Positions 1-64,000 of a stretch of 64,000 bases of DNA are shown here, in pieces. The notes under the pieces are model-generated. The model saw nothing but the letters and a program-made list of their open reading frames with translations, searched no databases and was not told where the DNA came from. How positions within the stretch are numbered: the stretch's first letter is position 1; each line of letters begins with the position of its first letter. Source of the stretch: Eledone cirrhosa (lineage: Eukaryota); assembly GCA_964016885.1 (NCBI GenBank), contig OZ024742.1, forward strand, positions 242,048,001 to 242,112,000, written 5' to 3'. The translations under genes were made by a program, and so were the position numbers.

Positions 1-432
1 CATATTTAAAAAAAAAATCAGAAACGCTTTAAATATATAACTATACAAGTGTATGTTTGAGTACGTATAATGTCTATGTTTGTATTGATGAGAAAGGTGT
101 TAAAAGATAGGTTGTAAAGTAATGAATATATTGTTCACGTTGCCATTTCTTTGAATTTTCAGTTTATATATAAGTATATAGCCAGATAGAATATGAACAA
201 ACGGTCAGTTAACTCTACAAATAGATATTACAAGTGGAGGACGAATACAGAAATATTTGTAAAATATAGCAAAACATAGGCAAGATTTTCTATAATAGTT
301 ATAGCTCAACAGTGGAAGGTGTAATCAATAAGTAGGTATACAATGCCACTGCCGCCAAACAAAATCATACACAATGTATGACAGTCAGCATTACCATTCA
401 TTATATGGATCATAGGTTTAACTGATAAATAC

Positions 433-525
<93 letters not shown>

Positions 526-536
526 TATATATATAT

Positions 537-612
<76 letters not shown>

Positions 613-1072
613 TACAGTTGATTAGCTATGAACACTCCCACGTGAGTAGAATCAACCAATGAATGACCTTAGAAGCATGGTCCCAAATTCCATTCTTCAA
701 CTTACTGTACTTTAATCAAATGCATACTTTTGTTTTGAATCAGCTGGTGGTATACACACACACACGCACACACATACACATATTTATACACACACATACA
801 CATATTTATACACACACACATATATATATATAGTTAGGGAAGCAGAAAATTGCTTTTTGTGATCCAGTTCGTGGTTAAGGAAGCCAGTTTCATGGATGGT
901 TGAAAATTTGGACTGTGAACAACAATTATAATTGAGTGACTGTTATTTGCAGTATAGCAATATAAGGTTGCACTTACCAATGAAACGGTCGTAAATACCT
1001 GGATAAAATTCTTCTCTTAATGCTTACCTGTGTTTTCTCTTTTGTACTATATATATATATTTATATAGAAAT

Positions 1073-1123
1073 GGCTTCTACAGGACTAGAACTGTTTCAT
1101 TCGGAGGAAATCATCAGAAAGCC
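1073..1123 (-). ncRNA. Type I hammerhead ribozyme motif (inverted pLTR copy)
   Basis: Minus strand: GGCTTT-CTGATGA-tttcctccgaat-GAAA-CAGttctagtcCTG-TA-GAAGCC. Stem I, core, stem III and a GUA triplet are all present. Confidence 0.8.
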
Positions 1124-1320
1124 GACTGTCAATGTAAATTTATGTTATTTCTACATTTTGTCATGGTAAGGGAAGGATAGTGGTTGGGGGGGGGGGGGGG
1201 GTAGAGGTCATGATGGGATTAAAGGATGGGGATTCTTAGAAAAAACAAAGTTTATTTAGAGACAGAAGTTTAATAGCAGGTTGCAATTGAAATAAACACC
1301 TTATTATATAGTACAATTTC

Positions 1321-2772
1321 CCACTCTGGAATAGAACATCCGAAGCAATCTCATGGTTCCAAGAACTGCCTGACAAACACAACACCCGTTTCCTGCAATT
1401 TCTGAGTCCCTGCTGAAGGATGCAATTGCTTTCGCAAGAAACCTAACCACCATAACCGACGCCGAGCAGGATGTGATCCTCCATGCACGTAAGACCTTTT
1501 TGTACCATAACAAGTCCTACTGGACAACAAATCGGAGACTCCCTTCGATGTCAGCATGGGTGCTAGTGACTTGGCTGAGATTAATGATCTGGTGGGCCTG
1601 TTTATCTTTAACCGGATGAAAACCCTCTTCACAGGCCTTACAGTGGATTACACCGAGATGACGGCCTCTTTGTTCTGCATAAAATTAACCCCAGGACTAC
1701 CGATGGGTTTCGGAAAAACCTTAACGCTTTCTTCAATAACCTGGGCCTAAGAATAACTATAGATTCGAGTTTAACTAAAGCCAACTTCTTAGATGTAACT
1801 CTCGATTTAGAAACCTCCCTTTATTATCCGTACCACAAAAGTAACGAATCCCTTAGATATATAGACGTTAACTCGAATCACCCCAAGAACATCACAGATA
1901 ATTTAGTTAAAAGTGTCTCCCTTAGGATCTCTGGCCTCTCCGCCAATGAGGATATCACTAGGGCCGTGGCCCCCTATTACAACGAACCCCTAGCCCGTAG
2001 CGGTTTTAAAGATAAGATCTCTTATCTCAGAATAGCCCAACGCCCACCCAGGAGGAATAGGAAGAGACAAATTAGCTGGTACAACCACCCGCGCCCCAAT
2101 CAACTGCGAGGTATCTACACCTATAGCAAACAATTTCTTTACTCTATTGCACAAACCCTTCCCCACCCAACATAGGTACTAGACCATCTTTAATAAGAAT
2201 ACAATCAGACTCTTTTACTCCACTACACGAAATCTAGCTAGGAACTTAGACAATATTAATATTACTAAGTTAAATAAGTCTACTACCTCCGAAACCCATC
2301 CCGGCACTGAGGTTCTGTGCAACTGCCCCTTCATCAATAAATGCCTTACAAAGATATTGTATACAAATGTGATGTCATCTCAGGCCCTGATGAAGAGCGA
2401 AAGACGTATATCGGGATGACCTCCAACAACTTTAAGGCCCGTTGGTACGCACATACCCATTCTTTTCGATGTCCGGACAAGTCCAACCATAGAAAACTCG
2501 CCGCCCATGTCTGGGACCTAAAAAGGAACTCCACCCCCTTTACGCTCAAATGGAAACTACTCTAGAGATCGCGGTCTTACACAGGAGGCCATAATTGTTG
2601 TGACCTTTGTATTTTCGAGAGTTACGAAATACTATTTCCCAAAGGACCCTTACTCAATAGACTCTCAGAATATTGACCGAATTGCATGCACAAAAACTAT
2701 GCAACTTACAAGTCATATAGACCAGTTCCTCCCCTGAACGATGATCCCATAAGACAACGGAATCGACATTAA
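1321..2772 (+). pseudogene. Disrupted PLE reverse transcriptase plus C-terminal GIY-YIG endonuclease
   Basis: Across frameshifts and stops: FDVSMGASDLAEINDLVGLF, GLHRDDGL (1645-1668), NFLDVTLDL, YIDVNSNHP, RNRKRQISWYNHP, IVYKCDV...TYIGMTSNNFKARWYAH, CDLCIFE...LLNR. The motif style matches Naiad-type PLE proteins. Confidence 0.88.
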
Positions 2773-3108
2773 ACTTTAAACACACTCCCCCGCACCCACC
2801 TCCCCACCCAACCATACCTTCGTTTTGTTACCTTTCAAACTTATAACTTATACTTTACTTTTCTCTACTTGCATGTTATGTTATTTAATTTTAATTTATG
2901 TTATTTGATGGTTTTTCATATCTTGATTGTTTCCTTTGTGATTGTTTTCCCTTGGTGTATTTTTATATGTGTTTATATGTGTATATATATATATATGTGA
3001 ATAAAAATAGACCAAGAGATAAAATATCCTCATCAGTAATCTGCTGATTATCGTTGGTATTTCGACGCATTATATATATATTTGTATGTGTATGTGTGTG
3101 TGTGTATA

Positions 3109-3214
<106 letters not shown>

Positions 3215-3320
3215 TGTATGTGTATGTGTATGTGTATATATATATATGTATGCGTGTGTGTATGTGTGTATATATGTATGTGTGTATGAATGTATATGTA
3301 TGTATATATGTGTGTATATG

Positions 3321-3355
<35 letters not shown>

Positions 3356-3358
3356 GTG

Positions 3359-3389
<31 letters not shown>

Positions 3390-3402
3390 CTGTGTAAGAG
3401 TG

Positions 3403-3437
<35 letters not shown>

Positions 3438-3556
3438 GTGTATATATGTATATGTATATATATATATATCTGTGTAAGAGTGTGTGTATATATATATATG
3501 TGTGTATATGTATGTGTATGTGTGTATGTATATATATATATGTATATATATAAATT

Positions 3557-3589
<33 letters not shown>

Positions 3590-3645
3590 GTATATGTATA
3601 TATGTATATGTGTATGTGTATATATGTGTATATGTATGTGTACAT

Positions 3646-4001
3646 CAGTGTTTCTCAACCTTTCTGACACCCGGCCCCACTTTTAGCTCCCGAAAAATGT
3701 CCGGGCCCACTTATTTTATCAGCGTAAACTAGTGGTCAAAAACTATTCCGGACTATAACCCTCACATGATATATATACTAGTGCCTCTCAATCTCTTTGT
3801 TCTCCCGGCCTATCTACTCCCTAGAAATTGCCAGGGTCAGTGCTCAAAGAGCATTCTGGAACACTTACCCCCATATGATCCCGACTGCATTTAAATTTTG
3901 AATGATCTTAAGTTCCAAGAAAGTCTGAAAAAATGTCCAGGCCCACTGAAATTTCTCCGGGCCCACTGGGTGGGCCGTTAGCCCACCGTTGAGAACCACT
4001 G
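3646..4001. mobile_element. hAT (Charlie-like) MITE nested in the PLE 3' region
   Basis: TIRs CAGTGTTTCTCAAC / GTTGAGAACCACTG. Perfect 8-bp TSD GTGTACAT at 3638-3645 and 4002-4009. Subterminal CCGGGCCCAC-like repeats. Confidence 0.9.
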
Positions 4002-4445
4002 GTGTACATATATATATACACACATGTGTCTATGTGTGTCTGTATATAGGTATATGTATGTGTGTATATATGTTTTTATGTGCGTGTGTGTGTGTGTGTG
4101 TGCGCGTGTCTGTGCGAGCGCGTGGGCGTGTGTGTGTGCGTGTGTGTGCCAGCGCGAGGGCGCGTGTGTGTTGTCGTGAGTGCTTGTGCCTTGTACTACC
4201 TATCATTTCCACAGATGTTCGATCAACTACTTGATATATCTTTTGTTCAAAAGTGTACTATAGAATAAGGTGTTTATTTCGATTGCAACTTGCCACTAAA
4301 CTTCTTTCTCTAAATAAATTTGTTTTTTTTCTAAGAATCCCCATTATTTAATCCCACCATGACTTCTACCCCACCCCAACCCCAACCACTACCCTTCCCT
4401 TACTATGACAAAATGTAGAAATACCAGAAATTTACATTGACAGTC

Positions 4446-4500
4446 GGCTTCCTGATGATTTCCTCAGAATGAAACAGTTCTAGTCCTGTCTGTAGAAGCC
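4446..4500 (+). ncRNA. Type I hammerhead ribozyme motif (3' pLTR)
   Basis: GGCTTC-CTGATGA-tttcctcagaat-GAAA-CAG...CTG-TA-GAAGCC, with a 6-bp stem I. Confidence 0.8.
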
Positions 4501-4581
4501 ATTTCTATATTAAATTACTTTTACTCTGCTATGTATTGAGTACCTTACTTACTGTGGTTATCCCCGATTTAACCCGGGATC

Positions 4582-4621
<40 letters not shown>

Positions 4622-4642
4622 CATATATATATATATATACAC

Positions 4643-4728
<86 letters not shown>

Positions 4729-4788
4729 ATATATATATATAGCAATAATAATAAAATTGAAGACTAAAATCCAAAGAGGGCTCGTTTA

Positions 4789-5020
<232 letters not shown>

Positions 5021-5270
5021 GTGTGTGTGTGTGTGTGAGGTAAATTATATAAGTTGGTATAGCAATAAAACATTAAGATATTTAAAGCTTTGATAAGTTC
5101 TTTGCTATATCCAGATTAGCGATAGGTAGTGGAGAGGTAAATCCAATGAGTATCCTATTGGCCATCGTAGATTTATAATTACAGAGCATATATAAACGCA
5201 AACTATATATCACAACCGTTTGACAATTAATACATTATTTAATTGGCAGTACGTCCCTTTATGATCTTAC

Positions 5271-5381
5271 TTCAAATCCCACCGAGGTTAACTTTGCCTT
5301 TCATCCTTACGGGGTCTATAATATAAAGTACGAGTAATACAATGGTAATTGCTGGCCTTGTGCCAAAAGTAGAAACAATTA
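5271..5381 (+). mobile_element. tRNA-derived SINE (Meta-domain-like), partial
   Basis: TTCAAATCC...CTTTGCCTTTCATCCTTACGGGGTC...GCTGGCCTTGTGCCAAAAGTAGAAAC. Confidence 0.75.
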
Positions 5382-5450
5382 TTTATTTGATTTACATATT
5401 CTGCAAAGTATGTTATCTTTTTCTTTCTTTCTCTGTCTGTATATATATAT

Positions 5451-5850
5451 AAAAGAAATAGGATTTCGCTTCAAGCATATCTTTATACAATATGTATAAA
5501 TATTTCGTATCTCCAAAGAAATGCGGTTTTAGGAAGCCGTAGCTATACAAACACCAGATGGCTAACGCCCTCTGGTGATGTCCAGCAGAAGCAAGGGGGA
5601 TAACCGTCTATGCATTTCAGGCTTAACTTGCCATCGTCAGCACGGTCCCTCCCACCGCTTGCGACTGCTGGACTAGAAGACAGGCGAAAATATATAGTTT
5701 TCTCGTCTGTGTAAATGCGGCGATTAATCTCATTGCATATGAAGCTGCATAAATTGGTTCAACTTATAATAGAAAAGAAATAGGATTTCGCTTCAAGCAC
5801 AGCTGGACATCACCAGAGGGCGTTAGCCCTCCGGTGTGAAATATTTATAC

Positions 5851-5853
<3 letters not shown>
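5451..5853. mobile_element. Short non-coding PLE-like element with internal direct and inverted repeats
   Basis: AAAAGAAATAGGATTTCGCTTCAAGCA occurs twice in direct orientation (5451, ~5773). 5551-5586 is inverted at ~5802-5837. Contains a hammerhead and is flanked by TA. Confidence 0.6.
5603..5646 (-). ncRNA. Minimal type I hammerhead motif
   Basis: Minus strand: ACCGTg-CTGACGA-tGGCaagttaaGCCt-GAAA-TGCA-TA-gACGGT, with palindromic stem III TGCA. Confidence 0.65.
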
Positions 5854-5898
<45 letters not shown>

Positions 5899-6150
5899 AT
5901 TTAACCTGGATGTATTTTCATTGTTGTGATTGTTTCTGTATTTATGTCCCCTAACCACACTTTTCAATTTATCATGCTTTTTAACGTGTGTTTCTTACAC
6001 TGAGATGTAACCTATCGATGTATCGATAAATTCTCATTGAGTGCTTCGTGCAAACCGAATTCTTACTTCCCTGACATTTGCCGACTGCCATCACTTCAAT
6101 TTTACTAACCTTCTACTCGTATATATATATATATATATACGAGTAGAAGG

Positions 6151-6203
<53 letters not shown>

Positions 6204-6391
6204 GTAGATAAATCTACCAAGAGTTTACGGTAGTGTCCAATCCGTATGAAGAACTCAATGTATTCCGGATATCATGGAAAGAAGAGATGTAATGAAAATC
6301 CACTTTCGGTGAAAGATAAACGGTATACAGAGTCAAGATAAAATATTAAACAAATAATGAATAAACAATTCCTTATATTAAACAAAAAAAG

Positions 6392-6546
6392 TTCATTATT
6401 TAACGATCGTTTCTAGGGTATATATGTGTTATAATTGGTATGCATATTCAACAGATCTATGTACAAAATTATACAAAATTATACAAATTATCAAGATTAA
6501 ATATACATACCTAACACATATATACGCCGTCTTCAGAAATAATGAA
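6392..6546 (-). ncRNA. Mirror copy of the long-stem-II hammerhead
   Basis: Reverse complement of 8121-8275. Confidence 0.75.
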
Positions 6547-7204
6547 GTATATTTATTGATAATAACAACAATTCAAAATATCAGTTCAAAATTGACCAAT
6601 GAAAACACAAAGGGTTAAAAGCAGTTCGGTGTGTGTATATACATGTAAAATCCTTACACATATTTTACAAAAATGTGTGTATAATTTGTATACGCATACT
6701 AAAAAGATGGATGCAAACACAAAATTTCAAGGTTAATATCTCTGTAAGCTTAAATGCGCTGATAAGATGCGCATTGATACTTATGGAGTCAAGCATATAA
6801 ATATATTTTTTCATACTCACACATATCAGTATAATCACACATACATGCGCGTATATGCATAAATATACACATAACCACGAACATACAAACACACATACAC
6901 CCCCACTCACATTTATATATGTGGATATAAAATCATAAGCACATAGAAATTAAATCACTCACATAAAACACTGGCACACACATTTCAAGATCAAGATACA
7001 GAAATTAGGTGGGAGGGGGGGGAAGGGTCAGTATTCAATTGTCTGAGCAGACTGCCTAATATAAATGTATCTATAAATTAAGAAAAATAAAAAAATATAT
7101 ATATATATACACACACACACGCGCAACACATACACACATACACATATATATAAAAAAAATAGATAATAAAGATATATATCCATATATATATATATACACA
7201 CACC

Positions 7205-7252
<48 letters not shown>

Positions 7253-8120
7253 TATACATATACATACACATACATCTAAATATACATACACATACATACA
7301 CACATACATGTACATACATGTACATACACATACGCACATCGATATACATATATATATATACATATATATACATATATATATACACTCACATAGACATATA
7401 GATACATACACACACAACTTACATACACACGTATATATATATAAATAGATGTACCTTCATACATAGAATTAGATATATAATCATACATACATATGCACCT
7501 ACTTATACTCATATATATAAATACATACGCTTCCATGTATGTGTATATACATAAAAAACAATACAACCTCACCAAACTCAGACATACAAATAAAAATAAT
7601 AATAAAAAGGCATATGTATATACATACACACACGCATTAATAGAGATATATATATATACATATTTCTGTATCTTGATCTTGAAATGTGTGTGCCAGTGTT
7701 TTATGTGAGTGATTTAATTTCTATGTGCTTATGATTTTATATCCACATATATAAATGTGAGTGGGGGTGTATGTGTGTTTGTATGTTCGTGGTTATGTGT
7801 ATATTTATGCATATACGCGCATGTATGTGTGATTATACTGATATGTGTGAGTATGAAAAAATATATTTATATGCTTGACTCCATAAGTATCAATGCGCAT
7901 CTTATCAGCGCATTTAAGCTTACAGAGATATTAACCTTGAAATTTTGTGTTTGCATCCATCTTTTTAGTATGCGTATACAAATTATACACACATTTTTGT
8001 AAAATATGTGTAAGGATTTTACATGTATATACACACACCGAACTGCTTTTAACCCTTTGTGTTTTCATTGGTCAATTTTGAACTGATATTTTGAATTGTT
8101 GTTATTATCAATAAATATAC

Positions 8121-8275
8121 TTCATTATTTCTGAAGACGGCGTATATATGTGTTAGGTATGTATATTTAATCTTGATAATTTGTATAATTTTGTATAATT
8201 TTGTACATAGATCTGTTGAATATGCATACCAATTATAACACATATATACCCTAGAAACGATCGTTAAATAATGAA
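8121..8275 (+). ncRNA. Type I hammerhead with a greatly extended stem II
   Basis: TTCATTATTT-CTGAAGA-[~116 nt, GTATATATGTGTTA...TAACACATATATAC pairing]-GAAA-CGATCG-TT-AAATAATGAA. 10-bp stem I, GUU triplet. Confidence 0.75.
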
Positions 8276-8326
8276 CTTTTTTTGTTTAATATAAGGAATT
8301 GTTTATTCATTATTTGTTTAATATTT

Positions 8327-8374
<48 letters not shown>

Positions 8375-8566
8375 GAGTAGAAGGTTAGTAAAATTGAAGT
8401 TATGGCAGTCGGCAAATGTCAGGGAAGTAAGAATTCGGATTTGCACGAAGCACTCAATGAGAATTTATCGATACATCGATATGTTACATCTCAGTGTAAG
8501 AAACATACGTTAAAGAGCATGACACATTGAAAATTGTGGTTAGGGGACATAAATGTGGTTAGGCGA

Positions 8567-8800
8567 CTTTATTTCATGCTGCTCCTTCTACCTGGAGTTG
8601 CGACCGATAAATAGTATTAGCAATTGAAAGACAGTGGAAACATTGTTTCCTTGGTCCGATTTATATATCGGTCGCAACTCCAGGTAGAAGGAGCAACGTG
8701 AAATAAAGTGTCTTGCTCAAGGACATAATGCAATGCCTCGTCCAGGAACCGAACTCACAACCTCACGAAACTAATTCTCTAACTACTCAGCCACGTGCAT
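8567..8800 (-). mobile_element. tRNA-derived SINE (V-SINE-like core) with an inverted 3' part
   Basis: Minus strand TGGCTGAGTAGTT (A box), GAGTTCGGTTCC (B box) and TGTCCTTGAGCAAGACACTTTATTTCA core. Homologous to 21661-21853. Confidence 0.7.
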
Positions 8801-8882
8801 TCACAATATATATGTGTGTGTGTGTGTATATGCATGTATCTATGTATATATATGTGTGTATTTGTGCATGCCTCTGTATATG

Positions 8883-8961
<79 letters not shown>

Positions 8962-9009
8962 TAAAAAGTGATTTGTCTCTAATAATTAGACAACTGAATG
9001 AATGGATAA

Positions 9010-9147
9010 AATATCACCCAGAGAAGCATATATAAGTATATTTGAAACGGCAGGAGCTCAACCGTTGGGGTCCCAACTCCTTCATATAACCTCATCCTAC
9101 TACCCCAAGTGTCGATTACTCCGGTGAGTAATGGTCTAACTGGTTTT
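9010..9147 (+). mobile_element. Diverged relative of the hairpin family retaining a decayed full hammerhead layout
   Basis: GAAACGGCAGGAGCTCAACCGTTGGGGTC...CTACTACCCCAAGT...TAATGGTCTAACTGGTT resembles the right half of 9247/25136/34996, but the upstream sequence is not a fold-back. Confidence 0.5.
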
Positions 9148-9179
9148 TAATGCATCCTTTACATACATTTACACACACT

Positions 9180-9212
<33 letters not shown>

Positions 9213-9246
9213 ACACACACACACACACACAGATATATATATATAT

Positions 9247-9442
9247 ATGGGAAAATGTTCAAGACCCCGACGGCAGAGCTCAAGCCATTTCGACGCCTAT
9301 TTCTGGACAAAAATAGCCGTCGAAACGGCTTGAGCTCTGCCGTAGGTGTCTTGAACATTTTCCTATTACCGACTCTACTACCCTAAGTATTGAGTACGCT
9401 GGTGCGGTGCGTTATGGTCCACCTGTTTCCCTACCACACTTC

Positions 9443-9447
<5 letters not shown>
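9247..9447 (+). mobile_element. Hairpin-plus-tail element, copy 1
   Basis: ~120-bp imperfect palindrome 9247-9366 plus ~80-bp tail, in (TA)n. Confidence 0.85.
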
Positions 9448-9498
<51 letters not shown>

Positions 9499-9627
9499 TG
9501 TTTAGACAACAGAACGTCGTGTGAAGAAGATAAAGGCGCCCTGTCGAATTTATGACAGCATTTAATTAGCTCAACGCTTGAAAGCAGAGCCGTTATATGA
9601 AACAAAAACAAAGCGCTTACATTTTAA

Positions 9628-9692
9628 TCTTTATTTTCTGTCAGTGTTTCGTCCTTGCATAATTGCAGGACTCATCAGAGCGTTATAAAGAG
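9628..9692 (-). ncRNA. Hammerhead motif, inverted partner of 10729-10792, with a mutated triplet
   Basis: Minus strand: CTGATGA-GTCCTGCAattaTGCAaGGAC-GAAA-cactg-AC. GAC replaces GTC. Confidence 0.6.
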
Positions 9693-10728
9693 GAATTAGA
9701 TCAATAGTATAATCTCTACCGACCCATATCACAAGAACGATCCATATGTAGCATAGAGGACTAAGAAGAGTGAGTGGGGTGCTTGGACGACGCGTCACCG
9801 CTAGAAGCCGATACATATGAGATCAAAATCAGTTACAATAATTAAAGATAAGGAAAAATAAGGAAAAATAAAAGATAAGGAAATTAAAGATAAGAGATAA
9901 AATGTAAAGGGTAGAGTCTAGAAGTAAGTATAAAATAAAGATAACATTAAAGTGATGATAATATAAGAAAAAAAAAATAAATAAAAATAATAAAAATAAA
10001 AATGAGAATAAAATATGAGAATAAAAAATAGGAGGTGATAAAAATAAAGATAACAATAAAAATGAAACATAAAAGATAACACATTATATAAGCAATGCTA
10101 ATAAATGCAAGTAAATGTGGTTGTAGACAGTAAAGGATTTCAGAGGTGACAGTTTAAGAATAATATCAACCAAAGTGAATGATGTAGGCAGAGTCAGATA
10201 TAGCGGGAGCCAGATAAAGCGATCATATAGAGGAATTCCATGTATCCATCACAGTATGGCAACAAGTGTTATAGGTGGCGTTCAAATGCAATTTATCTGT
10301 GTGGTTCACAGAACATGTAGGTCGCTAAAGCAAAGCGTAGTGGAAGCAGGTGAAAACAATCATCATAGATATCAGTAGAATATAATGTTTGCTTGTGTGT
10401 GTGTTCAAATCTACATAGACCTACGTACACACGCACACGCATGTATATATATATATATATACATACACGTATCTACGTGTTCCATTCGTCCGTGTTACCC
10501 CTTACGATTACAATACCATCCACTCCAGTCTCATGTTGGGATCAATACCTCCGCATCATAGCTGTGGTGTTGGGAATCCATGAAATCCTAAGTTTCCCAG
10601 CATACCACGTGGTGTAACGAATGACTTAAATTATCCAAGTCATATAAGACTCTTCTTAGTCCTCTGTACTACATATGGATCGTTCTTGTGATATGGGTCG
10701 GTAGAGTTTATACTATTGATCTAATTCC

Positions 10729-10792
10729 TCTTTATAACGCTCTGATGAAACCTGCAATTATGCAAGGACGAAACACTGTCAGCAAATAAAGA
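10729..10792 (+). ncRNA. Type I hammerhead motif
   Basis: TCTTTATaacGCT-CTGATGA-aacctgcaattatgcaaggac-GAAA-CActG-TC-AGCaaATAAAGA, GUC triplet. Confidence 0.72.
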
Positions 10793-10843
10793 TTAATTGA
10801 TAATGTAAGCGGTCTTTGTTTTTGTTTCATATATATATAATTA

Positions 10844-10960
<117 letters not shown>

Positions 10961-10961
10961 T

Positions 10962-11070
<109 letters not shown>

Positions 11071-11090
11071 ATTACTATATATATATATAT

Positions 11091-11161
<71 letters not shown>

Positions 11162-11166
11162 ATTAT

Positions 11167-11206
<40 letters not shown>

Positions 11207-11369
11207 ATACTTTGGGAGGGTCACCTTGTGAATAAGAAACACACGCGCAAGTTGCTTTCACTCCAATTTATTATAAATTAAAAAAAATTCTTCTTCTTCG
11301 TAAAAAATTCTTATAAGTTTCCGGTTGGTTGGTTGGTTGGTTCCGCAACCGGACGGTTGTTCATATATT

Positions 11370-11412
11370 GTCAAAGTTCTTTCGTCACATATTCTATGAC
11401 TTCTTCAGTGAC
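11370..11412 (-). ncRNA. Minimal type I hammerhead in the PLE 3' pLTR
   Basis: Minus strand: GTCA-CTGAAGA-aGTCAtagaatatgTGAC-GAAA-GaaC-TT-TGAC. The partner at 12504-12546 has GAAA mutated to TAAA. Confidence 0.7.
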
Positions 11413-11595
11413 CGGGGAATCTTTTCTTTGTTTTTTGCCTCTCCTTTGTTCTGTCCTACGCCATCTTGTTTTTGTGTGTTTTGTGTGCTTAGTTTGCGGG
11501 TGTCTGTGTGTGTTTTTATTTGTTTATTTATTTGTTTATTTACATGTTACTGGTTGGTTGTTTGTCCTATGTGTGTGTGTGTTTTCATTTTGTCC

Positions 11596-12486
11596 TTATT
11601 TGTAAGTTGTGATGTTGCTATTCCATTCATGTTTACTATTTAATTTTGGTTGGAGTTCATTGATTTGTCTAAATATTGCGTCTTTTCTGAGTGTAGTTTT
11701 TATTTTTATTTCTATGTTCTCTAATTTGCCCTTATGTTCTATTTTAGCATGTTGGTGGAGTATTGATGATTCTTTTCTATCTTGAAGCTCTCGCACGTGT
11801 TCATTTAACCGTTCTCCTATACTACGAGCTGTCTCACCTATGTACACTATATTTTTATCTTTACATTGTCCTTCAGTACATCTTATGCTATATACTATGC
11901 TTCTAGTTTTACAATTAATATTGGGGCTTAGTTTACAGATTATGCATTTCTTATCTATACAGGGAGGTCTTTGAAAAGGGTATGTATTATTAATAAGTGT
12001 TTTTATGGAGGTACCTGGTTTTTCTACTATCTTAATATTAAGTTTAAGTTTATCTAGGGCCCTTCTAAATTTGTAAGCTAATTCACCTCTAGGGGTTGTA
12101 TTGATGAACATTACACTCTGATATTTATTGCTATCATACCATGAGTTTATTCTATTAACCTTATTCCTAGTTCTTTATATTCTATTCCAAAATTTGCTCC
12201 TATACAAGGGGCAGGTCCCAGTTGTATCATTATTTACCATTTTTTCTCATTTGGTTCTGGCTCCTCTATATACTCTGATTTTATCTCTCTGATTGTAACC
12301 AGAGAACTGCATACGGTGGATGAAGTGTTGTATGTGTATCTCTAGTTCTTTGGGGTTGCACATGCGGGACACTTTTCTCATCACCCGTACTAAATCCGCA
12401 ATCAGTATGTTGATTTTGGTGTGATCCGAAACAGCTGAGTTTCGGTGGATCAGATATTTGGAAGTCATGGGTTTGGCATAATGGGA
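11596..12486 (-). pseudogene. PLE RT thumb region and GIY-YIG endonuclease, frameshifted and truncated
   Basis: ORF 12247-12468 (LIHRNSA...RMQFSGY) and ORF 11596-12111 (CIDKKCIIC...CKTRSIVYSIRC...VYIGETARSIGERLNEH...HQH..IEH...PKLNSKHEW). Confidence 0.9.
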
Positions 12487-12956
12487 ATAGAAAAGAATCC
12501 TCAGGCACTGAAGAGGTCACATAATGTGTGACTAAAGAACTTTGACAATATATGAACAACCCTCCGGTTGTGGACCCAACCAACCAACCAACCGGATATT
12601 TATAAATTACAAAAAAAAAAATTTTTTTTAAAAGGAACTTTTTAAATTTATAATAAATTGGAGTGAAAGGTACTGGCGCGTGTGTTTCTTATTGGCAACA
12701 TGACCCCCCCCAAAGTATAACAATATCGGTTTCAACCCACGTTTTCAGATAAAGAATATTGCTAAACAAATTCAGAAACGAAATATATATATATATATAT
12801 ATATATGTATAGAGAGAGAGATGTGAGAAAAACCACAGATCCTCCATGTCAACTCTACTTTTGAAAAGTAGAAGAACTGCGAAACCGGTAAAAGAACCAA
12901 ATAAACATATATTTTTTTTAAAAGACTCCAGTTACATTTTAGATTTCATAATGTTT

Positions 12957-13043
<87 letters not shown>

Positions 13044-13213
13044 TATATATCCATATATGTACTCTTTCAGCAACCAATATAACGTATACAGCATTTGTGC
13101 AAGTGGACTTGCTTACAAATAGTTGACAGATCTAAAATTTTATAACCGACATAACCATACAAACTGAATGCAGTGAATAGTTTGTTCGGGTGTTCATACG
13201 TCGGCACATCATG

Positions 13214-13262
<49 letters not shown>

Positions 13263-13664
13263 TGTGTGTGTGTGTCTGCCTGTTTGTTTTCATTCAGTAA
13301 CTAAGAACATACATGCTTAAGCTACAACGTAAACACACCAAAACCACCATTCCATTGCAAAAGCAAGAAAACGCAAAATCCTAATTCTATAACAAAAACC
13401 TACTAACAATATATATATTTTGAAATATTATAAACAGATTGCAAACTAACCTAAAATTATCCGATTATACTCACACAAGTCTGCTACCAACTCCGAGCTA
13501 TAGTAAACTACTTAACCAACAATCCGTATACTAAGATCGAATCTGAAATTAGAAGGCTGTGCAGCGCAATTTGTACCCACTACAACATATGCGTACATAC
13601 ACACACAAATACAGTCACACACATGCATCTATCCATATGTATATATATATGTGTGTGTGTGTGC

Positions 13665-13712
<48 letters not shown>

Positions 13713-13839
13713 GCACACACACACACGCACGGGCATATATATATTTTTCCTTCATTTTAATTTTTTCCTTTTATTTTAATGTTTTTCCACCACTCCCCCC
13801 CCCCCCTCATCCTCTCGGAAGTCTTTTTCTTCCCACCTT

Positions 13840-13875
13840 TCTCCTGATGAAGGGTTTATGCCCGAAACGTCGTCC
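13840..13875 (+). ncRNA. Hammerhead core without a clear stem I
   Basis: CTGATGA-aGGGtttatgCCC-GAAA-CG-TC. Confidence 0.5.
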
Positions 13876-14068
13876 CCCACCCTCACTCTCAAGCGTGAAC
13901 CTAATACCAAACACTGTTCGTAACTGTACTCCTTGTTATTGTTATTTTTTTTAACTTTTCCAGCCGGACTAGCAACTGCTAATCGTTTGGCCGCCTTCTC
14001 ATCTCGGGCATCGCTCTGTTTTCAGCCCCGTGGATTGTGTCTATTATATTCCTTTGTTAAATTTCGGA

Positions 14069-14126
14069 ATACCTGATGATGTCACCGGATTCATACTGAA
14101 CCCGGTCATTGAAATGTTCATAGTAT
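14069..14126 (+). ncRNA. Type I hammerhead motif
   Basis: ATAC-CTGATGA-tgtcACCGGattcatactgaacCCGGTcatt-GAAA-TGttCA-TA-GTAT. Confidence 0.7.
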
Positions 14127-14946
14127 AATAAACCTTTAAGGAATTACACCAGTCCAGCTTCCTGTTATTTTATAATAGACTTGCATTACGTCGAGTGCTC
14201 TCCGTAATATTACATCAAGGTTGACTATACGGAATGACCAGTTCTATCCAGTGGTGAACCAACAAACCTAAATGTATATATATATATATATATATATGCA
14301 GACTTAGTATCTTAATATATACCTGATGAGTATATATTTTAAACAAACTATAGAGATTGTATGGATAGGTTTCTGGTAAAAACAGGTGTTAAACATCAAG
14401 TAACATGTTAACAATCACGCGTAAACATTGTATAAACGTGTAGAATCTTGCGCACAATTTTAGAAAATATTTGCAGAACAGAAACGTGTACACACGGATA
14501 AGTTGGTAAAATGAAGTTATTTAAAGAAATACAAGATATTATTGAATTAAATCAACCATTCATATAAAAATACCACTATGTACAAATTCGTCTTTGTATT
14601 GGCTTTTAAAATATATTTTATGAGTCCCTTGAAGTTTATACGTCTATCGTCAAGATTTGTAAACTTTCAGAGACCCAGCTTCAGGATGTTGCTAGCTTCT
14701 GTACTGCCTCTCATATAGAAGGCGAATGTCAATCGTGTTGACTTTACCTAAAACATACTTACATACATACATATATACATACATACATACATACATACAT
14801 ACATGGTTACATAAATACATACATAGATACATGCTTACATAAATACATACATACATGCTTACATAGATACATACATGCATACATATATACATACATACAT
14901 GCTTACATAAATACATACATGTTTCCATAAATACATACATACATGC

Positions 14947-14977
<31 letters not shown>

Positions 14978-15923
14978 CATACATACATACATACATACAT
15001 ACATACATACATACATACATACATACATACATACTAGTGTATATATATCTTTGTGTATTCATATTCTAAAAGCAGAGCAATAAGAAATGATAACAACAAA
15101 AATGTTTGTGTACGTTAGCAGCTCAGCAGCAAACATTCTTTCTATTTCAGAAAGCAAAAATGTCGGGATATTTTCTTGTCTAATTTGTATTGTGTTGGTG
15201 CTAGTTGAAGCATGACAGAACACTCTATACCATCTCTTCAACTTCACAATGATTGTCTCTAAACATTCCTGGTTGATTTAGCTCTGTGTCGGATCTTCCA
15301 AGATTATGTTTGATTTAGCTTTGCTTTTTGGCACCAGTTTATAATGAATTGTATTTAAATCTTCAATGATTTAAACGGCCTTATTTGTTTTGTTCTGTTT
15401 TACAATATATATTTCATGTAATTGATTACACTAAATGTCTTTGAGAAAGACAGATACAATGAATGACCATTGCAATATATATATACTCATCTTATGAATT
15501 TTGTGAAATCTTCATTTATTTACTAATCAATTGTAATCAGTTGCTGACCTATTATAAAACATACAAAGGAAGGGAATCTTACAGATTGCCAAAGCCTCAC
15601 TGACTGACTGTTAGTCCATCTCTCCACTCTCCCCTCTCTCTTTTTCTACCATTTTATCGTTAATACATCCATTTTTGCTACTCCGAACTAGCTTGGTCAC
15701 CCAATTTCGTAGTTTTATTAAATCATCTTTCCTCTTCTGGTCACAATAATTGTCTCCTTTCCTAGACACCATCTCTAAATTGTCCAGAATATAATTTCCT
15801 TCTCGCTCCAGTCTGCTGTAGCCTCTAGAAATCATAGACAAATTGTCTTTGACCACCTAAATGAAATAGAATATTTGGTACTCAGGTTCCAATTGTCAAG
15901 GTTTGCTCCCTTCTGAACACTCT

Positions 15924-16355
15924 TTAGGGTCTCGGGACACGCAATCTTTCTGGGTCCATCCCGCGCCCCGCAGGACAGTGCGCCGAGATATTGACAGTTT
16001 TTGAAGCATGAAATGAAAACGGCAATATAATTTGTGAACAGGCCACTCTACCTAAGGCCTGGACGAATCCTTTGTAAACTAACGCACGTGACTGATGATA
16101 CGGTATGGTTCTTTCTCGGTCCTTTCCCCATATTGAAGTTTCAGTGCTTTTATTCGCGCCAGTCAACAATCTGGCACTTTCTCAAATCTGCGAAGAGTAC
16201 GCGTTTTTAGAGGCGGACTTTACTCACCTCGTCATAGCTACATCACTCGGTTTTGAGGGTTTTCTTGGAAGTTACAGGTGTTACACATTTCACTATCTCA
16301 CCTAGTAGATCATCGCTGTTGGTCTGGGGCTGCTTATACGCCAGGCAGCTGTCCG

Positions 16356-16434
<79 letters not shown>

Positions 16435-16557
16435 TGGTTCCGCTTGTAGATCCATCCGGATCAGTTGGAGACGGTTGCTTTGACAGGACCCGCTGGAATG
16501 AGTGTTTGACGTTCCTGCCCTCACGACCCTCCCAAGAATAAGTGGGCAAAGAAGAAG

Positions 16558-16588
<31 letters not shown>
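15924..16588 (+). mobile_element. Decayed LINE 3' end (RTE-like) with an (AAG)n tail, interrupted by (TA)n
   Basis: Ends ...GACAGGACCCGCTGG...CCCAAGAATAAGTGGGCA(AAG)n. A homologous 3' end is on the minus strand at 63379-63575. The left boundary is approximate. Confidence 0.5.
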
Positions 16589-18710
16589 GTTAATGCTATA
16601 ATTGTTCCTACTTTTGGCACCAATTGAAGTGTTAATGCTATAATGCTATTAAAAATGTTAATGTAATCAATCGATTTTCCGTTTCCTTAAACTTTGATAA
16701 TATACCCGCAAAGGCGACTTTAAGGAAAGTGATATTTTTATGGTTCTATTTCACTTATAATAATTTTTATTACTTGTGTTATTTAAATGTAAACTCGAAT
16801 GCATTCGTTTCCATCGCAATTATCAATTCTTACATTCTTTCAATTAAACAAACTAGATAAGTTATTTTATCATTTCCTAGATGTGTCCTATCATCAAACC
16901 CATGATATCCCCGAACTATCATTACAAATTCATCAGGATCTGTAACATAACGAAATAAAGAAGCGTCCAGTGATGCACTGTTTTGTGTTTTTCAGTATAT
17001 ATTTCAAAGAACTCTTAACATGTCCGCATTGGATCCAGAAGATGCTAATCAAAACGAAACAAACTTTATAGCTGTAAATTTTAAGATTATACTCCAATTT
17101 AAAAATAAAATGTTAAGCACCAACCTTTCTTTTGATAATTTGTCAGAGAATTCTTGATACTTAAATACAGTGATCTTTTCCCTGGGAATGCTAGGGGAAA
17201 ACAAAGGAAACTGGCAAATATTTTAAGTAGGAAGCAACATATCAGAATATTTAGTTATATATGCTTAGACCGAATGTTGTAATGGAATGAACTCCCCTCA
17301 AGGCGAAAGATTAAGTTTACCACCACAATCTAAATGTATAGTGATATAGAGAAGCCGTAAACGAATATTCAATATGTAATTCAATAATGTACAAATTAAC
17401 GCTGCTATTCTTAGTGAACTAAAAACGTGCAAGTCATTCACAGGTAAAATGATTGAAGAATACAGTAACTCACTTCTTTGAATTGGAATTTACTCAATGT
17501 TGTCCTAGACTTTAAAAAACAGAGCGTGATACTACAAAACGAAATTTCTGGTATCAAACTGTTTGTCAAATGATCTACATTATAGCCGTACGTTATTTCT
17601 TCTGCATATTCATGTCTCTAACTCCAAATGGTATGTTACATTAGTATTAGTTTAAAATAGTTTATACGGTTGTTGTTGTATGCTATCCAGCATGTATAGT
17701 GTATTGTGACACACTTTCCTTTATATTATTTATATATATGAGCATTTGGATTATATAGGTACTGGTAGCTACCTGAGAGTATTTTCAACAAAGTCTTTCT
17801 TCTGAACAATCTAGTGAAATATCAATTTATATCATTGGTACAAGATGTATAATTATAAAAGTAAGCGATTACATGATGTCGATGTTTTCTTAAAAGCATT
17901 AGTGACGCTATCGAAATTAAAAGGCTCAATAACACAATAGATTCTAGCTTGCTGCAATAACCTTTTACAATTTTTCTATTTTACCGTGAACACCAGTCTT
18001 AGAACGAAATTCATGTTTTACCTCGTTATATTAACAGAAGAAAAGGGAATTGGTCCCATTCATGTTGTTCTCTATGAAATTAGGTACATGTGTTGCATAG
18101 TGATCTTCACATAAATTATTGTAACACATAATTGTAAATCAATTTAAAAATCTAATTGCAACTTCCCCAAGAAGTTTTAGATACTTGCTCTAGCTACACT
18201 GTTAACAGCGAATATAAATGATACATTTTGTAGAATGAAATTATATTTGACTTGGTCGTTACTTAAATGTAAAGATATTTTTTGCTGTTTTCTATACTTA
18301 CATCTTAGTTGATTGTCTATAGGCAAGTTTTACTTGTTCTGAAAGTGTGTATAACTAATGAATTGGATGCCAAGTGTATATAACATAATAAAAAAAAGCA
18401 AAACTGTGAGATAAAATTATCTTCGCTAATCACAAAAGACTTGGATAATTGTTTGACTATATCATATAGTGTTTTATAAACGATTTCATGGATTACAGGC
18501 TGAAAGTTCACATTTTCATATTAGTTAGACTACGACAAACTTACCTCTTATATACAGCTATCCTGTCACGTGACTTGAATCTATTATCAAACACCAAACC
18601 CATACACAAATGCATATAGACACAGACAAACATATATATCTATATATAATAATAATAATAATAATAATAACAACAACAACAACAAAAACAATAATAATAA
18701 TAATAATAAT

Positions 18711-18896
18711 AATTGTTTCTACTTTAGGCACAAGGCCAGAAAAATACCCAGTGCATTACTGGTACTTTATTTTATCGACCCCGTAAGGATGAAAGGCAAA
18801 GTCAACCTTGGCGGGATTTGAACTCAGATCGTAAAGGGACGTAACTATGCTGGAAAGCATGGCGTCCGACCCTCTACTGATACTGCCAATCCACCA
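18711..18896 (-). mobile_element. tRNA-derived SINE (Meta-domain-like)
   Basis: A box TGGCAGTATCAG, B box GAGTTCAAATCC, shared core. Confidence 0.8.
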
Positions 18897-18904
18897 ATAA
18901 TAAT

Positions 18905-19200
18905 GAACATCAAGCCGTTACCTGTAGCCTCAAATATTCCTGACGCATCGGAGGGTTCCTTCTGTTCATAGCAAGCATGAATTTTGAAGGAGGCTGGACT
19001 AATAGTCTTAAACCATCCTTGAAAACTCTTCCAGATAATACCTAGTGCTCCTATGACAATCTTGTCAACCTTGCTAGCATGATAGCCACAAATCCTTTTT
19101 AATTCCCACTTTATATCCCGGTACCGGTTAATTTCCCCTCCTTTTCTTGCTCTTCCGTATTTGTTCCTCTTTAATTAGTTTTGTCTCCATTGTTTAACAC
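18905..19200 (-). mobile_element. 3' fragment of an RLE-type non-LTR retrotransposon
   Basis: Minus-strand translation INRYRDIKWELKRICG...KIVIGALGII, typical of the RLE C-terminus. Confidence 0.6.
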
Positions 19201-19280
19201 GATGTAAACCTTCAAATATTAACGCAATAAGCACTCAATACATACTACTTCATTTTGCTGTATCATGTGCCGGGAAATTG

Positions 19281-19323
<43 letters not shown>

Positions 19324-19329
19324 CTGGGT

Positions 19330-19687
19330 TGTTGTAGGTGGGAGAAGCTAATAAAGCTATTTGCAATCGTGTGACTCATGCGTGCGTGTTTGTTTGCTTC
19401 AGTGGCTCTCCGATAGAGTTCTGTTCGTTCTTGAGACAGTGGAGACTTCCGGCATTCGTGACACCCGGACTACACCTCGTCCCTATGCTTTTGGCCAGCT
19501 GTAAGTGAGAGCTCCGCGAGTTGGAGGGGCTGTTCCCTGGCGTAAAGTCGTCCCCATTCTGTCCGCTGGGACCACTGGGTGGTCTAACACTTAAGCAGAG
19601 AGATGTCAAACATGTTTAAATAAAGATTTATTTCACGTACACATGTTATTAAATGCCCTAATAGCGTGTGTTTTTGTGATTACAACA
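19330..19687 (+). mobile_element. Possible solo LTR
   Basis: GC-richer 358-bp island bounded by TGTTGTA...TACAACA, with AATAAA near the 3' end. No clean TSD. Confidence 0.35.
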
Positions 19688-19964
19688 GTTGAAAAGTAGG
19701 TGACAAAGTGATAGAAGATTTTATGTGAATAAATAAGTTGACATTGTATGCTGCGAATATGGGTAATTGATTAGTAGGGGCTGGTAATATTCTATATGCT
19801 GATATATATATATATATATGCGTGTGTGTGTGGGGGAGGGGGTATGTGTGTGTGTGCAAAAGGCAATCAGAAATAACAAAGCAAACGCTACAGTACAATG
19901 GAGAAATATATTTTTAGTTTTATATATATGTGTTTCTATCTATCTTTCTTTCTCCCCCCCTCTT

Positions 19965-20017
<53 letters not shown>

Positions 20018-20027
20018 TTATATACTG

Positions 20028-20060
<33 letters not shown>

Positions 20061-20402
20061 TTGTGCGCATGTGAGTCTGTAAGTGTGTGTTCCTGTGTGT
20101 GTATGTCTGATCCTGTGTATGTTTGCATGCATGTGTGTATGTGTTCACAAGTATGTGTGCTTAAGAGCGTGGGCATCTCTAAATGCAAATGGTTCACTAA
20201 TTAGAAAGACACATTCATCAATCTCTGCACTTCATGCAGCTTTCATTAAATTTCTTTTAAGTACCATTTATCCAACAACCACCGATTTTCTTAATTAACA
20301 ACTTTCTTATGTTAATTTACATTTTCATAATTTATAACTTTTCTTTTACAGCCAGCTAAATGGAAAATATTTTTTTACTCTAACTGTAGCAACCCCCCTT
20401 CT

Positions 20403-20443
<41 letters not shown>

Positions 20444-20446
<3 letters not shown>

Positions 20447-20730
20447 GATATTAATAAATGGAAACTATATTTAAAAAAACATATTTATTTCATTATACAT
20501 ATTTCAGGGATACCAAATTAAATTATGGTATGCCTTCATCAGACAAAATACAATATATAACAGTTTTACAAATAAGCTTTGACGTACCCTATTAAAATGC
20601 AACCATTGTTTTTGGAAGACATGTTTCCATTTATTAATATCGTATATCTACTCCAAATACTTGTCGAGTGCTTTATATCAGTTATAAAAATATTTACTTG
20701 TTGTATCCCAACAATTTTAAATAGAACTTT

Positions 20731-20733
<3 letters not shown>
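20444..20733 (+). mobile_element. Fold-back hammerhead element family A, copy with most of the direct arm deleted
   Basis: Inverted arm 20444-~20607, then a jump to TTTCCATTTATTAATATCGTA and the tail. Homologous to 24040-24496 and 47824-48672. Confidence 0.8.
20487..20549 (-). ncRNA. Type I hammerhead (family A, canonical core)
   Basis: Minus strand: ATTTTGT-CTGATGA-AGGcATACCAtaatttaattTGGTATcCCT-GAAA-TATGTA-TA-ATGAAAT. Confidence 0.75.
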
Positions 20734-20766
<33 letters not shown>

Positions 20767-20810
20767 GGCGAAACATAAGTCATAATCATGAACTCATAAT
20801 CCTTTATTTA

Positions 20811-20864
20811 CTGTTATATATATTTCGATGATAGACATTGAATGGCTATGACCTCATCAGGCAG
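20811..20864 (-). ncRNA. Type I hammerhead motif
   Basis: Minus strand: CTGc-CTGATGA-ggtcATAGcCATtcaATGtCTATcatc-GAAA-TATATA-TA-aCAG. Confidence 0.65.
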
Positions 20865-20938
20865 TTAGTCAGTTCTTAGATATGCCAGCTCTGTGTTTAT
20901 GGTGTTGATGGTATCAGAGCCTTGGGACACACACACAC

Positions 20939-20991
<53 letters not shown>

Positions 20992-21066
20992 AATCAAGAG
21001 CGAGAGAGAGAGAGCGAGCGAGAGAGAGACCGAGAGAGAGGGAGAAAGAGAGAGAGAGAGAAAGAA

Positions 21067-21097
<31 letters not shown>

Positions 21098-21105
21098 TAG
21101 AGAGG

Positions 21106-21194
<89 letters not shown>

Positions 21195-21660
21195 TGCAAA
21201 AGATATAGACTGACATAGATATATTACGAATTAGGTACCTTATTTTAGAAAAATGAACATTCGATTAACTCTCAAATCATTATACATAAAGAATATTGAC
21301 ACACTGCGAAGATGTTTAGATAAATTTGAAAATCTGTAACTTAACAGATTATTGAAACAAACTTAGTTGACCGTTTTATAAAATGATACACTGAGGAACG
21401 TAATTTAGTGTTCAATACAGGTGATAACAAAATAGAATGGACTTGGATGGATTTCCTGAACGAAGTATTTAAATAAAAATGTGAAAAATGTGTACAAAGT
21501 ACATATTTTGTGGCAGGTATACATTCGATCTAATTGGTCGTATAATTTGATGAATACTTATTGCATCAGTTTCGGAAGAGTCGGGAACAATCAGCCGATT
21601 ATGTAAATATTATAAATTACAGTCGATTATAAGTAGTTATTTTAAGTATTATAAATGAAG

Positions 21661-21853
21661 GTGTGTGGCTGAGTGGTTACAGAATTAGATTCGCAATCGT
21701 AAGGTTGTGAGTTTGATTCCTGGACCGGGCGATGCGTTATGTCCTTGAGCAAGACACTTTATTTCATGTTGCTCCTTCTACCCGGAGTTGCGAGGGATAG
21801 ATGGTATTAGCAATTAGAAAGACCAACGGAAACCTTGTTTCCTATATCCGATT
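21661..21853 (+). mobile_element. tRNA-derived SINE (V-SINE-like core)
   Basis: TGGCTGAGTGGTT (A box), GAGTTTGATTCC (B box), TGTCCTTGAGCAAGACACTTTATTTCA. Confidence 0.7.
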
Positions 21854-22797
21854 TGACGAAAGTTGATCGACTGTCGATAATAAGTAGTTAGTCATTATGC
21901 AGATGACATCCCAACAAATTGTCTTTCAAATACTACAAAGATATAGAAACAATCGTGAAATAAAAGAATGTTCTCCGGATTACCATAACATTAGTATTTC
22001 ATACAGTATAGTTTGAGATCTATATGTAATGTAAAATGATTTATGATTATTAAAATATCATTAGACCTAAAAGCCGAGGTAAATAATGACAAAACTTAAC
22101 TCTAGTTTATATGGAAAAAAAATTGGATGTTATGATACTCCAGTGCGTTATACAACACCATTTAAATTATTGTATACAACACCATTTAAATTAAGGCAGA
22201 GTACATTGTACTTGCAATTCTATTATCGGAGATTTTCTGAGGTAGGATATATACTGACGTATTATCCACAAAGTGTATCAAGCATTGTGAAGTATAATAC
22301 ACAGACAAAACATTTCTATCTTTTGATGTGATATTGTCTACAAATTCCTGGAATAGTTACAGCATGACAGAATTTCTATTGTATGCTTACACCTTAGTGC
22401 CGCCCTCAGGTAATGTGGCGGATATTTATTTCTGAGCAATTGAAAAATTAGATGGTATGGTAGACCTCGCATTTGTTAGCAAGCATTGGCGAAGATGATG
22501 TTTGTTTGATGTTGCTGGCATAGTTCCTGGAGAATGATGAGGCTTAAATATTCGGAAAGGAATTCCTCTGCGCAGAAAGTGCAAAATTACTAAAACTGTT
22601 TTGTTGAGAACATACCAAGTAAATGATCTCTCGGTGATCTGATAGATACATGAATTGAAGACAAACTTCTATAATTTTAGAATCAAATAAAGGGTTTGAT
22701 TCAAAAGCCTGTATATATGACTAGTGTATGTATATGTAGTATATTTACTATTATCGATGTTGAATAGACTGATTGGAGCATTAAGGGTCTTGTTTAC

Positions 22798-22859
<62 letters not shown>

Positions 22860-22920
22860 ATAATAATAAATTTGAAGACGAAAATCTAAACGTTTTTTGA
22901 AATATTCACTTCTGCGTTCA

Positions 22921-22995
22921 CAGATTGACTTTGTTAGTTTCAGAAGATCCCGTTAAGGGTGAAAGCAGCGATTCTTTGCTTAAACTTTAATCTGT
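22921..22995 (+). ncRNA. Second copy of the CAGAAGA-core hammerhead-like motif
   Basis: Identical by eye to 4789-4863, also next to (TA)n. Confidence 0.6.
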
Positions 22996-23034
22996 TATTT
23001 TAATAAATATATATATATGTGTATATATATATAT

Positions 23035-23540
23035 GTGGCTACGGGAGCCACAAATCTTGGTTTAGTCATACTTTGGTCCAAAGCAGGTTGGTATATAATC
23101 TGTAGCTCAAATAATGATGGGTATGAAGCTGAAGGTGTATCTTGGATATTGGATCTGAAAACTCCTCATCAATAGTCCGTAGATGTCCTCCTTCTGTATT
23201 TTTCTTACAACTTTGACATCAAGTGGGCAGCTGATCTCTAGAACAGAACACGTTTTCAATGTGTGGTCCCAAACAACAATATCAGGCTGATTGTGCTATA
23301 ATTTGGTGGCAGTTTTTATCATCAGGTTCCACCAGTATTCCTTTGTGCTATCTATCTCAACATATTCCTTCTCATTTGTTTTTAATTTTGCTTTCCTTAG
23401 TGCGTGCCAGATGGTTCTAGCTATCACATCGTTTCTCATAAGGAGGTATTAACGAGATGACATTCTTTCACAGTTGGCAACATCTTCGATCTTTGTTTTA
23501 CATAGCCTACATTTATTGTCGACTGATGGCCTTCTTTTTC
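23035..23540 (-). mobile_element. RLE-type non-LTR retrotransposon fragment (zinc knuckle plus RLE)
   Basis: Minus strand: CRLCKTKIEDV...EYWWNL...HNQPDIVVWD...LEISCPLD...FIPIII, with stops. Confidence 0.75.
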
Positions 23541-23994
23541 TGTATGTATGCATGTATGTATGTATGTATGTATGTATGTATGTATGTATGTATGTATGTA
23601 TGTATGTATGTATGTATGTATGTATGTTCTGGTTTCATAATTTTATGATTTTTTACCGATAGAGAGAGAGTCGTTCCCTAACATAGACACAAGACTGTTT
23701 CATTGGAATTTAGACACCAACTAGGTTAATATACATGCATGTCTGCATGAGTGTATGTTTGTGGATGTTGATGTTTTGAATTATATGTGTGCATGTGCAT
23801 ATATTTTGTATCTGCACATGTATATATGCAGTTATTACATGCAGCATTTTTGGAATGTTTTACATATTTTAAAATTATTTTTACTCTTCCATAATTGATT
23901 GTACTTGTAATATCCTAACTATGTATGTATATATGTATGTATGTTTCTATGTATTATGTGCATATATATATGTATGCATACATATGGTATATGC

Positions 23995-24039
<45 letters not shown>

Positions 24040-24041
<2 letters not shown>

Positions 24042-24493
24042 AAAGTTTTATTTAAAATTGTTGGGTTACAACGAGTAAATATTTTATAACTGATATAAAA
24101 GCACTCAACAGTTTACGATATTAAACAAATGGAGTAGGTTTACGATATTAAACAAATGGAAACTATATTTATAAAACCATATTTATTTCGTTATATATAT
24201 TTCTGGGATATCATATTAAAAATATGGTATGCCTTCCACAGACAAAATACAATACATAAGCTGTTTTATAAATAATTTTGACATACCTTATAATAATGCA
24301 ACTTCCATTTAAAAAATCAATTTTTTAAATGGAAGTTGCATTATTATAAGGTATGTCAAAATTATTTATAAAACAGCTTATGTATTGTATTTTGTCTGTG
24401 GAAGGCATACCATATTTTTAATATGATATCCCAGAAATATATATAACGAAATAAATATGGTTTTATAAATATAGTTTCCATTTGTTTAATATC

Positions 24494-24496
<3 letters not shown>
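24040..24496 (-). mobile_element. Family A copy forming a 356-bp palindrome (24141-24496) plus tail
   Basis: Symmetric about 24318/24319 with a 2-nt centre. Hammerhead layout at 24389-24452 with core CTGTGGA in both arms. Confidence 0.88.
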
Positions 24497-24549
<53 letters not shown>

Positions 24550-25040
24550 AAATTTGTGTGGATGTGTGTATGTGTGTGTATGTGCAACAAGTGTGTTTAT
24601 TTAAGCCTTTCGCTCAGAGACTATTGATCAGTACATACCGATTTGTGAAAGAATACAAACAGTTTGGATGATCGAATTTGCGTTATATATCTTTAGGAGG
24701 TTATAAAATCGTAGTCATACAATGACTCAGTTTCACACACCTACAGACACGCTGACACACTTACATATACGGACACACACATGCTACACAAATACACACA
24801 CACGAACATACACACACAAACATATATATATATATATATAAGTATGTACACGTACAGACGTACAGTAGTATGTATATAATCCATACGTACATATATATAT
24901 ACGTGTGCATGTATGTATATATATATATATACATACTACTGTACGTCTGTATATATATATGTATGTACGTGTACATACTTATATTTAACTAACAGCCGTA
25001 CTAAGAGTGGGAAATGAAATTTCGTTTCATTTTTTCCGTT

Positions 25041-25342
<302 letters not shown>

Positions 25343-25586
25343 ATATATATATATATAAATGTAAGATAAAATATATACAGTATTTCCTCTCCCAATCAGT
25401 ATAAATTAACCACACAAAAAATCATTTAAACGAGGCTATAAGTTTAAAACGTACTTATGAAGAAATAATCGATAAATGATATAGATACTTTTCCGCGATG
25501 TACAGCCATATGACATCTACCTAATATTTCTCCTAGCTTGAAGAAATTGACTATATATATATATGAATATTATTTTAATGATATGT

Positions 25587-25757
25587 ATCGGTAAAGAGTC
25601 GGACGCCATGCTTTCCCGCATAGTTACGTCCCTTTACGGTCTGAGTTCAAATCCCGCCGAGGTTCACTTTGCCTTTCATCCTCACGGGGTCGATAAAATA
25701 AAGTACCAGTAATGTACTGGGTAATTGCTGGCATTGTGCCAAAAGTAGAAACAATTA
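25587..25757 (+). mobile_element. tRNA-derived SINE (same family)
   Basis: GAGTTCAAATCCCGCCGAGG...GGGGTCGATAAAATAAAGTACCAGT. Confidence 0.8.
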
Positions 25758-26587
25758 TTTTAATGATATGTATTGTCAGCATCCAGTAATCAGAAGAAGG
25801 GAAGTAGACATAAAAACCAAACTCGCTATCTTCGATTCGATTTTCGTGCCAACCCTTACCTATGGTCATGAATCTTGGGTACTGACCAAAAGAATACGAT
25901 CGCGAATATAAGAGGCTGATAATTCTACGTGATCATTTGATATGCTAAATTTAGCTGCCAATTTCACTTAAATTTCACCCTACCATTTTAGACAAGTGGG
26001 ATACATTTCTTAATGTGAATCGGCGTGAAGAGTGTGAAAGAAATTAATCGTGGCTGGTATGCTTACGGGTTTTCTCAATCATAACTAAACAAGAGCTAAG
26101 CGACAATAACTACAATAACAAAAGGAAAAAAAACAAAAAAACTAGAGCCATCTGTAACAACACTAGTGACATCGAGCTAGAGAATAGATTTGACCTACAT
26201 AGTCATTTGACCTGTCTTGCTGAAAATAGCAGCAAAATCTACTTTAAATCTACCATCTTAAAAATCAAACCCTGCCACAATAAACAACATCATCATTAAC
26301 CCGAATTGATGGAGATTATGATAAGAATAACGTTCGAAAAATTATGAAGTAATAACTGTATATTGTTGTTGTTTTTTGTTAATGGTGATGATGATGAGGT
26401 GGTTCTGATGCTAGTGATGATGATAATAATGATGTTGGTGATGGTGCTCATGTTGATAATTAGACTAATATTGATGATCATTTCATTAAAACCCTTAATG
26501 ACACGCAGCAGCAGCAGATGATAGAGATATAAAAAGATGCAGGGATATCGTATTAGATTTATTGCTGGTGCCGTGTTTTGTTGTTGT

Positions 26588-26622
<35 letters not shown>

Positions 26623-28328
26623 GTGGTTGTGGTGGTGGTGGTGGTGTTGGTCGTGGTGGTAGTGGCAGTAGTCTTCGTGCTGATGATTGTGAGGTTGAAT
26701 GTGAATGTAGAGCTGGTGGTTAAAATGATGGTGATGATGGTGGGGTGATGACGTTTATAATGGCTGCAGTAAATGCGAAATGTAGTAGTGATGGAACGAT
26801 GATGATTAAGAGTAGAAAGTAGAAAGAAATACTATAATGATGAATCAATATCAACAGTGGATCGATAGTGTAATGCAATCAAGATAGTAAATTAGATATT
26901 GCCAGATCGATAGTCATGCAAGTTGAATAAAATATGCAATCTTTTAGTGGAAGTAATTAGCCGAATTTGAGTAAATATTGCAGGTTATAGTAATGATACT
27001 GTAAACTCTGTTTGCTGCAACAGAGCAGTAGTACTGCAGATATATTGCATTCTCTCAATATTGTTACTAACTCGACACTCAATCTTTTGTTATTGTGATA
27101 ATTCACTTTCCTGTAATTTAGATTCAACAGAAGAACTATAAATCCTGAACTTAATTTCTTTCGATCAACCTAAAATTTATAAACATATCACAGACTTTAT
27201 CATCTCTAAAATTTAGAAATTCTACGGTACATCCCTTTGAAAAAGTGTATGGAAGTGAAATGCACGTTTATTCATAATTATTATTTTTAATTTGCTTTTG
27301 TTTCAATCCAGTGCATATAGTTTATTGTGTCGCTATGTTAACTTTATATATTTCGATTATTTCTGAGTTTTTGTTGGTTTCTGTCATCTTGCAAAATTTA
27401 AATGATGACTTAAAGTTGACCCGAAATATTTGGACTTGGTGCGCGAGTTATCTATTCACCAAGGCGAGTATATAAATAAAATAAAATACGTTATCATTGA
27501 TTCGGGGCAGTAATTCATTATTCCTTATTACAGTGCATTTATATCATTGTCAATCAAAATCGAATTATATCTGATTAAGAAAACAATTCAACCATACCGA
27601 GACAATTTATTTAAAACAATTATTACAGTCATAAATATCACTAGAAGTTGTATTCGTATTAACATTACTAGTAAGACTTTATTATGGTATTTAACTATAT
27701 GTTGAAATTATATATAACTTCTTCATCAATTTATTACGAGAAGTGTTCATGTAAATAGTCCTCCGCTTCACATAGGAGGATGTGTGATGCAGATAAGAGA
27801 GTCACAACATTAATAAAATTATCATTTTTAAAATGTGAAGAGTACAACATAATATTCTGTTAAGTTGTTTCTTTGAATACTAATATTAAATAAGCCCCCC
27901 CCCCCCACTCCAACACAGTTTTATTTAAGATTCTAAAATGTAATTTAAGACTGATTTTGTTTCTGACTAGGAGAGAGAACAGACATAGATCTGTAGTACA
28001 TGAGACACTATAATTAAGATAAAGCCTAAGATGTTCTTCTAAAAAAAAAGAACAGGTAATAAAAGCAGGTGAACTGAGTCCATACAGCTGCATTACATAC
28101 ATGAACACCAGTTTCCTAGGATTGGTTGAATTGTAAAACAAAGAGTATTTGTGTTATGACAAAGATTTAATTCCACATATCTAAACTTATATGAATTCCA
28201 CAGTATCTAAACTTATCAAATCCATGGTTCTCATCCTGTTTCGTCACACCAAGCAAAACCTTGTAGTTTTCTGTGAATTGCATGGAATAAACGATTAATT
28301 TATACTTTAAGTTACACATAAATAACAA

Positions 28329-28670
28329 TAATTGTTACTACTTTCGGCACAAGGCCAGCAATTACCATATTGCATTACTTGTGCTTTATTTTATCGGCGG
28401 GATTTGAACTCATACCGTAAAGGGCCACAACTCTATACTGCAAAGCATGGCGTCCGACCCTCTACCGATACTGCCAAATCCACCTATAACAATAATTGTT
28501 ACTACTTTAGGCACAAGGCCAGCAATTACCCAGTGCATTACTGGTACTTTATTTTATCGACCCCGTAAGGATGAAAGGCAAAGTTAACCCCGGCGGGATT
28601 TGAACTCAGAATGGCAAGGGCCGTAACTCTATGAGTCAAAGCATGGCGTCCGACCCTCTACCGATACTGC
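28329..28670 (-). mobile_element. Two tandem SINE copies (same family), one internally deleted
   Basis: GCACAAGGCCAGCAATTACC and GCATGGCGTCCGACCCTCTACCGATACTGCC each occur twice. Confidence 0.8.
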
Positions 28671-29114
28671 CTCACCGAAAATAATAATGCTTAATTAGCT
28701 ATATCTGTTAGTATATGAACGTATATAAGGGTCGAGAAGGAGAAGGAGAGAAAGAGAACAACAATTTAAGACAAAGTACTGAAAGCTTTAATGCATTAAT
28801 TCACAATGGATACATTTCTTCATACAAAAAACAATGACGTGAAACTTCAGGTTTTCGTCTAAGTAGAATTTTTTTTAGAGATTCTGAAAAAAATTGTGTT
28901 AAAGGAAACGAGACTTTTACTTGTTTGTAATTTTGTTTGATCTTTAGAATATATACATATATGAACATATATGAACATATATATATATTAAATATATATA
29001 TATATATGTATTTATATCTAATATATATATGTATATATTTATATATATATGTATATATATATATGTATATATATATATCTAATATATATATGTATATATC
29101 TATATATATATATG

Positions 29115-29149
<35 letters not shown>

Positions 29150-30409
29150 TATATATATGTATATAATATATATATAATATACTATATATAATATATATAT
29201 AATATATATAATATATATATATATTATATATATATGTGTGTATGTGTGTGTGTACGTGTGTGTGCGTGTGTGTGTGTGTGTGTGTATGTGTGTCTGTATA
29301 TACACATATATATATGTATCTATTTGGCTATCTCTATGTCATGAATGTCGGCGTCAGAAACAAATTGTCTTAATGGTGTATAAGGTAGTCTTCCACACAA
29401 ACATATACATGTGTACACAAACGTACAAACAACGAGTGCATGCACACACCGACACTCACAAATGCCTGCGTGTATAACTAGTATTGTTTAGAGTATCTTT
29501 TGAGCATTACTCTCTGCTCTGATGCGTCAGTACTATAGGAAATATTTCTTGTAATATTTTTCTTAATATAAGCATGAGTATTGTAAGATAAACCAAGAAC
29601 CTTTAGCAAGAAGTAACTGTAGAATCGTAAGGTGTATGTTTATCTATGTTGTTTGTTTAGTTTACACTGTTCTCTGGTTTTGTATTGCATTTTGCTAAAG
29701 ACTACATCTGGGATTACTTACACTTGTTTTTGCTGATGGAAAGTGGAGGTTATTTTGTGAAAACCATCTGCTTCGAAAAGGACCTCACACTAGTGTAAGA
29801 TAAAATCTACTTAGAATAGTTCTTCCTGGAAAGAAGGATGTTACCCTATTTGTTGATATATTGTGAATAAAATTCGTATATTCGTTTATTATAAAGACAC
29901 TAAACGAACATGAAAATGGAATAACAGATGGGAATTAACAAAACGTTACTATTCGGACGAAATTGAAACATTTTATCTAGAGATATCATAGAAGATTGAG
30001 GCAAACTGAATATCTAGCAATATCATTGGACATTGAATTAATATTATTACTACAACAGATGCAATGAATAATGTGCCGAGTATTTAGAAAAAACTGAGTA
30101 TTTAGAAACTACTGATAGAAATAACTGAAAGGCGATATCTGCAGGACAAATTATTAGATAAGTTAGTGTCAACATATTTAGTGCATAGCCTATGCATTAA
30201 TAATTAGCTCATGATATAACCGAAAAATGTCGCAATAATTAGAAACATATTAGGTAAGTCGTAACTTCATTTCGCATCACATGATTGATTTTCGTCGGGT
30301 TTTCAAAATCTTGAATGAAAATATGTTAGGTAATTTATCTATGAAAGATATGAATTTAATTAAACAAGGCGTATATATTTATCAAAATATTCTTGAGGCC
30401 ATAAGTATT

Positions 30410-30487
<78 letters not shown>

Positions 30488-31131
30488 TATATTGAATGTC
30501 TTAATGAAACATACTTCCATAAAATGTATAAGTTTAAAATCAACTGTTACACTACGTAATCACTGGATTAAACACCCCACTGTCTTATAGGAAGAGGTAC
30601 AAGTAAGACAAAGAAGTCCCTAACATGTAAACACTTCATAAAAACACTTTCTCAAAGAAATATTTTATTTTCAGTTAAAGAAATTGGATTTAGCTCCAAT
30701 TAATAAAGAAATAATCCAATTTCTACTCACGTAGAGCTTATGAACATTCAGTAAAATATTTACTTATACAAGCTAAGTATAACTTTCTTCCTAAAGTTCT
30801 GACCTCCTCTACATGTCATAAGTGGTTGCAGCTGTGCATCTGCTGCAACAAGAAATAATTAGTAATTCTGTGACATAAAAATGAATTATTATAATCAAGA
30901 TTTGGTGGTGATAGTCAAGTATATACAGTGTTACTTATAGGAATATTCTTTCGTTCCTTGGTTCTTTCTGCATTTGTATTTACTTTCAATTCAACTCCCC
31001 ATATCCCAGTCTCCGTTTATTCTTTAGTTAAGCAGACACTGTCAGAATGACAGTTCTTATCTGTTTCCAAGTATATATACGAATACATGTACATATCTAT
31101 CCATCTATCTATCTATCTATCTATCTATCAA

Positions 31132-31194
<63 letters not shown>

Positions 31195-31331
31195 ATTGTA
31201 CGGAAATAAAGATAGAATTTCCTTTTAAATTTTAACTAATACAGACCTTTAAGAATTTCAACCTGCACGATTTTCACAAGTAAGTTCTTAAATTTCTCAG
31301 ATAATTAACTATGCATCATAAATATAGTTAT

Positions 31332-31512
31332 AATTGTTTCTACTTTTGGCACAAGGCCAGCAATTACCCAGTGCATTACTGGTACTTTATTTTATCGACC
31401 CCGTAAGGATGAAAGGCAAAGTTAACCTCGGCGGGATTTGAACTCAGAATGGCAAGGGCCATAACTTTATACCTCAAAGCATGGCGTCCGACCCTCTACC
31501 GATACTGCCAAT
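31332..31512 (-). mobile_element. tRNA-derived SINE (same family)
   Basis: Full A box, B box and core. Confidence 0.8.
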
Positions 31513-31821
31513 ACACCGCCCTATATATAGTTATAATGTTGTTTAGTCATACCCTTACAATATCATATTTCTTTCTTTCTTATTTGCCTCCCTCTAGTGA
31601 AAATAATATTTGTTCCTTTCTTACACTTGTCTATTCTTCTATTTCTTCTTGTATCCTTTACTCTATTTTCTGCTGACGGACTAAAGACCAAAAGGTTATG
31701 ATATTTTTTCTACTATATCAAGCCTTAAAATAATATATAACTTCAAGTACTGTGTTGTTTTTCCTCGCCATACATACATATATCTTCCTCGCTTATATAC
31801 ATACATGCATGCATGCATATA

Positions 31822-31913
<92 letters not shown>

Positions 31914-32068
31914 CGTGTGTGGGTGTGTGTGTATGTGTGTGTGTATATGTGTGTGTGTGTAAATATATATATATATATATATATTAAGATAAGCAGAACA
32001 AGTAAAATTCAATCAATTTTTCAAAATACATTAAAAAATATAATATAAATATTTACCTCTTCTAGTGG

Positions 32069-32147
32069 CCCTTACTGATCAGTTTCGCTTTGTAAAACCT
32101 CATAAATCCGATGGATTTATGATGGAAAACCAAAGCTCATCAGAGAA
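32069..32147 (-). ncRNA. Canonical type I hammerhead with extended stem II
   Basis: Minus strand: TTCT-CTGATGA-GCTTTG...TCATAAATCCatcGGATTTATGA...CAAAGC-GAAA-CTGATCAG-TA-AGGG, GUA triplet. Confidence 0.8.
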
Positions 32148-32526
32148 GCATTTTCCCTTCCTAGGGCTAAACGTCCCAGGAACGACAAAATATACAACCT
32201 CCTGCCAGCTAATAAAGGTCTGAAATGTATATATGTATATATATGTACTCACACATACACTCACACACACACAAACATGCATACACACGCACGAACTCAC
32301 AAGCATATATATAAATAGATATATATGGTAGGTTTGTGTATAACTATAATTATATATCTGATGATATGTCAATACAGATCCGGGCCCTGATTATTATGAT
32401 CGTACCCCGAGCTGATCGATATAGAAATAACTGTCATATGCTAATAAAATAACATGCCTCTGGTTGTATTATTCATTTTGTCACTATTACCTAACTTCTC
32501 TGAGGAGGAATGTATTAATTACACTT

Positions 32527-32691
32527 GGATTGGCAGTATCGGTAGAGGGTCGGACGCCATGATTTGACGCATAGAGTTACGGCCCTTGCCATTCTGAGTT
32601 CAAATCCGGCCGAGGTTAACTTTGCCTTTCATCCTTACGGGGTAATTGCACTGGGTAATTGCTGGCCTTGTGCCAAAAAGTAGAAACTATT
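32527..32691 (+). mobile_element. tRNA-derived SINE (same family)
   Basis: TGGCAGTATCGG, GAGTTCAAATCC, core with an internal deletion. Confidence 0.8.
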
Positions 32692-32783
32692 AATTACTCT
32701 TTCATCGATTGCTTTGTGACAGTCTTTCATAACTGGATGCGAATCTCCTACATGCAGATGCAACTTCGATTATACTCAGTACT

Positions 32784-32830
<47 letters not shown>

Positions 32831-33501
32831 GCTCAGGTATAATATGTTGTTTTTAAGTTCTGATTGCTTTTGTACCTGTCACATTATATAATTATTTTGT
32901 TTTCTGTCATATTCTTCTATAAGTGAGCACTGGAACGGTTTTTTTCTGAATCTTAATTCAGTTATTCAATTGGTCAGTTATTCAACTGGTCTCCTTCTGG
33001 TCAAATTATATTTAGTGGCACTAGTTCATAGTTTATTTTAACTTTGGTAGTTGTGGGTTTTTTTTCTTTGAAATTTGAAACAGCTGCATAGGTTTAAGTT
33101 ATGTAAGGTATTATGAATAATGTAAGCAGTATTTTTTAATATTATGATTGCTTTTGTACCTGTCATAACTGTTACATTATATTATTATATTATAATTAAC
33201 TTATTTTCTGAAATGAAACATTAATGCACAAGTGAGCTCTGGATTGTTTTGTTTTTTGTTGTTATTTTTGTCGAAACTTTGAGCTTTTACAGATCAACGA
33301 AATGGAGATATTTTATATATATATATACACACACATATACACACATATGTATATATATATATATCACACACACGTATATATATATACATATATATATGCA
33401 CATATATTTACACATATACACACACACACACATATATAAAAACGTATATATATACATATATATATATATACATATATGTATATATATATGTATATAAATT
33501 T

Positions 33502-33583
<82 letters not shown>

Positions 33584-33862
33584 GCATATATATATAATAG
33601 AACAGGCATAGCGTCGGCCGTTTCCCCACACTCTTTTAAGTCGTATTATTAACATTCGAACTCAGCTGGCTATATTGCATACTTTCGTTAAATAGCGAGA
33701 AAAAACGGCTTCGTGTAGATAACGATACATACATGCATATGATGATGGCTGCCCCCTCGTTATCGAGTATGGCCATTGCACGAGAAGAAAAAAAAAAAAA
33801 ATAATAATAACTGTATTCAGCATTCTTTCTGTTCTCTGATAAAGCAACTATATATGTATGCC

Positions 33863-33900
<38 letters not shown>

Positions 33901-33955
33901 AAAGATGAATATAAAATGAAAGTGTTTTTTTTTTAAAAAAGGAATTTATTAGGTA

Positions 33956-34889
33956 CTAGCAGTAAAGCCCGGCGTTGCTCGGGGTCGCTCAGTAGCTGTG
34001 TTAAAGTTACAATGTTAAGTTTCTTTCTTGGCTTAAAAACTGTAGTGTCTACTGTGCAGACTTGCATGTGGTGTTTTTTATTAATATTCACTCAACCAAC
34101 AATATGTGTTATGAAGTTAAGAAAACATAACGATAACCCGAATGTTATAACAAAAGAGGATGCTGGGGATAGAAACTGCACTGGTTATTTCTTAACAAAG
34201 ATCGAAAATGTAAACACTGCAACGCAGAGAAAAACATTAGCGTAACCAAATTATCAGTTATGTCTGTCTGCACGCCTATATCACCTCTCTGCACGACTGT
34301 CTGTCTGCACGCCTATATCACCTCTCTGCACGACTGTCTGTCTGCACGCCTATATCACCTCTCTGCACGACTGTCTGTCTGCACGCCTATATCACCTCTC
34401 TGCACGACTGTTTGTCTGCACGCGTATATCACCTCTCTGCACGACTATCTGTCTGCACGCCTAACGACGAAATATTTGCTTGTTTTACGTAGTCTTTAAA
34501 TAGACTTGTTTTCAAGTAAAAATATTGTTTTAAAATGCTTTTAAATGGAAATGAAGCAAAACGGAAGCTTAGTGTTCGAACTGATGAATTTTGTAGGTCA
34601 ATATTTTGCTGGCTCGACAACTGTTCGTGTATTGTAATTTTTTACGTAAGACGCTCAATGTAAACAGAACAAAGGGAAATTACTGATAACTTAGGCTCAA
34701 AAATCGATACATTATATTCGATTTCGTCACATAGGGTGGGTCAATTTGAAATTATTTTTTTCCGATGTCTTCGCTAGGGCTCAATGTACAAGTATAGCAA
34801 TTTCGGTGCAATTCCGTGAGAGATTCTAAGAGGAGATGTGTGCCAAAAATCGATAGACAGACAGACAACCACAGTTTTATATATATAGA
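33956..34889 (-). mobile_element. Non-autonomous Helitron
   Basis: Minus strand starts A|TCTATATATATAAAACTG and ends CCCGAGCAACGCCGGG hairpin + CTAG|T. No TSD. Confidence 0.85.
34261..34462. repeat. 37-bp minisatellite, ~5.5 copies, inside the Helitron
   Basis: Unit TGTCTGTCTGCACGCCTATATCACCTCTCTGCACGAC. Confidence 0.95.
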
Positions 34890-34931
34890 TTGACAGACGG
34901 AATACCTATGTATCGCTTTATTGATAACCTG

Positions 34932-34995
<64 letters not shown>

Positions 34996-35000
<5 letters not shown>

Positions 35001-35187
35001 AGTAAGTAAGACCCCGACGGCTGAGCTCAAGCCGTTTCGACGGCTAATTCTGTACAGAATTAGCCGTCGAAACGGCTTGAGCTCAGCCGTCGGGGTCTTA
35101 CTTACTCCTATTACCCACTCTACTACCCTAAGTATTGAGTACTTTGGTGCGTTATGGTCCACCTGGTTCCTTACCACTTTCCCCTCG

Positions 35188-35188
<1 letters not shown>
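34996..35188 (+). mobile_element. Hairpin-plus-tail element, copy 3
   Basis: Perfect 116-bp palindrome 34996-35111 plus 77-bp tail, in (TA)n. Confidence 0.88.
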
Positions 35189-35228
<40 letters not shown>

Positions 35229-35249
35229 GAAAGAATGCTGAATACATGC

Positions 35250-35312
<63 letters not shown>

Positions 35313-35316
35313 CATA

Positions 35317-35410
<94 letters not shown>

Positions 35411-35726
35411 CATATATAGTTGCTTTAGTAGAGAACAGAAAGAATGCTGAATACAGTTTGGAGTTATTTTTACAAAGTTACCAATCACCTGATTTATTGT
35501 ATCACGCGAGAAACTCTGAGTGGTGACCTTGTGAATCACCAAATCAACTCTAGACCATGTGGCCGTGTGTATATATGCCTTTGTGTGTGTATGTGTATAT
35601 GTGCGAGAATTTACATAATTTAATTCCTCTCCCTGCCATCTACTCCTCCCACTTCCTGAAGGCACTTGACTGAGCAGACCTACAATCTTTAATTTTTTTA
35701 ACCCCCTGCCCTACTTCTAAATATAT

Positions 35727-35903
35727 AATTGTTTCTATTTTTGGCACAAGGCCAGCAATAATCAGTACATTACTGGTACTTTATTTTATCGACCCCATAA
35801 GGATGAAAGGCAAAGTTAACCTCGACGAGATTTGAACTCAGAACGTAAAGGGACGTAACTATGCTGGAAAGCATGGTGTCCGATCTTCTACCGATACTGC
35901 CAA
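35727..35903 (-). mobile_element. tRNA-derived SINE (same family)
   Basis: Same motifs on the minus strand. Confidence 0.8.
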
Positions 35904-36235
35904 TTCAAATATATAATCTTCCTATTTGATACCCATTTCTTGTTCTATCTCTTTCTCCCGCCTTTTCCCTCAGTCCCCTTATCCTCTTTTCCCCTCTCTC
36001 CTTATTTATCTGTCTGTTTTTCTCTCTCTCACTCCCTCTCTTCATGTACATACACACAAACACACTCACATACTCACATATTATGTATGTATATTTTATG
36101 ATATACGTGTATATTTCTCGCTGTCTATTTATCTGTCTCACTCTCTCCTTTTTTCTCTTCATCTATACAAATAGAGACATACTCACACATATATGTATGT
36201 ATGTGTGTTATGCATATACGTATGTATGTATGTGG

Positions 36236-36327
<92 letters not shown>

Positions 36328-38369
36328 GTGTATGTATGTATATATGTGTGTATGTATCTAACTATCTATCTATCTCTCTCTCTATATATATATATATGTA
36401 TGTATGTATATGTGTATTTATGTTTGTGTATGTGTGTGTGTGTATGTGTGTATGTGTGTATATGTATATATGTATGTATGTGTGTGTGTATCTATATATA
36501 TATGTATGCATTTATTTATGTATGTATTTATGTGTATTATATGATACGCATGTATATTTCTCGATCTCTTTCTCTCTCATTAATCACTCAATTAATTGTA
36601 GATAGTTCCGTATTCTCCACTTGATATAAGAGTCTAACTTGGTATTTTATTTATTTATTCATATATTTATTTGGCTAGCAGTGATACGCTCAAGAATTTC
36701 CTTTTTGAGCCAAGATAAAAGAAATACAACCGACTAAACGGCCACATGAACTCTATGACTATTTTCATTTAATGTTCTAAGATATTAACAGACCATTCTT
36801 GTTTATTTATATATTTGTTTATTTAATTTGGCTTTATTTTAATTATCAAGTTCTTGTTCTTACACCCGACACGTTTGTTTGACCTTAAACACTATGTCAC
36901 TTAACATGCTCTTTCCTTGCTCCTTCCTTGATAGTTATTCGTGAATATTGTATTGGCTGAGTGATAGTGACTCACCAGTTAATGACGTCATCGCTTTCTT
37001 TTTGTGTGTGTTTGGGATATTAGTGCTGTTAAGTGTCTTTGCTAATGAGGTACCGTAAAAGATGTGATTCACAGGTTTTGACATTTTGGCTTTCTCCTTT
37101 TTACAACAACTTTCAAATCCAGCTAATACCTCTTTGTCAAGTGGCTTTTCAACCAATGGATGGAACAACAATTGGTGTAATAGTTGTGATGGTAGAGACT
37201 TTTATCATCTTCTATAAATTCTTTTATAAAATCTTGTAGTCAAGTAAAAGGAAGAGGGAATATCTGCTTAAAATATGAAAACGTTTAGAAGACACATATA
37301 TGTGTCGCCATTGAACATCTGAAGTAAACTGTCTTATATGTAATCCCTTTGTTTTTAATAGTAGGAATGAGAGGACATACATATTGATAGACGGACTACG
37401 TTAAAGTAAAGATATCGAAAACGTTATCGAAACTCTGTTTATTCTGTATTCACATATTGTTAATTCACTCACTCACTCTCTCTCTTCCCTCCCCCCTCTC
37501 TCTATCTATCTCTGTATATATATATTAAAAGTAAAGTACTTTGACTCTTTAAGATATTTTCTTTGCATTTCCCATAAACTACACATTTTCTCTTTCCGTC
37601 TTTGGCACTTTATCAACATAGCCATATCAACATATTAATTATTTTATTATGATTGTTTCGTGATTTCTTTGAAATCAACCGGCAACTGCAAATTTCAAAA
37701 GACCAACTAGTGTCTGAAAGCAATCTATTAACAAAAAAGGTTCCTAAAATTAATTTAGTAACAGCCAATCATGGAATTAGCAGCATATAAAATATTTAGG
37801 AAGGTAAAAAATGAAACCTAGAATTGATTAAAATTTAGTAGTTTTATTACAAGATGATATTAAAAAAATATAATGGAAGTTGCAGAATGGTTATATTTCT
37901 TACAACAAAGTAATGAAAAAGAGAAAAATATAAAGTGAAGTTAAAATGAAATTTTGAAAACTTGAACCGAAACTGATAATCTCAATAACCGGATATTATT
38001 ATGTTGTGAAAAGATTTGTTTTACTCATTTGTAGTAATGTTTTCTATAAAATTGTCATCAGAACTTTTCATTCATCCATTATAGGAGTAAATATTGTCAT
38101 TGTTTTCCAGTTTCACTAGTATTTTTATAATGTGCTATTTCTTAAAATATGATATTAAGATGTCAACATCAGTTTGATATGAATGTTTAGTATTTCTAAC
38201 TTGAATATTGTTTATTATAGTGTGTTATTCTGGTAAAACATGGTGGTATTAAGGTTGTGTATAAAATACACATAACTGTATAAATACAACTGTCTATATG
38301 TTTTTATTTCAATAGTGCTCTACCAATGTTAGAAACTATTTTTGTCACTATTATATTTGGTCGGCTATT

Positions 38370-38492
38370 TACGGTCTGAATTCAAATCCTGCTGTGGTTA
38401 GCTTTACCTTTCATCCTTACGAGGTCGATAAAATAAAGTACCAGTAATGCACCGGTATATTTGCTGGCCTTGTGCCAAAAGTAGAAACAATT
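38370..38492 (+). mobile_element. tRNA-derived SINE (same family), partial
   Basis: TTCAAATCC...TTTCATCCTTACGAGGTCGATAAAATAAAGTACCAGT. Confidence 0.75.
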
Positions 38493-39730
38493 ATTAAAAG
38501 TAGAAACAAGTATATTTGGTATCTTCTATTAGAGTCATTATACACAACAATCTTTAATGTCGCTTTATGAATTGCGGTTAACCTAACCTTCAATATTTTG
38601 GTGTAGATAAAACTGCTAATATATCCCTCTTTCATTGGTATTACTAATGTTTATTTCGTGTGCGCTTTTCCAACTGATATTTTACCCAACACAGCAGTAT
38701 GAATTAATAACGAATTCGTAAATTGGGTGTTCGACCTGCTACAAATTGCGGTAGAATTTTCTGGTCATACAAGCTGTTTTCGTAATGGTAAGGACACACT
38801 AGATAATGTAGTCTTAGAAACCTATAAAATGATAGGATGGTCTAGCTAGTACGATTCTGATCACACGTCTACTGAATAAGGGTTGACCTAAGGCTAATCA
38901 ATAGGAACAATAATATACAACACTGTAAAATAGTATTTATACTAAAACGTTAAGACAGCAGAGACAGATTTTTAAATCTCAAGCATAGCTGATAAAATTA
39001 ACGAACAATTAAACGAACTTGCATCTGTTTCATTGCTATAATAGTATCATAATGTGCTACGACTTTTCATGGGGAAAACAAAACCAACTATTGATTTTTC
39101 GTCAAATCTATTACAGCGTATGTTAACACTAAGCGTAGATACACTTTTACGTTACCCATTGAGCTCTCAGGCGCTTACTGATTGTTTCGTTTACGCTGTC
39201 ACTTTCTATTCATCTACTTCTTTACATGTTCGTTTCTTTTTGTGTACAAGTCTAATATACTTTACTTACTTATTCACAGTTACACACACCTACGCATACA
39301 CATCTACACAAAACAGACAGGTGTACAAGCAAACACACCTATTTCCGAACACACATAGTCAGACATATTTATACAGCAAGATGGATCGGTATGGAAACAT
39401 AGAACACAAACATGCACACGTACAAAAAAAAAAATCAAACAAAAACACTGATCAAAGTAAATATATTTGTTGGTATTCCTCGTAAACGTTTGAGCGAAAT
39501 GTGTTACCATATCTTTTAGAATACTTAGTACTTAAAGATAATCTCATTCATTTTAGATCACTCTTTCTAACATACCATTACTATCCCTACCACATTTATT
39601 CTGTTTTGCAGTCTATTTCCTCTCTCAAATCTTTTCTGCATTTCATGCCTATCCAATTAACACACACACACACACACATATGCGCGCGCGCGCACACACA
39701 CAAGTACGTATACTTTAGTACACCTCATCC

Positions 39731-39764
<34 letters not shown>

Positions 39765-39767
39765 TTA

Positions 39768-39813
<46 letters not shown>

Positions 39814-40278
39814 GGTATATCTTTCTATATTATATATAGATAGATATATATACATATACACATATAAATAAGCAGGTGTGTATTACATACAAACAGAAAT
39901 AACTCAATAAAAACTAATATTTCATTTTAAACCTTCCAACAAAATAACTTAATTATATGCATTTGGTCATTCGTCAATATTTACATAGAAAACAGTATTT
40001 TCTGTTTGATATATATATTTATGCAAAAGACTTATCTGAAAATTACAGATAGATGTTTTAAATTCATTATTGAACAAATAAGTCTGTTTTTTTCTCTTGG
40101 TTGATCTATCTGTATACATATCTTTATAAATGTGTATATATATAAACATACACAGGCGCACACGCAGACACACACACACATACACACGTATATATATATA
40201 TATATAATAACACAATATAATATATATATATATGTATATGTTTATGTATGTATATATACATATATATACATATATGTG

Positions 40279-40353
<75 letters not shown>

Positions 40354-40355
40354 AT

Positions 40356-40403
<48 letters not shown>

Positions 40404-40504
40404 ATATGATTATATATACATGTATGTATATATATATACAGTATATATATAAATACACGCACACACATATATGTATATATATATATACACACACACGTAC
40501 ACAT

Positions 40505-40548
<44 letters not shown>

Positions 40549-41167
40549 TATACATATACGCACACTCTTTTATATTATAATGCTATTTATTGGGAATATC
40601 CTATTCATAAAGCTTCGTCTTTTAGAGACACCTTTTTCCTTTTAAAAATTCCTTTTAACTCTTTGCAATGGTATTTTTACTTCCGCAAATTTCTTTTATT
40701 AGAACTCCATTTTATCATTAAATTGAAGACTTGCAATTCTTCATACGTGTATATTTGTTTTGTCTATGAGATTTTTCATCAACAATATACTTATCTCTCC
40801 TCTTCTTCTACATTTTCATAGTCATCGTTTTCATCTTCATTTGAAATATATCGTTGTTACAATTTTTTTTTATTTTTGTTATTCGTTGTTATTCGTTGTT
40901 GATAGTTTAGTTGTTGAAAATCTCTTCAGAAGATACGTTTGAAAATTGTTCCTTAAAAGACATTCTTCCATTTCCAATAATAATTTGATGTGATAACGCT
41001 CCTTATGATGATACCCGCTCGAGTTTCACTGGGACACAGTGTAATGGAACTATGCTAAGTGGGATACTTTGACTAATTTAAAAGACAACATTAATCATAA
41101 ATACCTCTCAACGTACTCCAGGAAAACATTTCGCTTTCTTTGTTGTTCATTTATATTTTAAAATATG

Positions 41168-41217
<50 letters not shown>

Positions 41218-41361
41218 AAACAAATATTATTGTTGTTGTTATTATTATTATTGTCCCCTACATGTCGGCCCTTGTGGTTAATAAATGAAATCATTATTAT
41301 TATTATTAGTAGTAGTAGTAGTAGTAGTAGTAGTAATAGTAGTAGTAATAGTAGTAGTAGC

Positions 41362-41402
<41 letters not shown>

Positions 41403-41435
41403 CAGCAGCAGCAGCAGCAGCAACAGTAGTAGTAT

Positions 41436-41472
<37 letters not shown>

Positions 41473-42159
41473 TGTTGTTGTTGTTGTTGTTGTAGTGGTA
41501 GTAGTAGTGGTAGTAGTATTTATAATTAACAACATCCTGTTTTAGCGTTAGAATTTAGAAAGTGTTTCGAAATTCTTGATATTTGCAAATAGCTTTTTAC
41601 ACGGGAGATACATTGTGATTATAAGCTAAAATTGTTGCAATTTAAATTGTGTAAAAGAAACTTTTCCATTAATGTCTATTAAGACAATTAATAATAGATA
41701 GCTTTATTCTAGCAAATTACCTGATTAGTAATATTTCAAGTTGGAAAATATCTGTGTAAAATCAATCATGTAAGTAAGATATTAATAGAAAGACGTGAAG
41801 AGAGAATTATTTCATTGCTTATTTGGTGAAAGCTTTTTGTTCAAAGATAATAATGGGGTTTGATAAAAAGCAAATGTTTACATAGCAAAGAGGGAAGTCG
41901 AAATTTCAAAGGACAGCAAAGTATACGTGAATTATTCAGGCAATACTTGTTTTTCTTTTTAAATTGAAATATATGATGTTCTCAACCACCTTCTCTTCCT
42001 CCTCTGCAATTTTCATCGTCATCATCATCATCATCATCATCAGAATCAGCGTCATCATCATCATCGTCATCATCATCATCTTCATCAACATCAACATCAT
42101 CATCATCATCATCATCATATTTCATCACCACCATCATCATAGTCATCATCATTGCCATA

Positions 42160-42200
<41 letters not shown>

Positions 42201-42325
42201 ACTCATCATCACCATCACCATCACCATCATCATCTTCATCAACATCAACATCATCATCGTCATCATCATCATCATCACCATCATCATTGCCACATTCCTT
42301 ATCATCATCAGAATCATCATCATCA
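41168..42325. repeat. Compound trinucleotide microsatellites: (TAC)n, (TAG)n, (CAG)n, (TTG)n at 41168-41520 and (ATC)n at ~42014-42325
   Basis: Directly visible. These give the poly-L/S/T/V/H/M/D pseudo-ORFs. Confidence 0.95.
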
Positions 42326-42365
42326 ATTTTAGTTTTTTGCAAATCTCAGACACTTAGATGTTAAA

Positions 42366-42816
42366 CGCATTGGATATTTCAGTTTGGGAGCAGTAAACAT
42401 CAAGTTGACAAAGATCCCTTACTGTATCATCGCACTGGATATTTCAGTTTGGGAGCAGTAAACAGCAAGTTGACAAAGATCCCTTACTGTATCATCGCAC
42501 TGGATATTTCAGTTTGGGAGCAGTAAACATCAAGTTGACAAAGATCCCTTACTGTATCATCGCACTGGATATTTCAGTTTGGGAGCAGTAAACATCAAGT
42601 TGACAAAGATCCCTTACTGCATCATCGCACTGGATATTTCAGTTTGGGAGCAGTAAACAGCAAGTTGACAAAGATCCCTTACTGCATCATCGCACTGGAT
42701 ATTTCAGTTTGGGAGCAGTAAACAGCAAGTTGACAAAGATCCCTTACTGTATCATCGCACTGGATATTTCAGTTTGGGAACAGTAAACAGCAAGTTGACA
42801 AAGATCCCTTACTGCA
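42366..42816. repeat. 65-bp tandem array, ~7 near-identical copies
   Basis: Unit CGCACTGGATATTTCAGTTTGGGAGCAGTAAACAKCAAGTTGACAAAGATCCCTTACTGYATCAT. TGGAT recurs at 42371, 42436, 42501 and onward. Confidence 0.95.
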
Positions 42817-43575
42817 TTCTATCCCACGTCCTTGCATCGATTCTGCCTGATCTGTAACCTTACATCAATTTCAATTCTATTTACACAGTCCTCAAGACAG
42901 TCTCCAAAACTGACCGATATGTATCCCAATGCTCCAATAACCACTGGAATCACTAAAACCTTCTTCACCTCCCCATCATTTTCCAACATCCTCCTTCAGT
43001 AGCTCATACACCTATCTTTTCATGTTCTTTATCCTTCACTCTACTATCTTCTTTGACAGATAAATCTATAATTTGGACCTCTTCTTTCTTTTTGCTCTCA
43101 ACAAAAATTACTGGCATTTTTGCCTCAATTATTCAATCGCATTGACTGGTGAAGTCCCACAAATGCTTAAATTCACGATACTCTAATACTTATTCCGTTC
43201 TCTTCTCATACCATTTATCAGATAACATTTATCAGATAACATCTAATGAGTATATATGGAAAGAGTATCATGTCGTCATTTCTATAGTCGCTCTGCCAAC
43301 TTAACACCTTCGCTTGCAATATAGCTGATCGTTTCTCCTTTTCTTCTACACATTCCACATAGTGGTTTTATCGTTTTCTCAACATAATGTTTAATGTAGT
43401 TAGTTTCAAGAGCCTACTTCTGGGTTTTAGACACAAGTGCTTCGGTGTATCTTTTCAGATCGCCATTTTTAAACCACAACCAATACATTTTTTTTCAATC
43501 AATGCCTTCTTTATCTCTAGTGTACTGTCTACGCCTTCCTTTTCAAGTTCCTTTTCACTCTATTCTTGCATTCCT
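42817..43575 (-). mobile_element. Decayed RLE-type (R4/Dong/NeSL-like) non-LTR retrotransposon, 3' part
   Basis: Minus strand: CGMCRRKGETISYI (knuckle), LWDFTSQCD, IIDLSVKEDSRVKDKEHEK, VIPVVIGALGYI. Confidence 0.75.
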
Positions 43576-44836
43576 TGCCACCTGTATTGTAATCTTAATA
43601 ATTATGATATGTTTGTATTGCATGTACAAGCTCTGCATACTATAAACGAATCAGTATTGCATCAAATAAAATGCCTTCAGATATTTCTTCCAGCTCTTTA
43701 TCTTCTGACTTCAGTCATCCAGACGGCCAAAACAAGGCAAAAGTCGAGTACTGGGGTCAATTTAATTAATTTTGCTCTTTCCCGCAAACTGCTGGCTATG
43801 TGCCCATATCATAAACTATTATCGTTATATTGAAGATACCACGAATTTAGTAGAAGTAGAACATCGCTAGACAAAATACATTGTAATATATATTAACATC
43901 ATTTTTCGCCGAAAATTCAAATCTTGCTGAGTAAAGAACATCTTTCATATTTATCAGTATATATATATCATATATCAGTATATATCACATAAGCACAAGT
44001 CAAATATTGGGGTCTTTGTCATCGACTAAACTATTGCAACCGTTCTTATTAAAACGGTGGTGGTAAGATATGTGTGCGGCGAACAAATTGTCAGGAAATA
44101 AATTCTGAGTTCATGTTATGCACGGTTAAAATTCTAACGTGATTGACTCCTTCTTTTGATTCTTTAAAGAGAGATTAAGTAGAAAATATATTAACTGTTG
44201 GGATCCATATAAATGACACTTCGATCAGTCAGATTGGTAGGACTTGTGTCTACGTCAGAATAATATTGTTATATGTAAAATCATGCGAGTTAAAGCTCAA
44301 AGAAAACCAAATCAGATCTCAACCATTTTCACTGAACATGTGCATGAAGCTAAAATGAAATAGACAGTTAATCAGTCCCTTAGGAATATGTTTGGTAAAA
44401 ACTGATATGTATAAGAAATTTACTTAATTCGTAAATCTTTTAAAGTGTGAAGTACGGCGTCGTCTACATGTCTTAATACATCAGCGACAAGACTGAGGCA
44501 TATTATTATATTCCCAGTAGCTTTTGTTTGATATTTTCTATCCAGTGCTGCTTATTGATACGTACACAAGTATATATTACCAGCCGCTCACAAATACATA
44601 CACACACAAAAACAAGAACAGATAAACATAAATACACACACACACGCACGCACACACTCACACACACATACACACATACACACACACAAACACACATATT
44701 TATATATATATAGCTCAACACAATTGTACATCACTGAAGAAGCTTGTACAGCTAACGGGTGATTCAGCTGGAACTATCAAATATTATGAGAATGGGGAAA
44801 AAAGGAACACCACAACGTCCCGCATGGTCTACTATA

Positions 44837-45454
44837 TCTATATATATAAAACTGAGGTTGTCTGTCTGTCTGTCTACTAAAACGGTCGGCACACATCTCC
44901 TCTTAAACTGTACGTTCAAATTTCGGTGAAATTGCTACACTTATAGATGAAGGTCCGGCGGAGACATCGGTAAAAAAAAAATTCAAATCGACCCACGCCA
45001 AGTGCAAAAATCGAATTTGTAATATATTGATTTTTCAGTTCAAATGTATAAATAGAGATGAGAGAGGAGTTCTATCCCTTTTATGGCGTGGTCATGGGCA
45101 CTTTCATTTTTCCAGATATTCATTATAGGGCCTCCCGGTAAATAACCCCCTTTAATCACTTCCTTTGAGTCGACTGAAGCACTGCAGTGCAATGCAACAC
45201 CACGTCATAACTTCTGGAGTTCGCAACCGATTTTCACAAAACTTGACACATGGGCTATGTTTGTTCTACAGATGAATGTAAACTCTCAGAATTGGCACAT
45301 ATTGAGTAGGGGACCTCTGGGGGCAGGAACCCCCTTTTGGAAAAAAACGATGATTTTTTAAAGGTATAGTTTTCGAAGCAGCACTGAAGTATTGACATAA
45401 ATGGTATACATAACTGGTATTTAATACCCGAGCAACGCTGGGTACCTCTGCTAG
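44837..45454 (+). mobile_element. Non-autonomous Helitron
   Basis: A|TCTATATATATAAAACTGAGGTTGTCTGTC...CCCGAGCAACGCTGGG...CTAG|T. The termini are homologous to 33956-34889. Confidence 0.85.
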
Positions 45455-47089
45455 TCTAATATATATTTAATAAACTGAAGCAACTATGAAAATGACATGT
45501 GAGTCTATATACATATATTTAAACATTTATGTATATATATATGAAACTGGTGAACGCGCGGAAACTTGCACAAAGTTCCTCACAGGAGAGAGGAATTGAG
45601 AATCAGAGTAATGCGTTTATGTGTGTGTTTGTGTGTATGTATGTATGAGTGGATGAAGGTCCGTCTGTACTATTTCCCATAAAGTAGCTAGTCAATAAAT
45701 GCACATTAGCAAAGCGCGCAGTAATGGTTCTCTTGAAGGCGCTCCACCAGCTTAACCGTAATTCAATTATTGAAGACAGTAAGGGATGTAAGAATATGAG
45801 ATAATACATGCACATAAGTTATTTTACGCTATCCATTAATCATTACTAAAATGTGCCGTTCATTTTTATAATAATAAACAAATTAAAAATAAATGATTTT
45901 CTGTTACAGTTCACTAATGATAATATAGTAAATATTATGAGTAATATATATTGTTTACTTCAAAGATGAAATTAGGCATCACGCCACTTCAATCGAATAC
46001 ATTCTCTTATATAAATGATGGCTCAAATACACAGAAGTGTAAATATATGATTCTCTTTTTCGTGTCATTTTAACTGGAGCATTCCCAAAGAAGATTCTAA
46101 AATAAATATAGGATTTATATACGCCAAGACTTTGCTACACTAGATTCTATCTAAAATCATTGTCAGTATTGTGTTGCTTGTTTTTTGTTCCTATTTGGAC
46201 AAGAGATAGCCAGTATTATACGAACATATATTACTTGTCTTAATAACATCTGTAACTAGAGAATTGAAAAGGTTAATGTTACAGGGTCTGACCTACCATT
46301 CAATTGTGTTGATGAATTAGTCGAAGGAATTAGTTCACATTGAAGCTTCACATCATTGGTGCCACAATGTCACAATAATTCAAGAATGATGTTATCAATT
46401 CCAATAATTAGCGGTTACAAAAAGCTGTAGAAAAATCATAATTTAGAGAGTAAAATTTAGTCTATTGAGTGAGTGAGAAGAATAATAATCATTTTCACTA
46501 TTTCTGGGGAAAATTATGTTGTGATATGTTTCAACGCTAATCCGTTGTTTGTATGTTTAAAATATTACCACTATCAATCTCAATGGAATTTCATTCAAAG
46601 TAGCAGCAATTTCGCAACGATTAGGTTATTTATCAATATATTGAAGAAATATAACACTGATATTAACGTTATCCCTTTCAACTGACATTAGCAGTATCAC
46701 CCATGGCTAGATAACTTTCTCTTTACACGAAACCAGCGTAATTAATTACACTCATGAGAGTATTTCAGCAGTAAATATTAAACTAATATATGTACGTATA
46801 TATATACACACATACACACACATATATATATATATATATAGACACACACACACATACACAGATAATGATAGATACGAAAACCAAAATTCGAAGAGGGCTC
46901 GATAAGGATTGTACATATATAAGTATAGAGTTAAAGTAGAAATTCTTTGCTTAAACATTAATCTGTACTAATAATTGTTTTTACTTTAGGCACAAGATAG
47001 CAAGTTTGGCTGATAACCAAATGCTGAAGCTGGCACATTACTGTACCAGCTCCTGCAATTCTTGCACTTAATTCAGTCCACTGCTTTCC

Positions 47090-47528
47090 ATCATTCATGA
47101 ATCCAACTCTGAGATACATGAACGTCTACACCTGCTTCAGTGGAACTCCATTCACATATAGAGTGTACTGCGCAGACTTCCTTTAGAAGATGAGTGTCAT
47201 AGCACTGAATTTCATTCCACCCATGCAGCCCTCAGATTCAAACCTATCAAATGCAAGTCGGAGATCAAATTCTGACGAGTTAAGTAATACGATGTCATAT
47301 GCAAATTCCAGGCGACCGATTCTACACTCGCCAGTCAGGATAACACTTCCAGCCTGGCTGCACATGTCAACCATTTTTACAAAAGAATGAACAGGAGAGG
47401 TGACAGTACACAGCCTTAGTGGAATCCGTTTCCGACATTAAAATGGTTTAGATTTAAAACCATGTATCCGAACACACATACTTGGGCATTCGTACAGAGA
47501 CATCAGGGCAGCAATGAGCTGACCATCT
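47090..47528 (-). mobile_element. RTE-clade LINE reverse transcriptase fragment
   Basis: Minus strand: SKPFNVGNGFH*GCVLSPLLFILF...RLEFAYDIVLL...GMKFS. Confidence 0.8.
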
Positions 47529-47595
47529 TCTCAACCATGCGGTTTCGATATGATCTGTATACCTTATATTCCATATCTCCTCTTATCCCAAACAA

Positions 47596-47697
47596 TTTTC
47601 CTCTGATGATTGAAGAAAATACTCCCTATATTGGTTGATCGAGTATTTTGAAACAATAGGTATTATTTTGCGAATCACGAAACAATTGTTGGGAGAA
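47596..47697 (+). ncRNA. Hammerhead motif with a long, imperfect stem II
   Basis: TTTTCCT-CTGATGA-[69 nt]-GAAA-CAATTG-TT-GGGAGAA. The stem II closing pair is mismatched. Confidence 0.55.
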
Positions 47698-47767
47698 AAA
47701 TATAAGTTATACTGGCTTATTTTTGTCGGTCTAGCTTTAATACTAAGATTTTGGCGTAAGTTTAACC

Positions 47768-47823
<56 letters not shown>

Positions 47824-47824
<1 letters not shown>

Positions 47825-48672
47825 GAAGTTCTATCTAAATTGTTGGGACACAACAAGCAAATATTTTTATAACTGATATCAACAAATTATTGGAGTAAAG
47901 ATACGATATGTTAACAAATGGAAACTATATTTATAAAACCATATTTATTTCATTATACAAGGACACCAAGTTAAATTATGGTGTGCTTTCATCAGATAAA
48001 ATATAATATAGAGCAGTTTTATAATAAATATTGACATACCCTTAAAGAATGCGACCATTATAGATTTTAATATATAGATCTCAATTTTTAATGTATAAAT
48101 CTCAATAATCTAATTGATAAACTAAACATTTAATCATATTTAATGGTTAAAATTCTCCTATTATTTATGTATTTTCCATTCACGCTTACTTACTCTTCTT
48201 TACTCATCCATTAAATAGTTATTCTTTCACTTCATCTCAAAAGTTAAGCTAATACAACAACCTATCACTTAGAGCTTTCTCTTTCGCTTTCTCTTTTCTT
48301 TTTTCTTTTTTCTTTTTTCTTCTTTCTCCTTTTCTTATTTTTCTTATTTTCCTCTTAGTGTTTGCTCTTTTTTCTCTTTTTTTCTCTCTCTTTCTCCATA
48401 ACCCAACGGCTTATTTAAATCTACTGTCATTCAAAAATATCCGACACTAATTTGCATAATAGTATAAATAAATTTATAACCCCACTATCCGGGAGCTTCC
48501 AACAGAATTAGTCGCATTCTTTAAGGGTATGTCAATAATTATTTATAAAACTACTCTATATTATATTTTATCTGATAAAAGCACACCATAATTTAACTTG
48601 GTGTCCTTGAAATATGTATAATGAAATAAATATGGTTTTATAAATATAGTTTCTATTTGTTAATATATCGTA
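47824..48672 (-). mobile_element. Family A copy with a ~455-bp spacer (arms 47902-48055 / 48511-48672) plus tail
   Basis: Inverted arms. Hammerhead at 48565-48627 (core CTGATAA). The left arm has CTGATGA but lacks the GAAA segment. Confidence 0.82.
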
Positions 48673-48680
48673 TATATATA

Positions 48681-48737
<57 letters not shown>

Positions 48738-48740
48738 TGC

Positions 48741-49790
<1,050 letters not shown>

Positions 49791-49830
49791 CTGTATATAT
49801 ATATAATATATATATAATAATTGTGTAATT

Positions 49831-49861
<31 letters not shown>

Positions 49862-49934
49862 TTATAAATTACACAATTATTATATATATGTATGTATATA
49901 TAAATATATATACATATGTATATATATATATATT

Positions 49935-49966
<32 letters not shown>

Positions 49967-49975
49967 TATATACAT

Positions 49976-50019
<44 letters not shown>

Positions 50020-50346
50020 TTTGTGTATGCGTGTGTGAGTGTGCGTGCGTGCCATACTTGATACACCAAATATTTGAATGCTTAAAGTTTGCTTGCTTTT
50101 GTTCCTCTTTATATTTGATTTGCGTAGCTTTTTCCATAAGCTGAAAGAAGCTGTCCCCCTACTCCCACTTTACATATATAAAAAAATTATATATTTCAGG
50201 TCCAGTAGCGAAATATATTTTATTTTATAAACTAATGCCTCAGTTTTTCTATTGATACACATATTTAACTGGCTAATTCTAACATACATATTTTCCTAAA
50301 CAGATTTATGTGTAATTATCGTACTTTCTCTTTCATATATGTACAC

Positions 50347-50412
<66 letters not shown>

Positions 50413-50857
50413 AAGTTTATTTCTACCCCCTTTGTCATCTATATTTCAATAAATCCGTCACTTTTTCCCTCTCCTAAAACTTCTTTCGTTTAGTTTCTTT
50501 CTATAATTCGGCATTGTATTTTTCTCAATGTATTAAAAGGACAACGCAAAGGAAGAATGAATCGAAATTTGTGTCGTTTTCGTCATTGAAAGTAACTTTG
50601 CGGCCGACTTCAAAGAATCCAGTATATAGTTTAGGTTTTATTTATGAGAATTATTTAACAGCATCCCTCTGCTTTCCATCAGTTGTTATCGGTCTAGTAA
50701 GTAAAAAAAAAAGAACACGTCTTTGTTATTTTACACACTAACATTGATGACGCCATAGGAAGCGTTTTCTTTTGATCAATATACTCACAAACACAAAATG
50801 TATACATAGAAACACAACTGCATATATTATATGTATATTTACACAAACTCACAAACA

Positions 50858-50948
<91 letters not shown>

Positions 50949-50990
50949 ATACATATATGTATATATGTATATACACATATATATATATAT

Positions 50991-51113
<123 letters not shown>

Positions 51114-51744
51114 TGTGTATGTGTACATAAATACATGTGCATATGTGTATATTAATATATTTATTATATATCCGTTTGTTCGTCTGCATATATATGTTTG
51201 AATATATGTATGCGTGCGTGTATGTGTGTCTATGTTTATATACACTCTCTATATTTATAGTGCGTTTGTGATCTACCCCTACTTAGCCCTTTACTTAGCG
51301 TTTAGACAAATAGAGAATGATAAAATCAGAGTCAAAATCTATTCATACACTCGATGTCATCGATACGCCTCCAAGGGAGCGTTCTCTGTGCCAGTAATCC
51401 AACACATAAAGGAACTAAGCTGTAACTTATACTCTACTGTTTCTTATCTATTAAAAAAGAAACTTTCTACAATCTACCTCTCAGTAATGAGTGACCATAA
51501 ATGCAATGCTTGAATGTTTTAAATACCACGGTATTTTATACTCAGATTCCTTCCTCTTCTCACAATTTAACTTTCTTTTCATCTTTTATTTCTTATTCTA
51601 TCCTCTCATTAAAGACAGGTGTCCTAAACGTAAAGACTCGTTTCCTACTATTAAACGTTAAACTAATAGATTTTGTCATTGAACTGTGTTGTTTGCTTTA
51701 CTGTTCCCATATATATATATATATATATATACAGAGAGAGAGAG

Positions 51745-51823
<79 letters not shown>

Positions 51824-52063
51824 AAGATTGACATATTTGCTAGAGCATTGGAAGAATCTGATTTGAAATCCCGCCGAGGTTATCTTTGCTTTTCATCCTT
51901 TCTGGTTTTAATAAATATTATACCAATCTAAGTTTCATTGATTGGTTGAAAAGCTAAATCAAAAAATGAGATACCTTGTGGTATCTGTTTCGGTTCGGTT
52001 TGCTTTGTGTTCAAATCCCGCTCCTTATCACCAAAAATTGAATATTATTTACTGCACAGTAAA

Positions 52064-52198
52064 TTACGGCCCTTTCCATTCTGAGTTCAAATCCCTGCCG
52101 ATGTTAACTTTGCCTTTCATCCTTACGGGGTCGATAAAATAAAGTACCAGTAATGCACTGGGTAATTGCTAGCCTTGTGCCAAAAGTAGAAATAATTA
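52064..52198 (+). mobile_element. tRNA-derived SINE (same family), partial
   Basis: GAGTTCAAATCC...GGGGTCGATAAAATAAAGTACCAGT. Confidence 0.75.
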
Positions 52199-53801
52199 TA
52201 TACTGCATTCTAAATTTCAGTTTAGAAAAACAAATAACGGTCTACAGAAAAAAAGATTTAATCATAAGTTCATAGAAAATCAAACAGGAAAATATATATT
52301 ATGTCCCTTTCTATTGAAATAATCTTTTATCGCATTTTATTGTCTGACCTCGACTATATTTCTCCTACTCTCACTTCACACATGTGACTATGTACTGCGT
52401 TTATTAATGCACACTGATCTCATAAATAACACAAGGCCAGACATTTTGGGAGATAGAACACTCCATGACTTCACTGATACTTTATGTTCTCGAGTGAGAT
52501 AAGATGAAAGACAACGCCAGGTTGTCCGTGAATTGAACTCAGAAAGTAAACGGCTGTACCTAAATACCCGAAAATATTTTTATAAGCTCCAACGGTTTTG
52601 CTAATCCACACCCACTGAACTTGTATGAATATTGATATAATAAAAAAATCATCTTTGTTTTAATTACAATCGATTAAAGATAATCCAGTATGTCAATCGC
52701 CGCTGAGCGATGATTGATAGAATCAGTACAGAGGTATCTAATTAAATCTCTTGTATATTCTGAAATCAATTTCAGCTGAGGAGGATATAATTAAGGATCT
52801 CTAAATTTTCACCTTCTCCAAATAACTCAGTTTTTCCCCTTTCCTTGTGTTCATATAGTATGCAGCTGTCAGATCCGTTACAACCCACTATAGTCAATCG
52901 TTCCTTCTCAGAAAGTTGATTCTCTGGAATTCCCTTTCTGTCTATGATGTTCCTGCAACCGTAACCCCTTACTTCTTATTACGGCTCACATATTACAGAA
53001 TTAACTGTCTTCTTATGAGTATGTTTCTTACGTGTTAATGATAAGGACCCCAGTCCTATTATATCTCTACTTTTTCGACGACTGAGTATTAGAACACACA
53101 TCAACGACGTTTGAAAAATTCAACCAATTTGTCTACGTGGCAAATTTATCGACAACAGAAGTATGAATAGCAAAGTTGATCTTGATGGGCTTTTAACTTA
53201 GAGGGCAAAATGTCTGAGTAAATTTCACAAAGCTTTTAATCCGTCACTTTGAATATTCTACCAATTCACCCATGTAGCATATATTGAAGGAGAAATTTTA
53301 ACCACTCCGATATCAATATCGAGAATTGCTTGCAAATTCTATTATCGCATCTTTTTTTCAGAATGATTATGGTGTGAGTTAAAATGCTTTGAGTTCTTTA
53401 GTTACGAACCAATATCATTTGAGTTCAATCTCACCGAAAACGTCTTTGCATTTCATTTTTCCTTCTAGATTCGATACAATAATGTACTGCTCAAGTACTG
53501 GGTCGATTATACTTTGACATATCTGAAGCTTAGTACCTCTGTAGGGAATTAATATTAATTGATATCTTAAATTCCTTATTACACAATCATTGCTACCACA
53601 GATATATATGCATCTTACTATGATATACTTCACTCACAACCACAATTTACTGGTGTGCACACATGGGTTCTCCTTTTAAAGTCTGCCTCTGTCCAGATTT
53701 TTAAAACTTCACGTCTCTCGCGCCCTCTTTATTATTTTCAAGAAATCTCCGTCATATATTTTTCTCTCGTATAGTAACGTACACACACACACACAAACAC
53801 A

Positions 53802-53884
<83 letters not shown>

Positions 53885-54199
53885 ACACACACATACACAC
53901 ACATACACACACACACCCACACACACACATACACAGGAAAACCTTCCATATGCAACAATCTGAAAATCACGCGCACGAACATGCATACGCTGACACTTTC
54001 TCGTGTAAGAATGTGTCGATTTTTCAAATTTTTGCTTACACATCTATAATTGACGATGTTCTATATATATTTGCCAAATTTCTTTGCTGGATATACCCAC
54101 CTAACTACTTACCTACATGTCTGCCTGCACGCACGCACACATAAATATACATATACACACAACACAGACGCAAAATACACACACACATATATATATATA

Positions 54200-54276
<77 letters not shown>

Positions 54277-54343
54277 ATATATATATATATGTATATATAT
54301 ATGTGTGTGTGTGTGTATAAATATATATAGATATGTATGTGTT

Positions 54344-54383
<40 letters not shown>

Positions 54384-54428
54384 TATGTATGTATATATGT
54401 GTGTGTGTGTGTGTATAAATATATATAG

Positions 54429-54462
<34 letters not shown>

Positions 54463-54737
54463 GTAGACAGAAGTACTAGAAGATTTGGAGTCTTAGAATA
54501 TGCAAATGAATTTTGTTATGCTTATTTCCTTATTTCTGATATCTGCATTATCTCTTTACAACCATATACATGTTATCATACATGTTATGATATCGAAATA
54601 TATTTGTGCCTATCCATTTCCTACGCCTCACATACGCACGCACAAATGTACACGTACACACATATACAAGTATAACTTAATTTATATGTGTATATGCATG
54701 TATATATATGTGTATATATATATACATGTATATATGC

Positions 54738-54787
<50 letters not shown>

Positions 54788-54832
54788 GTATATATGTATA
54801 TAATATGTATATATATATATACACACACACAT

Positions 54833-54879
<47 letters not shown>

Positions 54880-55385
54880 CATATATGTATATTTGTGTGT
54901 GTGTACATATGTAAACCCATATGCCTACATACATATATACATATATGTGACTGTGTAAGTGTGTGTTATTTTACATACGTGTAATTTTCTATATAATTAA
55001 ATAACATATACTATGTATGTGTTTCATGCGTGTTTGTGTGAGCGTAGGAGTGCATATGCGTTTGTGCATAATGGGAATATGTGCTTAATTGTAGTTGTCT
55101 TTATAAAAATAAACAAAGAAAACGAATAAATAGTAGCTAAAAGTGACATCTAACAATAAAATTACAACAAGTGTAAAATATTCTTTGGAAATATATTTAC
55201 CAATATGATAGAGAACATTAAATCTAAAAAGGAAATAATTATGCGAAACAGCTTCTTTATAAGAGAATATCTTAATCTTTCTTTCCGGCATCGAGACATG
55301 TAATTGAACACCATTCTCAGCTTGTAATATTAGCAACAAAAGCTATTGTTTCAGCAACATTTTTCTATAAGTATTATATATACAT

Positions 55386-55510
<125 letters not shown>

Positions 55511-55717
55511 CGTATAATACTTATATATATATATATATATTATACACACACACAAATACATATATATATATACATGCATGCGTACATATAAACATACGTC
55601 ACGGTGTGTTTACACACATACATATATATTTATTTGCCATTCTTTTGTTATTGATCTTAGCCTGGATTTTATTTAATGTTTATAACACGATGCATATATT
55701 AGTTGGCGCGTGCACAA

Positions 55718-55777
<60 letters not shown>

Positions 55778-56278
55778 AAACACTCAAACACACACACACA
55801 CACATGTTAGAAATAACTTCTCAAATTTATAGATATTTGCGTGTTAAAAAAAAGACGAAATAATCAAATATATTTGCACAAAATTTGAGATGTTGCTTGC
55901 GAAATATTCTACACACATCTAAGATATACTTGCATAAATCTGTCCAGCTCTTAGTCTGGCCGCATCGTTTATGCAGGAAGCGCAATGTTGGCCTAAATTC
56001 TTAGAATTTAGTGGAAAGATACTCAAGATTTCCTGTTCTTATTCTATGTCTTTATGTCTTTATGACAAGTGCAAAAGAAAAATATATATGTTGTCACATA
56101 CAAGCGCAAAGGCGAAGACCAAGAAGAAATTCACAAAACATAGCTACTTCAATAAATGTGAATTTCTACTTCAACAGTAAATATCCTTTTCTCTTTTTCC
56201 CTCTTCACCTTCATATATATGCCGATTGTTACTTCTTCTTATCATAAGAGTGCCATCCCTTCATTTAACATTGCATGA

Positions 56279-56870
56279 TCATATGCAGGCAGTTGACTTT
56301 TCAGATACACTTTGTCTGTAGGTGCGTTTACAAATGTGACACTTGAACTGTCTGTCTCCTGGTAATACCGAATGGGGTGTGTCTTCATGCATTATATCAT
56401 GCCTGGTTTGTCCACCAGCTGACTTGCAAATTATATCATACTTATTGCAAAAGTACTGTTGAGTGCGTGGCGGTAGAACCATCTCACAAGTGGCCCAATT
56501 TCTCCTTGGCTCGCGTAACTGCAGATACAGCTCTTGATAGAAGAAAACAACCACATACATTGCACCTCAATTCCTGTTGGATTTTTGTGTAGGCACTGCA
56601 CTCAGGTTCCGCTCACGGAGTGAATGCTTCAAAGCAACATGCTCCATTAGCTTCTTCTCAAAGACATCACATCCATATTTGGTGATCATTCTCCATGATG
56701 TACAGCCTTCAGCCAATGTCTCTCAATTCTCCATATCAATCTTCATGACTTTAAGATTGTCTTTTATGACATCCCTAAACCACTTCTTTGGTTTATGCTA
56801 TGCTGTTCCCCCTGAACAGTTCCTCATCTTCCATCCTGACAACATGAACAGCCCGACGCATGTGGTTCAT
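56279..56870 (-). mobile_element. Decayed LINE C-terminal fragment(s) with zinc-finger-like remnants (RTE-like)
   Basis: YFCNKYDIICKSAGGQTRH and FKCHICKRTY in ORF 56279-56560. Boundaries are uncertain. Confidence 0.45.
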
Positions 56871-57095
56871 AATAATTCTCTTCTACTAGTGTATTTTTCT
56901 GTTTCGTCTTCTTACTCTTGTCTGTCTTTCTATTTCTTCTTTTCTATTTCATTTAACTTTTGATGAAAGACTAATGTCCGAAAGATTTAGAATTTTTAAC
57001 CACTATTTCAAGTGGTAAACTAATAAGTAACTTCATTGTACTGTATCATTTCCATGTGTCATCTATCCATTTACATATCGCATTTATATATATAA

Positions 57096-57127
<32 letters not shown>

Positions 57128-57399
57128 TTGTGTTTGTGTGTGTGCTTGTTTGTGTGTGTGTGCGACTATGTGTGTGTGTGTGTGTGTGTGTGTGTCTGTG
57201 TGGAAATTCTTTTTCAAACGAACTGAGGATTGCTGGCTGACGTGAGATTAATCAATTAAATTTAATCTTCTAAAGTTTTAACATCATAGAACTGAGTATT
57301 CTACGAAAATGTATGGTTAATTACCACGTAGTAGACTCGAGTTTAAATCGGCTTGCTGTTTCGTTACATGAGAGTTTGTCTAAGTTAACTTTCGAGGGT

Positions 57400-57722
57400 A
57401 TTTGAATGGCAAGCGGCTCAGTGACCTTATTTGTATCAGTGAGCTGCTCAACATTACCAAACTTAGACCAATTACATCAATTGTCGAGTCAAGAGTACTC
57501 AAAGTACACGGTCATATAAAAAGATCAACTCGTGGTATGAGTAGGTTATGCTTGGAAGGAGGGTTGGTTGGTAAGCGAAGCAGAGGCCGGCAGCCAAAAC
57601 GATGGCTTGACAATCTCAACTTATAGACTGGACTTGATCTTTGCTCTTTGAACCCTGCTACTGGTGATCCAACTTTGTGGAGAGAGATATCACATAATAT
57701 CACTGGCGGAGTCACAAGAAGA
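57400..57722 (+). mobile_element. RTE-clade LINE 3' fragment
   Basis: ITSIVESRVLKVHGHIKR...LEGGLVGKRSRGRQPKRWLDNL, a typical RTE C-terminus. Confidence 0.8.
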
Positions 57723-58068
57723 AATATGATATATTACCACTATTTTTACATATCGAGTACTCATTCATTCGTAAATACGAATTCACACGCATATAAGAGT
57801 ATATATGCATATATGTATAGATACAAAGCTTTCCATCCAGATTTCTTATAACTCAACCAAATATTATCCTTATTATGCTTTTTTGCGGTCGATGTAGTGG
57901 TGTGGATTTGCTGTTTAATTCAACCAAGTGAAGTAAAATAAATTTCTAATTTACAAGTTTACCATTGGTTTTCTGGTAACTGCTTCGTGCTCAATACATA
58001 ATGCTTCACAATTTTTCATGTCTTCCTGATTGTAAAAATTAATGTACAAAATATAATTTAGAGATATA

Positions 58069-58320
58069 TCAGATGAAAGAATGGTATTTAACTAATGTAT
58101 CGGTACGTGATGGGGCCCACCCACAGCCCCAGGCGGACAGAATGGAGAAGGCGTTTCCCCGGAGGACGGCAAGGGAGACGCGCTGGAAAAGCCACTCCAA
58201 CTCGCGGGGCTCACACCTGCGGCTGGCCAGCTCAGCGCCTATGGTGGTGAGTAAGGAGGTAGCCCTGGGGCCGAGGACACCATAAGTCTCCACTGCCAGG
58301 GGAATGACCGCAAGCCTGTC
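58069..58320 (-). mobile_element. CRE-clade non-LTR retrotransposon 3' fragment
   Basis: PLAVETYGVLGPRATSLL...WLFQRVSLAVLRGNAFSIL, a GC-rich island. Confidence 0.8.
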
Positions 58321-61300
58321 GGAGTGCGACCGTCTGCACTTAGATCAGATTTACGTTGATGCCACTCTTATGTGGTTTCAAGTTTATAATACTGAAACAT
58401 TTACCTTGTAGATCTTTTGTGGCATAATATAATGTATCTATTTCTCTTCAGTTTCTTTTCAATGCAGTAGTTTCTTCATGTGTTATCAGATGAAGTTTGC
58501 TGTCTTAAAGCACATGTTTTTAACCGTTGCCGTGTACATGTAGTCGTACACAGTTTATATCTATTTTTGTTCCCCGAAATCAGTTTTATGCTTCTTTCAT
58601 TTTTCTCTGTTTTCATTCGTGGTTGCTGTTTTCGGTATAATTATGTTTTCTTTAACATTTGTTCATTAGTTGTTTTCGACTTTCATCTATTCTTAAACGG
58701 TTTATATACCTTCTACATTTGGTAGTTTTAACTATCTCCATTTTCTCTTTCTTAAATTTCTTAAATGAGAAGTTGTTTAAATGAACTCTGTATCAATATA
58801 ACATCATTATATGTTTGTCACTGTAAGATTTCATCCTGATGTCTCTAAAGGTATGTAATTAATATGTATCATAATTAACTCTACTGTTTATATGTATATC
58901 CTAAGAAATCCACCATACTTAAAGTAGTTATCGTTGTATTTATTGCACTCTTTCTACGACATTCGCTTTGATAAATGATAACATATCATCACTAAAACAA
59001 TCATTAGAAATCCCTCATATTTTCCGAAATGTCTTAGTTATAATGTGACTCTGCCGGGTACAGCATAAAGGCGATCTACAATATTGTATCAGGCCATATT
59101 TGCCCTAGGAACTCAAACACTGTACCGAGTTGGATCAGAAATAACAAGACTTTGAGTTGGGTTTCTGAAATAAACGACTATCATGAATTAATTGTTTACA
59201 GTATCTAACTTGGTTACAAACTATTCTGATTGACAAACACCTACATTGGGATGTCAACAACGAATGCACTAGAAATTCTGATATTTCCACTATAATGGTC
59301 AGATACTATCATGTTGCATACTGATTTGTGACATCTATGTACCAGTAAATCCTATAATATTACAGTGGGGTCTCATTCTCCCTGTGGCTTTATAATAACG
59401 GCATTTGCGTGTTATGTCCACATTTAGGTCAAGTAAATTCAGTAGTATCGACTGAATGTGACAGTGTTAGCTATTGAGTTAATTTGGAAAATGTATTAAG
59501 CTGAAAGCAATAGTATTCAAGGACGACATAATCTACATTTGTGTCAGGTTCAATTGTTAAAATGCAGCCTTTTTGGCTTTGATTCATTCGTAAATCCACT
59601 CATCTACATCTCGCATATATGAGGCCGGTGTATCTTGTGTATCATCCCAATCCATCCCGATTAGTAAAAGCTTTGAGGAGAATACAAACCGTATTGATGG
59701 ATATATTTAAACTTACAATGTGAAAATGAAATGCAAACATGGAAATGTAGATGCTATCGCAACATACTCATAGTGATATCTTGGTATTTTCAGAAGAATT
59801 ATTAATTATGACATATTAGGGAAATCTTCGTCAAATGAAAGCTCCCATGACTTGCATAAAAGGTAAAGAAGGATCTCACACAGTAAGCATAAACTTAACC
59901 AATGGATGTCATGATATTTAGTAACCATAGAAATCTTAATCCTATCTCTGGCATTTAGTCCTTAGCAAATTACAATTGCACGATGCAAAGTAGATCTAGA
60001 TTTTACTTTTGGTAAAGCAATTTATGATAGCTGGAGAAAGGTTGGTGAATGCCAAGGAAGCTTCAGACTTCAGCATTGGGGGTTCCCGCTTTTTCAAAGA
60101 ATTTAACAGTACATTCGGCAATTTATTGTCATTCAGTTAGTGAAATGTTACAGAGAATCGGCAAAACATACATTCCGAACTTTTGGGGCTTAGAAACCGT
60201 AAATGATAGATACTTTTACTATTTACAGACAGCATTCATGTTCTTTGCAAATATTACTAGCTAACCAGCTAAACACATCTGATTGAAAAAACAGGTTTTC
60301 AATAATTTCTGAATTTCTTCTCGACACAAAACATACAATATCTACAACAGCATACACGTTTTAATAATGTGTGCATGGGTGCATAGAGTATGCACTTTTA
60401 AATGCCTTCAAATTTCTCATCGAATTTTTGGTAAATTCAAGATCAAACACTAGTTAATTTCTTAATAGAGTTTGCAAATTAAGGCGAATGTTTTGATAAT
60501 TGTAAAGAGATTAAAGTTCAGGCAAGTTATATCTTAATCTATACTATATTTACAAAAATCATAGATAAACATTCATAATGATATATATAACCTAATGTAT
60601 ATATACATTTTAGATGTCATGCATTTTTGTATTTTCCTAATCAGCGAAGTTTAAGACTCATGATCTAGGTTCATAAGTCAAAAGTGGCCTCTTGTTGCTG
60701 TCTTATCTTGTTGATAAGACACTCCATCAAGATACCAACAAATATCTAACGCTTGTATGTTTCCTATTCATTCAGACGTATTCTTATCAAATTGAAATCC
60801 ACAAAACATCACAGGAGACGTTTTAGAATTAAATATTCTAACCTATGATCTTAGTTTAAAACTTGATTAATATAACGTTTTAACAACTGATTACGCGTAG
60901 AATATGTAATGTCTTAATTACGCTTTGAGTTTTATATTATGCGTGGGTTTAAGAGATGGGGCTGTGGTTAGGTGGAAGTGTTAGCAGGATTACCAATGGA
61001 AAATGATTAAATCTATTGCTTGTAACATACATTATTTCACATGCGGTGATTAGTTTTTCCTATAGTAGTTACAATTTACCTATTGGCGAAAATAGCAAGT
61101 TTAGAGAATGGCATGTGCATAATCCGTTATATTTGGCAAATTAAATTATACAAAGACGAAAACATGGTTTGCATTAGTTGATGGTGTTTTGCATATTGAA
61201 TACTCATTATAATTAGGGCTATTTAATTAGAACTCATTTTATTAAAATCGTTGGAATTTGAACACACAACCTAAATGCTTGATAGAAAACAATAAATGCC

Positions 61301-63378
61301 TTTAGTCAGAATACTATAGATTTGTTAGCTAAGATTAATATTGCATATATTAATTCTCAGTAAGGGGTATTAGTAAATCTTTATAAAGAAATTGAAAATA
61401 CTATGTATTGTTATGTTGTTAATTACGGACACGATACTTTGGACAAGTCAGATAATTCATTTGAATCTAATTTATAATTTAAATGATAACGCTTGCTGTA
61501 TTGAGATCAGTACGCTGGGTGAGGAGGTATGTTTGCCATGTGTTCATATTGCGAATATTATGGTACGTGGAAAACTTTTGTTATTCTTCTGATATGCATG
61601 TATATTTAGCAGTCATATACTCTGTTTCAGACCATTTACTTTATCATCGCCATATAAAATCACATCTAATGAAATTGAACTTCGATTTTCTATTACCCCA
61701 ATGAATAGCAATATAATGTATTGGTATAGGGTGATATCTGTTTAGCAGAGTATTTTATAGCGTAATACAATCTACAGTTACGGTAAATCACTCTGATCGG
61801 GTGGAATGTGTTGATACTTTAATGTGATGTAATTACTGATATTTTCCAACTAGCAAGCGTCATAATGTATATTAACACCACTGCGTATCTTCATTATATA
61901 TTTCAGATGTTTACTTCATTGACTGTCACTATGGTATACACTTTGATCTTAAGTATTGATTAGTCGCTTTTCAAATAAAAATTCAAAGAGATCCAGCCAG
62001 CCGAGAGGTCCTCCTCAACACATTGTCACGTAAAAAAACTATTCCGTAGATAAACGGCATGTAAAAAAAATATATGAGAAATCCATTGTTAAGTTCTCTT
62101 TTCAATGACATCAATCCAAACCTGTCACATTTAAGGGGAACTATATTATATATCTCTTTCCACAATCTTTCTGAATGTCTATTACATATTAATAATGCCT
62201 ATTACTTTAAAATGAGGCATTTCATGTTTCGGAAAGTTGGGATGATATCATATGGAAATAGAACAAGATATTCACATTTGAATAAAATAAATATCACATA
62301 GATAAATGCTATTTAGTAAATGGTAGTGAGGCAAATCGCAATGTCTGAAGAAATGAACAAAGAAAGCGTTGTCATCGGATCTGAGAAGCGAGTTCGTGTC
62401 TCGATAATGATATGATACATCCATGTTTACTCTCTTACCATTGATCAGAAAGTAATAACTTAATAGTGCAATGCAAAACGAACGCGAATAAACATTTTGA
62501 TAGTGAGCATTATCAAAGCAGAGACCTCACATATGAGAATAAATTATTTGAATATTATGATATTAAATAACGTACAAATTTATCGCTAAAGCATTTAATA
62601 TTACTATAATTTGGTTTGATTTCACATTTTCATATAATTGCATTAGGTATTGCATTTAACGGTATTACAGTCAAGAGATTTCATAACTTTAATATTGTAA
62701 TGCTCCACACAGGAACAACAATATACTGTGTCGAACATCATTTAATTTATTATTTCATCGAGTAATTTTCCCTAAAAGTTAGTAAAAGTCAACAAAGAAT
62801 GAAATATTCGAAAGAAGAGACTAATCTATCTCTATTTACTGAGTTGCATGGCCCCAAAAGAGAGAAATATAAATTATATGAATATTTATATTGGTTAAAA
62901 TTAATTATGCTGTTTGATGCAGTTTAATTATATTGATCAACAACATTAATATTTATTATTTCATTGGACCCATACAATAACCACGTAGTTGGGGAGAATA
63001 TATGATTAGTTTGACTTCAAAACACAGTTGGAATTCTGCTAAAGCGAATGTTAAAATGAGCGGTAGTGAAATTTGAACCTCGAAAAAGAATTAAAGAGAA
63101 ACAAAAAAGGCACTTTTATGAAATATAGATACGATTCCAAATCATTGAGGAAATTGGAAACTATTCTTTTTTACCTACTAAGACTTCTTCATTCAACTTG
63201 TTCAAATGAGCAACCACTATCACATATTATAATTGTATGCATGCAATAATGTTGATCAAACGCAAATCGATACACCAAGATCATGTTAATTTTCAGTATG
63301 TCAGTTTTCTTTTGGAGGAGTGGGGATATACTATCCGAAATTTCATGCAGCATCTATAACTACGATTTATAAAGTAAT

Positions 63379-63575
63379 TCTTCTTCTTCTTCTTCTTCTT
63401 CTTCTTCTTCTTCTTCTTCTTCTTCTTCTTCTTCTTCTTCTTCTTCTTCTTCTTCTTCTTCTTCTTCTTCTTCTTCTTCTTCTTCTTTGCCTACTTATTC
63501 CTGGGATCGTCCTGACGTCAGAATCCTCAAGCACATCCTTCAGCGAGTCCTATCAGAAGCAACTTTCCCTCATCT
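63379..63575 (-). mobile_element. LINE 3' end with an (AAG)n tail, related to ~16460-16588
   Basis: Minus strand ...GATAGGACTCGCTGAAGG...CCCAGGAATAAGTAGGCA(AAG)n. Confidence 0.55.
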
Positions 63576-64000
63576 AAGTATTCAGCCAGATTGACTGGAG
63601 CAAGGCGAAATAAAGTGTCTTGCTTACGGACAATACTCTGCCAGAAATCTAACTTAAGACTTACGGAATATTGCGCGAACACCCTAACCACTAAGCTATT
63701 CCCGCCTTCACATTAACATAAATACCAGCCATATATTTCTGTCGCTCAAATTTGCTATTAAACTCTCTTTGAAATGTGTGAATTCGTAATTATTTGCAAT
63801 CAATATTTATAAGGCGGCTCCCCATAGGGAAAATGATTTCCAGTTATAGATCAGCTATGAAAATAGAATAATGCGGAAAAAGCATTTAGTGTCACTTATT
63901 AGGTTTATTTACAATAGAGGTTTTGTAATTTGAAATTACTATAATTAATTATTGGGGAATTATTGGAGAATTATGATATATGCTAAGTGATTTGTTAGGA

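Follow-up and report, generated by a model that had tools for sequence, protein, structure and literature searches.

The palindromic hairpins found in a 64,000-nucleotide stretch of Eledone cirrhosa DNA, referred to here as the window, are fragments of the terminal repeat (pLTR) of a Penelope-like retrotransposon, assigned to the Hydra clade by its motifs, that have been set head to head. Each hairpin was probably made from two separate target-primed cDNAs that ran off the 5' end of the RNA and were joined head to head in a (TA)n target. Full-length natural copies of the parent occur elsewhere in the genome with a period of 3813 bases (a 3.8-kb unit), and their pLTRs contain the hammerhead ribozyme with an intact 5' half that had been postulated as the source of the hairpins.

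Three palindromic copies had been described from the sequence alone, at 9247, 25136 and 34996, and all three are present, with mirror symmetry in 53/60 pairs (9247-9366), 57/64 pairs (25136-25264) and 58/58 pairs (34996-35111); all are embedded in (TA)n runs. Positions in the pLTR are numbered here from the A of a YAGT motif in hammerhead loop II (+1). In the 34996 copy, a (TA)n target without assigned strand (34934..34998) is followed by a short arm on the minus strand (34999..35055), which corresponds to parent pLTR +2 to ~+58 and stops at the parent's short 3' end, and by a long arm on the plus strand (35052..35188), which corresponds to +2 to ~+134 and abuts the right (TA)n flank (35189..35225, likewise unstranded). 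The junction common to both arms is a self-complementary GTAC without strand (35052..35055; +2 to +5 in the alignment to the natural parent L092), which would lie one base inside the predicted transcription start. Aligned from +2 to its long end, the long arm differs from L092 at a single place, within a terminal T/C run. Between the two 3' ends lies a tail of ~75 bases (35112..35188, plus strand), whose sequence in the parent continues towards the start of the open reading frame (ORF) at +231.

The right arm had been recognized as the 3' half of a hammerhead, from GAAA at 35069 through stem III and GUC to GGGGU, and this reading holds. On the plus strand, the half ribozyme (35058..35096) comprises the 3' strand of stem II (35058-35068), GAAA (35069-35072), stem III with a palindromic loop, a GUC with a predicted cut after 35091, and the 3' strand of stem I (35092-35096). 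The window copies carry only this 3' half, mirrored, and not both halves of a type I hammerhead core, and an Rfam scan of the window gave no hammerhead, only microRNA-like matches below the gathering score among the matches listed (150 of 263). Folded as DNA, the hairpin scores z -18.5, and none of 200 shuffles was equally stable. The second copy (25139..25341, plus strand) belongs to an older subfamily, its short arm extending to 0 and its long arm to -5; the third (9249..9445, plus strand) is decayed, its short arm reaches +2 and its long arm begins inside the short arm. Three of the mirrored variable segments by which the copies were said to differ read as quoted, and in the 9247 copy the right-arm counterpart of CTATTTC has decayed to AAAATAG. 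A fourth sequence, at 9042..9147 (plus strand), is a single 5'-truncated arm of an older subfamily that begins at ~+17, is 75% identical to the 34996 copy and has neither mirror nor 5' half. The decayed, non-mirrored 5' half once ascribed to 9010-9147 is absent: in none of 39 other best-scored copies did the match to this segment start before query base 22, and in 37 it started no earlier than base 36 (window 9040 on), so that 9010-9041, whose bases these copies do not have in common, is best read as flank.

Other inverted repeats also lie in the window. An AT-rich palindrome of 356 bases with perfect arms of 173 bases (24141-24496) sits between TA runs, has 19 matches in a 1.19-Mb genome sample and is possibly another head-to-head product or a MITE. 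Two inverted arms of 682 bases (6324-7005 and 7662-8343), 99% complementary and 656 bases apart, look like a long head-to-head insert of another family, since arm and spacer belong to one dispersed repeat (L113, L167).

No conserved parent emerged among 30 of the 38 matches to CUGANGA upstream of the core, most of which were mirrored copies or joins to other families. The route to the parent was instead a copy with a read-through junction (L010), which led to long elements. Among these, L092 is a natural full copy with a unit length of 3813 and an ORF from +231 that encodes 738 residues. Penelope-like elements are the sister group of telomerase. As judged by motif, the single 738-residue ORF of L092 encodes a reverse transcriptase (RT) followed by a C-terminal GIY-YIG-type endonuclease, with RLRWR, DKT, FIQFD, YRDD, a CxCx5C linker, VIYQC and YIGLT, then CxxC and CxH; the CCHH cysteine pair between VIYQC and YIGLT is absent. 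The parent also has the pLTRs, partial tandems, inverted 5' copies and optional tail of a Penelope-like element. Its protein conforms to the published motif definition of the Hydra clade (PMC8557442), with RWR replacing RWK, and each of the clade's motifs is present in 113-118 of 120 homologues. These motifs, together with comparison by eye to reference proteins, place the parent putatively in that clade and, again by eye, suggest a family distinct from Hydra-1_Obim. In all, 1898 homologues were found, almost all unnamed; a Pfam search with the parent protein gave no family and a PDB sequence search no match under E 0.1. Hydra-clade elements insert into (TA)n (PMC8557442), and here TA runs occur on both flanks in 24/27 unselected pairs. 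The window itself contains, at 1324-2724 (plus strand), a decayed and frameshifted ORF of another Hydra-type Penelope-like family, pieces of which are 41-54% identical to the parent protein.

Alignment of 13 natural pLTRs gives a hammerhead with stem I, UUGANAA, a long bulged stem II, a loop II of 36 columns, GAAA, stem III and GUC. The missing half had been expected to read CUGANGA, the canonical C3-G8 core; the parental 5' half is actually UUGANAA, found in 12/13 aligned parents with all four bases at position 7, and corresponds to the U3-A8 variant reported in Schistosoma Penelope-like elements (PMC4209133). In the three stems of this type I fold, 90% of 260 cells are paired and covariation is seen, with 4/20 pairs changing on both sides, three of them in stem II, in changes contributed by two related sequences. 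Three of four parental hammerheads fold weakly as monomers (z -0.1 to -1.4), the other scoring -3.8. The parent pLTR is predicted to be cleaved after GUC, at +41; few long arms start there, and we saw no clear pile-up of arm ends at +42, where ribozyme-cut ends would fall. The 'stem II hairpin' that had been placed at the centre of the palindromes is created by the mirror, the parental partner strand of stem II lying ~30-37 bases upstream of the centre.

The outer ends of the arms lie at ~+60 or ~+134 in the parent, each at a TA step, and the same two 3' ends terminate the complete parent units (n = 14; eight short, six long). One short and one long arm make up 27/30 unselected head-to-head pairs, as well as 76/81 pairs from loci picked by the tail alone, which is a biased set. 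To map the inner ends we used the 85 of 103 pairs with a good fit to a parent; 18 were dropped for identity below 0.88, inserts longer than 21 bases or want of a close parent. The centres are not scattered at random: the inner ends cluster at the YAGT of loop II, with 67/170 at -2 to +2, the mode at +1 (33 ends, followed by 12 at +2 and 9 at +3) and none of the 170 upstream of -6. YAGT is kept in 13/13 aligned parents and the remainder of loop II varies. In contigs of four sequencing runs, read-derived depth drops ~100-fold across +1, although the runs may come from the assembled sample and thus not be independent of it; strand-changing joints are almost wanting in the same contigs, as expected of collapsed contigs.

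At this wall, arms often carry an additional base. Counting arms that reach +1 and whose preceding base is neither parental nor part of the other arm, we found that this base is G in 13/18 unambiguous cases (p 9e-4 against one third; control 26/121), and in 9/14 (p 0.017) after removal of four cases explicable by a rare parent variant. The parental base before +1 is G in 2/44 pLTRs, both from one element. In full-length L1 copies, an additional G at the 5' end stems from the cap (PMC11702581). By eye, a TATA-like word stands at ~-30 in most parents, though not in the two most diverged; further upstream of it are what we take to be CCAAT and CC(A/T)6GG boxes, also by eye. Motif, wall and extra G together suggest that +1 is a capped transcription start. 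The Penelope promoter has been located in the pLTR (PMC2377424), where TATA-like and Inr-like motifs have been noted (PMC3846280). Several copies (L010, L062, L063, L064, L065, L070 and L084) continue beyond the tail in the direction of the ORF before returning to near +1, so that short partial tandems result; these are template jumps near the same 5' wall.

The family is abundant. Of 543 candidates in the 3.0-Gb genome, at least 40 match the 34996 copy at 99% identity. An unselected sample of 119 evenly spaced 10-kb stretches (1.19 Mb) contains 51 family loci, with 27 short-plus-long pairs; extrapolated from 1.19 Mb, the genome would hold ~128,000 loci and ~68,000-70,000 pairs. Among 30 near-identical copies, the parental A at +1 is kept on the long arm in three (L010, L022, L026) and on the short arm in two (L024, L025), the two forms being mirror images, in contrast to L013-type copies.

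The co-variation of arms that had been noted in the window extends beyond it. Measured over +19 to the short end in 21 unselected pairs, arms are more alike to their own partner than to arms of other copies (identity 0.93 vs 0.83), and 0/10000 permutations gave a value as high; this comparison of left-right with between-copy identity had been proposed as a check, and it bears out the co-variation. The variable segment agrees between arms in 71/78 pairs, as against a third of cross pairs, and the seven pairs in disagreement look like decay or parsing failures. In only 33/78 does no other arm match better than the own partner, so that the signal is one of subfamily, and no clear subfamily hybrid, with arms from different subfamilies, was found among the 78 pairs. 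Arms decay independently after insertion, with 96 asymmetric differences in 56 elements; private mirrored variants number three in the same 56, too few to demonstrate either a shared template or later homogenization.

We consider it likely, then, that every hairpin records two priming events at one target. The endonuclease would nick both strands of (TA)n, and one target end would prime at +60 and the opposite one at +134; the template would usually be a single RNA, or else RNAs from one source copy, whereby both arms inherit the same variants. Each cDNA would halt at or shortly before +1, sometimes adding C opposite the cap, and a template jump or microhomology-mediated end joining would then link the two cDNA 3' ends. 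That the hairpins lack the UUGANAA half would follow from its position upstream of the transcription start: RNA initiated at +1 would open with half a ribozyme, the whole one being confined to read-through transcripts. The short/long pairing recurs in long inverted elements, whose junctions are scattered, as read-through RNA would lead one to expect. A Penelope-like protein, predicted to form a dimer, has been shown in vitro to cut both strands and extend them, with starts at two internal sites on either side of the tail and with uncleaved RNA as template (PMC11167929). A more comprehensive version of the model strikes us as somewhat less than an even bet. In it, an RT dimer would use both nicked (TA)n strands as primers on a single capped transcript, at two fixed sites close to its 5' end, and join the run-off cDNAs head to head; with the promoter inside loop II, RNA started there would have half a ribozyme, and a whole one would occur in read-through RNA alone; and the palindromes, in their tens of thousands, would be fossil products in which the start site, the cap and a general route for all Penelope inverted ends are recorded.

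Inserts that combine two families bear on the number of strands involved. Family Y is a different element with a canonical hammerhead core (880 candidates), and it forms palindromes of its own, centred at CAGTT, 110-150 bases upstream of its intact hammerhead (L136 and L209, from the unselected set). In five inserts (L031, L037, L047, L051 and L110:7523), between TA runs or flanks, a family Y arm is joined head to head with a Penelope-pLTR arm, a product that a single folded strand cannot make. Four of the five came from a search selected by the CUGANGA motif, and none was found among 19 unpaired arms; such hybrids are therefore rare and could be deletions between neighbouring palindromes. The window contains the hammerhead-bearing end of a family Y relative, 68% identical, at 20744-20865 (minus strand). 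At ~11260-11500 (minus strand) a further repeat family has its end, which bears a minimal hammerhead-like motif and a canonical CUGAAGA core near 11408; this family has 28 matches in the 1.19-Mb sample, several as opposite-strand pairs. In L041 and L053, Penelope-pLTR arms meet the 11408-type family within its hammerhead, at a common short sequence.

The main rival retains a single strand: a run-off cDNA or an antisense RNA would fold back near +1 and prime itself, and the endonuclease would then cut the arms at +60 and +134 before integration. Self-priming, there from an antisense RNA, is the published hypothesis for head-to-head repeats and inverted ends of Penelope (Arkhipova et al. 2013, PMC3846280). 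It would explain both the co-variation and the lack of subfamily hybrids in 78 pairs, and the above-chance microhomology at junctions (two or more bases in 23/50 insert-free junctions, vs 14% for blunt joins) suits self-priming as well as end joining; 35/85 junctions carry inserts. A fold-back copy can hold nothing that its template lacks, so that with the tailed strand as template no inner bases unique to the short arm are expected, yet the tail-less short arm has at least two such bases in 39/85 pairs and at least ten in 23. The tailed long arm has the unique bases in 18/85 and the arms are about equal in 28/85, and these 46/85 are also compatible with fold-back. The excess of short-unique over long-unique pairs is partly ascertainment, being 26 vs 18 of 72 (p 0.29) when both ends lie within +30 and 10 vs 4 of 18 in the unselected set. 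The requirement of containment would fall away with trimming, and arms that break it can be mimicked by later deletion, inversion or other rearrangement of palindromes. More difficult for a folded strand are the 22/85 centres with a spacer of at most two bases (25 were listed, three being false owing to the loop III palindrome), which leave no more than that for a loop. Both arms reach +2 or further in 17/85, and in L304 a G precedes +1 on both. Arms without any overlap (L071 and L263), like the two-family hybrids, cannot come from one folded strand, and an antisense template leaves the wall and the extra G at +1 unexplained. We therefore regard self-priming with trimming as unlikely. The sequence-only reading had gone further and made stem II of the ribozyme the hairpin that primes fold-back synthesis of the left arm. 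Centres do lie within ~20 bases of the 3' strand of stem II, and arms do co-vary; however, the visible hairpin arises from the mirroring and has no counterpart in the parent. Had the real stem II been the primer, the centre would still contain the 36-base loop II, which 0/103 pairs retain, none reaching -20, and family Y palindromes centre far from their intact hammerhead. This mechanism appears scarcely credible.

The symmetry might instead be inherited from a few founders, with the 190-base palindrome moving as a ready-made unit in the manner of a non-autonomous MITE-like or SINE-like element. The at least 40 copies, among 543 candidates, that are 99% identical to the 34996 copy speak for this, as does an identical perfect centre in 25/30 copies examined, but that search was selected by the centre itself. 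Among nine same-subfamily pairs gathered without using the centre, one shares the 34996 centre and all other junctions differ, so that a recurrent join at the self-complementary GTAC, which beside +1 would repeatedly give the same product, is more likely than a moving unit. Read-through of a unit, moreover, would not renew the junction. We judge such a unit improbable, and identity as a MITE in the strict sense, a non-autonomous DNA transposon, was rejected in view of the 75-base unmirrored tail at one end, junctions that vary between copies and a parent that encodes RT. A further alternative leaves the two cDNAs unchanged and concerns the wall, which would be a splice acceptor or a ribozyme-processed end in place of a transcription start. 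Most parents have a pyrimidine tract and YAG before +3, and the Drosophila Penelope intron ends at its hammerhead (PMC4209133). Against splicing, arms retain the A and G of the AG (the ends at +1, +2 and +3 given above) and no common upstream exon is joined at the wall; against ribozyme processing, the predicted cut lies at +41, where few long arms start. Either origin of the wall seems very improbable, and two run-off cDNAs joined at a transcription start remain our preferred account.

Inverted 5' pLTRs, one-sided tails, pLTR hammerheads, U3-A8 cores and TA targeting are already described. Among C-terminal EN+ Penelope-like elements, the Hydra clade (Craig et al. 2021, PMC8557442), which includes Hydra-1_Obim, resembles the parent in RW(K/R), DKT, the CxCx5C linker, the lack of the GIY-YIG cysteine pair, the C-terminal CxxC and CxH, (TA)n targets and a pLTR hammerhead. 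Its members are generally shorter than 3 kb, as against the 3.8-kb unit here, and the supplementary row for Hydra-1_Obim gives a CUGAAGA core and an 8-base loop, in contrast to the U3-A8 core and 36-base loop II of the parent. The inverted 5'-truncated pLTRs of Penelope, Naiad and Adineta vaga (PMC8557442, legend to fig. 2; PMC3846280) share the head-to-head copy, the tail on one arm and the TATA-like and Inr-like motifs. They differ in that here the smallest form (~190 bases) dominates, with some 70,000 copies extrapolated; the tail is ~75 bases and not 30-40; the centre is fixed at an Inr-like site and accompanied by an extra G; and two cDNAs fit the data better than the self-priming proposed there.

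In its biochemistry, the Anolis Poseidon element PAc, studied in vitro (Frangieh et al. 2024, PMC11167929), is a close parallel, with two internal RT starts that bound the tail, cutting and extension of both strands, an AT-rich target and an uncleaved RNA template. PAc belongs to another clade, and inverted products and a start inside the ribozyme are not treated in the parts of that paper drawn on here. L1 twin priming (PMC11702581) likewise has a second target end priming a second cDNA, joining by microhomology and a cap-derived G. There, the second primer falls at variable internal sites and the arms do not overlap, whereas here the sites do not vary and the two cDNAs usually extend to a common 5' end, which yields a palindrome. 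The minimal hammerheads of Schistosoma Cercyon elements (Cervera and de la Pena 2014, PMC4209133) have the same U3-A8 core, palindromic loop III and long bulged stem II, and opposite-strand motif pairs were noted there; the present family is set apart by a 4-bp stem III, a large loop II with a predicted start site and the presence of the 3' half only in most copies.

Non-LTR retrozymes (10.64898/2026.07.22.740005) are also short non-coding derivatives of Penelope-like pLTRs. They are arranged head to tail with a complete hammerhead in each unit, unlike the hairpins, which are head to head and without the 5' half, and the hairpins are accordingly not retrozymes. One tandem array of the hairpin family was found, L088 (G000:C3 near 214146200-214148300), a head-to-tail array with a 273-base unit (~-20 to +253) and an inverted arm at one end; it too is without the hammerhead 5' half. 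In the open literature, with subscription papers, Repbase and Dfam outside its scope, our search found no account of start-site-pinned centres in a ribozyme loop, cap G at junctions, strict short-plus-long pairing or two-family hybrids.

The origin of the tandem and inverted ends of Penelope-like elements has been named as unresolved (PMC8557442). For this question, the hairpin family supplies tens of thousands of minimal products with countable junctions, and the counts favour two primed cDNAs joined at the 5' end of the RNA. The model explains a very abundant palindromic repeat that could be mistaken for a MITE or a microRNA hairpin, and it predicts a capped start at one base inside a ribozyme loop, priming at +60 and +134 and, when RNAs are mixed, products that combine them.
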